A stretch of DNA of 63,085 bases, the filler included, from Diploschistes diacapsis (Eukaryota), in assembly GCA_023645945.1 (NCBI GenBank). It is 5 parts of 5 records of this genome, joined end to end, with 100 filler letters (N's around TTAATTAATTAA, not from the genome) between each part and the next. Parts side by side here need not be neighbours in the genome. Positions count along the whole stretch, not along the records: positions 50,573 to 63,085 come from JALAIB010000732.1; 4 more parts are not named here. One strand, written 5' to 3'. The number at the start of each line of letters is the position of its first letter. The stretch's first letter is position 1. The translations under genes were made by a program, and so were the position numbers. Under the pieces are notes generated by a model. It saw only the letters and a list, made by a program, of their open reading frames with translations, ran no database searches and was not told the origin of the DNA. Of the stretch, positions 1 to 63,085 are shown one piece after another.

Positions 1-436
1 GTTCCCATGTGCCTATGGTGCATGCTATCACTTGGGCACATGTCATGAAACCACACCGCAGCAGCACACACCGTCGTCACCTCCCCACACAAACACACAT
101 AATCAAGCAACACGATCAGGTGCCTGGGTGCTGTCCCTCACCTGACATAGGGGAGTCCGGCTGGGGGTGGTGTTCTGTGTAGAAGGCAGAGTTGGGGGAG
201 GCGTTCTCCTGCCCTTCAGCCTCCCCTTCAAAGCTGTACTTCTGGCGGCGGAACTCCATCAGGATGAGGTCCGCTGCCGGGGTGCGCATGTCGTCTATCC
301 AGCTGCGGGGGGGTACCTCTAAGGGCCTCCTGGCTGGCAAGCCTGTGGCCAGGTGTGAAAGGTCAGTCTGGTCTGCATACATGGCGAGACTTCATGCATG
401 CACCTTGTCCTGGCACTCAGAGCCAGTGTTTATGTG

Positions 437-525
437 AGCGTGTGTACATGTGAGTGAGTGAGTGAGCGTAAGAGTGAGAGAGAGAGTGTGAGAGAGTGTG
501 AGAGTGTGTGAGAGAGAGAGAGTGA

Positions 526-560
<35 letters not shown>

Positions 561-580
561 TGTGTGTGTGTGTGTGTGTG
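437..580. repeat. Compound (GA)n/(GT)n microsatellite
   Basis: Runs of gagaga, gtgtgt and gagt directly visible. Confidence 0.95.
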
Positions 581-1298
581 GTGGCGGGTGGTTTTGAGGA
601 GAATTGAAGTTGATCTTTTGCAGTACTTCTCATGGGTGCCAAGCTATTGGTATCCACTAGTATGCTGGGCATGCCAAGGCCCTCGATGCAGCGTCGTGAC
701 GCCATACACAAGCCCGTGTGGAAAATATTTGCTTAATAAGTTTGTGATCGAAACATCTGAATGCACCGCTCAAAAGCTGCTTTGAAAGCCGTTTCGACAG
801 CCTTTGGTATTGTCCTTGAATGCTCTCTGAAACGCTCGATACACTGTTCGGAATACTGTTCCAAAATGCTGCACCGAAAGGTCCAAAAGGCCTTCCACGA
901 GACGCCGAGCCAAAAGCTTCAAGAGGTGTTTTACAGAGGCACTCCAGACGCTTTGTTGTACGTACTTGAAAAACAACCTGTTTGGGAAGATTTCTTAACA
1001 AACGTTTCAACAGCTCGCCATGATTGACGCGAAATCTATGCGCCAAAAATGGTCGAGCCCGTGGACGATATTTTAGGTTCAGATCCTAAACGCGAGACTA
1101 CAATTCAAACAATATACACAAACCCGTCGTCCTCGACGCCCGGCCTTCTGGACTCCATGATAATTATCTGTCAAATTGGCAGCGCTAACCCCCCAAAAGG
1201 ACTTAATGTGAAACGCCGGCAGAACCGGCGCAGAGCTAGAGAGTCTAAGTACCGAGACAAGGCCACTGCCATTGATGTAGATGGCCTCAGTTACCACC

Positions 1299-2787
1299 TC
1301 AAGGTTGGTTTTGACCGCCCTGGTTCCGACCGCCCTGGTTCCGACCTCCCCGGCCTTGACCAGCTTGGTGTTGAGCAGCTTGGCCTCCATCGCCTTGGTG
1401 TTGAGCAGCTTGACCTCCAATACCTTGGTCTTGAGCAGCTTCGCCAATAGGGTGAACGCGGGGGCGGCGGGGATGTTGAGCACCATCAGCCCTCCGGACC
1501 AAACCGTACTTTTCGTCCCACCCGCGTCAGGAGGTTCCGAGTCAAGCCAAGATCCCTCTTCTGGTGTTGCTGCCCCTGCTGCTGGTTTCCATGGCCATTT
1601 CCACCCTGGCCCCCTCCATGTTGGTTTTGATTATGGTACATACCAGCTTGCCAATTAGCAGTTACGTAGTTAATTGTGTGAACAGTAGCAAAATGATTAG
1701 CAACGTGAGGATCAGCACCGGTTCTCAGAGCATGTGCGTAATGAGCATCAAAGTGTCGAGAAGCGTCAGGATATCCACGGTCATAAGCTTCACGATGAGC
1801 CTGAGGAACATGGCCTGGAGCAAGATGACCTGGAGCAGGATGGCCTGGAGCAGGATGGCCTTGAGAAACGTGGCTTTGGGCAGTATCGCCTTGAGTAGCA
1901 GCAGGGCCTCGACTACTACCTTGACTACTCTGGGGGCTCCCGTGTCTTTCGTTTGCCCGTGTCAGAAGTTCTCGAGGAATAATAGAATCTCTTTTAAGAT
2001 GCTTGTGCTTCTGGTGCTGGTCCCCCTGATCACCTTGCTGTTGAGCAGGCTGTTTTTGAGCAGCGGTCTCAGCTCGAGCTCGATCCACGTAAGCTTGAGT
2101 AGGTTTTTGTTGAGCAGGCTGCTGTTGGGCAGGTTCATATTGGGCAGCGGCCTTAGCTCGCTTTCGATCATTGTCAAGGTTTCGATCAGCATAAGCTTGA
2201 GCAGAGCTGTGTTGAGCAGGCACTTGTTGAGCAGCGTGAAGGCTGCTTTCCTGGAGGATAGCAGCTAGCCGTCGAACGGCTTCGTACCGAGCATCACCAC
2301 CTTGGCCACCTTGACCTCGACCAGCCCTCCTATTCAACCCGTGATTCTTGTCCGTCCGCGCTTGGAGTGAAGGATACGAACCTCCAAATTCAATCCCGAG
2401 ACTCCTACTGTTCAAGAGTTTCCAAGTCGCATCAAGATCCCTTACTATGTGATCAGGGTGCGGATGCACCGGCGTCTGACTCAATCCCTCAGCATGCTTT
2501 CCCACTCTCGATGCGATTGAACCAAACGCTCCCAGAGCTGCGCCGGCCACGCCCCCAGTCGTAATAGCCTTGTGGCCGGCGTATGTGCCGCCGGCTGCGA
2601 GCCCAACTCCACAGGCCGCGATACCTTCGCAGACCCATTCGGGGTGCTTCTTAATTGCGGCACCTATTCTCTGGAGCCCCGTCGGGCCCACTTGCTGTGG
2701 AGCAGCTTGAGGTTGAGCAGCATGGGCTGGAGCTGGACCAGCAGCATGATGGGCTGGAGCAGCGACATGGGCTGGAGCAGCAACATG

Positions 2788-2829
<42 letters not shown>

Positions 2830-3996
2830 TGGAGCTGGAGCTGGAGCTGGAGCTGGAGCTGGAGCTGGAGCTGGAGCTGGAGCTGGAGCTGGAGCTGGAG
2901 CAGGAGCAGCAACATGGGCAGTAGCAGCAGCAGCAGCTGGAGCTGGAGCTGGACCAGCAGGAGGATGGGCTGGACCAGCAGCAGGAGGATGGGCTGGACC
3001 AGCAGCTTCGGCTATTGTACTAAGGGTTGGAGCAGAGGTGACTCTTCTGAACGGGTTGCGAGATGTAGCTCTTCTTTGATTTCTGTTGTCCTGCTGGCGG
3101 TGACGACGATGGCCTCGAGCATGGCCTGGAAGAGGATAACCCATAATAAGTTGGTTGGGGGCAGGATGGCCTTCAGCAGCATGGATTCGAGGGCCTACGG
3201 GATAGCCTCGAGTAGTACTTTGGGCTGGAGCAAGGTAGGTCAGAGAAGCAGGTTCGGCTGATGGGACAGTATCGACGGATGCGGCAGCATCGGCTGGAGC
3301 AGGATGCACCGGAGCAGCGGAGGTTTTTGATTGCTGTTTGCTGAACCCACATCCCCTTCTTCGATTTCTCGGGCCCTTCTTCGGTGACTTCGGTCGGTCT
3401 GGAGCAAGATGGTCTTGAGCAGGAATGCCTTGATGGCCACCGTCTGAAAGAGTAAGAGTAGCAAGTAGTGTAGCAACATCATCATAAGCCCCATGAGTAC
3501 GGCTTGAACTCTTCGACTGGTCCCTTAGCTGAGGCCGGGGGCCCTGCGGAGACGGGAACCTTTGCGGAGAGTTTTGTCGTTCATGTCTCGACCCGGAGCC
3601 ACTCTTGCCTGACTGACTCGTGCCCTCCTGATCCCTAATGGCATTATCCGTGAGTGGACTGCCTTTAGGACGTTTACTCGGCGAGCCCTCGCCGGAAGCT
3701 ACATCCCTCTGCCGCTTGGGTCTCTTCTGAGGGGAACCCTTTGGGGGGGAATTCTGCGAGGGTATGTTGGTTCGAACACGCTTTTTCCTAGTGCGATCGT
3801 CTTTACTATCGGCACGTGCCTCTAGCTCTAAAACATCGTCGTCGTCTTGTGAAGCCCACCGCTGCAAAAGTCCGTAGTTCTCGTCCGCCAAGAGGTCTCG
3901 GATGACCAGGTCTTGGTGAATATCATGACCGCCAGAAGGATATCCCCTGACAACAGGAAAGGCGGCGATGCAGGTGCAAAGAAGAGGCCATCTCAT
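1299..3996 (-). CDS. Large secreted low-complexity protein, putative Kex2-processed multi-module precursor; 1-bp frameshift near 1517-1519
   Basis: 836-aa ORF (1486-3996) with signal-peptide-like N-terminus MRWPLLCTCIAAFPVVRG, a recurring LL(TR)x(D/N)(E/K)x(Y/H)G(LxxR) motif and KR/RR sites. Removing one G continues the frame as DEKYGLVRRADG...GQNQP* to 1299. Confidence 0.7.
2788..2952. repeat. Coding tandem repeats (poly-Ala and Pro-Ala hexamer) inside the secreted protein
   Basis: (agc)n and (ggagct)n arrays on the + strand encode AAAAA and PAPAPA on the - strand. Confidence 0.95.
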
Positions 3997-5679
3997 GGTG
4001 GCTCGAATGGCAAAAGTGTAGATGGCAAAAAGTAAGTTTCAGTGTTTGTTTTAGACTTGTTTTCTTTCTCGATTAAAGTTGTTCGGGACATGACTATGAT
4101 ACGTTGAGAGCCTCCCCTGCCTTATATGTGGCATTTCTTCTCGCGATGAGTTTGGTTTCTCGAAGACAGTTGCTGCACGAGTACAGCCTCAAACGTTGCC
4201 TGTTTGCTCGTTCAATCGCATGGCTGATCTCCCAAGCGCTCAAACTGGATACGGGGGTAGTAGTTCAAGGTGGACGAACAAGGCGACGGCGAGAGTCCTC
4301 CGACAACGGAAACAGTGAAGGACTGTAAGTAGATATAGCTTGAAACATGAGCCAGCGTTGCAAATGATGCGACGGATACGTTGTTAGTGTAGTGAATAAG
4401 GTTCGCATTAGGTGCTTAGTAGATGATGGAAGCCAGTTGATCCAACATTGCGCAAGCGTCCTAGAGAAATAAGCGACAGTTCTTAGCATTCATAAAAAGT
4501 ATCGCACATGATGCTGGGAAGAGACTACTACTCAATGGGGTGCGACCTGACTGTTCTATTTCTATATACACACGTACGCTGGTTCGAGTCGAAAAAACGG
4601 GTCGCAACCAGTGCCATGAGAAGTGAGAAGCGCCAATGCTGGAAGAATCACATACTTGTAGTGAATGGTTGCATGTAGAGAGCATTCTCCAGAGTCAGGG
4701 CAATTGTACCATTTTCAGAATAGGAAAGCTCCCTCCCAATCATCCGCTGGTTTCCCCTTGCTTATAGCATGGCGATCATCTGAACGGTCAGCAATCAAGC
4801 AAGCAAGCAAGCTGGGTGACAAGCTAGGGCTACTTTCTTCAGCTTCTTTCAGAACCTCCGTATTGGCGTAGACATCGGACGGTGCGCCGCTGTCCACTAG
4901 AAGCAATTGAGGGGGCGGAGCAAAGAGTTGGCTTGCTGGTTCGCCTTGGAAATGGACAACTTGAAAAAGAGCCAGGTCTAGCAAAAGCGCGCGAATAGGA
5001 ACAGGGAGCAAAGAGCACTCAATACAACAAGCCCAGCAGCAAGTCTTTTCTCTCTCAAAGAACAACACAACTGTATATAGGCTCTGTCAGTGCCCAACTG
5101 TTAGCACACCCCACTTCTTTCGGTGGAAACAGGACGAACAAAAGTGAAGCGAGCTAACAATTGACACTGGCCGAGGCTGTATGGCTGGGTACTTCAAAAA
5201 ATAAACCATAATATAATATTATATAAGAAGATTATATAAGATTATATAAGATTACATAATAAATGGCAGACTTGAATTAGCTTTCCTTGAATTCTCTTTT
5301 AGCTTTGAAGTATATCTGTCACGCTTAATAAAAACAAAATAAAGCCACGGAAATAACTGCAGAATTATACATCGTCCAAGGCAGGCCTCACCTATCCTCT
5401 AAAAAGCGGCAGCTTGGTCTTGAACCTGTCGTAAAGTATGATCCGCAGCACCCACCGCTTCTGCAAATTATAGACACACGAGACTTTTGTCGCCAGGATC
5501 AAGGATTTCAACAAACAACCCTGCTTTCGGTCAATCAGACAAGATGGGTCAGCAAAGAAACTTACCGTTGTTCCGGTTCCTGATTTTGGGTTTAAGCAGA
5601 AGATCTGCAACATCTTCGCCGGTGAGATCAATCACGTTCTCCGTGTTCTTGACCGTGGATAAAGCGCTGGATTCGATCA

Positions 5680-7357
5680 TTAAATCGGTCCCAGTATAGA
5701 TCGCAATTTATAACAGGCGCCTTGTGCATGAGCTCTGGGTTTTTTAGAGTTCAGGTCTTTAGACAGATGCTTCAGGGTACCTTCAGCGTCGGAATGAGGT
5801 TCGATGACATCCCAGCATTTGTGTTCACAAGCTTCTGTAGCAGTCGGCCGCTGTGCTGCATCCCAGCTTAACATGCTGACCGTCAAGTCTATTAGATCGC
5901 TGTCTTCAGGACATCTTGTAGCATGATTATGGAGCCATTCAATCATTGCTTGATAGCGCTTGAGCTCAATAGCCGCAAACCCACACTCGGCAGCTCCGCA
6001 ATAGCCAAGAATTTCCGCTATGCTATACCCAAAAGCCCACACATCGTTCTTATGCGCATATGGACCACCCGTTGAGACTCTCCATACTTCAGACGCTAGA
6101 GTGTGTCTTGGGCCAATGTACGTATCTGTCGAGGATTCAGCCTCAATGGCTTTGCCGTAATCAGTGATCACTGCTCGAGCAGGGCTGATGGAAAGAAGCA
6201 ACATGTTCTGGGGCCTGATCTCTCTGTGCATGATGCCCATTTGGTGTAACGTGCGTAGTCCCTGTAATGGCTGTTTCAGTAGCTGCAGCTTATTCTCGTG
6301 TGAAATTGCCTTCAAGATCCAAAAGCCAATGGAGAGGTCCGAAATAGCGAGCGGTATATAGATGGAAAACTTTTCGGGGAATCTGGAAGTCTCGGTCCTG
6401 CCATGTTCGCAGCATACATCGTGTATAGGCAAAAGACCTGCACTTCCCTAAAGAGAATTTTGTCAATGACTAATTCAATTGATTGTGGTGATTGTCTTTA
6501 CCTCTAAACGTTTACCTAACTCTACTTCTCTTTTGATCTCAAGCCAAACAGCGTGTCTTGTTAGCTGAAGCTCCTTGGTTGCTATTAATTGTCCTGTATG
6601 CCTATCAAAGCCGTGCAAAACCCAGCCACGGCTTCCACGGCCTTTGTCGTCAAATGTAGGTTCTTCCACAAACTGTAACGGGATCGCCAGGAACATATGA
6701 GTAGTATTCATAAATATCACTAATGGGCTTCAGTTGTTTAGCAATGAAGTTGTTGCGAAGTTTCAGAAACTCGTCTTTATGATCTCCCTTGATCGAGTAT
6801 TCAAGCTCAAACTCGCAGCGACCAGCTCGAAGCATAGTCAAGGGCTCGTACAACAATCTTTCATGTCCGGACTCAAGCAATTTCCAGCTGCCATTACCAT
6901 GCTGGATAATTCTACACTCTTGACACTGGAATTACCGAGCATCAGCAGGCCCGATTCTCGATTAACTGCTAATCTGCAATGAATGCTTGCCAAGGACTTG
7001 CTGTATCGATCTCCCGGGTTTGAAAGTAGCAGATCGATGAGGAAGCGATGAAGTACCGCAGCCTGCTCTCCAACCCAAATGCGGATATTCTGGCCATCGT
7101 GATTGTGCTAGCGATATAATGAAATGGCCCGTTGGTATGGATGGGCTGCTATCATTACTGGTACTCGTTCCATAGTAGATGTCACTCTCTTCTGGCTCAT
7201 CGTCCAGAACCGTTCTCTCGCTGTGCACCAGTATCATGAATTTCAGGTGAAATGAATCCTCATGTGTGGCATACATGTGGCATCGTGCAAAAAGCTGTTT
7301 AGCCAATTCATTGCAAGGTCGCAAACTTGCCTAGTCTCCAATAGCCTCACTCGTCAT
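5680..7357 (-). pseudogene. Degenerate Ser/Thr protein kinase with N-terminal FHA-like region
   Basis: ATG 7357 is followed by in-frame TAG at 7333-7331. Fragments lie in several frames (6962-7324, 6650-6880, 6475-6720, 5680-6432). Motifs GRGSRG, IATKE, HREIRPQN (HRD Asp to Glu), DYG, ASE (for APE), DVWAFG. Confidence 0.7.
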
Positions 7358-7417
7358 GATTATGATAATCTCTCGTTATCTTACCTTTTCCCTGAAAGAC
7401 TCTTTGACTACATCAGC

Positions 7418-8137
7418 ATGCCAGCGCCGACCCTCGATCCATTTCGATATCGTGTACCGCTTACGATGGCTGATCTCGTCAAGCTCGACCAGCAACAAAT
7501 GGCAATTCATCAGCTTTCAGTTTTGCAAGGGATAATAACCGAAGAAGAAGCCGGTTCGAGATATAAAAGGCCAAAAGAGCTTCGTGAGTCTAAAATTAAA
7601 CAGGATCTTCGGCTACCAGAAGTCATCGCGTCATTCTACGATACAGACACTTACTCTGAGTTTGAAGACGATGCGGTTCTACCTAGTCCACCTCCATCGC
7701 CTAAGGTCAAGCGTGATGGCCTGGATCTTTCTCAAAAGGCCTGGAATATCGAATGCGAGTTAATACGCGTGCGAGGGCGATATGCTCTGGAAGATTTTGG
7801 CTTCCAGAATTATGAAATTTGGAAGCAGTATCAAGTCAAACATAGCCAGAATATCCTGAAAGCGCAAGTTATATCAAAGGCTTGTCGTTTATGGCCAAAC
7901 ATCACTAGACGGTGAGACAGATTGTTTATAACATTCTCACATGTTATTAATTCAAGATATATTAGAATGACTAGATCTCAGACTCGCAAGCGTGGGCATA
8001 GATTTGTCGAACTTGCAGATAACGGTCGAAGCGCGCGTCAGATACCAATATCAGCTCCAAGACTATGTACCGTAAACACTGCTCAAACTCACATCGTGTT
8101 CGGAAATGCCAGTCGAGAATTAATGATTAGTCACTGA
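7418..8137 (+). CDS. Hypothetical protein (2 exons), divergent from the kinase pseudogene
   Basis: ATG 7418 (MPAPTLDPF...). A GTGAGA...TTCAAG intron at ~7911-7956 joins it in frame to RMTRSQTRKRGHRFVEL. Confidence 0.4.
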
Positions 8138-9319
8138 CAGATCAACGGTCAAAGGTACGCTCAAATGAAGTTTTTCTTAGAATACCTACCAAGGTCTTCA
8201 TTCAAGCTTCTGTATCGCCATCAGTCCTTTTTGCAAGGGCCGTTGCTTTCGAATTATGTGATAGAAACGGTCGGCTGCTGGACAATTTTGATACAATAAC
8301 AACCCATGAATGCTTCCATGCCCATCTAGATCAGGATTTGCTTTACCTAATTTCAGCCTCATATTTGGGGGCGAGCGTTGTTTAGGTAGCATTCTCATCC
8401 TGACAAGCAGAGGAACTTCGTGGAAGACATCCTCGAAAAGTTGGCTGATAGCCACAGTCATACATCCGAGCCTTTTGCTCTTGCACAGGACCAAAACAGA
8501 TAGACATCTTTTAGATATCTCTTTGTGTGAAGCCATGTTCATTGCTGGCCAAGTGCAATGTTAATTCAGCGAGGAAGCTAGGCGCGCCTGCGAGCATAAT
8601 CCGGTGAGAATGCACTGGCAGAGTTGTAGCACAGGATTATGCGCTCTCCCCAATCGGCAGTTTTCCTCGACTTCCAACCAGAATCTTGCTATCATCGTCA
8701 AGAAAATGCTCATAAGCATGGTGTCGCCTGTAGTAGCCGCCAAAACCTGATGGTCTGTGCCTAGAATCGCTTCATTGCGCTTTGACGCGACATGGCCAGC
8801 AGTCAGAGCTATGTACAAAACGGCTTTCAGAATATTAGGATCACAAGCAGACGGAAGGTGCCCACGCTATAAAGATTCTGGAACCCTTTTCCGGTTCCTA
8901 TCTATCGCTTGTGGTGATGCTTCAGCATAACTCTCTGCCTCGTAAAACAAACCTCCTTGAACCTCGTCACCGTTCAAGTCAGTTCCGCTATGCTTGACAA
9001 AGCTGCAAGGCGATATGTTGGCCTACAATGTCGTAATACCAAAGCGCATCATCATGATTACGCTGTATGAGACGTGGATTCGAGGTCGCTGACGGTAAAT
9101 ATTGGTACTAGTCGAAGTGTTTTGCTTCAGCTAATCCAAAACAGACCAATATGGGTAATCACGTGATGAATCACGACTACCGTGTTATGTCCGCGGGGAT
9201 AGAAGCGTTGAGAGAGCGCTTGTCAGGTGCCGGGCTCGTCGACTATGCATGCTTACCGCATCATATATTCCCTACAATACACCTACGCCGCTTCTCTCTT
9301 CCCTAGGATGCTTTCTTAG

Positions 9320-11403
9320 ATGATTCGAGGACTTGTCCGTACCTGCCCATCGACCAGATTCCCTTCACCACTATTCTCATCCTGCCCCTCCAGCAATTGC
9401 CCCTCCGCATACCAGGTCCGAGGCGCGAGACAAAGCCGGTGCACAAACCGAAGTACGAGAAACCTTACTTTGGGCGCTCCTTTACGAAGTCAATATAGTA
9501 TCATAACTATCGTCACCGCAGGAGCCTGTATTGTACTAGCCGCAACTGCAACCTTCTACGGCGCATCGCAATCGCATCTGCCAGAGCGGAGGCGAGAGAA
9601 GGCCACCGTTACGCTAGCGGATCAAGGATTGGCCGCAGATACTGCTATCATGTCGCAACCGGGCCGGCCTGGAAACCTAACCCCCGAGCAAGAAGCGAAG
9701 CTGAAAGAATTTTGGAAGACAGCCTTCAAAGTCTTTGGCGTCACAACTACTAGCTCAGCAGCCGACGATCTCCTCGAAGAGGTCGAGGATGAAGCTCCAG
9801 TCAACGGCAGCGGAGCCACACAAGAGAAAGAAAAGAAAAAGAAGCGCAACATCTTCTCGCGAAAGAAGAAGAACAAAGAAGGCAAGAGTGACGACAACTC
9901 CTCGGTAGTGACGGGTGCAGCGGATGCGGAAGATAAATACGGCCAGACCAAGGAGTTTTTCGAGGCGCTGCACAGCAATACTCCCGAAGAGCTTCACCGC
10001 GCCTTCTGGACAAATGTCAAACACGAGAACCCCGATGCGCTGTTGCTGCGGTTTCTGCGGGCGAGAAAGTGGGATATTGAGAAGGCGCTTGTGATGATGA
10101 TTTCGACGCTGCAGTGGCGGCACAGGGAAATGCACGTCGAGGACGACATCGTGAAAGGAGGAGAGGCGCTGTCCGTGGAGGAGGCCAAGAGCGAAGATAA
10201 GACGAAAAAGAAGGATGCGGATGACTTTTTGATGCAAATGCGCAAGGGGAAGAGTTTTGTGCACGGTTTAGACAAAGAAGGGAGGCCGGTTACACTGGTG
10301 AGGGTTCGCTTGCATCATGGGGGAGAGCAGTCGGAGAGGAGTATTGAGCGTTTCACTGTGTATACCTTCGAAACGACGAGGTTTATGCTTGTGCCGCCCG
10401 CGGATACTGGGGTTAGTTGGACTTTATATACACCAAATAAAAAGACAAGAGCTGATCAAGCATAGTCCTTACTCTTCGACATGACCGGTTTTTCCTTGGC
10501 CAACATGGTAAGACTGACTATCTGCATGTAGTCAGACAAGCTTGCTAACATGAACTAAAGGACTACACCCCCGTCAAGTTCATGATAAAATGCTTCGAAG
10601 CAAATTACCCCGAATCTCTTGGCGTGGCCATAGTCCACAAAGCGCCCTGGGTCTTCCAAGGAATATGGAAGATCATCAAGGGCTGGCTCGACCCGGTTGT
10701 GGCAAACAAGGTCCACTTCACAAACTCGATATCCGAGCTCGAACAGTACATCGACAAGTCCAACATCGTGAAAGAAATGGGCGGTGACGATCCGTTCGAT
10801 TACGAATTCATACCACCTCAAGAAGGCGAAAACCAACCCATGGAAGACACGGCTACGAGAGATCGGTTACAGGCCGGAAGAGCAGAGTCTATCAAGAATT
10901 TTGAAGAATTGACGGCGGAGTGGATTGGTGAGGGAGGAGCAGATTCCGCAGCCATACAATCACGGAGGACGGAGCTCGCGCAGCAGCTGATGAAGGGCTA
11001 CTGGGACCTGGATCCCTACGTGCGTGCCAGAAGCTTCTACGATAGAGTAGGCGTCCTGCAGCCAGGCGGCAAGGTGGACTGGTCACAGGTCGTTGGTAGA
11101 AAGTCCCCTCATACATTCAGCGGCACAGATGCCGGAAGTTCAGTAGCCGGTGCTGTTCCGGCTCAGACTGACGGTATTGCGGATTCCGGGGCTGGTGCCC
11201 AGGGGAGCGGAGCGTCAACGGTTGCAGCGGGCGTAGAGAGTCATGTAGCCGACAAAGCAGCAACCCCAAATGCGCCGCCACTAGGGAGCGGTGCGGCGGC
11301 AGTAGCGGTGGGGTCAGAAGATCAGGTTGCAGATCAGGCGGCTACGGCCGCACAGCACGGTGGGCCAGCGCCGGCGGGGCATGATCCGGATGGTCTTGAT
11401 TAG
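9320..11403 (+). CDS. CSR1: CRAL-TRIO/Sec14-family phosphatidylinositol transfer protein (Csr1/Sfh2-like)
   Basis: PGRPGNLTPEQEAKL, HENPDALLLRFLRARKWD, FDMTGFSLANMDY, FEANYPESLG, HKAPWVFQGIW, LDPYVRARSFYDR. Introns ~10412-10465 and ~10509-10560. Conserved start probably ATG 9650. Confidence 0.9.
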
Positions 11404-12553
11404 TTCTTGAGGTGAAAAGAGAGGTTATAGTGTACCTATACGTTGGAGAGAGTAGCACATGCGGCTGTGCATGAATGGTTACCCTCAGTCATCTGTAGCA
11501 CATGGTATGGATTTTATTCTTGCGTGTTGTATGTGGAGAAGCAAGGACTTGGAAAAAGGGTTTGTTTACACAGCTTTTTGAATATTCAACCCTAGAATAT
11601 CAATCACCTTGACGGAAAAAAGCAAAAACCATGCCCATACAGCTTGATATATATATATATCAAAAGAGTCCTTGTGGCCTGTATGTCTGAAGTATATGCT
11701 AAAAGAAAGATCTCCCATTTTGCAGAGAGAGGGTATGGTTCCAAAGATTGAAAGAAAGGGGTCTTTTGGGTCAGGCACGGTCATCTCTGGTAAAAGGCAA
11801 GAAATGAGTTATCGACTACCTGAACCCACCCCAACTGAAATTTTGCCAATTGTAAAATATAAAAGCATAATAACAACTCTGACAAATTCTGGCAAGCCTA
11901 ACAAAATTATCGCGACCTTCGCTTCTTCATTGCAGAGACCGTTCAGTTCCCCCCCCCCCTCAACTTCCTCAAAATGACCTCCTGCATATTCTGCAAAATC
12001 ATCAAAGGTAGGCCTCTATCCACTTCGAAGCCCTCCTGTCAATATACTTCCTTGCATGCCAAAACGAAACCGCCAGTAAGATGGTAATGTTAACACTGTA
12101 CTTTTGATGGTCGACTACATCCCATGGCTCAATCAAGCCCCTGTCCATGCCATTACTCTTTGACCTCGAGCCACCTTCTCCAATCCGTGCTGCCATCTAT
12201 TGCCCATTTCGTGCATCTTCCCATCCCCATATCCTCTACAAGGGGCTGACGCAGCGACCATGCAGGCGATATTCCAGCCTTCAAGCTCTTCGAGAGCGAG
12301 CGCGTGCTAGCGTTCATGGACATTCAACCCTTGGCGGTTGGACATGCGGTACGTCCATCCTCTTTGGTTTCCAAACCCATATGAACGAGCGCGCGCGCGC
12401 GCACAAGGAGGCAGGGCGCCTTTTCCCCCCTTCCCCGAGTTTTGTTGCGGCTCCGCCCCCCAGCGCATAAGCTTCTCTGTGCGCCCAAACCCCAGAACTT
12501 GTCGGGTTCTTCCCCGTCTGTATCTGCCCTGTCGAGAGGGAGGAGGGGCGGGG

Positions 12554-12653
12554 NNNNNNNNNNNNNNNNNNNNNNNNNNNNNNNNNNNNNNNNNNNNTTA
12601 ATTAATTAANNNNNNNNNNNNNNNNNNNNNNNNNNNNNNNNNNNNNNNNNNNN
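12554..12653. other. Artificial contig linker
   Basis: 44 N + TTAATTAATTAA (stops in all six frames) + 44 N. Confidence 0.99.
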
Positions 12654-12831
12654 GAATGGAGCTAGCCTCGTTCACGGTTGATTTTTTTTGCAATAAGAAT
12701 TAGGTAGTGCTTTTGAGCATCTCGGTATCTGTCTGCAAAGCAGGAACATTGCTGTCATGATCATGCAAAAGCGCCAGAGGGCTATGCGCTTCGGCTTTCT
12801 ATGATACAATATGGAACGCCTGGCTTTTATG

Positions 12832-14010
12832 CTACTTTTTCTTGGCGATGTTTTTCTCCTTCGAACTGTCCTTTCCATTAGCATCGGCCTCCTTGCCCTC
12901 CTTGCTCTCCCCATTGGCGGCGCCGTTGGCCTTCTTTCCGTCCTTGCCCTCTTTGCCCTCCTTTTCTTCCTCCTTCTTAGCATCCTTCTCTTCTTGCGCT
13001 TGCCTGTTCTGTATCTTGTTCTCAATTAGATCATGGAAAGCCGTGATGGCTCTTATCAAGCTACTCAAGTAGATGGTCATGAGTTGATCGTTAGTCTTGA
13101 TACTCATTGCTCGCGCGAGCTCGTTGCTGTCTGTGGTGGCTGCATCATTTGCACTACCGGAGACGGGTGTTGTTAGATTAGGTAGGAGGTTGAAAACGTC
13201 CTGTAGGTTGCCCATAATCGCGTGGTTCACGGGAAGCTCGCCGTCTAGGACCTTCTGGAGGTACTGGCCAATATCCCTTAACCGCAAATGCAGGCCTTGT
13301 AATGACTGCAATTGCGAAGTTATTCTCGTTGATAGCGTTCCGACGGCTACATCCCTTATATCTCGTAACAAATGCTCAACCCCTATCTCTTCAGCTTCCT
13401 CGGCCTCGATTATAGATGGTGTGTGGACAAAGGTCTTTGTGGTGGTTGTGCCGTCCTAACAGAACATTAGCGCTAGCAAACACAGCACAATATCCTACTG
13501 ACATCCTTGATCTCCTCCACAGCAAAGTAAGCGTCTGTTGGGACGCCGACTTCCTTCGGTTGAACGTCGATAATCACCAGTAGTGGGTTCGGCGTATATC
13601 TCTTGAAAAGCTCGTTGATCTCTAGGTCCGAGGCCCGCAACTTGGGTCCTGTGTGGTACCAGCCTATCAGTTTCTCCCGGGCATTGATTTGCTTGAACAT
13701 GTTGTTCATGTTTTCCACAAAGTTATGGTCCAGGAACCACACGGACGGGTCCCTCTCATCCTCTTCAAAAGGTACTGTGCGGTATTATTAGCCTTCGGCC
13801 ATTCGAGAAGTCCCGAGCCTACACACCAGCAAAGCTGTTTGACACTCTCACGTTCTTGCTGTTATTCTGGCCGAGCAAGATGCCAACCACCCTTTTCCGG
13901 GTACCTTTTGCCTGCCTTCCAAAATGATCGGCTGCAGATAGAAGGACTAGCGGCGCAACTGATACGTTACGTGTGACGAGAGAAAGCGTTTCTGCTGTAG
14001 TGGCGGGCAT
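12832..14010 (-). CDS. RPN8: 26S proteasome lid subunit Rpn8 (MPN domain), 3 exons
   Basis: [87 protein letters not shown]. Confidence 0.97.
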
Positions 14011-14490
14011 ATTGAGCATAGAACGGCCTGCTCAGGGCCTGGCGCTGCTGCTGGTGACTTTGGGATTACTATGTAGTGTAAGAGCAGCGATCGGCTTCTC
14101 TGAGCTGTAAGTGCGATAAAGTACGGTTGGCTATTTGCTTAACAAGCCTGAGTGGACGGCTGTGTTAAAATAAATATTCCGAGATGTGTCAGTTCTCTAT
14201 TGCAGCTCACTAAAGGATATCTCTTTTGCGCCTCAAAAGGTTCGTCAGAATATATACATTGGCTCTTCCCAAGATCGGCAACAGACACGTCCGTAACATA
14301 CCGCGGGCTAACGGGAAGCTTGGGGATGAGCTCCGGTCTTGGCACAACTCCGCCTGAGCTTTGCTACCGACCTCTTCCATCTGCCCCCAAACCTCACATC
14401 TTGTCCATTCTACTTCTCTGTCTCTATCCCTGAGCCTGCGTCCAGTCATCTCACACTTTGCCCTCTTCATAGTTCGAGTCGCCGCGCATA

Positions 14491-15489
<999 letters not shown>

Positions 15490-15930
15490 GCCTCACCTCA
15501 AAGTTCCTCGATATGTGGCGACAAAGGTAGAGCGAAAGTAGACCTCTTGTCCAGTTGTATTGCTGCCCCTCGCATCAGCAGGTGCATACTCGTCCGCCCG
15601 GACGGCAGGTCTGGGCGTTCAAAAGCCGTCAAATGGGGTGTGCTGTTTGGGCAGAGATCGCTGCCAAAAAGAAAACTGGGTGGTGGATCATGTACCGGAG
15701 GGTAATCTGTACATAGTCTTTTACACCATTGGCCATGTACAAAAGGGGTGGATGTGGAAAAAAAAGAGCAAAATCTGCACTCAAATTCAACCAAACCACA
15801 TTTTATTATGATGCCTACTCCCTCTTCGATATCTCCTCACAAGTTACCGCCACTCAGGTTCTACCGAATTGCTCGAAAGACCCAGAAGTCATTTCCAACG
15901 AAGTAGTCCAAGCACACATCACCTCACCAC

Positions 15931-17304
15931 TTACCAATGCGGAATAGGATAGTCCAGTGTCTCCAGTTTCTCCGGATACACCAGTCCGTTCTGCCTCCTC
16001 ACCTCATCCATAACCCTCATAATCACCACGCTCTCCTCCCAACCCAGCGTCTCGCTCTCCAGCTTCCCCTCCTTGATGCACCTTGCCACCTCATCCGCCT
16101 CGTACATGAACCCCCTTCCCCCACCCGGCATCTCCACCACGTGCTCTTCCACCAGACTCCTCCCCTTGCCCTCCGACGCCACCGCCGCGTTCCGCACGAT
16201 CCGCCACGTCGTCGGCCGGTACGCCGGGTGGTCCACCTGGATCTCGCCCTTGGTGCCCTGGATGCGGATGGCGGCGCCCGCGCTGCCGCGCCCGTCCGGG
16301 TCGGCGGCCACGCGCAGGTTCGTGGTTGCGATGCCGTGGGCGTAAGGCGCGCCGGCGGGGCCGGATGGGAAGGAGAGGAGGATGGAGGTCATCTCGTCGG
16401 CGCCCGTCTTGGGGTATTTGGTGATGAGGCTTTGGACGGACGTCGGGGCCTTGCGCTGCGAGGCGGGGAGGGTGTGGTAGAGGGTTTGGAAGACCCAGGT
16501 TAGGGAGTAGATGCCCACTGAGTCGCTGGTAGGTTAGCTCCGGGACTTTCCGCTTTTGAGTTGGAAGGGAAGGGAAGGGAAGGGAAGGGGGAATGGGGGC
16601 CGGCTTACAATCGAGTAGTGCCCCGCCAGCCAGATCCATGTTGACCATCCGATGCGTTGTGCCGAAGTCCTTCTCTACATCCTTGCACAGGCTCAGATCC
16701 GCAAACGTCCTGTGCACCTTTCCTATCTCCCCCGCTTCGATCGCCTTCCTTATCTGGATGCTCAGTGGGAAGTACCGTGTCCACACGGCCTCCATGAGGA
16801 AAAGCTTCTTTTCCCGCGCAACCTGCACCAGCTTCTCCGTCTGCGCCGCGTTCACGGTGAACGCCTTCTCGCATAGCACATGCTTGCCGTGTTCTAGGCA
16901 CAGCATCACGTTCTGATAGTGGTGGCTGTGCGGCGTCGCAACGTAGATGGCGTCCACGTTCGAGTCGGCGGCCAGGTCTTGATAGTTACCGTAGGCTTTT
17001 GCGGAGGACGGGCACCTCATTCCCTGAAGGAATTCCGAGGCGCGAGAGGAGCCGTTGCTCGAGGCTGCTGCCACGACTGTGTGAGCGACATCGGTGACGC
17101 CGCGCGTTGCAGGGTCGATTTGGATGTCTGTCACAAATTCTGTATGATTTGAGTCAGATCGAAATTTGGGCGCGAGAAAGACAATTGGGAAACCAACGTT
17201 CGGCGATCCAACCAGTTGCTGCCCATTCTTAGTGAAGCTTATAAAATCTTGACGTGAAGATGGGACATGCCTAGGATACCCCAACGTATAGTATGCGGAG
17301 CCAT
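15931..17304 (-). CDS. Gfo/Idh/MocA oxidoreductase (dihydrodiol / D-xylose dehydrogenase-like)
   Basis: MAPHTIRWGILATGWIA (first intron GC-AG, 17219-17270), YVATPHSHH, VLCEKAF, FLMEAVWTRYFP, GGALLD..GIY, GTKGEI, YEADEVARC. Confidence 0.93.
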
Positions 17305-17893
17305 GACGCAGGTTTAAAGCGTTTTAACTACTTGAAATATCCGTCTTGTATAATGGTGCGGAGGACCGTTGATTGCCGGCTAAGAATTTCTCATCAATAC
17401 AGACGTCTTCAGGGAACGTTATGAATTGAACATGTCTGGGGAGCCCATTATATGGCTCTTCCTCCATGACGCTATCAGTTGTTCAACTCGACTTCATTGG
17501 CGGGGCAAAACGTGGGGGATCTCCTAATACAATTCCTCAAAGAGGCAGCTGAAGCAAAGCCCACGAAGTATAGATTTTATGAAGCGTCTCCCATCAAGGA
17601 TTGGTCCAAGCATCGGCTTGTATCGGAAGAATTTCACGAAGCAAGGCGTGAAACGGATAGAATCAGGTATCAAAATTATATTGATGAACCGCTTTTCTAA
17701 ACTGTGGTGTATCCTGAACGATCTGAGACCTCTAGAGGTTCTCAACAGAGTCACTTGGGTATACTGCAAGGCAAATCAATGCGCACGGCTCATGCTTGCA
17801 CCGCGCTATGCAACACAGAACAAAAGAGAAGAAAAAACAGAGACGCAACTTCTACGAGTTGCTAAGGGATATGGCGCAAATAAGGAGCATACC

Positions 17894-20132
17894 TTATCCA
17901 CCGCCTTCCTTGAGAGCTTTGGCTGGCGATGGGTTGAGAGGATTGGCCGTTTCCTGGATCTGTTAGCACTCGGAAATCAGTCATGGAGCGATCGTAATGT
18001 CAACCCACCTCAGCTTTCCGTTTACCAAGAACAGAATCTGGTGTCGATACTCGAGGGGTATTGGATCCATCCTTTTTGAATTCAGCGTAGCAACTGGCGT
18101 GATATACGCGACCTCCGATCTTGACGGCATCCTTCCAAACGAAATCCTGGATTTCCTCGTTGTGGGAAACTTCAAATTTCTCCTGACAAATCGGACAAGG
18201 CATGCTTGCCAAGGTATTGTCACTAGGCACAGGAATATATTTATTTTTCGGGTCATCCTTGCGAGCTGCATCCGCCATTGACACCAGCCCATCTTTGCCT
18301 GTAGAGGGTGACTCGTCTCCAATCTCATCTCCATTTTCTCTAAACTTAGTCCATTCCTAAAACAAATCAGTACTTGCATGAATCATAAAGGCCCAATACT
18401 CACAATTTCGTCCACATACCAGCTTCTACTCAGACCACGCTGTGCAGACTCCACCAAACGCTGATTAGTATGAAAATGCCAGTCCAGATGTTTAGCTTTC
18501 CTTGACCGACCTTCTTCCGTTGCGAGGAATCGTTTTCCGCATGTAAGGCACTGGTTCGGTCGCGCTTCATAGAGTTTCGATACCAGATGCGGCCTCGGTC
18601 TACCCACGTTAGTAAACCACGAAAGCATACGAATGGGCTATCTCACATCTTCAGTGCAGCCGAATTAAGCTCGACGTGATCGGGATTACTTGGCTTACTA
18701 GGGTTTGTAGCAACTTGGCGAAGGAGGTCGGAGAGATTCACCGGCTGCGGCTGTGATGGCGGTGCTTGAGGAGTTGAGACCGGAGGCGTAGAAGTAATAC
18801 TAGTGCTTCCATTCCCACTATCCTTCAAAAGGCCAATTGCCCTTAATCGAGCAAGTAGAGGATTGCCCGTTGGTGCGGTAGATGCCTGTGCTGAGAACTG
18901 AGGTGGAGGGATTGGCGGCAATGATGGTGTCTGACCATTGGGTTGCGGCTGCATGTTTCTTTGAACAGAGGCAAGAAGATTAGCTAAGCTAGTAGATGGC
19001 GGTTGGAAGGGCTGCGGTTCTGGTGTCGGCTGTAGAGGTACGACCAAAGGTGGCGGCGCATACTGCGTCTGTGCTGGGGTATTGTATGACATGGGAGGCA
19101 TTCCAGCTACAGCGGATGGCATGGGGCTCTGCATTGAATTCTGTAGGGGCATAGGCGCAGCGGCTGGCATTTGGGGTCTTGAGCTCATCTGAAGATCCTT
19201 CACTTGATCACGAACAGCTTGAAGAGCTTCTGGTGCTAATTGCTGGTGCCTCAAGAGAGTTTGCAAGTCTACCAACGCCTTGAGCCTGGTTTGAAGCTCC
19301 GTATTACTAATATCTCGTACAAAGTCTTCTTTAGTACGGGCAATTAGATCTTCAATGTCTCTGTGCAGATAGTCCAGGTTGAAAGAAGACGCTTGAGTAG
19401 GATACTGCGGCACTGGTGGCCGCATCTGGTACTGCACTGGCGTTTGTGGCGGAGCATATTGGGAGATTTGGGGGTGCGGAGAGTGTGTCTGTCGACAAAC
19501 TTTAATATCATTACAGAGAACCGGCTCAGGAAACTTACACCAGTGTTGTGCCCATTGGCTTGTGGATAGCCCTGTGGTGTCGGTGGGGGATATCTAGTGA
19601 CATTCTGAGGGGGAGTTGGCGTACTTCGCCACTGTGTTGGGGCTGTAGCGCCAGGGGCGCGTCTTTGAAAAAGTTCTTGCTGAGCTCTTTGCTGTTGCTG
19701 CTCCGCCTGCAGCATTCGAGTCCGTGCTTGAATGAGGGCGTTTTCGATCTTCCTGGTAATCTCAACGGGAAAAACAGGCCTGGAGTCAATAGAGCCAGGC
19801 ACTGGACTCCGCCAGGTTTTCAGCATCTCATCCAGTTTCTTTCTCGTATTGCGATCCACAGTACTGTAGGCGTCCATGAAAGTGGAATACAGCCGATGAC
19901 CAAGGAACAGCGTGTAGGGGGTTCCGATATTCTTCGCGATGGAGTCAAGAACATAAAGTGCCGGAAGCTTATGGTCAGGCCGGGCTTTGCCGATATGTTC
20001 TATAAGCGCATTACATATTTCACTCGCAGATTCCGTATTTTCTCGAGCTATGACTGTATAGTTGTTGATTGCATATTTGTCGTTGGTAGTGAGGAATTCC
20101 AAGGAAGACTTGAAATCCTCTGCAACCTCCAT
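17894..20132 (-). CDS. PCF11: mRNA cleavage/polyadenylation factor Pcf11
   Basis: N-terminal CID (KLPALYVLDSIAKN), zinc fingers CLTCGKRF..HLDWHF and CPICQEKF..YHASC, SRSWYVDE. Four canonical introns. Confidence 0.95.
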
Positions 20133-20367
20133 CTTGACAGACGTTGTCGTTGTCACCTTGTATATTTCAAAATCAAGTTGTTGCTGCCCGTTTGATCACG
20201 GATAAATAAAGACAGCGTCTGCAAGCGGACTAGTGTCATATCGACTTACTCATATATGACTCAGCACACTCCTTGTCCAATCCTACTGCGTCATTCACAA
20301 CTGACTACATAACAGTGTATCAGAGAAGCAATAAACCTATAGCTGAATCAATATCCGCTTCCTTACA

Positions 20368-20812
20368 ATGAGTTTCATTTCCTACACCCTTCTCGTATTG
20401 CTCACCGTTGTCCTCGCCATGGGAGATCAACAAAAGCAATTTATGATTTCGTTTGAGAAAGATACACCTAACTGGGTGATCGACGAATCAAAGTCGGCAG
20501 TAGTGGCTGCTGTATGCCTCTAGTTGTTCTTCATCATGCCCCCAATGCTAATGACAATCTCTCAGGGGGGCTTTATTTTACATGAATTTTGTATGTTCTG
20601 TCCGTACTCCCGATACCTGCTTTGACTGATTTCTCTAGCACTAATAAGGCATTTCTACCCTCTCTACAAGCCCGCTTGAATCACCGACTGACTCTGTCTA
20701 CAGAGGCTTCGCAGCTTTGGCGACGGAGGACATTATGGATAATGTGAGCACATTGTCTGCCGATCATCAACCAACCGTGGAGGAGGACCAAACCGTTTCG
20801 ATAAACGCATGA
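20368..20812 (+). CDS. Small secreted protease propeptide/inhibitor I9-like protein (4 exons; absent from the ORF track)
   Basis: Spliced product MSFISYTLLVLLTVVLAMGDQQKQFMISFEKDTPNWVIDESKSAVVAAGGFILHEFSLIRGFAALATEDIMDNVSTLSADHQPTVEEDQTVSINA. Signal peptide plus GGxIxHxF...GF...VEEDQxV pattern. Confidence 0.85.
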
Positions 20813-21507
20813 AAAACCAGTCTCGTATGTGAGCTAGTGGTATTCGATGGATATATATTCCTGAATCTGAAATATAAAGTGTGGATGACAAAGTGCAACA
20901 ACCAGGAAAGCTGCTAGAAGAGTATGTCTGCACTGCGCAGGGCTCGCATGATATAATAGGATCTTCCCTGTATAAGTTAATGAGCTTCAACTGGTGTATT
21001 TTTTATATACCTCGTATATTGCTTATATCCAATTCCATTCATGGTAGCGCCCCCTGATTCTTCCCAAATATAGTGCTCGTGGCGGTTAACCGACAATGTC
21101 AACCTTCGGCACACGTCCGCACTACGGTGCACACTCACTCTAAAAGCTTTGTAATTGTCATCTCAACAAAACGAATCTCGAACATAATCCAAGTAATGAG
21201 GCAGATATCAGACTAGCTCTTTCTGGATATAGAAACGCATGGGTCTTTTGGCCGGCTTGGGCGCAGAAATACTCCGAGACGCGAAATTGCAATGCTTCTT
21301 TATTGAACAATGCTATGTTTAACAATAATTAACACAATGCCCGTGACGCAGCTTTTTGTCTTGTTCCTATGAACGACATTTGTTTTCAGCTTGACAATGA
21401 GCTTCTCTCGGTGTTGTTATTCTACATTAAGCAAGTCGAGGCCCCGAGGATCATGACAGGATTACTGCAACCGATAGCTACTGATACTATTTCCAACATT
21501 CATCATC

Positions 21508-24430
21508 ATGGATTCTGCGGCTGGTGTCCGCCTATCTCCAGAGGGTAGTGCGTTGGTCGAATGGTTCAACTATCTCCCACCTACTGGCGCGCGGAGGGTC
21601 ACCATTGATGATTTGTCGGATGGTAGTAAGATCTGGAAGGCATTACAACAACTCGATCCGGACTTCTTTTCGAGTCCACTTCCTGAAGAAGCTGTCCGAG
21701 GCACAGGACGATGGTTGAGTGCTTGGGGCAATCTCAAGCACATTTACAAGCATTTAGCGGACTATGTCGAGCATAATGGCGGACGACTACCAACCGGGCC
21801 TGGATCGGTAGACCTTAAGAAGATCGCAAAGGGTGGAGAACCTGAAGAGACTATCAAGGCACGTCTTAGGAATGAAGATTCCAAGCAGGACGAAACTGAC
21901 TATTCCGTACAGCTGCTCCAGCTGCTTCTATTCACAGCTATCAACGCTAAGGAGAATGAAGACTTTATAGGCGCGATTATGAACGTCCCTCAAGAGAAGC
22001 AGCTCCTCCTTCATGCCGCTATCGTCGAGTTACAAAACGATTCTCAAACAGAGGAAGGGGCGGCAACGACGAAACCAGATTCCCACGATAAAGACTTGTT
22101 TTATGAAGAACAGGTTGGTCGCCTAACGCAGGAGAGCAACCGCCTGGCACGAGAAAAGCGGGACTTACAGCGGGATTTAAGAGACGCACATGAGAGGAAT
22201 AGCAGGCTCCAAGAGCACAATGGTTCGTTGCAAGAGAAGCTGACAGCTGCCGAAGAAAAACTCGAGGATTCGGCGGAGAATGTCGGACAATCCTTTTTGA
22301 AGGAAATTGAGGGCAAGGTCCATCAGCAAGAAGAGCTCATCGCGAACCAGGAAACCCAACTCGCTGACGCCCAACGCATGATCGATAATCTCAGGTCCGA
22401 GAGCAGCAAGTTCCGAGCCTCGCACGAAAAGTACCAACCACTACAGGACGAACTTGATGAGCTTAGGTCGGAGCGAGATCAGCTCGCTCGCAAAGCAAAT
22501 GCAATTGACAAGTACAAACAAAAGCTACAAACCATGCAGGACACAGAAAAAGAGAACAACCATTTGCGGAACGCACTCGAAGAATCTCGCGAGCTCAATC
22601 AAGAAGGTAACAAGGCTCTTGACCGAGTCAAGGTGCTGCAAACGACGATCGACGAATACAAAAAGGTCATTCCAACTATTGAGCAGGAGCTCCACGAGCA
22701 ACGTATGATCAGGAAGCAAAGTGACTATCGTGCTGAAGAGATCGGCAAACGACTATCAGAGGCTAACGATCAGTATCAAAAGGATCAGGCTCAAATTAGC
22801 GAACTAATTGCACAGCTTGAGTCCGGAGCAGGTCGTGGAGAGGGCAGTATCTTGGAGAACGAGCTGACCAAGGACTCAATCGAAGAGAACGAGTTAGTGG
22901 CCAAGTGCACCCTTGCATGGAGTCGTATGGCTTATCTCGCTAGATTCGCCGATATCAAGACCCAGAACGAACAGCTCATGAAGACTACCAACGAGCGGGA
23001 AGGGAGAATTGCTATGCTAGAATCGATGTTGGCTGTTGCTAAGCAACGGAACGCCAACCTTGAGGAGCAGATTGACGAAGCCCTTAGGAAGCCTAATGAC
23101 CGGTTCGATAGTTTTCCTAACCTTCTTCCCGGCCCAAGCTACTGTGCTGATTCGCCCTCTAGAGATGGCACTCGAAAGGATGCTGATAAGCTCGAGCTTG
23201 AAAAGGAGAGGGCCGTGTTCCAACGCCAGCTCGAAGAGCAAGCACAAAAAGGCAAGCAATACACCAATTTCACGGCTGTTATGGAAGCAATGGCTGAGAC
23301 TGGTGATATTGTAGTGATCAATAGGACCGATCTCCGAAGACTACAAGAAAACCAAGGTGCCGTCGACGAGCTCAGAGCCAAGGGTGCAGAAAACGCGGAA
23401 TTGCAGCGACGCATCAAAGACCTCGAGACTCAAGTTAACCAGCACCAAGCAATGCTTAGCGACACGATCAAGGGGCCAGGCGCTGAAGGCACACTCAAGC
23501 TTATTGAGGCAGCCACAAAGGATGATGCTTCGCAGAAGGCTGACAAGCAGGATGCGGGCACATACATTTCTATGCTTCTTGAGGACCTTATGAAGGGGCA
23601 ACAAACGCTGCAGGAGCGAGCCGAGGTGAGCAGTCATTTTTTCGAAGAGCTTGTCCTCACGCCCCCTGTACCCTCTCATGTTCGCCCAAAATTCCCTGTT
23701 CTCCCTATTGGCTCAGGCTCCCTGCCCTCTACCTTTTCTCATACTGCTTCTTCTGAGAAAACCTCCATTTCATCAGCCCCTAGCCGGGCTCACACCCGCC
23801 GCTCGTGGCTACCGTCCACCTCTTCTCATCATCCTTTATTCAAGAAGTCCTCCATTACATCAATCCCCAGCGGGACTTATCCGCGTCACTCGTGGCAACC
23901 ATCTACCTCTTCTCATCACTCTTATTCCACGCGGCCTCCAAACTCATCGACCCCTAATCATACCTGCACACATGGCGCGTGGCTACCAAGCTTCAAGCGC
24001 ACAGCACGCTAACAATCAAACCAACACAGCAAAACTCGCGCCTGGAGCGCGAGGTCCACGAGCTAAAGGAACAAATAGCCCAAATGCGGGCCGCGCCCGG
24101 CATCATGAAGGCCTCGGAACAGGTACGTCGCACCCGAGCGCCGCGCCGCGGGCAGTGTTGCTGTCCAATCGGCACTAGCAAACGTGCGCTTCGCGGCGCA
24201 GCGCGCTTGATGGCCGACCGCAAGGCTAACGAATAACCCAGCTCGCGATGAAGCAGGAGCTGGACGTGCTCCGGCGCGAGAACCACCTCATGAGCACCGC
24301 TTACTACGACCTCTCAAGCCGACTGCAGCTCAACAACGTCTCGCTGCAGCGGCGTAGCGAACCGCACAAGAGCTGGCTTAACCGGCAGAGGCAGCTGGTT
24401 AGTCAAGCTACGGCTGTGAGGAGTAGGTAG
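21508..24430 (+). CDS. hookA: Hook family dynein adaptor (HookA/Hok1-like)
   Basis: N-terminal Hook domain (ALVEWFN..DLSDG..LDPDFF..NLKHIY), long coiled coil, C-terminal RENHLMSTAYYDLSSRLQ..SWLNRQR. Several in-frame introns. Confidence 0.88.
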
Positions 24431-25202
24431 GGAAGTAAGAAAAAAGTTGTTGTTGGGGAGGTGTACACACATCCGGAGACGGGGGAGTATACTTCTCGAA
24501 GGGATAGGCTGGGTAAAGCGTGTATAATTGTTTTTGTTTTTTTTGCATAGATGCATTTTTCATGTATAGGGGCATGACGACGGCGCATTGGTTGGTAACC
24601 GGCACGGCACGGCACGGCATGGCATGGCTTTGAGGAGCAGGATTTTGATATTTTAGATACCCCCCATCAGTACCTGTGTATTTTCAGCTTGTTTTTCCAT
24701 CTACTTTTAACTTTTTTTTTTTTTGAAACGGTCGAGGACTAGTCGTGGTCATCTGTTGCTCCGCGGTATACGATTAGCTGCTCTATCCACACCCTCGTAC
24801 TGTCCCCATTTTTTTTTACTGTGGAGATGGGCGGGCTCTTTCGGATTGTAGATTCGTCATTCAACAAAGGGCTACGTGTTGCCTCGGTGTCAAGTATCTT
24901 TTCCTGACGAGGCACGGTATCTCGACGAAGAACTCGTTTTCGGATGCACAGGTTTGCATTCGAGCTCGTTCATCGCTGCATGTTCTGTTCCGCACTATGT
25001 AATCCCGTTGCAGGGAGCATCGGCTCGCCCTGGAACCCACCGAAGCCTGCTTTCGAAACGGAGCCATCGTGCGACAATCAAAAAAACGCACTCTCGCGTA
25101 GCAAAGCACATTCAGGGCGTGCCCGGCAAACAGGAGGTGCGCAAAGCCACCCACGAGTCCCTCCTCCCCTAGCCTAGTCAACCCGTCCCCTCACCAGTCG
25201 CC

Positions 25203-25302
25203 NNNNNNNNNNNNNNNNNNNNNNNNNNNNNNNNNNNNNNNNNNNNTTAATTAATTAANNNNNNNNNNNNNNNNNNNNNNNNNNNNNNNNNNNNNNNNNN
25301 NN
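25203..25302. other. Artificial contig linker
   Basis: 44 N + TTAATTAATTAA + 44 N. Confidence 0.99.
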
Positions 25303-25929
25303 GGGGGGGGGAGGTATCTGGTTCTGTATGCTTGTGGCTGTCTGGCTGTATCGGGGTTGGGTGGAAGAGGGTTTTGTTGTTATGATGAGATGAATAGAGA
25401 TGGATGAGACGTGATGGGGACGAGCGGGCACATGGTAGCATGATAGCGGGGTTAGCTTTTTCGGTCGGCTCAGCAGTTTATTTTGCATATCTGGCCAGGG
25501 TGGGAGAGCAAATATGGCAACATTAAGTACTTTGCTTGCCGACGGGGCATTTACTAATCGGAGTCATGGTGTAATGATGAGGGATGTCGCTGACGACGGA
25601 ATGGGGATGCTTCCAAAGATATATAGACTACAAGATATCACCCAACAGACAACAGCAAGTGATGGTATCCCTTCCATTGCGTTGCTATGGACTGGTGGTA
25701 GTTGATCGCTACAGATAAGCCATTGTCTAGTAAGAGCCCAGACCACCCAAGCCTTGGAAAACCGCTGCTACTGACTTTTGCCCTCAGCAGACAAGAACCT
25801 TTCTTCAAACACCGTTCCCCATGGAAACCATAGAACGCTTCGTTCAAGAGCGCATCGAATGCCAGCGACTCCGAGCTCGAATGCCATCACCCCCAAGCTC
25901 AAAAGCTCAAAAGCCTCGCCTCCGTAAGC

Positions 25930-28597
25930 CTAACGCACGATCACATCCGGCTGCGCCTGCCGCTCCTTCGTCGCCGCACAGCTCTTGTTCGACCACGCCA
26001 TCTCCAAATCGTCCACATAGTACGTCAGCCGCGTCGTGCTCGTCGGCAGCGTCGCCACGAACTGCACGCGCGTCAGGTTGCGGAAGTCGTCGGTGAAGGT
26101 GATCTTGGCGAGGCTGCAGCCGGTCAGGCCGGGGCACGGCGGGGTGGAAAAGACCATGGTGGCGTCGGGCCCGATCTCGTTGGTGGCGGCATCCACGGTC
26201 CACCCGTTGGCGCTCCACTCGCAGTCGTTCGGCCCGCTGTTCTGGCATCCGAAGTAGCCGGAGAAGAGGTCGACCCAGTAGGCGGTGGAGGTGTAGTAGG
26301 CGTTTGCGCCGAATGCGCCGTTGAAGTCTTGGTCCGGGAGGGGCGTGCCGGTGAAGTTATCCGAGTGTGGCTGGTCGTCGGCGTCGACGATGAAGATGCC
26401 GAGATGGGGCGGTGATTGGGGGAGGAAGGGAACGGCGGGCCGGGGAGCGTACGACCAGCCATTGGCCCAGACGAGCTGGTGGTATGGGTTCTCGATGGGA
26501 GGGAAGACGCTGGTGTTGTTCTTGCTCGTGGCAAAGGAAGGAAGATCTTCCCAGTTGATGGCGAAGCTACCGGAGTCGCGGCCAGTGCAGTTGGCTCCCG
26601 AAGAAGGGACTCCTGAAGGAATTGAGGAAGTGATGCTGGGCCACGCTACGGTGCCAGTAGGTTGAGGACCCATCGAGATTGTCATAAGGGTGGACGGTCC
26701 TCCAGTCGAGTTCCAGCTTGGAGGGGATGAGTAGGGTGGCGGGCTATTCACGGAGGGTTGAGCGGCAGTAGCTACTGCTGGGGTGAAAGAGATGACTGCA
26801 CCAATCGAGGAGCCTGATGCAGGGCTTGGGGTCAAATTGGGCTCAGACTCAGTGCCAGTTTCTGAAGCTGAAATCGAGAAGCTTTGAGAGCCACCCGATG
26901 AGGACATGGAGCTGACGGATCCGATCGTTGACGCAACGGCAGAATCGTTGCAGGCAGCAGTACTTGAGATATTGCCCATAGCACTAATCACAGTGACCGA
27001 CGCTTCGATTGAGGAAGCCGTCGAAGAAGTAACGTCCATAGTAGTAGCAGCGCCACTAGGAACTGCGTCGCTGGTAGCAACACTGATTGTAGTGACTGAC
27101 ACTTCCATTAGGGAAGCTGTCGGCCCGCTGTACGTATTGATCCATGACACCAAGACCCCATCAATTGTGGCGTAGACGGTGGCTCCAACTTGACGTTTTC
27201 CCAACTGCTCTTCAGACAACGGAGTCGCAACTGGCTCGGTCAAACCACCAAGTGAACTCATCCTCCATGTGCGACTAGTCGGCTGTGCTTTTGGTACAGG
27301 AGCGGTGGGATAAGACGCTAGAATCAAGGCAGAAGAAGATGATGTACTGGATAGTTCAGCGGTACTTGTCAAGTCTGCCGCAGCTGACGAGGTCACAGTA
27401 GACACTGAGATGCTGGCCATGGTGTAAGAAGGTGCCATAGGGACAGCCACAGATGAAGTATTCACACTGAATTGGGACGTGGATGATGAGATTTTTGTTT
27501 CGGTGGTAGAGGCGACTGGAATCGAAGAGTCGCTAATCACAGCAGGGACGGTTGAGAAAGCCAGTGTATCTGATGTTGCCACTGTTGAGATGACCATCAC
27601 GTTGCTTGAAAGATTGGTTGACGAAGGAGGTACAGAAGCTATTGTGAACCGAGAGGTGTTCGTTGAGCTCGAGGTATTTGCAAAAGCGGTAGATTGGGCA
27701 GCCGCCGAGGAGCTAACGCCCATGGGTATGCTCATAGACATGCTCATAGGCATACTCATGGGGTAGCTCATGGGCATATTCATGCTTGGAGTATTAGACG
27801 CTGCGGCTGCCGAGCTGCTGTTCAAGGGCATGCTCATGGACATGGCCGTGGTAGGGTTGTCAGATGTTGCAACTGCAGATGCAATACTGTTCACAGACGT
27901 GCTTGTGCTCGTGCTCGAGGATTGTGCCGCCGTTGGAACAGCTGAGCTCTCCCGGCCAGTCCCGAACGGCGCGGCTGAGCCGCTCGAGGCGGCAGGACCG
28001 GTGTAGCTCAAGCCCATGGTACCAGTTGGAGTCAGAGTGGCAAAGACGGTGGCGTGAGCAGTATCAACGACAGTCATTGTCACTACCGTGGAAGACGGAA
28101 CCACGGTGTTCTCAGGCCGACCATCCGGAGCCTCGGAAAGAACACCAGGGGCCAAAGGAACGACAGATGCAGTGCTGAGGACGGTAGTGACATAGTCAGT
28201 AGCTACAGCGGCACTGACGGCAGGATTTGATACAACAGTCATCAAGTCTGTTAGAGTCGACCCAACCTGGGTGACGGTCGTCTCGGAGGCTGTAGGCTTC
28301 TGCTCTTTTGGAACCGAAACAGCCTGCTTGGCCGAAACGGCGGGTAGGCCAGCAGTTGAGTCGCCATGGTTTGTGGGAGAGGCCATTACGGTGACGGTGA
28401 CTGTCTCAGGAGCACACATCTCCTGTGAGGCAATACTGCATCATCATATAATCAGCACAATCAGTTAAGGTTTGGAGAGAACAGCCCATTGAAGGTTTTC
28501 TTGAATGGATCATAACAGTTAAAGGTATTGTGACTTACCCTACTCCATTGACACCTAGGGTTAGCATGAGCCCGACACCCACCTGATAGACACGCAT
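25930..28597 (-). CDS. Secreted Ser/Thr-rich (mucin-like) cell-surface protein with a Cys-containing C-terminal globular domain
   Basis: Exon 1 MRVYQVGVGLMLTLGVNGV (signal peptide), GTAAGT intron ~28538-28439, long S/T/A region, KRQVGATVYATIDGVLVSWINTY motif, C-terminal INWEDLP..PIENPYHQLVWANGWSY..YYVDDL domain. Confidence 0.8.
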
Positions 28598-29449
28598 TTC
28601 GATGAACGAATGACGGAAACGACGGAATCGAGTGAGCTCAAGGCCCTAGGAAGAAAACGGGGTAGTTAACGCGTGAAGAGGTGGATATGAAAATTTCGAA
28701 GGAGTGTGGGTGGGAGTGGAAGAAGAGAAAGACGGTGGACAAAACAGTTGAGCAGTAATTTTATAATATCATGTGGGAGGCTGAAGCAAGTGTTCATCGA
28801 TTCACACTCCAAAGAGAATAAGATTACGGCCAAGAGGTTCGACTAACAACAGCACCAAAGACCTCACCAGGTGCTTGCTTGTCTGTCACAGCCAGGAAGG
28901 ACTATGCCATTTGGACCACCTCGACAGACAGCATTTGGAATCCCTCAAGTGCTCATCCAAAACTCAATGAACGAGATGCCTGACCTGTTGCTACTGTCAA
29001 AGCAAAATGAAATGAAATGAAATCTCCCTTACGCGTCAATCAATCAATCGGGGTTCATTGCTGTTGCACCACCGCATCGATACCCTCGGATATGCCGGCT
29101 TCGTGCAGCACCATACGTTGTTTGCCCGCAAGCACGGATTGCAGTATTCACGTTGTTGAAGACTTGGTAAATGATGTGCGAGGGAAGGCTAGGAACCAAG
29201 AACAAGGCATTGCAAATCTGTAAACACAAAGTTCGGCTAATAGCAACTGAAGAAAAAGGTTCGCTCATTTTGTTTTGGCACTGTTTATGAACAAGAATAT
29301 TGCTTTGTGGGTGGGGTATAATCTTCCAACTTTATCGCACCGTGTCAACGAGACAAGCTCCAACAAAGCAGCGGAAGCAGGAGCTCCGTCGCGACTCCTA
29401 CCGCCTGATTCCTTTCAAAGAAATATCATTCGTGTCGGCTGTACAACAG

Positions 29450-31180
29450 TCACGATTTTCGCTCCGCCAAGGGGACTTCCAGCTTTCGTACCGTCAATTT
29501 GGCCTTTGTTGGAGGAATCTGCGCGTTGCCGCTCCATGAATTTTCCGGCCTTTTCTCCAATCGTTGGATATCGAAATTGAGTATCGCCTGAACAAGCAAG
29601 AGCTTAATCTCCTGCACTGCGAAGAATCTTCCCGGACAAGAATGTCTGCCGAGGCCGAAGGTGAGGAACGCCGGCCCCGTAGTCACGGCGGTCATTTGTC
29701 GATCTTTGAGGATACCAGCCGTGTCCTTTTCGCTGCCGCCGTGTGTTACTGCATCTGACGTGAGAGTTTCCCGTGCGCGAGAGAATCGGAAGGGATCCCA
29801 CGTTGCGGCATTCTCGTAATGCCCGTCCAGCATTTGAGGGCCATAGCTGTGAACCGCAATGTGCGAGCCCTCGGGAAGGTTGATGCCGTTCTCCGTAACG
29901 AGGCCTCCCCTGGCGGTAACTTTTCTCGCGAGCCCAAAGGCGCCCAACGCCCCCAGCCGCATGCTTTCGCGGACGACGCTATCCAAGCGGACCAGCTTCG
30001 CAAGACTGCCCTTCGTCCAGACTCTTCCGGACTCGTTGTAGACTCGGCTAGCCTCTTCCCGAAGGCTGTCGACGACATCCAGTTCTGCAGGGGAAGACGC
30101 TATATCGAACAAGATATTCGTGCTCATGGTTGAAGTAGTATGAATGGCAGCAAAGCTGGTTGCCATGTAACGCTTGGCTATGAGGGTGGAAGACCATTCC
30201 CGACGATCGGTGCTTTTTAAGCCATTACGAATGTTCCACTGCAACAGATCGAAAGGTTCTTCAAGTTTGGAGGTCTCATCCCGCTCCTCTTTAAGGATAT
30301 TTGCTTTCCTCTGATCAATGAGCGGGATCAAATGCTTGGCGGCAGTGTTGAAATATTTTCGATTGGCCACGAGAAGAGGCCAGCCGAAGACGTCTCTCAG
30401 GGATTCTGGTATGGGCCGCAGTAGAGTTCCGGCTACCACTACAGCGACCGCAAAACCCACAGTTGCGTCGATGAACTCCACGTTCCTGCCTATTTAGCTC
30501 GTGTCAGTCACAGGTGATTATCGTGGTTTTGGAGCGCAACATACAGAGCGCTTCGCCAACGAAGATCCTATTGCTTGTTCTTGCGACAATCTTCGTAAGG
30601 GTTTCCCATAAGCAAATATCGTGCCATTCCGTCTTTGTTCCCCAGAAAAAATCGAGACTCTGCAGGAGCTCATCCTGTACCGGCTCCAGCGTTGTACCCA
30701 ATGTCCTTGTGAGCTCAGTGCGGATGACCATCTCGTGAATGGGAGACCTCAGGATAGCCTCGTCTAGAATACCACGATCCAAAGCCATGGTGTCCTTGAG
30801 CAGCCCGTGCACGCTCATGTTCGATTCAGGCTGATCAGCCACCCATTGCATGGAGGTCGCAGGCAGTACAATCAACGGTTGACCGAGGAAGGTGGGAAAG
30901 AGGAATGCTTGGCCGTTGCTCGAGTACTGCCACGAATCAGCTCCAGCGATAGACTTTCTCGTGTGGGTCGACCAAATACCTGTTTCCAACTGGAAGCAAA
31001 CACGCTTCGGTAGTCCATGATTGAGAATCGTGCTCGCAGCTTTGCCAGAGGTCCTGCTGGAAGACCCACCCAAGGAAGTGTATCAAACGCAGTGGGCTTC
31101 CGGGTGACATGTCCGTACACGGAGTAAAGCAAGAGCACGAATAGTGGCAGTAATGCCAACGGATTGATCAAGAAGTCCAT
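29450..31180 (-). CDS. Cytochrome P450 monooxygenase (3 exons)
   Basis: N-terminal TM anchor, I-helix FAAIHTT, ExxR (RESMR), WDPFRF, heme motif FGLGRHSCPGRFFA. Confidence 0.95.
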
Positions 31181-32357
31181 TGTTGTGTGCAGGGGTTGAT
31201 ATCAAGACTCCAATGCCCTGACCTGCCTCAAAGCCTACCGAAGGACCGCTCGATGCTACTATACAGTTGCAAAAGCCAGCGGTAACTGCTGTAAAACTTG
31301 GTGCCTGTATTGGAACCCTCCCTGTTATCCTCCAAAAACTCGACGATCAACGTCTAGACAATGTAGAAGAAACGGAAGAAACGAAAGGCAATGGAAGCTC
31401 TCTTAAACATATGGTGCTATAGGGCGCCAGCGAAGCTCGCAATGTGCCTCCATGTTATGGTCAAAGCTGGGATTCCTTGGGACCAACCTGGCTAGAACTA
31501 GCAGCCGCGACCAGAGCTAGGAAAATAAGGAGAGAAAGCCGATCAACAGACGATGAGAAATGTAGGATCTGAGTATGAAATGCAAAGTCACCCATGCTGC
31601 TTGGCAATGTCATGCTCGTTAAATATGCTTTACCCGAAGCCAAAGATTCGTCTGCCTTCCCCAATACGGAGTTGCTAGTTGAAGATAACTTTCCAGACCG
31701 AACCCCGCGGGAGAGGGGGGGGATACTACAGAGATTGATACACAAGGGTCAGTTAGTATACGAAGCTCTCGTAAACTACCTATCAAAAAGGGAAATTTGT
31801 TCGTGGGTGATTAACCTGTTTTGTTTCGTTGCGGTGGGGGCTTTTTGGAGCAAAATTGATCAGCGGGCAGGAGGCCATTAATGCCATTAATGCCATTATG
31901 CCATTTATGCGGGGGGCATGGGAAAGACCTTGTGATAGGAGGCTGGAGGTGCTGTGCTGTATTATATTATACTGCTGTATTATTTTATACATACCTTTGG
32001 CCTGACATGTGAATAGCACGAGGAGTCAATCAGAATTTGCTCTGCTTCCCACGGCTTTACCTAGTAGCAGACCAATAACAATGATGCTCGTACATAGCTA
32101 CACTGTACACCCAGGGAGGAAGCAAAATCGAAAGGCTACCGGTATTGAAGGCCGTAGTACTTCATACTGTGGCAAGTTATTGCAGACGTGGCGACTTCTC
32201 GTGTCTTGAGCTGATTAAGACGGATTATTATAAGCCCGGCGGCCGAACTAGCAACTGGCTTGCATAAAATTCATTGATGTAAATCTTCGCAGCAACCGAC
32301 CACCTAGGATGATAGTAGGCCAAGCGTAACTATCCAGGGCTTTCTGCAGTTGAGGGG

Positions 32358-34097
32358 ATGCTGAGCTGCCCACGCATTGTTGAGAAAGTGTCTTGTGGAG
32401 TACGTCGACCACTTTTCCTGCCAGTCCAGAGTGCACCACGTCTACTTAGCACTTTGTCTGCTATCCGCCATGGCATCCGACGATCGGCCACAGATCGTGA
32501 GGTTCGAAGTTCGTGGCACGTGAAACCCAGCCTCAAGGAAGATGCGACCGTACCTCGGAAAAGAGGATCTCATATACTATTCGAAACAGCGCGCAAGCAA
32601 TGGCCCAGAGTTGTTATAAGAGAGGAGGATGAAGGTCGCTACGATCGATACCCGAAACGTAGCGTTGAGAAAGGTACAGCTGTGAATCGACAGAGAGAAG
32701 ACCGGACAACATTTGGAGTAAAGCGCAAGGAATGGCCCAGAGCTACCACGAGAGACGAAGATGGCATCCAACTATCGGCCAAAGATCGCGAACCTCTAGA
32801 TTCGCGACGTATGAAACGCAGCGATGAAGAAGGTTTAGCTGCAGATAGGGTAGGGAAAGTCCAGAAGACATTCGAGGCAAAGCGCAGGCAATGGCCTGGA
32901 ACTATCACAAGAGGCGAGGAGGATGAGAGTCGTTACAATCGACAAACCGAGGCTCGCAGTGACCAAGCACCAAGAAGTGGGAGGACAAGAATCTCGGACT
33001 TGAAGATAGAATACACCACGCCGGCCTCGGATTTCATATACGGCACATCTTCCGTCCTTGCAGCTCTCAAAGCAGGTCGACGCAAATGCTATAAGCTTTA
33101 CGTCACCGAGGCTTCTGAGAATCGCCCAGTCTCTCTGGATACTCTTGAGAAGTTTGCTTCACTGAGAGGGGCCAAGGTAGTATTAGTCAAGCCAAACCAG
33201 ATTGGCTCCTTGGATAAGGCAAGCAAAGGGAGACCACACAATGTACGAAGATGTTATTTGTCGGACAATGACTAGCTGCTAATAATAAACAGGGCCTCAT
33301 CCTCGAAGCTTCTCCTCTTCCGATAAAGCCTATCCATTCACTCTTGCAGGTTCTCCGGCCACAGCAGAGCTTCCAAATAGGTCTAAGCTATCAAAGCGAG
33401 GAAGAGAAGCTGGTCAATGGTGAGGACCCTGAAGTTCACGTGCAAGATCCTGAAAGATACCCATTTGTCATTATGCTTGACGGAATTGTGAGTCGAAATC
33501 CTAGCTGCAACCCATAATCGCAGTTTCATCAATACACGTGCCAAGTTAACAGCAAAACAGCAAGATCCTGGTAATCTCGGGGCCATACTACGCTCCGCTT
33601 TTTTCCTAGGAGCGGATGCTGTCATCTTGTCAACGCTGAATGCGCGACTTACTCCCATAGCCCTCAAGGCTTCCGCCGGCGCTTCGGAAAGCTTACAGTT
33701 GCTTTCAGTTCATAACACAAGCGCCCTCCTTAATCTTTCAAAGAACAATGGCTGGGAGGTGTATGCCGCAGTTGCACCCCCCGACCTAGATAACCCGCAG
33801 ACCAAACAAGATCGGCGTTATCTCTTCGCAACGCAGCTAAGCAAACCGCTCCTTGGAAGTCCGTGCCTACTCCTTTTGGGCGAAGAAGGAGCTGGATTGA
33901 GGCGCGACCTGGTGCAAAAAGCTGACCACCTCATCAGCATCGGCGGGCCTAGGAGAGGGCAGGCGGGACTGGACAGTTTGAACGTGAGCGTTGCAGCGGC
34001 GCTACTCTGTGAGGCTTTTCTGCGCAAGCCTTCCGAGCCCAGCAGTCTGCCTGACTATCCCACATTGGGTGTGGACGGCGATGAACGGCTGTTCTAA
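32358..34097 (+). CDS. MRM1: Mitochondrial rRNA 2'-O-methyltransferase (SpoU/TrmH family)
   Basis: YTTPASDFIYGTSSVLAAL, GRPHNGLILEA, LDGI.DPGNLGAILRSAFFLG, KASAGASE, LGEEGAGL, DSLNVSVAAALL. Mitochondrial-type N-terminus. Confidence 0.92.
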
Positions 34098-35552
34098 TAA
34101 AGCCATATCTCCCCACTTCCCTGATGCTATAATTTCTTGTCTCAAGGATCGCATGAAGGGCATTGATGGCTCTACGTAAGTGTGTAATCTGGACGTTCTA
34201 TGTCAGGCTGGTATAATCTCATTTTTTGACGACACCCCATATCTGCCTTATTGATTCGAGACTACTGCAGGATCGTAGGGCAAAAATAAGTCCAAGGCGG
34301 CTGCTTCTTCAAGTTTCCTAAAGAGCTATGCACGTATGCGAGCCGCATACACTAAAAGATCCTGAGCAATGAAGAATCCGCAAGACGGCAATTCGGGAGC
34401 AGAACCGCTTGCTATAACAAATTTCACATCCGCGTGTACACTCAACTATGGCACTTTCTCATTCACAACCTGGGTATCCGGGGGTCCTCGCAGAACTTTG
34501 AATTAACTAGTTGTCAAATTATTAATCCACGCTCTCATCGAAATGGAAGACTTTCGTCTTTGTAATGATTCCGTTGACTCACCCATGCAGCTGCCCATTT
34601 TTAAGTTCAAAAACAGGTCAGCACCAGTATTATAAGGGTTGGGAATTACTGAGTAGGTAGACAGCTAACTTTTCTGTGAGCTGCAAAATTCCACACTACA
34701 CCAGAGATGAACATACAATCAATCACAAACCTACTTGCCGGCTTGGAGCGGCACGTTCCTCTTGGTCTGAACTCCCTACACATTCACTCTTGAGCCATTG
34801 GAATGACACGAACATGTGAATCTCGCTGCCTCTACTATTTGTCCAAGACCCTCCCCCAGCTTCAACTCCTCTTCTTCTTCAACCTTCTTGAAGTGGGAGG
34901 CAGCCGCATCCTTCTTTACCACTTCGGATAACCGCCGCTGTTGGCCTTGAGAGTCCATTGAGGTAAGTCACTTGGAGCTAGAATCTACCTTGGAGCTCAC
35001 AGCTGACCTGTCTCCCAAATATCAGGCTCTCAAGCTCATGTATAAATATTAGCAGACTGACAAAGCCGTAGCTCTAGCTTTAGCGAGAGCTTCCATGGAT
35101 GTTTGACAGAGAACCCTAAAGAAGGTACGTCAAAACAAGCAAAATTTGCTCCAAGCATTTGTTGCCCTGCTGTTCCGGATTTCACCCAAGCCCATGTCTG
35201 AACGCTTTGCGGGGGATGGAGCCTAGTGGCCAACATGTTCATATCTTGGAATATGCGCTGCATGTCTAAATTGGTATAGATCATTGAGACAACTTTTTTT
35301 CCATAGTCTTGTATTGTTTGTGCATCCCGTGCTGCAGCTTGGGATTGGCATTGTGCCCTTTCAGTCCGCTCAACGCATTGATTGCTGCTTAGTGTATCGA
35401 ACGCTTTTTGTGTTCAACCTTGGGCTGTAGTCATGGTTTTGCATGATTTCATACCAGCGTTCTATCCGCTGCGGTACTTCTCAACTGAGCTAAGATGCTC
35501 TTCTTGTGCTCGCTAATACTTAAGCTAGAGATCACCCCCAACATCATCAATC

Positions 35553-37345
35553 ATGTCACTCAACAAGCAAGCAAAGACACCCATCAACATGCCGCTGCGG
35601 ATCAACGATAAAAAACACCACATCAAGACACTTGACAAGCCAATGTCCAAAAGCTCTGAACAGTCGCTGGCTATGGCAGGCAAAAGTGAGGGCCCTAAGC
35701 CGACGCATTTTCTGGCGCGAGGAGAAAATCAATATACTCCTCTGATAGCCCTAGACGAATTGCCAGCTTGGATCTCTATACACGGCCTACCACTCTATAT
35801 CAGTTCCGAGGATCTCCTGAAGTGGAAAGCTACTGCATGCTTTCCGGCTGCTACGAAGCATGCCGAGCCTTATAAGGTCTTGATGAGCGCCTCCGGTCGT
35901 AACGATGGTGAGGCGTCAAGCGACGAATCCGACAATGTTCCTAGCACTCGTGCTGTTAACGTAAGCTACTCCCAATCTCGTAATCCTGCTACACCAAACT
36001 AACAGGATATCAGGCTAGGCTATCCCGAGCTCCTGGAAATCAAGGAAGGAACAGGGAGTTCGGAATCAAGGAAAGTCTTGTCCTTGCTCATGGGAACACA
36101 GCCGGTGGAGCTGGTGGCCAGCGTTATAACCCAACAACACCTGGTGTGCTCGGTCGGAAGGTTTTCTGTACCCACTGGATGCGCACCGGCGAGTGTGACT
36201 TTACTCAGCAGGGCTGCATGTTCGTTCACCGTATGCCAGACCTCGATACGCTTGAGGTTCTCGGCTTTCGTTCGTACCCTCGTTGGTTTCGTGAAATGCC
36301 GCGTGACTATCAGCTTGATAACTCCAATCAATTTGACGAAGCTGGTCTCGATCAGGGGCACAGGCACAATATACCGTCAGGCGCAGGAGCTCACAAGGTC
36401 GAAGGTCAAAGCTGCTATGAACAAGAGCGCGCGCTTCACGGTAGGGACTACGGCAAAGACCATGCAATCGCATACGGCCATGACAACGGCAGGGAATATG
36501 GGCGAAACTATGAACGAGAACACGGTAGAGACCGCCAATACGGCGGTTATAGCCCTCCACTTGGACATTACCGCGGCTTCAACCCACTTCGTGGTGGTCC
36601 CCAAGCCCAGCCGTACAGTTACGGACCTTCTCCGTGGGACGGGCCTTCTCACGGTGCTGCACCTCACCAACGTATTTGGTCCGTGAACACAGCCAGTACT
36701 TCCGCAAATAACCCTCAGCAGCATGGCATACCGTACGGTCGCCCATTTGTTCCTCATACAGCGGCTCCTCATAATCAGGCTACTACTCGCGATGATCAGG
36801 GTCCTTCTCCCACCGTGGCTACCCCTGTAGAGTCCCCTCAAGTGAGTCCCGATTACAACCACTCGTTCTTCAGTCGCGCCACAAGCCCTACAACTACTCT
36901 GAACAGGACGCACAGGGCTCTCTCTCCTAGTCCTCCGGAATCTCGCCAAGCCACTAATTCTCCAGAGGCGACCGGCCGTCCCTCTCGCCGCCCACTGAAC
37001 GATGGCGTGCCACCGTCCCCTGAGCAAACATACGTCAAGCGCTTCCAAGGCGCAAAACCCAAGGTCTTTTCGGCTCCAGATGCCAGGGTCTCCGGCCCCC
37101 CAAAGCCACCCGCTCTCTCGGAGTCTACGCATGCGCTTGTGCCTGGCATCCAGCGCGGTAGAGCTCGTCACTTCGCTGCATCCCCTCGTGGGGCGCTCCG
37201 TGTCTCTCAGCACGTCCCGCATACTGCGGCCTCTAACCGCGGTCCAAAAGAGGCTACCTCCAGCGGTGTGGCAGTCAAGAACGAAGACCAGTGGGACGCT
37301 CTGGAGCCTCTAATGGACGTGCGCTCTAATCCGGACAGAAAGTAG
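35553..37345 (+). CDS. CCCH zinc-finger protein of unknown function (2 coding exons)
   Basis: HFLARGENQYTPLIALDELP motif, GTAAGC...ATCAG intron ~35961-36013, CTHWMRTGECDFTQQGCMFVH (C-x8-C-x6-C-x3-H). Confidence 0.75.
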
Positions 37346-37849
37346 ACGTACGTCTACTTGCCGGTACTATCATAACGGGCTACTACTGCTGATGTGCCAA
37401 TGTCACTTAACGAATAGCAGCCAAGCACGCAACGGGCATACTCCGAAAACCTGCGATGCTGGGCTTGTCAATCTACCATCAGCACATCGAACCATTTTAC
37501 ACCTCGATTGCCCCATCGCTAGACTTGGCCAGCTGTGAGTTACTGATCTGCATCCCTTCACTTCTCCTACTCCAACGACGCTGTGTCGACGCTCCGTGGC
37601 TTCTCCAACCAATGCTACGTTTATCAATATGAGAGCTGGCACCACTTTGCCCTTTATAGATTTAGGTAATATTTTACTAGATTTCAAGCTTGCAATTGGA
37701 GTTTTCAAGTGTTAGTAACATCTGCACCAGTCTCGCGTAAGTGATATACGAAGCATACAAAATGCTGCAAATGTTATACAACATATCCTTATATACTACA
37801 AACCAACACCCATCCCCGCGGAACCCCAATCTAACCCACCACCCTGCCC

Positions 37850-37949
37850 NNNNNNNNNNNNNNNNNNNNNNNNNNNNNNNNNNNNNNNNNNNNTTAATTA
37901 ATTAANNNNNNNNNNNNNNNNNNNNNNNNNNNNNNNNNNNNNNNNNNNN
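37850..37949. other. Artificial contig linker
   Basis: 44 N + TTAATTAATTAA + 44 N. Confidence 0.99.
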
Positions 37950-39078
37950 CCCCCCCCCCTGCAGCATAGCAAGGGCAAATCGTCGACAGCAACAGCAGCA
38001 CATTGAGGTAGCTTTGGTACGTATAACGAAAGGTGTTCCGGTGGGGGGTTTTCCCATCTTCTGGGACCGAGTGATGGAGAAGGTGTTCCAGTGCCGGTGC
38101 GGCCCGGAAGCGTCGTCGACAGGAACGAAGAAGATGCAACAGCTTCCGGTGATGCAACGTTCGTTTTTGCTCTTTGCTTCGATAACAGTATGGGGGCTGC
38201 GGAAAGCCTCTGGAGTAGGGGCTCGGAATGAAATGTTTGACGGTCCAAGCATCTTACTGCGTATCGTCGTCGTCGTCGGCGGTATTTCGGCAGGACTTAC
38301 CCCTGAATCATTAAATTACCTGATCCGGCAGGATTTCAACCCCGCATTTTTGCGCTGGGTGTGCGTCCTAATTTGTCGATCAAACTTCAGCATCGGTGCC
38401 AGTAAGCTATAACTCGCATCTCAAGCACTGTAATGTAAAGAGAAAATTTTTAAAAAAAATTAAAAAACTGTAAAAGAAGGAATCGATTTCCCACGTACCT
38501 TCATCGTAGGCAACTAAATAACTAGCCTGCTATCAGCCAGTCGTTCATTTCACAAGGCCTAATCTCCATGGCGAACTATAAGAACGGTTGCCCCTATTAC
38601 CTGGCATGGATCAGAAAAGAGGAAACTTTTGAAGAAGAATGGATTCAATTTGCCGATAGTGCCTGAACAAGGTGCTAAGCCGTAAAGAAAATGTCGCGTC
38701 CCAATTGGCTGTGCTTGGGTGGGTACTATAAAATCACATTCTTGGGTTCAACGTTTCCCTCTACACAACTTAGGTATTGAATCGGTGTCTTATTTTGTCT
38801 GTCTAGACATCGGAGTACTGTTTGTGTATGCTATATACTATTGTGATACTGATTGTTAATAAGGCAATGGTCCATGGCCAGAAGCTCCGAGTAATGTCTG
38901 GCATTTTGTCACTCGTCCGATGCAAGATAAATAGCTAAAGTAATTTTTGTCCATATTTCGCTAAACATGTCACGAAATGTTGCCCCCATATCTGCTGGAG
39001 CCTAGAATCACAGAGTCGTGGCGCATATTTATAATCCCATGACTTACGAAGAAGCCCCTTTACTGGACCCATCCTCCA

Positions 39079-41927
39079 TTACCATCCAGCCCCTCTGGCC
39101 TCCACCAGCCGCTCCAAGACACGCCCTGCTTCGCCGATCAGAGCTCCCTTTTCTCCTGCAGCGCCTCCACCTTTTGCCAGCGCTCCTCTGACGCCGACCA
39201 ATACACCCTGCACGCCTCCCAGGCCTCTTATTTTCATATTTATAATATCCTGCCAACTATCCGTGTCAAGCTTGGTCAGAAAAGCTTGCATGGCAGTGTA
39301 CGGCGCAGCAGCCGAACTGGCGGCAACATGAAAAGGCGAACCGCGCCGTGGAGTGGCTGCAGCGACGTGCACAGGGCTAATCGGTCTGAGGGCCGAGGAA
39401 GTCGATAGCGAAGGCGAGCTGCTTCCACTTCCAGCATTGCGGCCGTACGAGTACGAGCACGAGCGGGCCGGCAGCTGTAGAGTCTTGGTGTTGGTCCTCG
39501 GTAGCATAATCGGCTCGGTGCCCGGGCCCGGAATCGCCTGGGAACAACGGCTTGCGCTCGATGCGCGAGTGTTGCCGGCGCGGGAGCGAGACGGTGATCT
39601 TGATGCCGACGCCGGGGGAAGGCCTGGGTATGTGTAGGCCCAAAGGACGAGCGCGGATATGTACAGGCACCAGTCTTCTTCCAGGCCAGTAGGTAGGAAG
39701 TGCGTGTGGGAAGGAAGCGACTGCTTGGCGAAATATGTGCGTAAGATTTTCCCTGCCCACCATGTCGCGATGGCTGCATCCCGCGAGGTAGTCCAATTCT
39801 GTAGATAGTCTTTTGATGCGGCCCACGACTCCAAAGTCACTTTTCGTGCAAACAGCCACGACGAGGCAGCGGTGATTATCAAAGAAGATACCGGGGTGTA
39901 GCGTGCCAACTGCAGAAAGGGGTCTGGATATGAAGCAAGTGAGCTGTACAGAGGCGAAGGGCTGTCGGCGAAGTTGAGAACAGTGGCAATTGCAAGTTGA
40001 AATTTGGTTGGGGGTGCACTGTGATCGGTCGAAGATAAAACGAGCAAGTGCCATTGATCGAAGTCTGTGGTTGCCCAGGCGCTGGCATGACAGGGGTAAA
40101 GAAGGAACTTTCCCGCCGAGTCAACGGGCTGAACCGCTTGTTGGTCGAAGAACATCCTTCTCTGCATGTCCAGGATGAGAGAAGCCAGCAGCAGTCGGTT
40201 ACGAGATTCTGCCTCGACCCACTGATCGTGCATGGCCCGCAGAGCGCCTAATGTGGGATTCGCCGGCAACGCCGTCGCATACACGGAGGGCTCGAAAGGG
40301 CTCTGAATCTGTGCTGAATACAGCTGTTGGAGGTCAGCCACACCCACTACCTTTTGAAAAGTTGAGAAGCTTACTCTGGTGAGCATTGCTGAGAATTGTG
40401 GCGAACTGTGGACGCCGACGTTGCGAGAGCGATACAGAGCGACGTACTCGAAGAGAAAGATTCCTTGCAAAGTGGCGAGTAGCGTTTCGCTTGAGATTGA
40501 GACGGGGTCGATCTGCAGCACCTTAGCCGGGATTTCCAAAATAGCATGAGCCTCCACAGACGTACCGCGGCACATTGTCTGGACGCGAATTCGAACAATG
40601 CGTTCGTATGCGACTTGGCTTGTGGTTTGTTGGAAAGCTGCGATCCGACGGCCAACACCATCACGCCAAGCAAGGAAGGGTTGTTAGCTGGCATGAAAGT
40701 CGGATGATGTAGTATGGGAAACAACGGATCGAAATGTTCCCAGAAGCAGTCGTCGTAATGCTGGAGGGTCTCGCTGTCTACGCTGATCGGAACGTCCGGT
40801 CCGGGACCAAGTGCCGCGGGCCGCTCCGGCACCATCCTCGTCACGAAGGCGGCATCCACGTTTGAAGGTACAATTGGTGGTAGGTCGCCTGCAACACCCC
40901 GTCAGATCCAGGAACCATACAGTTCTCCAGTCCTGAATATACCCACTGGAGTCTGGCCCTGCCCCGTGAACTCGATGCCAAGACCCTCGTTCGGATACAG
41001 ATAGCCTTCCGAAGTCGTCCATACACCGGCTGCCGCCATTGGAGCGGTCGGGGGTTGGTTTTGCAGGTTTGAAGCATAGGAGACGGTGGGCTTAGTATAC
41101 ATGGTGAAATAAGATTTCTTTTGTGATTGGAGAGGTTGGTTTTCGGTCCCGGGCGAATGCCAGTCGTCAGACGAGTACATTGGGGATGGCTCTGCAGCAC
41201 CACCAATCTCGAAGCCATATTCGTTTGGTAGTCCTGCAGTTTCGGGCGAGCCTGGAAAGCCATATGGTGTATTCCAAGCCGACAACGTTGGGAAGACTTG
41301 CGAAATGCTGGTATCAACGCCGGATCCAACGGACATTGATCTCCCGGAAGAGGACGGCACAGCAACCATGGACAAATCGACTGCGGAGGCCAGTCGCTCC
41401 TGTCCGGCCGAGGAAGAACTTGGAGATCCTGCTTTGCTTTGTCCCGTGGAAGATGTTATGGATCGACGTCGCCGGCGGACATCTGGCGGTATTTCTTGGA
41501 TGATGCCGTGCCTGATAGTGAGCACTGGGCAATGGAGAAAGCGCAGGGCTACTCACTGCCTTTCCAGGTGTCTCGTCAAAAGGTCGATACGTTGAAAGGG
41601 TTTTTGGCACTCTTCAATATGACACTTGAATAGGGGCTCGTTTCGATGGTTTGCTTCATGACGCCTTTGCCAGGTCGGTCAGCTTTTTTGACCATTCAAG
41701 GGGGGGGGGCTTGATCCTGTCCTTACTTCCTGTGTTCGGCTCGCGTAAATACCTGTTGAATCGTTAATGCCGGTTTTATCGGTGGTATGGGTAAGACTGG
41801 CCTTGCCGCACCCATACTCGCAAACATGGACCTTCTTGCCCTTCTTTGCCTTGCTGATCCTATGCGTTATAGGGGTGTACGTGACTGGCGCTCCATGCTC
41901 GTCGAAGCGTCCTGGAACGTCTGACAT
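39079..41927 (-). CDS. C2H2 zinc-finger transcription factor with fungal-specific TF middle homology region
   Basis: YTPITHRISKAKKGKKVHVCEYGCGK/VFTRAEH..RH, second finger CHIEECQKPFQRIDLLTRHLER, FWEHFDPLFPILHHPTF, WVEAESRNRL. Multi-exon, start approximate. Confidence 0.88.
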
Positions 41928-43495
41928 TGCTCCTTCAGGGTCTGGATTCGTGAGAGCGGCCTTTGAGGTCAAGGTCGGGGCCGAGTCCCCCTGACACGGG
42001 TCGAGGTTCGAAAACTCGAAGGCCGACGACGATGATGATGATGATGATGATGCAGATCCTTAGAGGGAGATCTAGCGGCAGAAGGTGAGCCAAGGGGACA
42101 CGTAGCAACCGCTCGCTGTGGATGGCCCTCGATCGTTGCGTCGTATGGCAAGCTTGAGAGACGTGTTCTTCTGTGTGCCACTCACACCGTAGGCACTACG
42201 CGAAGCTATATAGTGAAACCAATCTGAGTGCCGGTGTTTCAGCAACAAGTCTTTCACAGTCCAAGGGAACTTGTCAGCGATCTAAAACAAGAAGTAGTTC
42301 CGAGGAGGAGCCAGAAGATCGGGCGAGGAGGTACGAGAAGCTGAGACGCTAGTAAGGCCCAGGAGGCAAGAAGGTGTCCGAGTATGGAGCCCTCAGCTTG
42401 TTGATAATGAAGCTTGATAAGAACCGATTTTCCGCCACGGTGGGAGCTCGCAAGTCATAGCCTCTGACGAGCGAATGATCCCTGTCTATAGTACGACAGC
42501 CGTTGGATAACGTATACCGACAGTGGAAGGGATGGGATAGATGACGTGCGCGCGTTCTATATTAAGAGGTTGGCCCCAATCATATATACAGGTACCGTAT
42601 CGCCAGGAGCATTTCTCAAATGGAGCAGAGCCAAGTATCCAGCTCCGCAGGACTGGCACCGATCTGTGCTCGATGCCACAGGTTCCGGAAACAAAAATAC
42701 TCGGTTAGGGTCGGTGATGGCCAACCGATTGCATGGCTGTGCTGACGTTATGCAGACAATATCCAGGAAAGAAGGTCAAACGGTCAAGCTTTTGCTACGG
42801 ATGTATGAGATTGAGAGTACCAGGCGCAACGCGTGCTTCCTACCCAGTCAGTTATCGTATCTGCGCTAACAAAACACACAAGGTAGAAGCCCAGTATGAA
42901 AGGAGCTGGGATGGAGAGAGGCTAGAGCAGCCTAGCAGAATGGTAGTTTGATGCTAAGAACGGTATTAAGTTAACAAAAGACGAGATATAACCAGACTCT
43001 TAAGTAAGATTGAAGTTGTTGGTGAGCAAGCTAGGTGCTGGCTCGAGGATAGTAACACAAGTTCAAAGCCAGTAGGTGCAGGGAAGAAGCCAACAAGGGG
43101 GGAAGCATGGTGTGCACGGTGAGCTTTCGCCGCAGAGTAAATGGCGTGTTTCCGAAGCAAAGGGTTATGGAGCTTGAAGGCTGATGTCTGATGTCTAATG
43201 TCTGAGGTCAGGGAGGCTTTTTCCAAAAAAGGCACGAATTCAATATAGGTTAGCGTGTCCATAGCTGGGGAATGCTTCATGAGGCTGAAGACGAAAATTT
43301 CCAAGAATCGGTGAGTAGAGACAGTTTGAGAAGGCAAGAGAAGATGCTGATTCGCTGCTGCTGCGAATGTCACCGTGGTCGAAAAAGGAAAAAGGAAAGG
43401 CCAAGGCGAGGCTGAAGAAGGAGGTGAGTTGCAGAAAAGCCTCTAGCGGCTTTGCTGTTAGTCACCAGGAGCTGAGACTGAGTAAGTAAGTGCTG

Positions 43496-43563
43496 GTGTG
43501 TGTGTGTGAGTGTGTGTGTGTGAGTGTGGGTGTGTGAGTGTGGGTGTGTGTGGGTGTGGGTGT
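43496..43563. repeat. Imperfect (GT)n microsatellite
   Basis: gtgtgtgtg/gagt/gggt array. Confidence 0.9.
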
Positions 43564-44776
43564 CTCGTATAAATCAGGAACATTCAGTTGCTCGTGAACA
43601 GAACTGGGAGTAGTAGAGAAGGGACACCGCCAACATCCCAGTTGTGGTACTACTTCGAGGCGCGCTGCCAGGCTCTTCTGGAATAGTGTCCTAGGGGCAA
43701 GCGAAGGAAGCTCGTGGGACAGGGAGCTTTGTTGTGTGTGTGACTTGTGTCGCCCTCTGTTGTACCCAGAATGAATGAATGAAAATGACGTTTTTGATTC
43801 CGAATATGAACATGAATATGCGAAAGGTAGTAACGGGAGTCGGTGTGAAGGGTTGAAGAGTCAGGTAAGGGGAGACAAATGCTACTGTACCCATAGAGCC
43901 ATTGTTGCGCTACTACTCGAAGAAGCGGCCCCAAACGCCAAAACTCGTACTTTTTACGGCGTGAAAAGTTCTACAAGTTATCTGTCTATAAATGGAAGCG
44001 CGGGACTATTTACTGAATCCATCTATTCGTTCATTACCTACTAAGTACACCCACTGCCACTCCCGCCAGAGTACAACGCTCTCCCGTTACCTCGGGCTGG
44101 TGGGCCCTGCATTTGCCACGTTTTTTGCCAAGATCCAGTTTTCTTGTTTCGGTGATGGTTAAATAGTTAAAAAGAGAGACAGAGACAGACAGAGAGAGAG
44201 AAAAGGGGGTGGAGGAATTTGACTCACATTACAGTCCCTGACCGACTCTGCAATTGTTTTGCAGGCTTCCCATTTGCATTTGTATGTTACAATTAATTAA
44301 TTACAGGTAACAAACAGCAGGAGGCTTTTACGCCCACGTGGATAAAGGGTTGATGCCAAGCTTTTGTGCGACGATCAAAGAACTCGCTTAACGCCAACCC
44401 CCCCAAGTCTAGTTAGTTAGTCTACCTGGTACGAACGCACAGGGGAGAATGACGGTTAATCTTCGGCTGATCAAACAACCTGCTAAATCAGGCCATAGTA
44501 AAGAATATTGCCATCAACGATGATCAACAAGACGTGGGTTTTATTGTAAATTGCAAGGCTTGCGGGCGATCTCTACGTTGCCGCAGTAGACGTCCGCAAT
44601 AGACGTCCGCAATAGTTTTTAAAGTGCGCCACGCAATCTACTTTTTTTTCTAGTAAACATCAGGAAATAAAAATAATAATTTCCCCAAAATAATAATAAA
44701 GTAAATATATAAATATATAAATTTATAACGTATATATATTATCCCAAAGTTGCTTAACAATAACGACGGTTAATTA

Positions 44777-44986
44777 ACGTGTTTCACCACACAACGGAAC
44801 ACACCACAAAGCGGAACACAATCCCTGCACCCTCGTAAAGTGTATTTCTTAAAGGCCGAAGAACGGGGTAGTATGGTTGAGAACAGATTTAGCTTCATGC
44901 AAATATGGAAACGCTCGATCTAGCGCAATTACATTATAATGTAGTGTTCCGCTTCGTGGGGTGTTCCGTTTCGTGATGAAACACGT
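44777..44986. mobile_element. MITE / non-autonomous pogo-Fot1-like DNA transposon (~210 bp)
   Basis: ~42-bp terminal inverted repeats (ACGTGTTTCAcCACacAACGGAACACaCCACaAAGCGGAACAC vs reverse complement of right end ACGTGTTTCAtCACgaAACGGAACACcCCACgAAGCGGAACAC), each with an internal CGGAACAC direct repeat, TA on both sides. Confidence 0.88.
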
Positions 44987-47404
44987 TAAGCTGAATATCC
45001 ACTGAATTCTCCCCACCCTACTGAGTGCATATGTCGGTTTTCATTGGCTGTTCCGCCTTCGATATTTGGGGAATCTGGACAAAGCCCAACCTCTATGCTA
45101 GATTCACCATTCTTCGAACTTTCATCTGCTCCATACGGCAGAATTAACCTTGAAAGCCTATCGCCGTGTTGCATGGGCTTCTCGAGTCTGGCTCCAGAAT
45201 GTTCCACACCTCCGATCTATATCATTCATATTGAGAGCTCCTCGAGCGCATGCAAGAAAGTTGTTATGCCATGCAGCCCGCTTTGCTCACATCTTCGCCA
45301 AAGTGGGCACACCTCGTGGGTAGCACATGCTGCAGGGCCGGAACGTGAGGCTTCTGTGCCAAAGGCACCAGAACTACGGACCACGGACCGTGGGCCATAT
45401 TCCAGATTAACGGTGGGGCAGCTGTCGAACCTCCTTCTGCACATGGAAAAACTGTACGGGACGATCCGCTCCATGTCTGAGAATAGTCATCTCAGGGCCG
45501 TCTCAACCACGGGCAGTCAAAGAAAAACGGAAGGATTGTTCTATACGGCAGGCTCGGAGACGCAATACCCCACATATCGGCTGTCAACAGCCGACTTTAC
45601 TAATGTAAAAAGCACGCGCATACATACGTACACGAAATCAACACGACGCGCCGATGCACTCGGAACCGCCGGATCTCAATTCTATGGATGACTCTTCATA
45701 CGGGTAGAGGAAATAGGAAGACCGTTACTTCTAGCACGTCCGGAACTAAATATCTACTATTCTGATTGTTGTGCGGGACCGAACGGTCAAACATGCTAAT
45801 GTCTTAACAGACACTCTTTCCAAAAACACACGTTTGCGGCCTACCAACCCCTGAGTTTCTGAGGATAGCCTCATCCCACCTGAGCCGAACGGGACAGTAG
45901 CTAAGGGGGTCCAGAAAGCGTACACAAATACATTTGGAGTCAGGACCTTCGAAACAACAACTAACTCCCTCGGATCCTGCTACTTCGCCCATGCAGACCC
46001 CATGCACGAAACCGAAGGTTCAAGACCGCTTGATGGCACAAACACGCTGTCCCAATCGGGGCTGGATTAGTTCCCTGAGCTCTGGCTGGTGAGCGTCGCC
46101 GGAATCGATTCGAAACGGGACGACGATAGAGCAGGGGCTGCACGCGACGAGGGCAAGACCGACAGATGTCGATCCGAGTGCAGCCCAAATAAACACGGTA
46201 GGAAGGAAAGGGGCAAGGCAAGGGAGCAGCCCTTGTGGATGGGAGAAGCGAAGAAGCGTCCGCGGCGAGACGTACCACTTCCCACTTTTCTCCTACGGAG
46301 ACATTGTTTCTTCTAAAAATCCCATCCGAGTTCGTGATGGTTATATGTAGGTAGAAAGGGCGAAGCGTTTCGGACTACTATGGACCCGTTTTTCAGACCG
46401 CCCGACTTTCTGTGCATGGTGACGGCGGATCGAGCCTCCCGAGATCCCACATCTTGAACATCCAGAACCCCCAAGGTAGGATCAAGTATGTGGGTTGGTG
46501 GGTTGCGCTTCGCCAATGGTCTTGCAGAGGTTGTGTTGGAAAATTAGCGACTGGCAATCGGGTAACTATAGCTTGACTTGTAGCGATTGAAATGCTATCT
46601 CGCCATGATCTTCCATCCTACCGCCGGTTGCTGCTGGTATATAGACAGTATAGGGGATGACGAATGGCTTCTATGTATCGCACAACAACGCTTGGGCCCA
46701 ATACCTTTCCGCTTGTCTTTGCCCTTGCACAACGATGAATTTCCGCAGTGCTTACGGTGCAAAGATGGACGGATACTCCTTTCTCGAATCCCATCGTACA
46801 AGGCCTGCCACTCGAAAATGATCGTCCACAAAACACACGCGCGCGCGAGGAAACAACCAACGATACCAGACCAACATGAACATTACGACAAAATGCTAGG
46901 CGAAAGAACAGAGCTGCGCCACAACAACGGGTATCTCAAAACGATCCAGTAACGCATTCCAAAGACGGAGCCGCACGAGACAGAGTATGCAAATGGCAAC
47001 AAATCCTCGCCAACAAAACTTCATTGGCCCTCCCCAACCCAAAAATTCGCAAACGTGATTTCGTTAATAACATTACTTCGCCCGCATCCCGTTCTATTCT
47101 CTAATCCCCATGCAGTAAGAGAAGGAGTGGAAGTGGAAGTAGAAGCCGCACCTAAAAGGATGTTAGTTAAGACAGTTAAGGCGATAAGATGTCGAGTGTG
47201 AATTTTAATTTAATCGGGTGGGGATGAATTCGGTCGTATCGAAGAGCGAGATGTTGGTCCCACGGTGGATCGGGAATGTAGAAAGCGCAATCCGGGAAGC
47301 CAGCCTTGTTGAAGAACTAGAAGGTTGCAGGGAGCGCCCTCGGGACCCATGCTGCAGACTCTGGTTCGAAATATAGTACCGAGGCATAGCATATATATTA
47401 TCCA

Positions 47405-49740
47405 TCATTGACTGACCGGGAGATGGTTCCTGCCCTCGCTCGTAGCTGCTGCAACAAGGACGTCGAGGCCGCTTGTGTCCTCTTTCTGCGCCGGTTGCCT
47501 CGGGCGGAGGAACCCTTGCGGTGATGCCGGAAACGCGCTGTAAATATTCTTCTGTGGTGGTGCTGGGAAGGCTTCGTAGATGCTTTCAAGGGGCAGCTTC
47601 TGATATTGGTCAGCGGAGCTTGCGTGTTCATTCCCAGTAGACCTTACGGCAGAAGGGGCAGAAGACCCTGTCGCATGTGCCTCGGCATTACCACCAGCGT
47701 GGACCACGGTCGGCTGATATTCCAAGGCAGTAGCCGCAGGTGTCCGAATGCCTTCGCTGCTGCTAGAATCCTCGGGCGACCGACGGCGCGAGGGTACCGA
47801 GCGCTGAGAAGCTAGAGCAGCGCCATTGTACCATCCTTGTCGCCTGGCGCGTGGTGGTGGAACAGGAGGTGGAATCGAAGGCGCTGCCAACGAAGGTTGT
47901 GGAAATTGGTCGATCTCGCTCAGACCTTGCTGGGACTCTTGCGGCACGGGATGTGATGCATGCGTGGGCCGCGGTGGTTGATTTGGTAAAGTTTGGGAGG
48001 AGGATGGCGCAGGGTTTTCGGTCTCGGAATTGGTCGATTGACTCCACTTGGTAGACTCCCGAGGTGGAGTTCCACCGGCGATCTCCAGCTTAGTCAAGTT
48101 TTGGTGGAGCGACAAGTCCCAAGAGGTGCGGCCACGCCGTTCCCTAGGGTGGGGAATGTTTCGATCGGAAGAAGAGGAGAACAAGGCCGGTCGGCCCGAC
48201 ATGTCCGCTTGTCGGCTGACGGCCTGACGAGGCGGTGTTGCTGGACGCTGAGATATTTGATCGAAGGTCTCGAAGCCCGGTAATCTTGGAGTATGACCCG
48301 CAGCAGTATAGGCCTGTGGAGCGAAGGCGGGTCGTGGCGCGTCGGGAGTTTGAGAGTAGCTTAGACCGCTGGTTGCTGGTCTCTGCTGGTTGCAGTTTGA
48401 GTATGTTGTCGGGTGCCAGGTTCTTCGTCGCCAGTCTGCTTCAGCAGCAACGTCGTTCCGAGCAAGGGAGTAGTTGGAGGACGTTGGGCTTGCGAGGGTA
48501 CTGTTGTTAGTAGATGTCTGAGACGAGTTCGATGGCGTTGACGGGTTCATGTACGAGGGCCCCTGAACGGTGCTCGGAGTCTGGAAAGGGTTGATTCCAG
48601 AAGGGACGGATAGTCTACGACCCACGGCTCTATCTGCCCATGACCCTGCGTTCCGTGAGATGGAGATAGGCGAGCCGAGAGTGGACCCAAATGGGCTGCT
48701 TGGAGTGTTGGTGTAGACATAGGAGGTAGGCGTGCTGGCTCCACTGGGAGACCGATGATAACCGGCAAGGGCGTTTTGTGGAGACGCCCTAAATGTATCA
48801 ATGGTCAAGCCGCCCCGTGGGCTTTGTCTGTCCGAGAGGTTCAGCGAGTGGGGTCGCGCATTTTCCCGGGCGAAATCGGACATGGTGGAAATGGTAGACG
48901 TAGTGGAGGCGACGGAGCCAATGCTGGACGTCGAGAGGTTCCGCGCATGACCTCGATGGTGAGGGCCCTGGCTTCCGCCCGTGGATGCGCGAGATCTTGC
49001 GCCGGGGGGCCGAACACGATCAGTACGAATCTGGCGTTGGAAACGAGTGCCCGTGGCTGCCAAGGAATCACCAGGAATATCTTCGTTGACATGAACGGTC
49101 TGAGCATGTTGACGAAGATTGTCCAGTCTCGAGAACCTTCTTGCGCAATGGCATTGGAAGGGTCGTTCTCCAGTGTGCTTTCTGAGGTGGTGTTAATGCA
49201 ACGTAATGTAATACGCTGGCTGTTTACACACGGACAGACTGACCTTATATGCCGAGCCAAATGCTCGCTCCTGGTAAAGCTCAAGCTGCACGGAGGATAC
49301 TCTGTACAGAAGAACCGTTGGCCCTTTTTCTTCTTTTTGGATGGTCTTTCAGATGACTCGTCATTACTGTCGTTGTCCGAAGCATCCTCCCCTTCATCCG
49401 AACCGATATCGGCCATGTCCACCTCTTGCGTGTTTGATGAGTTGTTGGAGACTAGAGAATCGTGACGCCTTAGACCCATGATTTCTTCCTGACTTGTCTG
49501 TCGCTGGACATCCAAGCCAGTCGATGATTCTGTGAGGCTTCTTTTGCCGTTTGCCGCTGCGAAGCTGTCTCTTGTTGGGGTTGCCGTGCCATTCTCCTCG
49601 GGAAAGTGAGGAGGCTGGGGGGGCGGCGGCAACTGCTGGAACGTTGCCCGAGGAGTCGTCGAGGCTCCCAACAGTGTTGCATCAGCGTGACGATCTCTTG
49701 TGCCAATCGGGCTCATCCTGATGGGCTGAAGAGCTGTCAT
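47405..49740 (-). CDS. nsdC: C2H2 transcription factor, NsdC/Usv1-like
   Basis: [85 protein letters not shown]. Confidence 0.8.
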
Positions 49741-50472
49741 TGCCACGGCTTGGTATTGTTACCTGCTCTTGCGCCAGATGGTCGTGGCCAAAAACTATTC
49801 TTCTCCAATATAAAGTCGTACCCAGGGTTGATATTGACTTCGGCTTGATATGCGAAAGGCTGAAGAAGGATTTACAGGGTGGTTACTCTGCCAGCTCAAC
49901 GGCATTTGGGTTTAGGAGTATCGGAACGAAGGTTTCAGTGTTGTCAAGGAAGCTGCTGAATCAGAGGCGCGATATCGAGGATGGGAAGGCAAGTCAAGTC
50001 GCAACGAATCCACAAGAGACGCTTAGGCTTAGGCGGTAGTGTATAACGAAGAATAGGTCGTTCTAGGCGAAGTCGCGTAGGAAATGATGGGTTGCTGCTT
50101 ATTCCCGATCGAGGTGGGACCAACAGACTCACAGATAAGGCCCCCCGGGTTATTTAGAGGCCACTTAGGGCGGAATCGGTTATTAATTATAGTTAGGTAG
50201 TCGAAGATGTCGAAAGCGAATTACTAGTCATGCATCGCAAAGATGGGGGGTACTCGAGCCGTGAGTGGACAGCTAGCAGTTACCAATTAGAAGCTAGTGG
50301 CCATGAAGAAGATGATGACGATGGCAAATGTAGGGAAGCTGTTGATAGGGAAATCGAGAACAGAAAAAAATAGACTGGGCGCAAGTTGTTTTGTCCTAGA
50401 GGGGTGAGAGCGAGAGAGAGAGAGAGTGAGAGTTCGGTTGATGAATAGGTGGGGGAGTAGTCGGGGTGGGGG

Positions 50473-50572
50473 NNNNNNNNNNNNNNNNNNNNNNNNNNNN
50501 NNNNNNNNNNNNNNNNTTAATTAATTAANNNNNNNNNNNNNNNNNNNNNNNNNNNNNNNNNNNNNNNNNNNN
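50473..50572. other. Artificial contig linker
   Basis: 44 N + TTAATTAATTAA + 44 N. Confidence 0.99.
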
Positions 50573-50743
50573 TAGCTTTAATATTTTCCAAAAAAAACAG
50601 TAGAATAAATATTCATCTTATTATAGAAAGCTTGAATATTTTTTTAGATTTTTAAAAGGCTTATGGGTGGTATAATAGCTCTATGAAATAGACGCATTTT
50701 GGTGTAATTTGGGGGAGGGTCCATTACTTTTGGCATAGTACTG
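50573..50743. mobile_element. Terminal fragment of a Tc1/mariner-like transposon (AT-rich, possibly RIP-mutated)
   Basis: Reverse complement reads TA|CAGTACTATGCCAAAAGTAATGGACCCTCCCCC, a Tc1-type CAGT...AAAAGT terminus next to TA. The partner TIR is beyond the contig edge. Confidence 0.55.
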
Positions 50744-51030
50744 TATAACGTAATCTAACACCTAATGCCGAATCCCACGTAATTGCTACTGTGAGATAGC
50801 TCTATCTCTTGAGTTGAGGCCAAATCGTGCCCTTTGCAACTTTGAACAACCTTTTACTACATTCGTAAATTCAGCATGTTCAAATGATTGGCTAACCTCC
50901 TCAACATCCTAGAAAGGAAAGATGTCAGCACTTATTCATTCAGTGATACAGCATCTATCACACAAGTGCTAGGTAGATTGGCTCTCAGTGACTAACTCCC
51001 AGCTCTCCATGTGTTGACGAGAGCGTCAAA

Positions 51031-53607
51031 ATGGAAGTCAAAGAAGATCACTTCGTTCGAGTGATCACAGCTTTAGATTCAGAGCATGCTGTTGATGTTG
51101 GCAGACACCTTGTCAATCAGTTTAAGCCTGATGATCCTGGGAGGATCGCCAGAGCGAACACAATTGCAACCTATTTCGGAGAAGCATACAGACGAACCGG
51201 AAAGATCTGTTTCCTTGATGAAGCTACTGCCTTATCAAGAGAAGCGCTCGCAGCCTCGTCTATCAGCCATCCTTCCAGGGCCACGCTTCTAAGTAACCTG
51301 GCTGGTCATCTCGGAAGACGCTATGAGAAATACAAGAGGATGGCAGATTTAGAAGAAGGTCTCAAGCTCCTTCTTACCGCCGCCCAACATGACGAAAACG
51401 CACCTCATCGCGATGCTGTTCTCAATAATCTCGCCAATAAATACGTGAAGCTTTATGACAGGACGAAGGCTACCAAACATCTACACGAGGCTATCAGCAT
51501 TGCGCGAGAGTTATGTAATTTAGCTTCGAATGATGAATCTCGAGAAGCCCTGTATCTGAATTCTCTCGCCAACTGGCTCCGCATCCTCTTTAGCGAATCA
51601 GCAGATGAGGAAGATCTTGTAGCATCTATTCGGACTCACGAAAAAGCTCTGTCTAAGACGTCTGAAACGAACCCTTACTTCCCCGACCTTCTACACAATC
51701 TTGCTTTGAGCTTTTCTGACCTATATTCTTTGACTAATAACATAGAATGTATCGATCGAGCCGCTCAACATTCCAAGGAGGCATTGAAGCATTGCTCATC
51801 AGGCAATCCTCATCAAGCCGACTACCGTATTGCATTGGGTAATTCATTTCGGCTCCAATATTTCTTCAAAGGAAAACAGAGCGATCTTGATGCTGCTATG
51901 GCTCAGTTCAAGTCCGCGCTTGGTCTTGTGAACACGCCCATAAAATCCCGTATCTTAGCAGGAAGGTATCTCGCGCTTTGCGAACTCGGTGCTAGCAACT
52001 GGTCGGCTGCTTACACAGTATCAGCTGCGACCCTGGACCTCGTTCCTCTGCTTACCGCGGAGTCGTTTGAGATCTCAGACAAGCAGCACATACTTAGCGA
52101 GATTACAGGGTTAGCTTCTGATGCCGCTGCGACAGCCTTGATCTCCAAACAAAATCCATTCTATGCTGTCAGAATGCTAGAAATGGGTCGCAGTGTGCTT
52201 TTGAAATCTCAACAAGACTTGAGATCGGACCTCTCTAAACTGGAGAAAAAGCATTCTGATCTTGCCGAAGAGTACGAGAATCTGCGAGACGAACTCAGAG
52301 TACCAGTCAAGGATAATGCTGGTAACTCAACAACAGACGAGCACGATCAGGAAATCAGATTTCAGAGACAAGATACGTACCAGAAATTCCAGCGGTTATT
52401 GCCCATCATACGGGCCCAGCCTGGATTTGAGGACTTTCTGCAACCGCTTTCGGAAGAGCAAGCGCGACAGGCCGCTGTCAACGGTCCTATAGTAGTACTC
52501 AATGCCAGTGTCTATCGTTATGATGCTATAATCATTGAAACTCATCGGATCCGAGCCGTTGACCTTCCTGGGCTAGACCAATCAAAGACACAAGAGATGA
52601 TCCAAAAGCTTGCAACTCATTTAGGGGAGGTTCTCGAATGGCTCTGGAATATAGTCGCTAAGCCTGTATTGAGTGCTCTGGATCTGGCTCAAAATGTCTC
52701 TGATCTCTCAAAAGCGCCTCACATATGGTGGATTCCGACGGGAGCTATAAGCAGGTTTCCCATTCATGCCGCGGGCTGTCACGCCGCTTCATCAGGCCAG
52801 ACAGTAATGGACAGAGCAATCTCTTCCTACAGCGTCTCCCTTACAGCTCTGCTAAATAGTCGCTCTGCGAAACCTCCAGCACATGCACCACAGTCAGCTC
52901 TTCTTGTTTCAATGCGAAGCACTCCTATGCAGTCCGAGCTCCCAAATGCTAAGGCGGAGATCGAACAGATCGAAAAGTTTTGTAATTCGGCTTCTATCAC
53001 ATGTCTTCAGCCTACACCAGAAAAACAAGCTATTCTTGCTAACCTTCCCGCTTGTCAAATTTTTCATTTCGCCGGCCACGGTTTAGCATCCAAGAAAGAT
53101 CCGCTGCAAAGTTCTCTTTTGCTTCAGGACTGGCAGTCCGACAGGCTTACCGTGTTAGATATCATCCAAACTGATTTATATGCCTCTCGCCCCTTTCTTG
53201 CCTTCTTATCAGCATGCGGGACAGGAGAGGTTCGAGACCATAGCCTACTCGATGAAAATATTCATTTAATCAGTGCTTTTCAATCAGCTGGCTTTCGTCA
53301 TGCTATTGGAACACTTTGGAGGGTAGATGACGAAGCCGGTATGGAGATCGCTGATACGGTCTACAAAGAAATGATAGATGAAAAGTGGAGTGAGTCATCG
53401 GTGTGTATAGGGCTGCATCGCGCAATCAAGGGAATGAGGGACCGATGGGTGAATGACCGAAAAGAAAGCAAAACTGCACTGCGCAAGATCTCCAGAAGGA
53501 TGGATTTGTCTGACGATGATGATGATGATGATGATGATGATGAAGAAACAGGCGCTCTCGACTATAAAGCATTATTTTGGGTACCGTACGTTCATTTTGG
53601 GGTTTGA
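51031..53607 (+). CDS. TPR-repeat + CHAT domain caspase-family protease (858 aa; short upstream exon possible)
   Basis: Helical repeats (LSNLAGHLGRRY, LNNLANKY, LNSLANWL, LHNLALSF), LEMGR, IRAQPGFEDFL, LEWLWNIVAKPVL, IWWIPTG, PIHAAG, catalytic FHFAGHG (53062-53082) and FLSAC (Cys 53215-53217), AGFRHAIGTLW, WVPYVHFGV. Confidence 0.95.
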   Translation: MEVKEDHFVRVITALDSEHAVDVGRHLVNQFKPDDPGRIARANTIATYFGEAYRRTGKICFLDEATALSREALAASSISHPSRATLLSNLAGHLGRRYEKYKRMADLEEGLKLLLTAAQHDENAPHRDAVLNNLANKYVKLYDRTKATKHLHEAISIARELCNLASNDESREALYLNSLANWLRILFSESADEEDLVASIRTHEKALSKTSETNPYFPDLLHNLALSFSDLYSLTNNIECIDRAAQHSKEALKHCSSGNPHQADYRIALGNSFRLQYFFKGKQSDLDAAMAQFKSALGLVNTPIKSRILAGRYLALCELGASNWSAAYTVSAATLDLVPLLTAESFEISDKQHILSEITGLASDAAATALISKQNPFYAVRMLEMGRSVLLKSQQDLRSDLSKLEKKHSDLAEEYENLRDELRVPVKDNAGNSTTDEHDQEIRFQRQDTYQKFQRLLPIIRAQPGFEDFLQPLSEEQARQAAVNGPIVVLNASVYRYDAIIIETHRIRAVDLPGLDQSKTQEMIQKLATHLGEVLEWLWNIVAKPVLSALDLAQNVSDLSKAPHIWWIPTGAISRFPIHAAGCHAASSGQTVMDRAISSYSVSLTALLNSRSAKPPAHAPQSALLVSMRSTPMQSELPNAKAEIEQIEKFCNSASITCLQPTPEKQAILANLPACQIFHFAGHGLASKKDPLQSSLLLQDWQSDRLTVLDIIQTDLYASRPFLAFLSACGTGEVRDHSLLDENIHLISAFQSAGFRHAIGTLWRVDDEAGMEIADTVYKEMIDEKWSESSVCIGLHRAIKGMRDRWVNDRKESKTALRKISRRMDLSDDDDDDDDDDEETGALDYKALFWVPYVHFGV

Positions 53608-53774
53608 CTATCACTTTTAGGGTTCTACTACATTCACAGACTTGTAGGGTAATACTATCTGGTCAAATACTGGATCGGTCTGGTTTCCTATTCCAGAGAT
53701 AAGCTGGGTAGTTTTTGCACTACACTGGTACTTTGGGGTATTGTGGATATAATTTTAGAGTGGATCATGACCCA

Positions 53775-55949
53775 TTATGTTTTGCCATTCTTCTTAGGTA
53801 CAATACGAACTGTGAAACTTTGGTAAGCCCATCTAACAGGTTTTTGATCGCCCCTCAGCTGCGTGTCGCCGAAGCTCTCTGAGCCTAAAGGCGCAAAATC
53901 TGAGTCATTTGGATCTCTACTAGCATCTACCAGATCCCAAAGTTCGGGCAGCTCCATTGTGGATGTACCGCGGATTGGACGGTTACTAATGACAAACTTT
54001 AGCACGTCTTCAATCTGCACGCCTTCGTCTACCTTCATCCTCTCGGGCAAATTTGCCGAAGGCCGAAAAGAAACAGTTCCAGACGGCTTCAATTCTCTAG
54101 CTTTTACGCTTGGAAGCACATCCGCTAGATCTCTTGGTAGGACTGCTTGACACTCCTTGTGGGCTGGGTAGAGCTTCTTGATCTTATAAAGCGGCGTCAG
54201 ATTCAGGACGGTGAAATAGAGGATGTCGTGTGTATGATTTCTGAACTCGACTGAGATCTTCGATCCATCTGTAACTTCAATGCAGCCATCTTGAAGTACG
54301 ATAGTAGGATCGTTTTTGACTTGTGCGTGAATGGCAAATTCACTCTCACGCAGTGAGTTAGCTTTCTTGTTATCCAGAGTTTGAATGAACGCAAACTTTG
54401 CCAAATGCTCGAGCATTGTTAGAAGGATTTTTTTTGTATCGCCGTTTAATAATTTAAGGCTTGGAAGGTTGGGAACCTCCTTCTGTGAGTCATGAATCTT
54501 ATATTGTTGGTTTTTGTTGGCCCTTACCAGGAAGTGCGGATGATCGATTGGTGCTACATCTTTTAGTGAAAGCGGTCGAAGCCAAATGCTCTGATTGAGC
54601 ATCCGATCCAATTCTTCGTCTCCTTCAAAAAGGTACTTCACATAAGCCCGAGGCTGAGCTAATGCTTCAAGTGTAGCGAAAGAGCCCACTTGGATCGGTT
54701 GTCGTGCCTGTTCTAAATGTCCTGTCAAGACTGATTCTGCCACAGACTGTACAGCTTGAACATCTGTGACCACAACTCGACTTCTTCCCTCTTCCGCTCC
54801 CCCTGGCAAATGAACATCATATTCATCCCCAGTGTTGACTCCCTGAACGAGTCCTGCATTCAGCCATATCTGTCCACTCTCACCCACCTTTACCACCTCG
54901 CAATCAGCCTCAACGCCTTTGCCCTGAACCACATCGTCACCTATGAAGATCGTCTCTTTCACACCGATTAGAACAGGACTCTGCCCAACAACCGTAGTAT
55001 ACATCTTGGAGGCAACCCTCCTGTAGATCACATCACATGAAACGTTTTCAATCCCTTTCCTCAGACAAAAATCCAGCGCCTCAAGCACATGATACGACAG
55101 CGCCCCATTCCACTGTTCCCCACCGAGATCCAGCTCTCTTGCAACCTCGTGCGGTCCACAAGCCGTCAGCAGTCCATAGCCCCGTGGGTTTAAAAGCCAA
55201 TGGCTCCGGACATGCGCATCTCGAAATACCCTGTCTTTGACCTTCTTCTTTCGTTCCCTATCCTCCTTTGCCGCATTCTCCATCTCCCTTTGCAGCTCAT
55301 ACAGCAAGGGGAATTCTTTGCCCGCGACTTCGTCCCATGGTATACCACGCACAGTTCCTGGCGCGGCGTCCGTGCGTGACACGCTGCCGGAGTGGCATGA
55401 GTCTAGCACGACGATCACGCGCAGCTGTTTTTGCACGAGAGAGTCTAGGAGCAGCGCTAGCTCGATGCCGTGTAGATACCGGACGCTTAGTTGTTGCTGC
55501 TGCTGCTGCTGCGGATCTGCTGTGGCAAAAGAAGAAGAAGAAGAAGAAGGTGGTGGTGGTGGTTCGAGCAGCACCAGCGCAGCATCGGTGTCATAGTGCT
55601 CCGCATAGGGCAGACTAGAGTGCTGAGTCGGCCGGATAGCACCATGGCCCGAGTAGTGCACGTAGACTATATCGTCGGGGCTTGCAGCTTTCTCAATGTG
55701 ACGGAATGCGGCGGTGATGTTGGCGAAGGTGGGCCACTGGGCGCGTGGCGTTGTTAAGGTTGTTGGTGGTTGTGTTTGGTGGGAGGGATTGGAGGGATTC
55801 TGGGCGGAAAATTTGAGGGTTGTGATGGAGTGGAAGTGGGATTGGAGGTAGAGCTCGATATCGTCGATGTCGTTTATGGCACCTCGGAGACAGTGGGACG
55901 GGTTAGGATAGAAGTTGATGCCTATGAGGAGAAGCCAGGTGTGTGGCAT
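53775..55949 (-). CDS. Caspase-like peptidase C14 with long C-terminal extension (724 aa, single ORF)
   Basis: LLLIGINFY, LRGAINDI, PTFANI, HYSGHG (55641-55658), LDSCHSG (55386-55403), LTACGPHEVARE, GALSY, QSP. C-terminal LNAGLVQGV and FRNHTHDILYFTVLNLTPLYKIKKLYP segments. Confidence 0.93.
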   Translation of the reverse strand: MPHTWLLLIGINFYPNPSHCLRGAINDIDDIELYLQSHFHSITTLKFSAQNPSNPSHQTQPPTTLTTPRAQWPTFANITAAFRHIEKAASPDDIVYVHYSGHGAIRPTQHSSLPYAEHYDTDAALVLLEPPPPPSSSSSSFATADPQQQQQQQLSVRYLHGIELALLLDSLVQKQLRVIVVLDSCHSGSVSRTDAAPGTVRGIPWDEVAGKEFPLLYELQREMENAAKEDRERKKKVKDRVFRDAHVRSHWLLNPRGYGLLTACGPHEVARELDLGGEQWNGALSYHVLEALDFCLRKGIENVSCDVIYRRVASKMYTTVVGQSPVLIGVKETIFIGDDVVQGKGVEADCEVVKVGESGQIWLNAGLVQGVNTGDEYDVHLPGGAEEGRSRVVVTDVQAVQSVAESVLTGHLEQARQPIQVGSFATLEALAQPRAYVKYLFEGDEELDRMLNQSIWLRPLSLKDVAPIDHPHFLVRANKNQQYKIHDSQKEVPNLPSLKLLNGDTKKILLTMLEHLAKFAFIQTLDNKKANSLRESEFAIHAQVKNDPTIVLQDGCIEVTDGSKISVEFRNHTHDILYFTVLNLTPLYKIKKLYPAHKECQAVLPRDLADVLPSVKARELKPSGTVSFRPSANLPERMKVDEGVQIEDVLKFVISNRPIRGTSTMELPELWDLVDASRDPNDSDFAPLGSESFGDTQLRGDQKPVRWAYQSFTVRIVPKKNGKT

Positions 55950-56309
55950 TTCGAAGAAAGGGGGGCTTGTGATGCCTAGAGTGTTATTGGTGTTGGCAAC
56001 AAGCGATCAAATACCCGACGAGATATAGAAGTTGGGATTAAGGAATTTGTTAACAGCTGTGCGATGGAGCAGATGAAACAGCAACCGAGTAGCCTTTTTT
56101 CGGCTATGTAGCACTATTATGTATTGATTCTTGTCTACGCTATGGCTATAGAAGGAAAATGTGAGCGTGGTTCTAGATTATGGACATGGCATTCGTTGCT
56201 TTCAGAGTCATTAGAGCGTAACTTCGTAATCGTCCCAAGCCTACAAATATAGCCTACTAGGTAGTCTCAGCCTCCTTCTCAATCCACTATTTCTCCGTCC
56301 GATATCATT

Positions 56310-56679
56310 TCATCCATCAGCAGTCCTCTCAAGCCTCGTTTCTTCAAACTCAGCACCTTCGTCTACCATTGTCCCGTCAGCGGCACACAGCGTATATCTG
56401 ACCGGCACAACAGTTGCATTGACGCCTGCAATAATGAACGGGCCTCTGCGGGCGCCGATGCCAGCCTTGATGTAGATTTTGTCATCACTCCTATGGAATT
56501 GTGGTTCTTGTGAGCCTTGCGTGTAGTAGGGACGCTCGCCAGAGACTTTGAAGGATTCGGTATCGAAGTTGTGACTAATTGAAGGCAAGCAGAAGAATTA
56601 GTAACAAAAAGTGGATGAGGGATTTGGCAAAAGAAAGACGCTGTGACACAGAAGAGTAGAAGGACGCGCACCGTGACAT
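56310..56679 (-). CDS. Small (~90 aa) protein, predicted beta-barrel/SH3-like; 2 exons
   Basis: 8-nt exon ATGTCACG (56679-56672) + intron GTGCGC..CTAAT..TAG (56671-56575) + exon 2 gives MSRHNFDTESFKVSGERPYYTQG...FHRSDDKIYIKAGIGARRGPFIIAGV...YTLCAADG..EFEETRLE. Confidence 0.75.
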
Positions 56680-57609
56680 AGCTATGAGAAAGGTCCTGTA
56701 AATTGGGTATCGGGCACCACGACCCTGGCAACCACGGGTTGAGGGGAGTCTGCTTTAGTATAGCGTGATGGTAGACGGACGTAGCATCCAGACAGGAGCT
56801 CACCCGAAATGATGTGAGAGCAAAGAATGAAAATTTTTGAAAGAAGCTTATGCGTTCTTTGTGAGGCAGCAGAGACAAGGCTGCGTAAGGCAAGTGTTCC
56901 ATGACGGTGTTGCGGACTTGTCAGTTCGAGTCAGTCTGACGATGCAGCGGTCAGACGCGCTAAGTGCCCAGAAACTGTATGTAGATCGAGGGAGCGACTG
57001 CAACGAGCCCATATACGAGATAGATGACCTTGATCAATCCAGGAGTCTTTTCCTGTCAATTGTCAAGAATTGGTCAAGGGACTACAATAGTGAGATAAGC
57101 CTGAGAAGAGGAAAAACAACGGTTTTTGGAGATATCGTTCTGTATTTACGTCACATCCGCTTTGATTTGTTCTAATATTATTTCTTATTCACCGTCTACT
57201 CGAGCACACATGCAGATCACGTTAGTGCTCCCATTCAGATTCTGTCATGTGTGAAAGATCTGGAAATGGTTCAGGCTACTTTTGCACTATCGTACACGAT
57301 TTTCCACTTGCATGCCCTGATAACTAGCCTTCCACTAGGAAGAGGAACAGCTACCGTAATCCGCAACAGGATGCTGCTATGACCTTGCGCGAACTGGCAC
57401 ACATAGAGTTTCGTAAAGATGTTGGACGCCAGTGGCAGGGGATGAACACACACTTATTTGTGTAGGCACAATATATATAGCTAGAGAGGCGTCTTCTACA
57501 AAATTTTACTGCAAATGCCTAGAGGAAACAAACGCTGTAGCTCCTACCAACCTATTATTGGGATCAAAGTCACGCAAAAACGCCTACAGGTCGAGAGAAA
57601 TTCAGCCAG

Positions 57610-58717
57610 ATGATGACTAACAGAGCACAAGAAACAAGTACCCAGGATTCCAAACCCCCCTGCAAATAGCAAAGGATGTTAACCCATGATGAGCAGTTGA
57701 GCGCTCACCTCCGGGATATCCCCAGTTTTCCGCGCTCATAGGAGTCCATCCGGCATTCAGCGTGTCAGCTCGATTCCCCGTCGCTCGTGCGCGGCTTCTA
57801 CTGCGGAAGCAGCAACGCGCGTTAGTGCTGGAAAAGAGGCTCGAGGAGTTAGATCTTCAAGAGCAGAAGCCTCTCTACCTAGGAAGCTTCGAGTCCGACA
57901 GGAATGAGGCTAGGATTCAGGTTCTGGGGGAGCTTGATGAAGCCTTGAAAGATTATGGTTAGTAAAATGGCAGCGCCTAGCAGTGAAGATGGGCAATCTT
58001 CATTGAGTCAAGGACGACGGACTGTTCGGTAGATATAGAGGCGCTGACAGTAATTTTGACACATAGATGACCTACTGCAGCGGAGCGTGGCGGTCTTACA
58101 CCTGCCCCGAGCGCCGCAGAGGAGCATCGATAGTCTTGTGAACTGGATCAAAGGGACAGGAAGCATCTCCCGCAAGGAAGCTAACTTTCTGGAAAGATTA
58201 GATCTCTGTATACTCGGCGGTTCCGAAGGACCGACCCCAGCATGGATAGAATCGTGCATCGAACGCATCATTATTTCCGTGCAGCAGCGCTTCAAAGTCC
58301 GTACACACATTTTTCGAATACATAAGAAAGCTGAACGCTTGTCTAGATTTCGGCAGCTGGCCCATCTCGACAGCAACGGGTTTTCATCTTTGAAGGGCCT
58401 GCCTTCCGCATCATTGCGCATTCCTGTATCACCGTCATTGTGGTTATGTTGTTGCTTATTCCCGTGGCTATCCTTCGTTCGACATCCAGCGCTATACAAC
58501 AAATGGTATGCATCACGCTGACCTCAGTGTTGTTCACCATCGTTCTTTCTGGATCAATGAATGCAAGACCGGGAGAGATCTTTGGTGCTAGCGCTACGCA
58601 AGTCTTCCCGAACAACCTTTCATCTTCAATGCTGATCCTGGTTGTAGTTATGTTGCCTTGTTGGTTATCTTCCTCACCTCACAGCCTTCGGGTCAGGCAA
58701 CACAAACAAAATATTGA
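57610..58717 (+). CDS. DUF6594-like membrane protein (5 exons; ~3 C-terminal TM helices)
   Basis: Spliced ERSPPGYPQFSALIG..RARLLLRKQ..LEKRLEELD..DRNEARIQVLGELDEALKDYDDLL..SLVNWI..EANFL..DL, then TM segments ending EIFGASATYVALLVIFL. Last intron is GC-AG (58598-58647). Confidence 0.85.
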
Positions 58718-58791
58718 TCTTCAGTGAATGGTTCTAGCCTCGCTTTCGTCAGAAACGCCGTTCAGCGCTGAGAAGAGTGAACCGATAGACT

Positions 58792-61700
58792 CTAAGCGCC
58801 ATAATGAATATAGGGCACCCAAAGAAAATTAGTTTCGTGTTCCATGCCTCCATCACTATCGTCATCGTCATCTGTTAACGTTAAATCTCTCCCCTTGCGG
58901 TTTACGCCATCGATGACCGTAGGCGTTGAGGCTGCCTTTTCCGTTTCCACGCCCTCCTTCAGAATAGATTCGTCTCTGAGCGTCCGCAATGCGCAGTGTA
59001 ATCCTAGCGCGACTGCGGTATCAGTCAAGCCTTTCTCGCAAAGCGTTTGATACAGAATACTCGCTACTTTGACACATTGTTGGTCAGCAACCTCCCACAG
59101 TGTCCCGATCACATGCCGGAATCCAGCCAGCTGGCAAGCCGCGACAAGGTTTAAGCCTTCGTCATACAGCTTTTCCTCCTCGCTAGCACTAGTAAAACAA
59201 GCAGAAAGGTAAGCAAGAAAAGGCGAATTCTTGTATAGTCGGAGGTCACGTAAATGTCCTACTGTTAAGGGGCTTCTTTCCCAGTCCTCAAGGAGTAAAC
59301 TGCTCTTAGATGGCTCAATCATGTCAGTGCGTCCATGACCAGCAAAATGAAATATTTCAGACGTCTTCATAAGGTCGAGAACCTTTTCTCGACTCTGTTG
59401 CTGTGGCCTTATTGGATGTAGCTTCAAAGATCCACAGAGAGTTTGAACCTCGTCAATCTCTTCCTTTGCATACTGTAGGGCGGGCGGATCACCGGGCGTT
59501 ATAGGCATAGCTACCAAAAGCGCATTTTCCAGGCGAGAATCTCTTTTGAGTCTAGTGCTATGCCCATGCTTGCGACCATGGATCAGTGATTTGACTGTTA
59601 AGCTGTACGAGGAGATCACTCGATCGAGTACAGTATTCCCAAGCCTTTCCATATGGCGCCCAGCTGCATGTAACGGTAAACGGCTGATCAAACCTGTTGG
59701 AATCCACCGAACATGAGGCCACTCATCGCCTGTGATTGGATGATCAAAACCCAGTGCATGAAGACATGGTTCTGCAATATCTTCCCAAAGCCATTCCAAT
59801 AAAGAAATCATACTCAAAAGATCCTTTGCCGAGTGCAGCTGCCGAACATGCATACTGACTTCTTCAGCGGTAAGACTAGAGAGTTTGAGTACCCTGATCT
59901 GGTGGGTTTCGATTAGGATTGCATCACAACGGAAGTCATCGACATTGATAATGATAATCGGACCTGGTTTGGCAGCGTCCTTAAGATCGATTTCGCTTGG
60001 TGGCAAAAGGAATCTGGATAAACCCGGCTGAGCACGTATCTCGTCAATGACTTCATTGAACCTCTGGTCGGCATCGCGGCGCTTTTTCCCTTTTAATTCA
60101 TCCGCTAGTACATTGGAGGAATCGTACTGATTAGCAGCAATAGTGTCCGCTGGCTGATCTAGCTCATCTCGAAGCGAGACAAATTCAGCAGCTAATAAGT
60201 CAGGACAAACACCCTCAAGCTGTAGGGCATCTTCTCGTAGGTCCATTAAGAAGCTTGCAATGACACCACGTCCCAGTTCTAGGAGGCTGAGAACTTCGTA
60301 AGGGTTTCTATCCTCTTTTGTCCGCAAACCATAGGCTGCAGCGCGGGAGGCTAAACCAGAATATGATTTCAGCATGTCTTGTTTGTAAATATGCCTCACC
60401 CATCGTGGGCTTGCAACTGGGAGAAGATTCACAGCCTCTTCAAGACATGCACTCGAGCCTTCCCAGTCTTCTTCTAAATCCAAGAGATATGTTACTGTCT
60501 CCGCAGCAAAGATTCTCTTGGAAGGCTGAGCATTGCTAAAATCCCACTGCTCTTTCAAAATTTGAAGATAAGGCTTGACTTCGAGCAAAGATTGGGTCTT
60601 CTGGCATCTGAGCGAAAGCGCTGATGCAAACTCGGTGAATGCTTGGAGTTTTCTTGAGTGATTTGCTTCTGTGTTTGTAAGCACGGCGTAGGCTATTGTT
60701 ATCGCACGGTCGCTGTTCTCTGCTAAGCCTGTCGCACGGTAACGATCGTTCAGGAAAGCTCCCTTCAATCCTTCTCTCCGCATTCGGTCTGGGTCTCCCT
60801 GGGGCGTAGATTGTATCGCTTCTTCCATAGTCTGAATTGCACGATCGATATCTTCGAGCGATCCTGTCTTAGAAAATCGAGTCGAAAGAGCTTTTCCTAA
60901 GGAAGCTAGCCACATAGGTCGGCCATAATATTCGAGAGGAAGAGATTGAATAATTTCTCTTAGAGTCTCTATGCTATGACTTCCGGCCTCGATGGACCGG
61001 TCGCGTGCCAACTTGTAAACAGATATCAGTGCATGACCTTTTTGCTGGGATAGCTGGTATGAAGAATGGATCGTTGTTGCTGCGACTCCTTGGGTAGCAA
61101 TTTCAATGGCATGCTCGAGATCTTCAATAGATCGAGTCTTTTGCCAGCGTGCAGCAAGAATACCTCCTAAGAGATGGAGCTGAGATGCCCGATCAAAATG
61201 ATCTGGAGGTGTAAGCTTTAATGCCTCACTGCAGAGCTCCGCACTCTGATTCCGATCTTCCAAGGAATCAAATTGTTCAGATCGAGTAAAGAGGTCCTTG
61301 CTAAGATTTTTTAAAAATGGACCGCGATCTGGGTGATTTAGCGGTATCAACTTCAGATTTTCGTTCGTCATTTCAATTGAACGCTGAAGATCTTCGATCG
61401 ATCCACTGCATTTATACCTGTCTGAAAGCGCGCCTCCAACGTTGCTCAACAAACCTAATCTGCGGACATCTTCTGGAGCAGCTCGATTAAGCGCTTCGAA
61501 TTGAAGATCAATGGAGCGATTGAGATCGTGTATAGAACTAGTCTGATGGTATCGATTCCAGAGGTTAAGCCCGAGTCTGGAGAGCCTGACTGGATTGCTG
61601 GGCTCGTTCGAAGACATTTGCAAGGCTTTAGTGCCAATAAGTATAGCGTAGTCGAGATCTTCTAAAAATCCCGTCTGCTCAGCTTGAACGCTAAGTAAGA

Positions 61701-62597
61701 AGTGGAATATTTTAAGAGATTGAATTCGCTGTGCATCATCTTCCTTAGCGATCAACAAGAGCGCCTCTTTTAAAACATCAACGCCACGCTGCAAATCGGC
61801 TAGTGACCCTAAATGTTCAAATCGTAGGCCAAGGCCGTAGCCAAACGTGGTCAAAAGGTCAGCTTTAGGATTGCAAGGATCCATAATTCTCTCAAGCACT
61901 TCAACAGCACTACCAATATCTTGCACGGACCTTGTTTCGTTGTAACGGCTCATGAGAAAGGAGCTCAAGATATTGGAAAATATCGCACGGTGAGCTTGGT
62001 CCTGACTGATCTCAACTCCTTGGCCAACGAACGTAATGGCACTGTCAAGATCTAGCATTGAGCCATTTTGTCTGAACCTGTGGAAGAGAATCTGGCCATG
62101 GCTCGTAAAATGCGTTGCTTGTGCATTCTGCTCAATACTTTCTCGGATTGCACTAGCAGCAGGAGGTCCCTCAGGTCGTTTTCCCAGTATTGCTGACAAC
62201 ACGCTCTGTAGAGTCGGGACCCAATACTGACACGTTGCTGCTGCATGTAGAGCGTGCTCATAAATGCGAACGACTTCGTCTAGTCTCTGGATGTCGTTAT
62301 TTGATTCATATTTTTCTGAAGCTTGCATGGCTATCCGCGTGATAACATAAGGCGAGAGGCCTTCTAGGGTCGGCCGTAGCTCAAGGAGTCGATATAAGAC
62401 TGCTTTCAAAGTCTGCTGACGTTTATCTGGTCAGAGACTTGGGCAACGGGTCTTGATGCCCAGTACTCTGCTCGTATGAATATTTGCTCATGATAGGGAA
62501 TGGAGTTCAAGTATCTTAGTGCAAAGCACCAAACATATATATCAATGACGCCAAGTACTTTGGGGGACTCACTCGCAAGCCGATGGAAGAGATCCAT
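58792..62597 (-). CDS. Second, longer TPR-repeat + CHAT domain protease (~1200 aa; 5' exon structure uncertain)
   Basis: Open frame 58792-62409 with many L..RY...GS..DL..AI repeats, LELGRG, IRAQPGLSRFL, LEWLWEDIAEPCL, WIPTG, LPLHAAG, catalytic FHFAGHG (59332-59352) and YLSAC (~59197), AGFRHVIGTLW, WVPYIHYGA. Nearest upstream ATG is 62597 in another frame, with a GTGAGT donor. Confidence 0.93.
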
Positions 62598-62699
62598 CGT
62601 GGGATGTTTAAGCTCTAGGAATGAAGTTCCACAGCAAAGACAGGGCGATTCGGGAGCACCATCTGCTCCCTACCCCGGTCACATATAGTGTGTCTATCA

Positions 62700-63085
62700 A
62701 GCTGTTTAGCTCATATCTAGTTCCGATAGTAATTAATATAAATTATATATATGTAAAGGATAAAATGCAGTAGTGTGATAGTAATGGTCATAGTTGTTAT
62801 GATCTCTATCTCTATAAGGTAGACACAAGGTATAGATCAAGGTGGGTTTGGTCTCGTTTAGAAGAGGAATGCAAGCAGGAGAAGAAGGTAAAGCAGTTAT
62901 AGGTCAGATTATTTCTGGAAAGGAGTCTTTCTGATAATAGAAGTAACGAATATAAATTAATCCCGAGTAATAACTTAAGATGTCTATAAAAGTGAACACG
63001 TCTTAAACTCGAAAAGACTATAGCGACGTTTTTATATAATTTAAATTAATAATTAATTATCGACAGTAAGTTGTTATAATAACGT
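62700..63085. repeat. AT/TpA-rich degenerate repeat-like flank at the contig end
   Basis: Abrupt shift to AT-rich, TA-rich sequence with no ORF; ends in ...TAACGT. Confidence 0.4.

Follow-up and report, generated by a model that had tools for sequence, protein, structure and literature searches.

Which role could three clan-CD cysteine proteases play that lie together with two further genes in the genome of Diploschistes diacapsis? Fungal regulated cell death has so far been explained by NLR/amyloid-HeLo pathways and by protease–gasdermin pairs, and we know of no defined upstream activator of fungal metacaspases. The window, i.e., the whole stretch of 63,085 nucleotides analyzed here, holds an island that offers a candidate upstream/downstream pair, namely a TPR-CHAT protease and a standalone caspase. 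We consider the chances about even that this island is one copy of a four-family ascomycete cluster working as a two-tier protease switch in regulated cell death or a non-self response. A published description of a CHAT–caspase–MINI–DUF6594 cluster was not found. The sequence-only reading of this DNA had listed three clan-CD proteases with intact dyads and two other genes, and Pfam, translations and gene models confirmed all five: two TPR-CHAT proteases, a Peptidase_C14 caspase, the 90-aa protein MINI and a DUF6594 protein are encoded by intact genes, and the His/Cys dyads, as read from the translations, are retained in three of three proteases. The island is built as follows.

51031-53607, plus strand: CHAT1, single open frame of 858 aa, Pfam CHAT
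53775-55949, minus strand: caspase, 724 aa, Pfam Peptidase_C14
56310-56679, minus strand: MINI, two-exon gene model, 90 aa
56680-57609, no strand: intergenic region between MINI and DUF6594, 930 bp, bounded by two gene models
57610-58717, plus strand: DUF6594 gene, five-exon spliced model, 279 aa, PF20237
57610-57637, 57697-57957, 58067-58296, 58347-58597 and 58648-58717, plus strand: exons of the spliced DUF6594 model
58792-62328, minus strand: CHAT2, open frame of 1178 aa, Pfam CHAT and TPR_10

CHAT1 and the caspase gene converge with 167 bp between their 3′ ends, as do the DUF6594 gene and CHAT2 with 74 bp. The caspase gene lies 360 bp downstream of MINI on the same strand, and MINI and DUF6594 diverge from the 930-bp spacer, presumably a shared promoter; the divergent pair is also seen at loci L018, L021, L042, L060, L067 and L068. 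Gaps of this size leave no space for a further gene in the island. The remainder of the window carries housekeeping-type genes.

CHAT1 combines N-terminal TPR-like repeats, with a weak TPR_10 match, and a C-terminal CHAT domain at residues 533–856 (Pfam CHAT, E=7.5e-36, 124.5 bits; PF12770 cut-off 24). CHAT2 matches the same family at E=1.1e-27 and 97.7 bits (cut-off 24) and TPR_10 at E=2.7e-7. From the translations, the dyads are His683/Cys729 in CHAT1 and His998/Cys1044 in CHAT2, within G-H-G and S-A-C motifs that we take to be the catalytic ones. For both proteins, Pfam reported no domains other than TPR and CHAT, and hence no SAVED domain. A poly-Asp loop lies just ahead of the last strand of CHAT1, and full-length CHAT1 relatives, 29–39% identical, adjoin caspase genes at other loci. 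Both island proteins are 30% identical across 926 residues, and CHAT2 is, by this comparison, an old paralogue of CHAT1. The end of the island at 62597, as proposed in the sequence-only reading, had to be given up: this position belongs to a separate 63-aa frame for which no in-frame splice to CHAT2 was found, and CHAT2 has its supported start at 62328.

The caspase (PF00656, E=2.1e-11, 44.4 bits vs a cut-off of 21.4) contains a metacaspase-like p20/p10 catalytic part at about residues 1–330 with the dyad His102/Cys185, and a conserved C-terminal extension of ~390 aa without a Pfam family. In a PDB sequence search, the best solved match of p20 was metacaspase 6w8s (E=2.5e-18), and the PDB metacaspase matches span the p20 part only, at profile positions 4–176. 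Assignment as a canonical type I/II metacaspase with prodomain, p20, linker and p10 was rejected because of the extra conserved ~390 aa, and the NCBIfam model ‘caspase, EACC1-associated type’ gave 23.8 bits with a cut-off of 140. Full-length relatives are present in lichen fungi; two low-complexity inserts are peculiar to the copy in the window. Prokaryote relatives align from residue 2 to about 600–720 with 24–32% identity. Among 163 aligned sequences, His102 and Cys185 are invariant in all 29 fungal and all 134 prokaryote relatives, and Arg201, Cys264, Gly282, Gln323, Pro325 and Gly329 are likewise invariant in fungi and prokaryotes. In an unrooted FastTree phylogeny, the 134 prokaryote sequences form one clade with a support of 99, and the fungal ones lie outside. 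As judged from these alignments, the caspase is a member of a two-domain family that fungi have in common with cyanobacteria, Chloroflexota, Acidobacteriota and Myxococcota.

MINI is read from the exons 56679-56672 and 56574-56310 (stop included) with a 97-bp GT-AG intron in between. An annotated 88-aa Trapelia protein, P0040, is 66% identical to MINI and has a similar start, and the gene is real. Its family comprises 417 representative clusters/proteins in a profile search. None of the 13 small members scanned carries a Pfam family at or above the gathering cut-off; member P0056 gave a faint match to Y4YQ_C (E=0.093, 13 bits vs a cut-off of 27). AlphaFold2 predicted a disordered N-terminus and a five-stranded β-barrel at about residues 33–83 of the 87-aa exon-2 model (pLDDT 78.6), i.e., MINI models as an SH3/Tudor-like small barrel. 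The earlier description as an SH3-like mini-protein agrees with the predicted barrel. No fold match reached significance: Foldseek with the MINI model gave none at E ≤ 0.001, and its weak best rows were domains of the Tudor, chromo-barrel, integrase C-terminal and R67 DHFR types with target-normalised TM ≤0.73.

For the DUF6594 gene, PF20237 matched three exon-sized frames (E 4e-11, 1e-6 and 1e-8; 43.6, 29.0 and 35.9 bits), which cover successive stretches of the model, the cut-off of 30 being set for the whole protein. The closest full-length homologues bear PF20237, and the last intron, of GC-AG type, agrees in position with full-length homologue P0192 and with other loci. Hydropathy indicates C-terminal hydrophobic helices at about residues 193–215, 222–243 and 249–268, and the N-terminal part is predicted to be cytosolic and helical. 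Searching with the AlphaFold2 model of P0192 returned only generic helical-hairpin matches, the best having a Z of 8.0, which is background for helical models, and matches in the Atlas comparison were confined to the protein's own family. No likeness to a known pore former was detectable in sequence and fold searches. EACC1 and Pepco are protease-gated bacterial pore formers (10.1101/2025.11.14.688446), and neither DUF6594 nor MINI was found to resemble them in sequence or fold. For DUF6594 and MINI, two families without known function, the island provides a genomic context.

Do these genes belong together beyond this one genome? From a metagenome scan anchored on the caspase, the best 80 of 376 confirmed stretches were kept, and their fungal matches were condensed to 20 non-redundant loci with flanks surveyed up to 10 kb each, 232 kb in total. 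In this set from the best 80 of 376, MINI is present at 12 of the 20 loci, 51–1687 bp and hence always within 1.7 kb from the caspase, DUF6594 at 9 of 20, all within 1.75 kb (8 of 19 without L044, which was called fungal since DUF6594 is present), and a CHAT gene at 11 of 20. The complete set of four families is seen at 6 of the 20 (L021, L023, L042, L060, L068 and L072), plus the window. Every copy of MINI or DUF6594 in the 232 kb lies within 1.75 kb of the caspase, and if their positions were uniform over the flanks surveyed, the copies would all lie this close with a joint probability of 10^-5.7 (MINI) and 10^-3.9 (DUF6594), with the loci not being fully independent samples because of shared ancestry. 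Non-random co-localisation, which the sequence-only reading had set as a test, is hence positive in these 20 loci from the best 80 of 376. The caspases of the fungal loci are only 24–40% identical to that of the window.

The symmetric layout emphasized earlier holds in the window with its convergent and divergent pairs, but order and orientation vary across loci: DUF6594(-) MINI(+) caspase(+) is found in the window, L021, L042, L067 and L068, and caspase(+) MINI(-) DUF6594(+) in L018 and L060. The linkage survives such rearrangement. In agreement with the island layout, Trapelia coarctata carries MINI (MMC30_007663) and the caspase (MMC30_007664) on the same 144,019-bp contig, and Lecanora helva carries DUF6594 (ACLMJK_009400) and the caspase (ACLMJK_009402) on the same 519,368-bp contig; for both genomes, adjacency is inferred from the tag numbers. 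ORF clustering across 23 fungal-type loci and the window yielded only CHAT, caspase, MINI and DUF6594 and no fifth conserved family; by coordinates, the remaining shared ORFs run antisense within the genes of the four families. Neither the four gaps of the island nor ORF clustering revealed a gasdermin up to the end of the sequence at 63085, in line with the gasdermin-independent module proposed before. With long flanks, L002, L005 and L018 have no CHAT within 10 kb, and the caspase stands alone at L005 and L066. From L002, L005, L018 and L066 it follows that the caspase can exist without a linked CHAT.

In prokaryotes, a CHAT-type match lies within 10 kb of the caspase at 68 of 134 loci; among these 68, the nearest match shares the strand of the caspase in 55 and is less than 1 kb away in 41. 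Roughly two in three of these CHAT matches in prokaryotes are partial, four overlap the caspase ORF itself, and some represent the short heads of STAND-WD40 proteins, which resemble CHAT or caspases. Of 15 neighbours tested by Pfam, 6 were TPR-CHAT and 11 CHAT. The pairing of caspase and CHAT-type protease is thus seen in bacteria as well and fits the published step from SAVED-CHAT to PCaspase (10.1101/2023.06.23.546230). MINI and DUF6594 were absent from all 79 named prokaryote loci (L081–L159). The presence of linked TPR-CHAT/caspase pairs in bacteria bears on the question whether other eukaryotes have older, prokaryote-derived counterparts of the initiator/executioner logic known from animal caspases.

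How does the island compare with known protease switches? In the type III-B CRISPR-CBASS hybrid of Haliangium ochraceum, PCaspase is cut and activated by SAVED-CHAT and in turn cleaves numerous proteins, and the small CI-2-type inhibitor PCi damps PCaspase (Steens et al., 10.1101/2023.06.23.546230). Like the H. ochraceum module, the island places a sensor-CHAT beside a free-standing Peptidase_C14 caspase with a small accessory protein in the cluster, a likeness to PCaspase in gene context. In contrast, the island sensor is a TPR array and not a SAVED domain responsive to cyclic oligonucleotides, the host is a eukaryote, neither CRISPR nor a cyclase forms part of the surroundings, MINI is a predicted SH3/Tudor-like barrel and not CI-2-like, and the DUF6594 membrane protein stands in place of a sigma factor and a kinase. 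In the sampled Myxococcota genomes, SAVED and the window-type caspase family were not found to share a locus.

The closest fungal parallel is Podospora, where a TPR-CHAT protein processes its clustered gasdermin (Clave et al. 2022, PMC8851545). Q2L-6/Q1-6 of Podospora anserina likewise feature a protein of ~1000 aa with N-terminal TPR and C-terminal CHAT clustered with its presumed target, and some het-Q2-like/het-Q1 clusters hold two protease genes. In the island, however, TPR-CHAT is clustered with another protease of clan CD, with MINI and with DUF6594, and not with a gasdermin; the arrangement of a TPR-CHAT or S8 protease within 10 kb of a gasdermin is not found in the island. In Craspase, Csx29, a TPR-CHAT protease, acts with Csx30 as a triggered switch. 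CHAT1 and CHAT2 scored weakly against the Csx29 model NF041237 (45.7 and 37.2 bits) and are not Csx29 orthologues because these values are far under the cut-off of 300 bits; unlike Craspase, the island has no Cas7-11, RNA guide or Csx30-like gene.

The cluster would comprise one or two TPR-CHAT sensor-proteases next to the caspase, MINI and DUF6594. In the two-tier switch that we favor, binding of a ligand or protein by the TPR array would release the CHAT protease, which would cut the caspase zymogen to give the active caspase, for which bacterial SAVED-CHAT acting on PCaspase sets the precedent. The caspase might then act as a broad executioner, probably specific for basic residues since it is metacaspase-like. 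MINI, almost always its immediate neighbour, would most likely be a caspase-bound regulator or adaptor, and for DUF6594 the likeliest role would be that of a target, effector or anchor residing in the membrane. A strictly linear cascade is not obligatory because CHAT is missing within 10 kb at L002, L005 and L018. The earlier interpretation of the island is hence partly supported, and its observation is confirmed. Going further, we may tentatively speculate, as a possibility well short of even, that ascomycetes kept the two-tier cascade or acquired it from bacteria and that two fungal inventions were added, a new family of small-barrel caspase regulators and DUF6594 as a new class of protease-gated membrane effector standing in for gasdermin. 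If true, two-tier cascades of caspase type, so far confined to animals and bacteria, would have their first example elsewhere, and DUF6594, a large fungal family, would be given its first function.

Alternatively, the genes might form a functional unit that is not linear, with caspase and MINI as its constant core, e.g., a latent protease with its chaperone, inhibitor or substrate adaptor, and TPR-CHAT proteins as optional parallel sensor-proteases acting directly on DUF6594, as TPR-CHAT does on gasdermin. We hold this to be rather unlikely, roughly one case in four or five. It would account for MINI, seen at 12 of 20 loci from the best 80 of 376, being the neighbour that recurs most regularly and lies nearest, and for L002 and L018 having both genes without CHAT within 10 kb. 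In the one fungal precedent (PMC8851545), likewise, a TPR-CHAT protein cuts a membrane effector directly. CHAT and caspase without MINI at L041, L051 and L080 fit optional sensors as well. In one database protein, P0100, a MINI domain is joined to CHAT2-like TPR repeats, although this single protein is perhaps a gene-model fusion. The recurrence of prokaryote caspase/CHAT pairs without MINI and DUF6594, however, points to a direct caspase/CHAT relationship, as in the two-tier switch.

Less probable still, at long but not negligible odds, is regulated proteolysis unrelated to death or immunity, in which the cluster would serve DUF6594 processing or quality control, or a developmental or stress role. 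Some metacaspases have such roles, as does the cyanobacterial CHAT protein HetF, and the catalytic part of the caspase is closest to metacaspases, as seen with 6w8s. The housekeeping-type surroundings of the island would agree with this, as would TPR arrays whose repeats are only 22–30% identical in self-matches, unlike the near-identical repeats that typify rapidly diversifying fungal receptors. On the other hand, a repeat sensor with CHAT, variable content and order, and paralogous sensors match fungal and bacterial death and defence clusters as described in PMC12881547 and PMC10197012, and characterised bacterial standalone caspases of such kind kill or arrest the cell. As the cluster has no more than four or five genes, all small, and its proteases have three catalytic cysteines between them, the two-tier hypothesis is directly testable.

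TPR-CHAT and DUF6594 are multi-copy families in ascomycetes, as would suit unrelated members of expanded families that became neighbours by chance or hitch-hiking in an accessory region, but this very improbable reading is already contradicted by a linkage that recurs with caspases 24–40% identical and in differing gene orders, by the tight spacing of all MINI and DUF6594 copies in the surveyed flanks, and by profile searches that gave zero matches at E ≤ 0.001 in the window outside the island. The single weaker profile match in the window (E=0.056) falls inside CHAT1.

Many cyanobacterial loci show further neighbours on the strand of the caspase, namely peptidoglycan-binding lysozymes (28 of the 134 prokaryote loci) and LCAT-like hydrolases (15 of 134).

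The island at 51031-62328 holds five genes, three of which encode putative proteases. The sequence-only reading had named these three from their domains, and the domains are indeed present in three long open frames whose translations keep intact catalytic motifs (His683/Cys729 in CHAT1, His998/Cys1044 in CHAT2 and His102/Cys185 in the caspase). From left to right the genes are:

51031-53607, + strand, CHAT1: single open frame of 858 aa, Pfam CHAT match at E=7.5e-36
53775-55949, - strand, caspase (Peptidase_C14): open frame of 724 aa, Pfam match at E=2.1e-11
56679-56672 and 56574-56310, - strand, MINI: predicted gene model of two exons, 90 aa
57610-57637, 57697-57957, 58067-58296, 58347-58597 and 58648-58717, + strand, DUF6594: predicted spliced model of five exons, 279 aa
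58792-62328, - strand, CHAT2: open frame of 1178 aa, Pfam CHAT match at E=1.1e-27

The layout first read from the window, with two convergent pairs and a divergent one, holds: CHAT1 and the caspase converge with a gap of 167 bp, DUF6594 and CHAT2 with a gap of 74 bp, and MINI and DUF6594 diverge across 930 bp. MINI and the caspase share a strand, with MINI upstream across a gap of 360 bp. Nowhere inside the island is a gap large enough to hold another gene. An earlier end of the island at 62597 was not sustained; this position belongs to a separate 63-aa frame, and an in-frame splice that would make it an upstream exon of CHAT2 was looked for and not found. The other 50 kb of the window contain ordinary genes (kinase, CRAL/TRIO, MitMem_reg, oxidoreductase, CID, HOOK, P450, SpoU). 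Just before the island, at 47405-49760, lies a G+C-rich segment (0.55) without any Pfam family, in which long open frames of 595, 305 and 268 aa overlap on both strands. Runs of exactly 44 N, eight in all, occur in pairs whose members are 12 bases apart, at 12554-12653, 25203-25302, 37850-37949 and 50473-50572; the even spacing of the pairs, about 12.65 kb, points to masking rather than assembly gaps.

In both CHAT proteins, TPR-type repeats precede the CHAT domain. They share just 30% identity over 926 residues and are hence old paralogues rather than products of a recent duplication. CHAT1 had no match among PDB sequences. With PADLOC, the island proteins gave only the generic 'caspase' model (1.2e-22), and CHAT2, MINI and DUF6594 were without any match. 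Against the Csx29 model, CHAT1 and CHAT2 reached 45.7 and 37.2 bits, far under the cut-off of 300; judged by these scores, they are not Csx29 orthologues. An Asp run stands just ahead of the final conserved strand in CHAT1 (53490-53530) and CHAT2 (58850-58890); in CHAT genes of other fungal loci the corresponding C-terminal loop differs in both length and sequence and does not keep the Asp run.

The window is eukaryotic: its genes contain introns, and the caspase comes closest to proteins of lichen-forming ascomycetes, namely Trapelia coarctata (53% identity), Varicellaria and Lecanora. The window caspase carries two low-complexity inserts, Pro/Ser/Gln-rich and Lys/Arg/Glu-rich, at residues ~129-155 (55440-55520) and ~227-240 (55240-55290), which are missing from all 19 relatives in the caspase alignment A1; the second falls within the variable linker between the invariant Arg201 and Arg243. 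For the C-terminal region an Atlas feature search suggested DUF4384-type clusters, with scores of 0.95 and 0.93; this is a tentative lead, and Pfam found DUF4384 at E ≤ 0.01 in 0 of 12 family members scanned.

Searches with the five window proteins by tblastn showed that relatives of CHAT, DUF6594 and MINI adjoin the caspase in many loci. We used A1 as the query against public metagenomes with 10-kb flanks, where 600 stretches matched and 376 were confirmed; the 80 best made up the set of loci. All frames were scanned with profiles built in two rounds from the window and the tblastn matches, and in these best 80 of 376 the scan found MINI in 13, DUF6594 in 11 and CHAT in 41. A caspase tree of 163 sequences (FastTree, midpoint root for drawing only) contained one clade of 134 rows (support 99) with all 79 named prokaryote loci and the unnamed metagenome loci that match them. 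Outside it fell the window, six named fungal proteins and 22 metagenome loci. We left out the near-duplicates L003 and L055 (like L004), L024 (like L023) and L069 (like L072), as well as the short, unclassifiable L047, and retained L044, too short for the tree, as fungal because it carries DUF6594. The resulting non-redundant set, drawn from the best 80 of 376 confirmed loci, comprises 20 fungal loci with 232 kb of flanking DNA.

In this set the co-localisation that the sequence-only reading had named as a check is borne out. MINI occurs near the caspase in 12 of the 20 loci, DUF6594 in nine (8/19 when L044 is omitted) and CHAT in 11, and all four families stand together in six (L021, L023, L042, L060, L068, L072); absences on short contigs are uninformative for these counts. 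The caspase is alone in L005 and L066, and L004 has TPR repeats only, at a contig end. No MINI is farther than 1.7 kb from a caspase gene, and no DUF6594 farther than 1.75 kb. Under uniform placement the chance of such closeness is 10^-5.7 for MINI and 10^-3.9 for DUF6594, values that refer to the surveyed flanks, not to random fungal DNA, and to loci that share ancestry. Four loci (L021, L042, L067, L068) repeat the order of the window, DUF6594(-) MINI(+) caspase(+), and two (L018, L060) have caspase(+) MINI(-) DUF6594(+). Some fungal loci carry extra protease copies: L023 (2969-4756) and L072 (14862-16379) have a further caspase gene from this family, and L041 and L072 have two CHAT genes each; the cluster thus grows through duplication of its proteases. 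In annotated genomes, Trapelia coarctata has MINI (MMC30_007663) and the caspase (MMC30_007664) on one contig, as Lecanora helva has DUF6594 (ACLMJK_009400) and the caspase (ACLMJK_009402), with adjacency taken from the locus tags. When all frames of 50 aa or more in the window and 23 fungal-type loci were clustered, only these four families emerged, and no gasdermin-like fifth partner; the remaining shared frames are, by coordinates, antisense inside the four families' genes.

The predicted splice of MINI is supported by an annotated 88-aa Trapelia protein (P0040), which is 66% identical to MINI and begins with the same residues. A profile of 13 MINI sequences matched 417 representative proteins at E ≤ 0.001, 112 of them at E ≤ 1e-10; among the 150 matches listed, nearly all measure 45-150 aa and carry the domain at their C-terminus. 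None of the 13 small members scanned has a Pfam family at or above the gathering cut-off, and the database protein P0056 alone gave a faint Y4YQ_C match (E=0.093). An AlphaFold2 model from a 112-sequence alignment (pLDDT 78.6) features a disordered N-terminus and five strands. Foldseek found no match to it at E ≤ 0.001, and the weak top rows are all SH3-like barrels (Tudor, chromo-barrel, integrase C-terminal domain, R67 DHFR). The earlier description of MINI as SH3-like is hence reasonable, not proven. One database protein of 858 aa, P0100, combines a MINI domain (residues 11-67) with TPR repeats resembling those of CHAT2, and Pfam finds no CHAT domain in it. Either MINI and the TPR sensors are naturally fused in it or gene models were merged, and because of the second possibility we treat it as a lead only.

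Three exon-sized + strand frames at 57.6-58.7 kb match consecutive parts of Pfam DUF6594. In the predicted model the last intron (58598-58647) has a GC-AG border; its position and the resulting C-terminus fit the full-length Hypoxylon homologue P0192 and other loci. An intron at this position, after a conserved G-A-T, was also seen in the DUF6594 genes of L021, L023, L042, L067 and L072. The copies that adjoin caspases form a well-conserved subfamily with motifs and intron positions in common. The predicted protein has three hydrophobic segments at its C-terminus. The view, already taken from the window, that DUF6594 is a membrane protein is supported, and it might be a death effector. The P0192 model (pLDDT 73.6) is all-helical: residues 57-135 fold into a long hairpin, and three helices lie at the C-terminus. 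When 48,161 chains were searched by VIA-align, helical hairpins alone came back (best Z 8.0), a generic result; an Atlas structure search found DUF6594's own family only, and a feature search without PF20237 had no match.

We consider it very probable that the genes of the cluster function together as a unit in some way. In such a unit the TPR-CHAT proteins could be sensor and initiator and the caspase executioner; MINI could regulate the caspase or serve as its adaptor, and DUF6594 could be a target, effector or anchor located in the membrane; our confidence in this assignment of roles is evenly poised. It follows known precedents. SAVED-CHAT is described as cutting and thereby activating PCaspase, which then cuts many proteins and gives an abortive phenotype, and the small protein PCi as inhibiting PCaspase (10.1101/2023.06.23.546230). 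A Podospora TPR-CHAT is described as processing the gasdermin of its own cluster (PMC8851545), and small pore formers encoded beside bacterial proteases as commonly unleashed by them (10.1101/2025.11.14.688446). CHAT is missing from three fungal loci despite their long flanks, and no partner is as constant as MINI; both observations speak for the main alternative, a module with caspase and MINI as its core, in which CHAT would act in parallel, possibly on DUF6594, an arrangement that we regard as rather unlikely overall. Less probable again, in our view, is a module role unrelated to death. Linkage has been kept despite rearrangement among caspases just 24-40% identical to the window's, which argues for selection on the cluster, and a neighbourhood by chance is highly improbable.

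As far as the sources consulted cover them, two known systems come closest to the island: the SAVED-CHAT/PCaspase module follows the logic proposed for it and differs in sensor, host and accessories, and fungal TPR-CHAT/gasdermin pairs share the sensor-protease type and differ in partners. We found no published description of the cluster, which might nevertheless figure among the CHAT neighbours tabulated in the supplement of Clave et al., and no literature on DUF6594 under its family name. The available portions of the literature on PCaspase and fungi, and of that on orthocaspases and fungal CHAT, including one 2026 review, describe no such fungal cluster; in those of the fungal cell-death reviews (PMC12881547, PMC10197012 and the 2026 review), CHAT is mentioned with gasdermins only. 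The cluster offers a candidate upstream activator, open to test, of a fungal caspase-type protease and gives genomic context to two families of unknown function.

A standalone two-domain caspase beside a sensor-CHAT protease is an arrangement that fungi have in common with prokaryotes. In named prokaryote genomes, the same caspase query gave 360 confirmed stretches, and the best 80 of these yielded 79 loci (L081-L159); their hosts are mostly filamentous cyanobacteria, Chloroflexota, Acidobacteriota, Myxococcota and Planctomycetota. At 24-32% identity, matches span residue 2 to about 600-720 of 724, so that the long C-terminal extension is common to both kingdoms. Apart from the dyad, both have Arg192, Arg201, Cys264, Glu268, Gly282, Gln323, Pro325 and Gly329 at invariant or almost invariant positions. 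In 108 of 133 prokaryote relatives the N-terminus could be extended by fewer than 20 residues at most, so these proteins are probably cytoplasmic. Neither MINI nor DUF6594 was found by profile scan in the 79 loci from the best 80 of 360; both are fungal additions.

A CHAT-type match occurs in 40 of these 79 loci and in 68 of all 134 prokaryote-type loci, which include a few duplicates between the two collections. The nearest such match is on the caspase's strand in 55 of the 68 and within 1 kb in 41; a near-full-length CHAT match is present in only 24 of the 134 loci, and four matches overlapped the caspase frame itself. In 15 neighbouring frames, Pfam identified CHAT in at least 11 and the fungal TPR-CHAT architecture in at least six (L094, L114, L118, L125, L157, L159), lower bounds since CHAT was not among the 25 families listed for each of L084, L104, L115 and L132. 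Proteins at L090 and L092 carry a short CHAT-like head on nSTAND1/WD40, and those at L084 and L104 have nSTAND1 and WD40 repeats. Of 301 genomes sampled from L132's phylum, 26 contained SAVED; the caspase profile matched none of the five with long SAVED frames at E ≤ 1e-15, and no locus shared by SAVED and this caspase family emerged from the sample.

In cyanobacterial relatives, one or two phage-type lysozyme genes with a peptidoglycan-binding domain often lie upstream of the caspase in the same orientation. Such genes occur in 28 of the 134 prokaryote loci (within L019-L154; e.g., L048:120-1034:+ and L144:17084-18571:+), often with gaps of about 150 bp, and an LCAT/PGAP1-like alpha/beta hydrolase often flanks the caspase (15 of 134). 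In these cyanobacteria, the caspase and envelope-lytic enzymes look like an operon.

Follow-up and report, generated by a model that had tools for sequence, protein, structure and literature searches.

We analysed a 63,085-nucleotide stretch of DNA from Diploschistes diacapsis (the window, five genome records joined end to end with filler), in which a C14 protease gene, P0001, lies among genes for two TPR-CHAT proteases and a DUF6594 membrane protein (Table 1). P0001 reads as a single frame of 724 aa with no internal stops and encodes an N-terminal C14 domain followed by a three-domain C-terminal module. The tail beyond residue 335 is 389 residues long, close to the roughly 390 extra residues counted in an earlier reading made from the sequence alone (the sequence-only reading). 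The model of the whole protein reached a pLDDT of 78.9 and a pTM of 0.82.

The gene for the TPR-CHAT protease P0002 is convergent with the C14 gene, 168 bp from the C14 stop codon, and its translation contains FHFAGHG and LSACGTG motifs. The second TPR-CHAT protein is a paralogue of P0002 (30% identity over 926 columns, E = 9e-113), and both CHAT proteins of the window retain His and Cys motifs. The DUF6594 gene is divergent from the C14 gene and 1.74 kb away; its last piece encodes hydrophobic helices, and a search of the ESM Atlas with a DUF6594 exon returned only DUF6594 clusters. The window, which carries all three genes of what we call the trio (C14, TPR-CHAT and DUF6594), also encodes CRAL_TRIO, HOOK and p450, and the DUF6594 gene is read as separate exon pieces. 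From this content we take P0001 to be encoded in fungal nuclear DNA.

Table 1. Features of the C14 locus, numbered from the first nucleotide of the window.
Feature	Position	Strand	Evidence or remark
TPR-CHAT protease P0002, 858 aa	51031..53607	+	Pfam CHAT E 7.5e-36
C14 protease gene P0001, stop codon included	53775..55949	-	ORF listing and translation
D3, Ig-like beta-sandwich, residues ~530-721	53787..54362	-	VIA-align
Disordered loop, residues 680-701, with Arg699-Gly700, before last strand	53847..53912	-	pLDDT < 50
DUF4384-like core of D3, residues 559-601	54147..54275	-	hhalign
GSKISVEFRNHTHDILYFTVLNLTPLYKIKKLYP motif, residues 562-595	54165-54266	-	
D2, alpha/beta domain and long helix, residues ~440-525, conserved LEHLxKF	54375..54632	-	model secondary structure
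D1, small beta-barrel, residues ~347-431, contains IWLNAG..GDEY	54657..54911	-	C-terminal model
IWLNAGLVQGVNTGDEYDV motif, residues 361-379	54813-54869	-	
Peptidase_C14 (caspase/metacaspase-fold) domain, residues 5-325	54975..55937	-	Pfam E 2.1e-11
Arg243 (VFR|DAH in VFRDAH, residues 241-246)	55221..55223	-	low-confidence linker
Arg201 (GTVR|GI, residues 198-203)	55347..55349	-	16 residues past Cys185
Catalytic Cys185 (DSCHSG, residues 183-188)	55395..55397	-	23/23 fungal and 55/55 bacterial rows
Lineage-specific low-complexity insert, Pro/Ser/Gln runs, residues 130-153	55491..55562	-	without counterpart in the other 22 A1 rows
Catalytic His102 (HYSGHG)	55644..55646	-	23/23 fungal and 55/55 bacterial rows
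DUF6594 membrane-protein gene, at least three exon pieces	57693..58727	+	Pfam E 4e-11, 1e-6, 1e-8
Second TPR-CHAT protease, 1178 aa	58792..62328	-	Pfam CHAT E 1.1e-27 and TPR_10

The protease domain and its distance from Mca1-type metacaspases

Pfam Peptidase_C14 (PF00656) scored 44.4 bits on P0001, against a cut-off of 21.4, and matched all 23 family members. As regards a p10 domain, which orthocaspases in the strict sense lack, the match reaches profile position 221 of 233 at its last residue, and strands and helices are modelled at residues 258 to 329, past the linker. Foldseek searches with the whole P0001 model, the predicted structure on which we judged the caspase/hemoglobinase fold, returned AtMC9 (E = 1.5e-11, probability 1.00), GSU0716 (9.8e-11) and Yca1 (2.3e-8). 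The NCBIfam model NF047832 ("caspase, EACC1-associated type") stayed below its 140-bit cut-off both on P0001 (23.8 bits) and on 12 bacterial homologues (15 to 51 bits).

Like the catalytic dyad, Asp27 and Asp183, the latter two residues ahead of Cys185, were retained in every fungal and bacterial row, and Ser100 is present in P0001 and conserved. HMMER alignments paired LRGAIND of P0001 with LHGCIND of AtMC9 and LRGCIND of Yca1. Through these alignments Asp27, Ser100 and Asp183 correspond to residues of the metacaspase Arg/Lys pocket, and the pocket Cys (Cys92 of TbMC2) is replaced by Ala24; a passage of PMC6426788 gives Cys92, Asp95, Ser159 and Asp211 as the substrate-coordinating residues of TbMC2. 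We infer from the alignments that P0001 cleaves after Arg or Lys, and we place this intact, probably active enzyme among the metacaspase/orthocaspase-type cysteine proteases of clan CD.

A loop of the protease domain carries the lineage-specific insert, 24 residues encoded by (CCA)n, (TCT)n and (CAG)n. A retained intron was ruled out as its origin, there being no GT donor within the stretch. The microsatellite-like character of the insert, together with the transposases that flank the homologue at locus L113, could suggest that P0001 is what remains of an old gene transfer, in decay or without function. We consider this scarcely credible: the 724-codon frame is intact, the catalytic and pocket residues and ~16 to 30 invariant columns are kept across 23 to 38 relatives, and named fungal members occur in four classes of the Pezizomycotina, non-lichen fungi included.

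The sequence-only reading had placed the start of the C14 domain near residue 3, with none of the Pro/Gln-rich prodomain of Mca1, and this proved essentially correct. An in-frame stop sits 19 codons 5' of the P0001 ATG, and in alignment A1 most rows start no more than about 10 residues before the first strand (5 of the 23 have longer N-terminal stretches). Given the C14 start, the upstream stop and the starts of the A1 rows, no Pro/Gln-rich prodomain is seen, and an additional exon 5' of the ATG may formally exist.

P0001 has the fold of Mca1/Yca1 and the HYSGHG and DSCHSG motifs in common with them, and metacaspases were its nearest solved structures both by fold and by family profile, the latter aligned over positions 10 to 174 only. 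These resemblances could be explained if P0001 were an ordinary housekeeping metacaspase, a divergent equivalent of Mca1/Yca1 acting in protein quality control. However, phmmer matched Yca1 (4f6o) to residues 7 to 104 only (E = 3.9e-4, 22.3 bits) and Candida glabrata MCA1 (7qp0) at an E of 1.5e-3. In contrast, an ORF from Lyngbya aligned with residues 5 to 593 at an E of 3e-52 (BLASTP), one instance of the end-to-end homology to bacterial proteins described below. P0001 also differs from Mca1/Yca1 in its missing prodomain and its additional three-domain tail, and it clusters with CHAT protease genes. A housekeeping role of this kind is therefore very improbable. On these comparisons P0001 is not an Mca1 orthologue, in line with its earlier description as a non-canonical C14 protein.

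The C-terminal module and the bacterial relatives

The C-terminal part of P0001 was modelled with a pLDDT of 83.5. In VIA-align comparisons the barrel D1, which includes IWLNAGLVQGVNTGDEYDV, matched 8z5n_5 (Z 10.5, rmsd 2.6, 77 aligned) and ATPase N-terminal barrels (Z ~9), and Pfam FlgT_C matched weakly in 5 of 23 family members. VIA-align barely covered D2, for which no fold match was obtained; its His515 is kept in 21 of 23 fungal and all 55 bacterial rows. D3 matched RbmA (4be5_A; Z 8.3, rmsd 3.2, 107 aligned) and, at a Z of 7 to 8, also MSP, pilus chaperones and the MG domains of alpha-2-macroglobulin. Foldseek of the C-terminal model against the PDB gave generic beta-sandwich matches only, two of them at E <= 0.001, with a TM of ~0.2. 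Towards the end of D3, Arg699 is found in 14 of 23 fungal rows (Lys in 2 more) and 47 of 55 bacterial rows (Lys in 5 more), and Trp707 in the last strand in 23/23 and 54/55, respectively.

The sequence-only reading had located both motifs to within 2 nt of the positions in Table 1 and had likened GSKISVEFRNHTHDILYFTVLNLTPLYKIKKLYP to DUF4384. A remote match of this kind does exist. With DUF4384 represented by 31 Pfam-positive cyanobacterial segments, hhalign matched the fungal D3 alignment at a probability of 95.6% and an E of 1.2e-8 over 43 of 85 columns, whereas the controls (C14, D1, D2 and reversed D3) gave a probability of <1% and an E >= 0.06. The C-terminal-only alignment, A4, matched a Pfam-positive cyanobacterial ORF at an E of 2.8e-5, and the best ESM Atlas cluster for the tail was "DUF4384 domain-containing" (score 0.95). 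Yet the similarity lies below the Pfam threshold: DUF4384 (PF14326; cut-off 27 bits) returned nothing for P0001 at E <= 1, reached 2 of 23 family members with a best, subthreshold E of 0.015, and, at E <= 0.01, hit none of 20 bacterial proteins of ~700 aa that are closest to P0001.

As a caspase-fold domain accompanied by an Ig-like one, P0001 resembles the paracaspase MALT1 (caspase fold plus Ig3) in layout only. The whole P0001 model matched MALT1 caspase-Ig3 chains at an E of ~2e-6 to 4e-6 in Foldseek, below the metacaspases, and MALT1 lacks the intervening beta-barrel and alpha/beta domains.

A single search found 39 full-length relatives of P0001, and the 389-residue tail by itself was matched by 162 representative clusters (E <= 1e-3). 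These relatives put P0001 far beyond chance, and the basic observation of the sequence-only reading is thereby confirmed. The search with A4 returned at least 8 proteins, all of them family members, with none named bacterial among the matches listed. When bacterial and archaeal genomes were searched by tblastn with the full-length alignment A3, 272 of 584 candidate stretches were confirmed as relatives; the best span query residues 2 to ~600 (L019 and L057 span 1 to 718 and 2 to 720), and most of the best 79 prokaryote loci contain ORFs of ~700 aa, which upholds the earlier claim of a bacterial-style architecture. The collinear ~700-aa relatives, aligned over ~600 residues, come from filamentous cyanobacteria, Chloroflexota, myxobacteria and others. 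The PADLOC "caspase" profile PDLC02987 covered residues 2 to 519 of P0001 (E = 1.2e-22) and the bacterial proteins end to end. This family of ~700 residues is common to the Pezizomycotina and to mostly filamentous or multicellular bacteria.

The nearest described proteins are cyanobacterial and other bacterial orthocaspases that end in a DUF4384 domain (Peptidase C14B; covered by PMC8283722 and PMC6426788), which have, like P0001, an N-terminal C14 domain without a prodomain, an HC dyad and an acidic pocket. They and P0001 are ~700 residues long and collinear over ~600, with an Ig-like last domain that matches DUF4384, a domain present in 23 of 473 cyanobacterial orthocaspases in Table 1 of PMC8283722. 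Unlike them, P0001 is encoded by a fungal nuclear gene with different partners (DUF6594).

We placed the family in a tree obtained by a quick search, rooted on 10 DUF4384-bearing cyanobacterial frames and leaving out eukaryotic metacaspases, Mca1 included; a protein search with residues 1 to 200 at E <= 1 had returned no canonical metacaspases. The 23 fungal rows formed one clade (SH-aLRT 95), sister (97) to a group of 51 bacterial or archaeal and 3 unnamed rows and not nested within it. The unnamed sequences P0038, P0039 and P0109, first labelled fungal, grouped among the bacteria. A recent transfer from a cyanobacterial lichen partner was rejected, the fungal clade falling outside the sampled bacteria and having members in non-lichen fungi.

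Recurrence of CHAT and DUF6594 genes beside C14

Judged against a rough estimate of background gene density, CHAT and DUF6594 genes appeared enriched near C14: among 18 distinct fungal-clade metagenome loci, 9 had a CHAT gene, 10 a DUF6594 N-terminal exon and 7 both. DUF6594 adjoined C14 in 12 of 22 fungal-clade loci, always at a distance of 0.9 to 3.1 kb, and in 0 of 135 bacterial loci. The layout of the window, with DUF6594 divergent from and CHAT convergent with C14, was seen again in L144 and L151. L112, the locus of the nearest relative, has a CHAT gene 39% identical to P0002 beside a C14 homologue 40% identical to P0001, and no DUF6594 in 5.6 kb upstream. Neither partner was present in 6 of the 18 distinct loci, L113 (10 kb on each side) included, so that, with L112, the trio is frequent rather than obligatory. 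This recurrence of CHAT beside C14 across fungi and the membership of DUF6594 are new and go beyond the sequence-only reading.

DUF6594 N-terminal exons were 45 to 51% identical where the C14 proteins were ~25 to 40% identical, and the exon has near-invariant Arg residues (Arg26, 27, 32, 34, 67 and 74). A predicted complex of P0001 with this exon, run without controls, scored 0.00. The possibility that C14 and CHAT arrived as one transferred bacterial cassette was set aside as unsupported, P0002 being alike to the CHAT proteins of the bacterial loci L023, L028 and L180 over only 95 to 121 residues.

Candidate maturation sites and a proposed proteolytic module

The sequence-only reading had put forward two Arg residues past the catalytic Cys as places where neighbouring CHAT proteases cut. 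Both sites exist and show strong conservation; cleavage there by CHAT is not supported by our results. With P0038, P0039 and P0109 counted among the bacteria, as the tree makes probable, Arg201 is present in all 23 fungal, 55 bacterial and 10 outgroup rows. It falls in a short strand (residues 200 to 202) of the whole-protein model and is retained even in the 3 outgroup rows whose dyad has been lost, so a structural role fits as well as a cut site. Arg243 occurs in 23/23 fungal, 47/55 bacterial and 8/10 outgroup rows and lies within a segment, residues 236 to 253, modelled with a pLDDT of <50. On the strength of the model we infer that Arg243 is the best candidate processing site and Arg201 the alternative.

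To our knowledge, MaOC1 of Microcystis aeruginosa is the one biochemically characterised orthocaspase. By description, the only level at which we compared them, it resembles P0001 as a C14 protease with a basic P1 preference, the P0001 specificity being that predicted above; its neighbour is a toxin-antitoxin pair, unlike the neighbours of P0001. Passages of PMC5756287 report that orthocaspases "specifically autoprocess" and that the activity of MaOC1 requires prior release of its p20 domain by self-processing, and they describe MaOC1 as having no defined C-terminal domain, in contrast to P0001.

The two-tier arrangement proposed in the sequence-only reading, in which one or both TPR-CHAT neighbours activate C14 by cutting it at Arg201 or Arg243, would account for the presence of CHAT beside C14, twice in the window and at half of the distinct fungal loci, for the His and Cys motifs kept by both CHAT proteins and for the conserved Arg sites, one of them in a flexible linker. 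Separase cleaves after Arg, which says little about these CHAT proteases. One precedent is the fungal TPR-CHAT protease that, according to passages of PMC8851545, cuts the product of a neighbouring gene, a gasdermin. However, bacterial homologues keep both Arg residues too, and most of them lack a CHAT gene in the examined flank (a CHAT-like ORF occurs there at only 10 of the 79 genome loci and at 16 of the 56 metagenome loci from bacteria); this favours self-processing, as does the precedent of MaOC1. We regard activation by the CHAT neighbours as rather unlikely.

Wiring in the opposite direction, with C14 acting on TPR-CHAT or directly on DUF6594, or in parallel, with the two proteases as independent outputs of one sensor and C14 left uncut by CHAT, seems to us quite unlikely as well. 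No other neighbour is as constant or as well conserved as DUF6594, which offers near-invariant Arg residues, and sections of PMC7935541 record that MaOC1 cuts a protein encoded by neighbouring genes; but 8 of the 18 distinct fungal loci lack DUF6594, as do all the bacterial ones.

The explanation that best covers these observations jointly, and one that we hold to be reasonably probable from sequence and neighbourhood, is that P0001 is a bacterial-type C14 protease, matured by itself, within a TPR-CHAT/DUF6594 module for cell death or non-self response. P0001 would be produced in a latent form and mature through a cut in the flexible stretch past the catalytic Cys, most likely made by P0001 itself as reported for MaOC1, and its tail would hold or target the enzyme. 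The three proteins would form a single proteolytic module under regulation, of the cell-death or non-self-response type, with the TPR-CHAT protein as a possible sensor or partner protease and the DUF6594 membrane protein as the likely downstream target or anchor.

The closest precedents in fungi are the gasdermin or HET-Q2-like clusters of the Pezizomycotina, described in parts of PMC8851545 and PMC12881547 as two- or three-gene clusters in which TPR-CHAT is paired with a cleaved neighbour product; they have counterparts in bacteria, and a part in regulated cell death has been proposed for them. In the P0001 cluster TPR-CHAT is accompanied by a C14 protease and the DUF6594 membrane protein, whereas those clusters have a gasdermin; Pfam, which may miss fungal gasdermins, found none of that family in the ORFs of the window or in 10 fungal-locus flanks. 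The searched text of PMC8851545 (supplementary datasets aside) and of PMC12881547 does not mention the C14/CHAT/DUF6594 trio, and in that of PMC12881547 the terms "metacaspase" and "C14" occur 0 times.

It is conceivable, if improbable, that the trio constitutes an undescribed cell-death or non-self-response pathway of the Pezizomycotina, a two-step caspase-like cascade. Here a TPR-CHAT sensor would fire, the C14 protease would mature at the conserved Arg linker, and the DUF6594 protein, cut at a conserved Arg, would damage membranes as a fungal executioner in the place that gasdermin takes in the known clusters. The protease core would descend from conflict systems that multicellular bacteria possess.

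In work on fungal cell death, the caspase relatives taken to be relevant are Mca1-type metacaspases and proteases of the CHAT or S8 type. P0001 represents a second, bacterial-type C14 family, present in four Pezizomycotina classes, whose annotations go no further than "caspase domain-containing protein" or "hypothetical"; neither family nor cluster is described in the searched passages of fungal cell-death reviews. Our literature search found no paper naming DUF6594, and papers naming DUF4384 dealt, to judge from titles and the first lines of abstracts, with prokaryotic proteins or with unrelated subjects. The combination of C14, TPR-CHAT and one particular DUF6594 membrane protein offers a specific candidate, open to experiment, for a new proteolytic module, which, if real, would give the first functional lead for DUF6594. 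It also adds to the argument that the immune-like gene sets of fungi have a common origin with conflict systems of multicellular bacteria. Among the 22 bacterial loci whose neighbours we examined, 11 had a STAND-NTPase and/or WD40 neighbour and 5 a CHAT protein.

An intact C14 protease outside the Mca1 type

The C14 gene of the window is an uninterrupted frame of 724 codons, as seen in the ORF listing and its translation, and its product (P0001) carries a Peptidase_C14 domain at residues 5 to 325 (Pfam, E = 2.1e-11, 44.4 bits against a cut-off of 21.4) and no other credible Pfam domain. The motifs quoted in the sequence-only reading were found at most 2 nt from where it had placed them. That reading had also held that the protein lacks a prodomain. 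An in-frame stop lies 19 codons 5' of the ATG, and the starts of family members coincide with that of P0001 in most rows of our 23-row fungal family alignment (A1), so we likewise conclude that there is no prodomain, the C14 domain beginning almost at the N terminus. P0001 is an intact protease of the C14B type, belongs to a bacterial-type family, and is probably active.

To place the protein among known structures, we searched all solved chains and found that it matched yeast Yca1 over residues 7 to 104 only (E = 3.9e-4, 22 bits) and AtMC9 at E = 3e-4. The family profile matched metacaspases at 1e-20 to 1e-22, limited to profile positions 10 to 174. In Foldseek, the nearest neighbors of the protease domain, taken from a whole-protein model (pLDDT 78.9, pTM 0.82), were AtMC9 (E = 1.5e-11), Geobacter GSU0716 (9.8e-11), AtMC4, and Yca1 (2.3e-8). 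By these matches to solved chains, P0001 has a predicted metacaspase fold yet is not an orthologue of Mca1, in keeping with the sequence-only reading of it as noncanonical. A protein search aimed at canonical metacaspases had none among its matches, the weakest of which were 627- to 726-aa proteins annotated PF00656 plus PF14326. Structural statements on P0001, here and below, refer to predicted models.

A 24-residue Pro/Ser/Gln insert in a loop of the protease domain is found only in P0001 and is missing from all 22 other rows of A1. Its DNA consists of trinucleotide runs, (CCA)n, (TCT)n, and (CAG)n; a retained intron was ruled out as its source, there being no splice donor. The window is of fungal origin and also carries CRAL_TRIO, HOOK, p450, and DUF7371 genes, together with the DUF6594 gene in separate exon pieces.

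Positions of the C14 gene, its neighbors, its tail domains, and ORFs at homologous loci (L-numbers; positions along each locus)
Feature	Position	Strand	Remark
N run	~50280-50520		assembly gap, X in both translated frames, ~0.5 kb upstream of TPR-CHAT gene 1
TPR-CHAT gene 1 (P0002)	51031-53607	+	convergent, 168 bp from C14 gene; CHAT E = 7.5e-36
C terminus, gene 1, with poly-Asp run and final motif	53440-53500	+	acidic, C-terminal
C14 gene (P0001)	53775-55949	-	
Pro/Ser/Gln insert	55491-55562	-	residues 130-153
92-aa ORF	56310-56588	-	in 1.7-kb divergent C14/DUF6594 spacer
DUF6594 gene	57693-58727	+	divergent, 1.74 kb from C14 gene; Pfam
TPR-CHAT gene 2	58792-62328	-	paralogue of gene 1 (30% identity, E = 9e-113)
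C terminus, gene 2, with poly-Asp run and final motif	58860-58900	-	acidic, C-terminal
D1	residues ~347-431		small beta-barrel (predicted model)
D2	residues ~440-525		alpha/beta with long helix (predicted model)
D3	residues ~530-721		Ig-like sandwich (predicted model)
Transposase ORFs	L113:14788-18683		DDE_3 and DDE_1/Tc5
Second C14 paralogue	L134:2789-4876	-	similar size
Second C14 paralogue	L176:12431-14344	+	similar size
TPR-only ORF	L161:2-2011	-	TPR_10/TPR_12, clipped by contig end
TPR-only ORF	L115:11706-12254	+	TPR_10/TPR_12, clipped by contig end
153-aa ORF	L018:5177-5635	-	convergent on bacterial homologue
153-aa ORF	L029:5168-5626	-	convergent on bacterial homologue

Relatives in fungi and bacteria

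At E <= 0.001, a full-length search returned 39 proteins, all but a few of them 570 to 757 aa long; those with names belong to Trapelia coarctata (53% identity), Varicellaria, Lecanora helva, Colletotrichum, Achaetomium, and Cryphonectria. An exhaustive phmmer run on only the C-terminal 389 residues matched 162 representative clusters (E <= 1e-3; 36 of them at <= 1e-10), most of them 650 to 700 aa long with the match beginning near residue 300, the same architecture as in P0001. A simple pattern recovered both catalytic motifs in 82 of 145 C-terminal matches, many of the others being fragments. Ascochyta rabiei, Corynespora cassiicola, Sarocladium strictum, Elasticomyces elasticus, Aspergillus pseudoustus, and Caloplaca supplied further named members. 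The named members span Lecanoromycetes, Sordariomycetes, Dothideomycetes, and Eurotiomycetes, and every one of them is labeled either hypothetical or "caspase domain-containing."

We then scanned prokaryotes (one genome per species) with the family alignment and obtained 584 pattern matches, 272 of which were confirmed by tblastn; the best 79 of these 272 loci were retained. The top loci came from Microcoleus, Scytonema, Lyngbya, Calothrix, and other filamentous cyanobacteria, and further ones came from Chloroflexota, Sorangium/Minicystis, Planctomycetota, Acidobacteriota, Rhodothermota, Verrucomicrobiota, and one Methanotrichaceae archaeon. The matches, in ORFs of ~650 to 800 aa, span P0001 residues 2 to ~600 (1 to 718 in L019 and 2 to 720 in L057, by tblastn), and an ORF of Lyngbya sp. 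PCC 8106 aligned by BLASTP over residues 5 to 593 (E = 3e-52, 27% identity, 632 columns). This collinearity bears out the bacterial-style architecture suggested from the sequence. In 20 of 20 bacterial ORFs, Pfam gave no domain past the N-terminal C14 region save weak, subthreshold Peptidase_C13, CHAT, and FlgT_C matches. The PADLOC model "caspase" (PDLC02987, 453 positions) ran nearly end to end on four of seven bacterial ORFs tested and covered residues 2 to 519 of P0001 (E = 1.2e-22).

In a tree of 88 fungal, prokaryotic, and outgroup rows over 700 columns (quick IQ-TREE search, LG+C20 PMSF, support by SH-aLRT only), rooted on 10 DUF4384-bearing cyanobacterial frames, the 23 fungal rows formed one clade (SH-aLRT 95), within which P0001 paired with the Trapelia protein (99). 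Its sister clade (joint node 97) held 51 bacterial/archaeal rows and three further proteins (99), and a long-branched row from Roseiflexaceae fell outside both. By this topology, the fungal family is old and, as sampled, of single origin. A recent gift from a cyanobiont was rejected, since the fungal rows form one clade outside the sampled bacteria. Transfer from bacteria to early Pezizomycotina would be the simplest reading of the distribution, its direction not being proven by the tree.

The C-terminal tail

A model of residues 336 to 724 from a 38-row alignment (pLDDT 83.5, pTM 0.83) resolved three parts. Conserved in the family, this tail of three predicted domains ends in a DUF4384-like part. 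By VIA-align, D1 best matched a chain of flagellar LPHT-ring entry 8z5n (Z 10.5, rmsd 2.6, 77 aligned), which we infer to be FlgT, followed at Z 8 to 9 by the N-terminal barrels of F1/V1/T3SS ATPases, HerA, and MreC; weak Pfam matches to FlgT_C in 5 of 23 fungal and 2 of 20 bacterial members agree with this fold match. No fold was assigned to D2, which this comparison barely probed. D3 resembled RbmA (Z 8.3) as well as pilus chaperones, MSP, and MG domains (Z 7 to 8), scores in a range that the tool calls common.

The sequence-only reading had likened a motif of the tail to DUF4384. Pfam gave no DUF4384 match on P0001 and matched 2 of 23 fungal members (best E = 0.015). The first ESM Atlas cluster, a bacterial "DUF4384 domain-containing protein" (score 0.95, 217 of 256 features), served as a lead only. 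Pfam-positive DUF4384 segments occurred in 31 of 121 cyanobacterial genomes, many in 730- to 760-aa frames that, in those checked, start with a C14-like domain. In hhalign, the C-terminal family alignment matched one such DUF4384 ORF at 74% probability (E = 2.8e-5, 141 columns over D3), and the fungal D3 columns matched the 31 aligned segments at 95.6% (E = 1.2e-8) over 43 columns, residues 559 to 601, which are the motif in question. Against the same target, the C14 domain, D1, D2, and reversed D3 gave probabilities below 1% (E >= 0.06). D3 is thus a remote relative of DUF4384, aligning over the first half of that domain only; the likeness stands at the profile level and falls short of Pfam membership.

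Two cyanobacterial frames of 730 to 740 aa (L080 and L081, from genomes G002 and G005) have a Pfam-level DUF4384, the barrel/helix layout of the family, and a C14-like domain with the dyad replaced (HYSGYG, DTSYY). They are distant sisters of the ~700-aa C14 family and, in losing the dyad, resemble the Tyr/Ser pseudo-orthocaspases described in PMC6426788. Cyanobacterial orthocaspases combining C14 and DUF4384 are already known (Table 1 of PMC8283722; PMC6426788).

The gene trio and putative processing

Two TPR-CHAT genes and one DUF6594 gene surround the C14 gene in the window. A metagenome scan gave 79 loci, assigned by best BLAST match to the tree rows as 22 fungal-clade, 56 bacterial, and 1 unclear; four near-identical pairs (>= 98.5% DNA identity) reduce the 22 to 18 distinct loci. 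Nine of the 18 contain CHAT-like ORFs, eight scoring above 100 bits, with Pfam confirmation in L112, L134, L144, L150 (two), L151, L161, L176, and L178. The DUF6594 N-terminal exon was found in 10 of 18 (12 of 22), always 0.9 to 3.1 kb from the C14 gene, and in 0 of 56 bacterial metagenome loci and 0 of 79 genome loci. Both partners occurred in 7 of 18 and neither in 6; among these 6, the flank is short on one side in 3, and L115 ends in a TPR fragment. If one roughly assumes tens of CHAT or DUF6594 genes per ~40-Mb genome, such a neighbor within a few kilobases would be expected by chance at ~1% of loci. The trio is recurrent in fungi. L144 and L151 share the layout seen in the window, DUF6594 <- -> C14 -> <- CHAT, whereas further fungal loci keep the genes in a changed order.

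P0002 is 39% identical to the L112 CHAT protein, and P0001 is 40% identical to the C14 protein of that locus; P0002 is 34 to 43% identical to CHAT of L144, L151, L161, L176, and L178. The partners thus track the C14 protease. The DUF6594 N-terminal exons of other loci are 45 to 51% identical to that of the window and share near-invariant Arg residues.

Residues of P0001 in the tree alignment (rows with the same residue)
Residue	Motif	Fungi (23)	Bacteria (55)	Outgroup (10)
Asp27		23	55	all gaps
His102 (catalytic)	HYSGHG	23	55	7
Asp183		23	55	10
Cys185 (catalytic)	DSCHSG	23	55	7
Arg192		23	53 (+2 Lys)	7
Arg201	GTVRGI	23	55	10
Arg243	VFRDAH	23	47	8
Arg699		14 (+2 Lys)	47 (+5 Lys)	2
Trp707		23	54	3

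Asp27 and Asp183 line up with residues of the acidic metacaspase pocket that are named in PMC6426788, which also gives cleavage after Arg/Lys for C14B, and from this family knowledge P0001 would be expected to cut likewise. Low-confidence model segments comprise residues 189 to 198, 236 to 253, and 680 to 701, the last holding Arg699. Being conserved and within segment 236 to 253, Arg243 is the leading candidate for cleavage in the linker, whereas Arg201, which lies in a short strand of the model and is kept where the dyad is lost, may be structural. It had been proposed that the neighboring CHAT proteins cut the C14 protein at these Arg sites. Such a cascade is possible but not favored, because the sites show equal conservation at loci that lack a nearby CHAT gene. 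Instead, P0001 might mature through self-cleavage that frees the protease domain, as PMC5756287 reports for MaOC1.

The substrates might be encoded by adjoining genes, for which PMC7935541 offers MaOC1 as a precedent and PMC8851545 a fungal TPR-CHAT protein with an adjoining gasdermin as its substrate. We infer function for P0001 and the trio on such grounds, and the order of protease action, with DUF6594 as target, is speculative. Fungal protease/gasdermin clusters have been described (PMC8851545; PMC12881547); what is new is the recurrent CHAT/C14/DUF6594 neighborhood. Our literature search found no paper naming DUF6594, and the passages searched in two fungal cell-death reviews make no mention of the C14 family or the trio, leaving aside the supplements of PMC8851545, which list HET-Q2-like architectures and their neighborhoods.

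Among 22 bacterial loci (3-kb flanks, 74 ORFs), 11 adjoin a STAND NTPase (nSTAND1, NACHT, NB-ARC) and/or a giant WD40 protein, 5 a CHAT protein (L008, L023, L028, L030, and L057), and 2 a second C14 gene; a CHAT profile built here found CHAT-like ORFs in 10 of the best 79 genome loci. The founding paper on conflict systems of multicellular bacteria reportedly appeared in eLife in 2020. Neighborhoods of this STAND/WD40/CHAT kind are assigned to such systems in bioRxiv 10.1101/2023.09.22.558884.

Several smaller observations concern these loci. In both window CHAT proteins, the poly-Asp run shortly precedes a common final motif, WVPY(V/I)H(F/Y)G; the L112 protein retains the motif and is missing the long Asp run. 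The 92-aa ORF of the divergent spacer has no family match and is unlikely to be a gene. L113, the locus of the second-closest fungal homologue, has transposase ORFs next to that gene and no CHAT or DUF6594 gene within 10 kb. Some fungal clusters have two C14 genes, given the paralogues in L134 and L176. The TPR-only ORFs adjoining the C14 genes of L161 and L115 may be extra TPR-CHAT genes missing from our counts. At two Lyngbya/Limnoraphis loci, the 153-aa ORF, which has no Pfam or NCBIfam match, combines a helical N-terminal part with a C-terminal hydrophobic helix and could be a small membrane partner.
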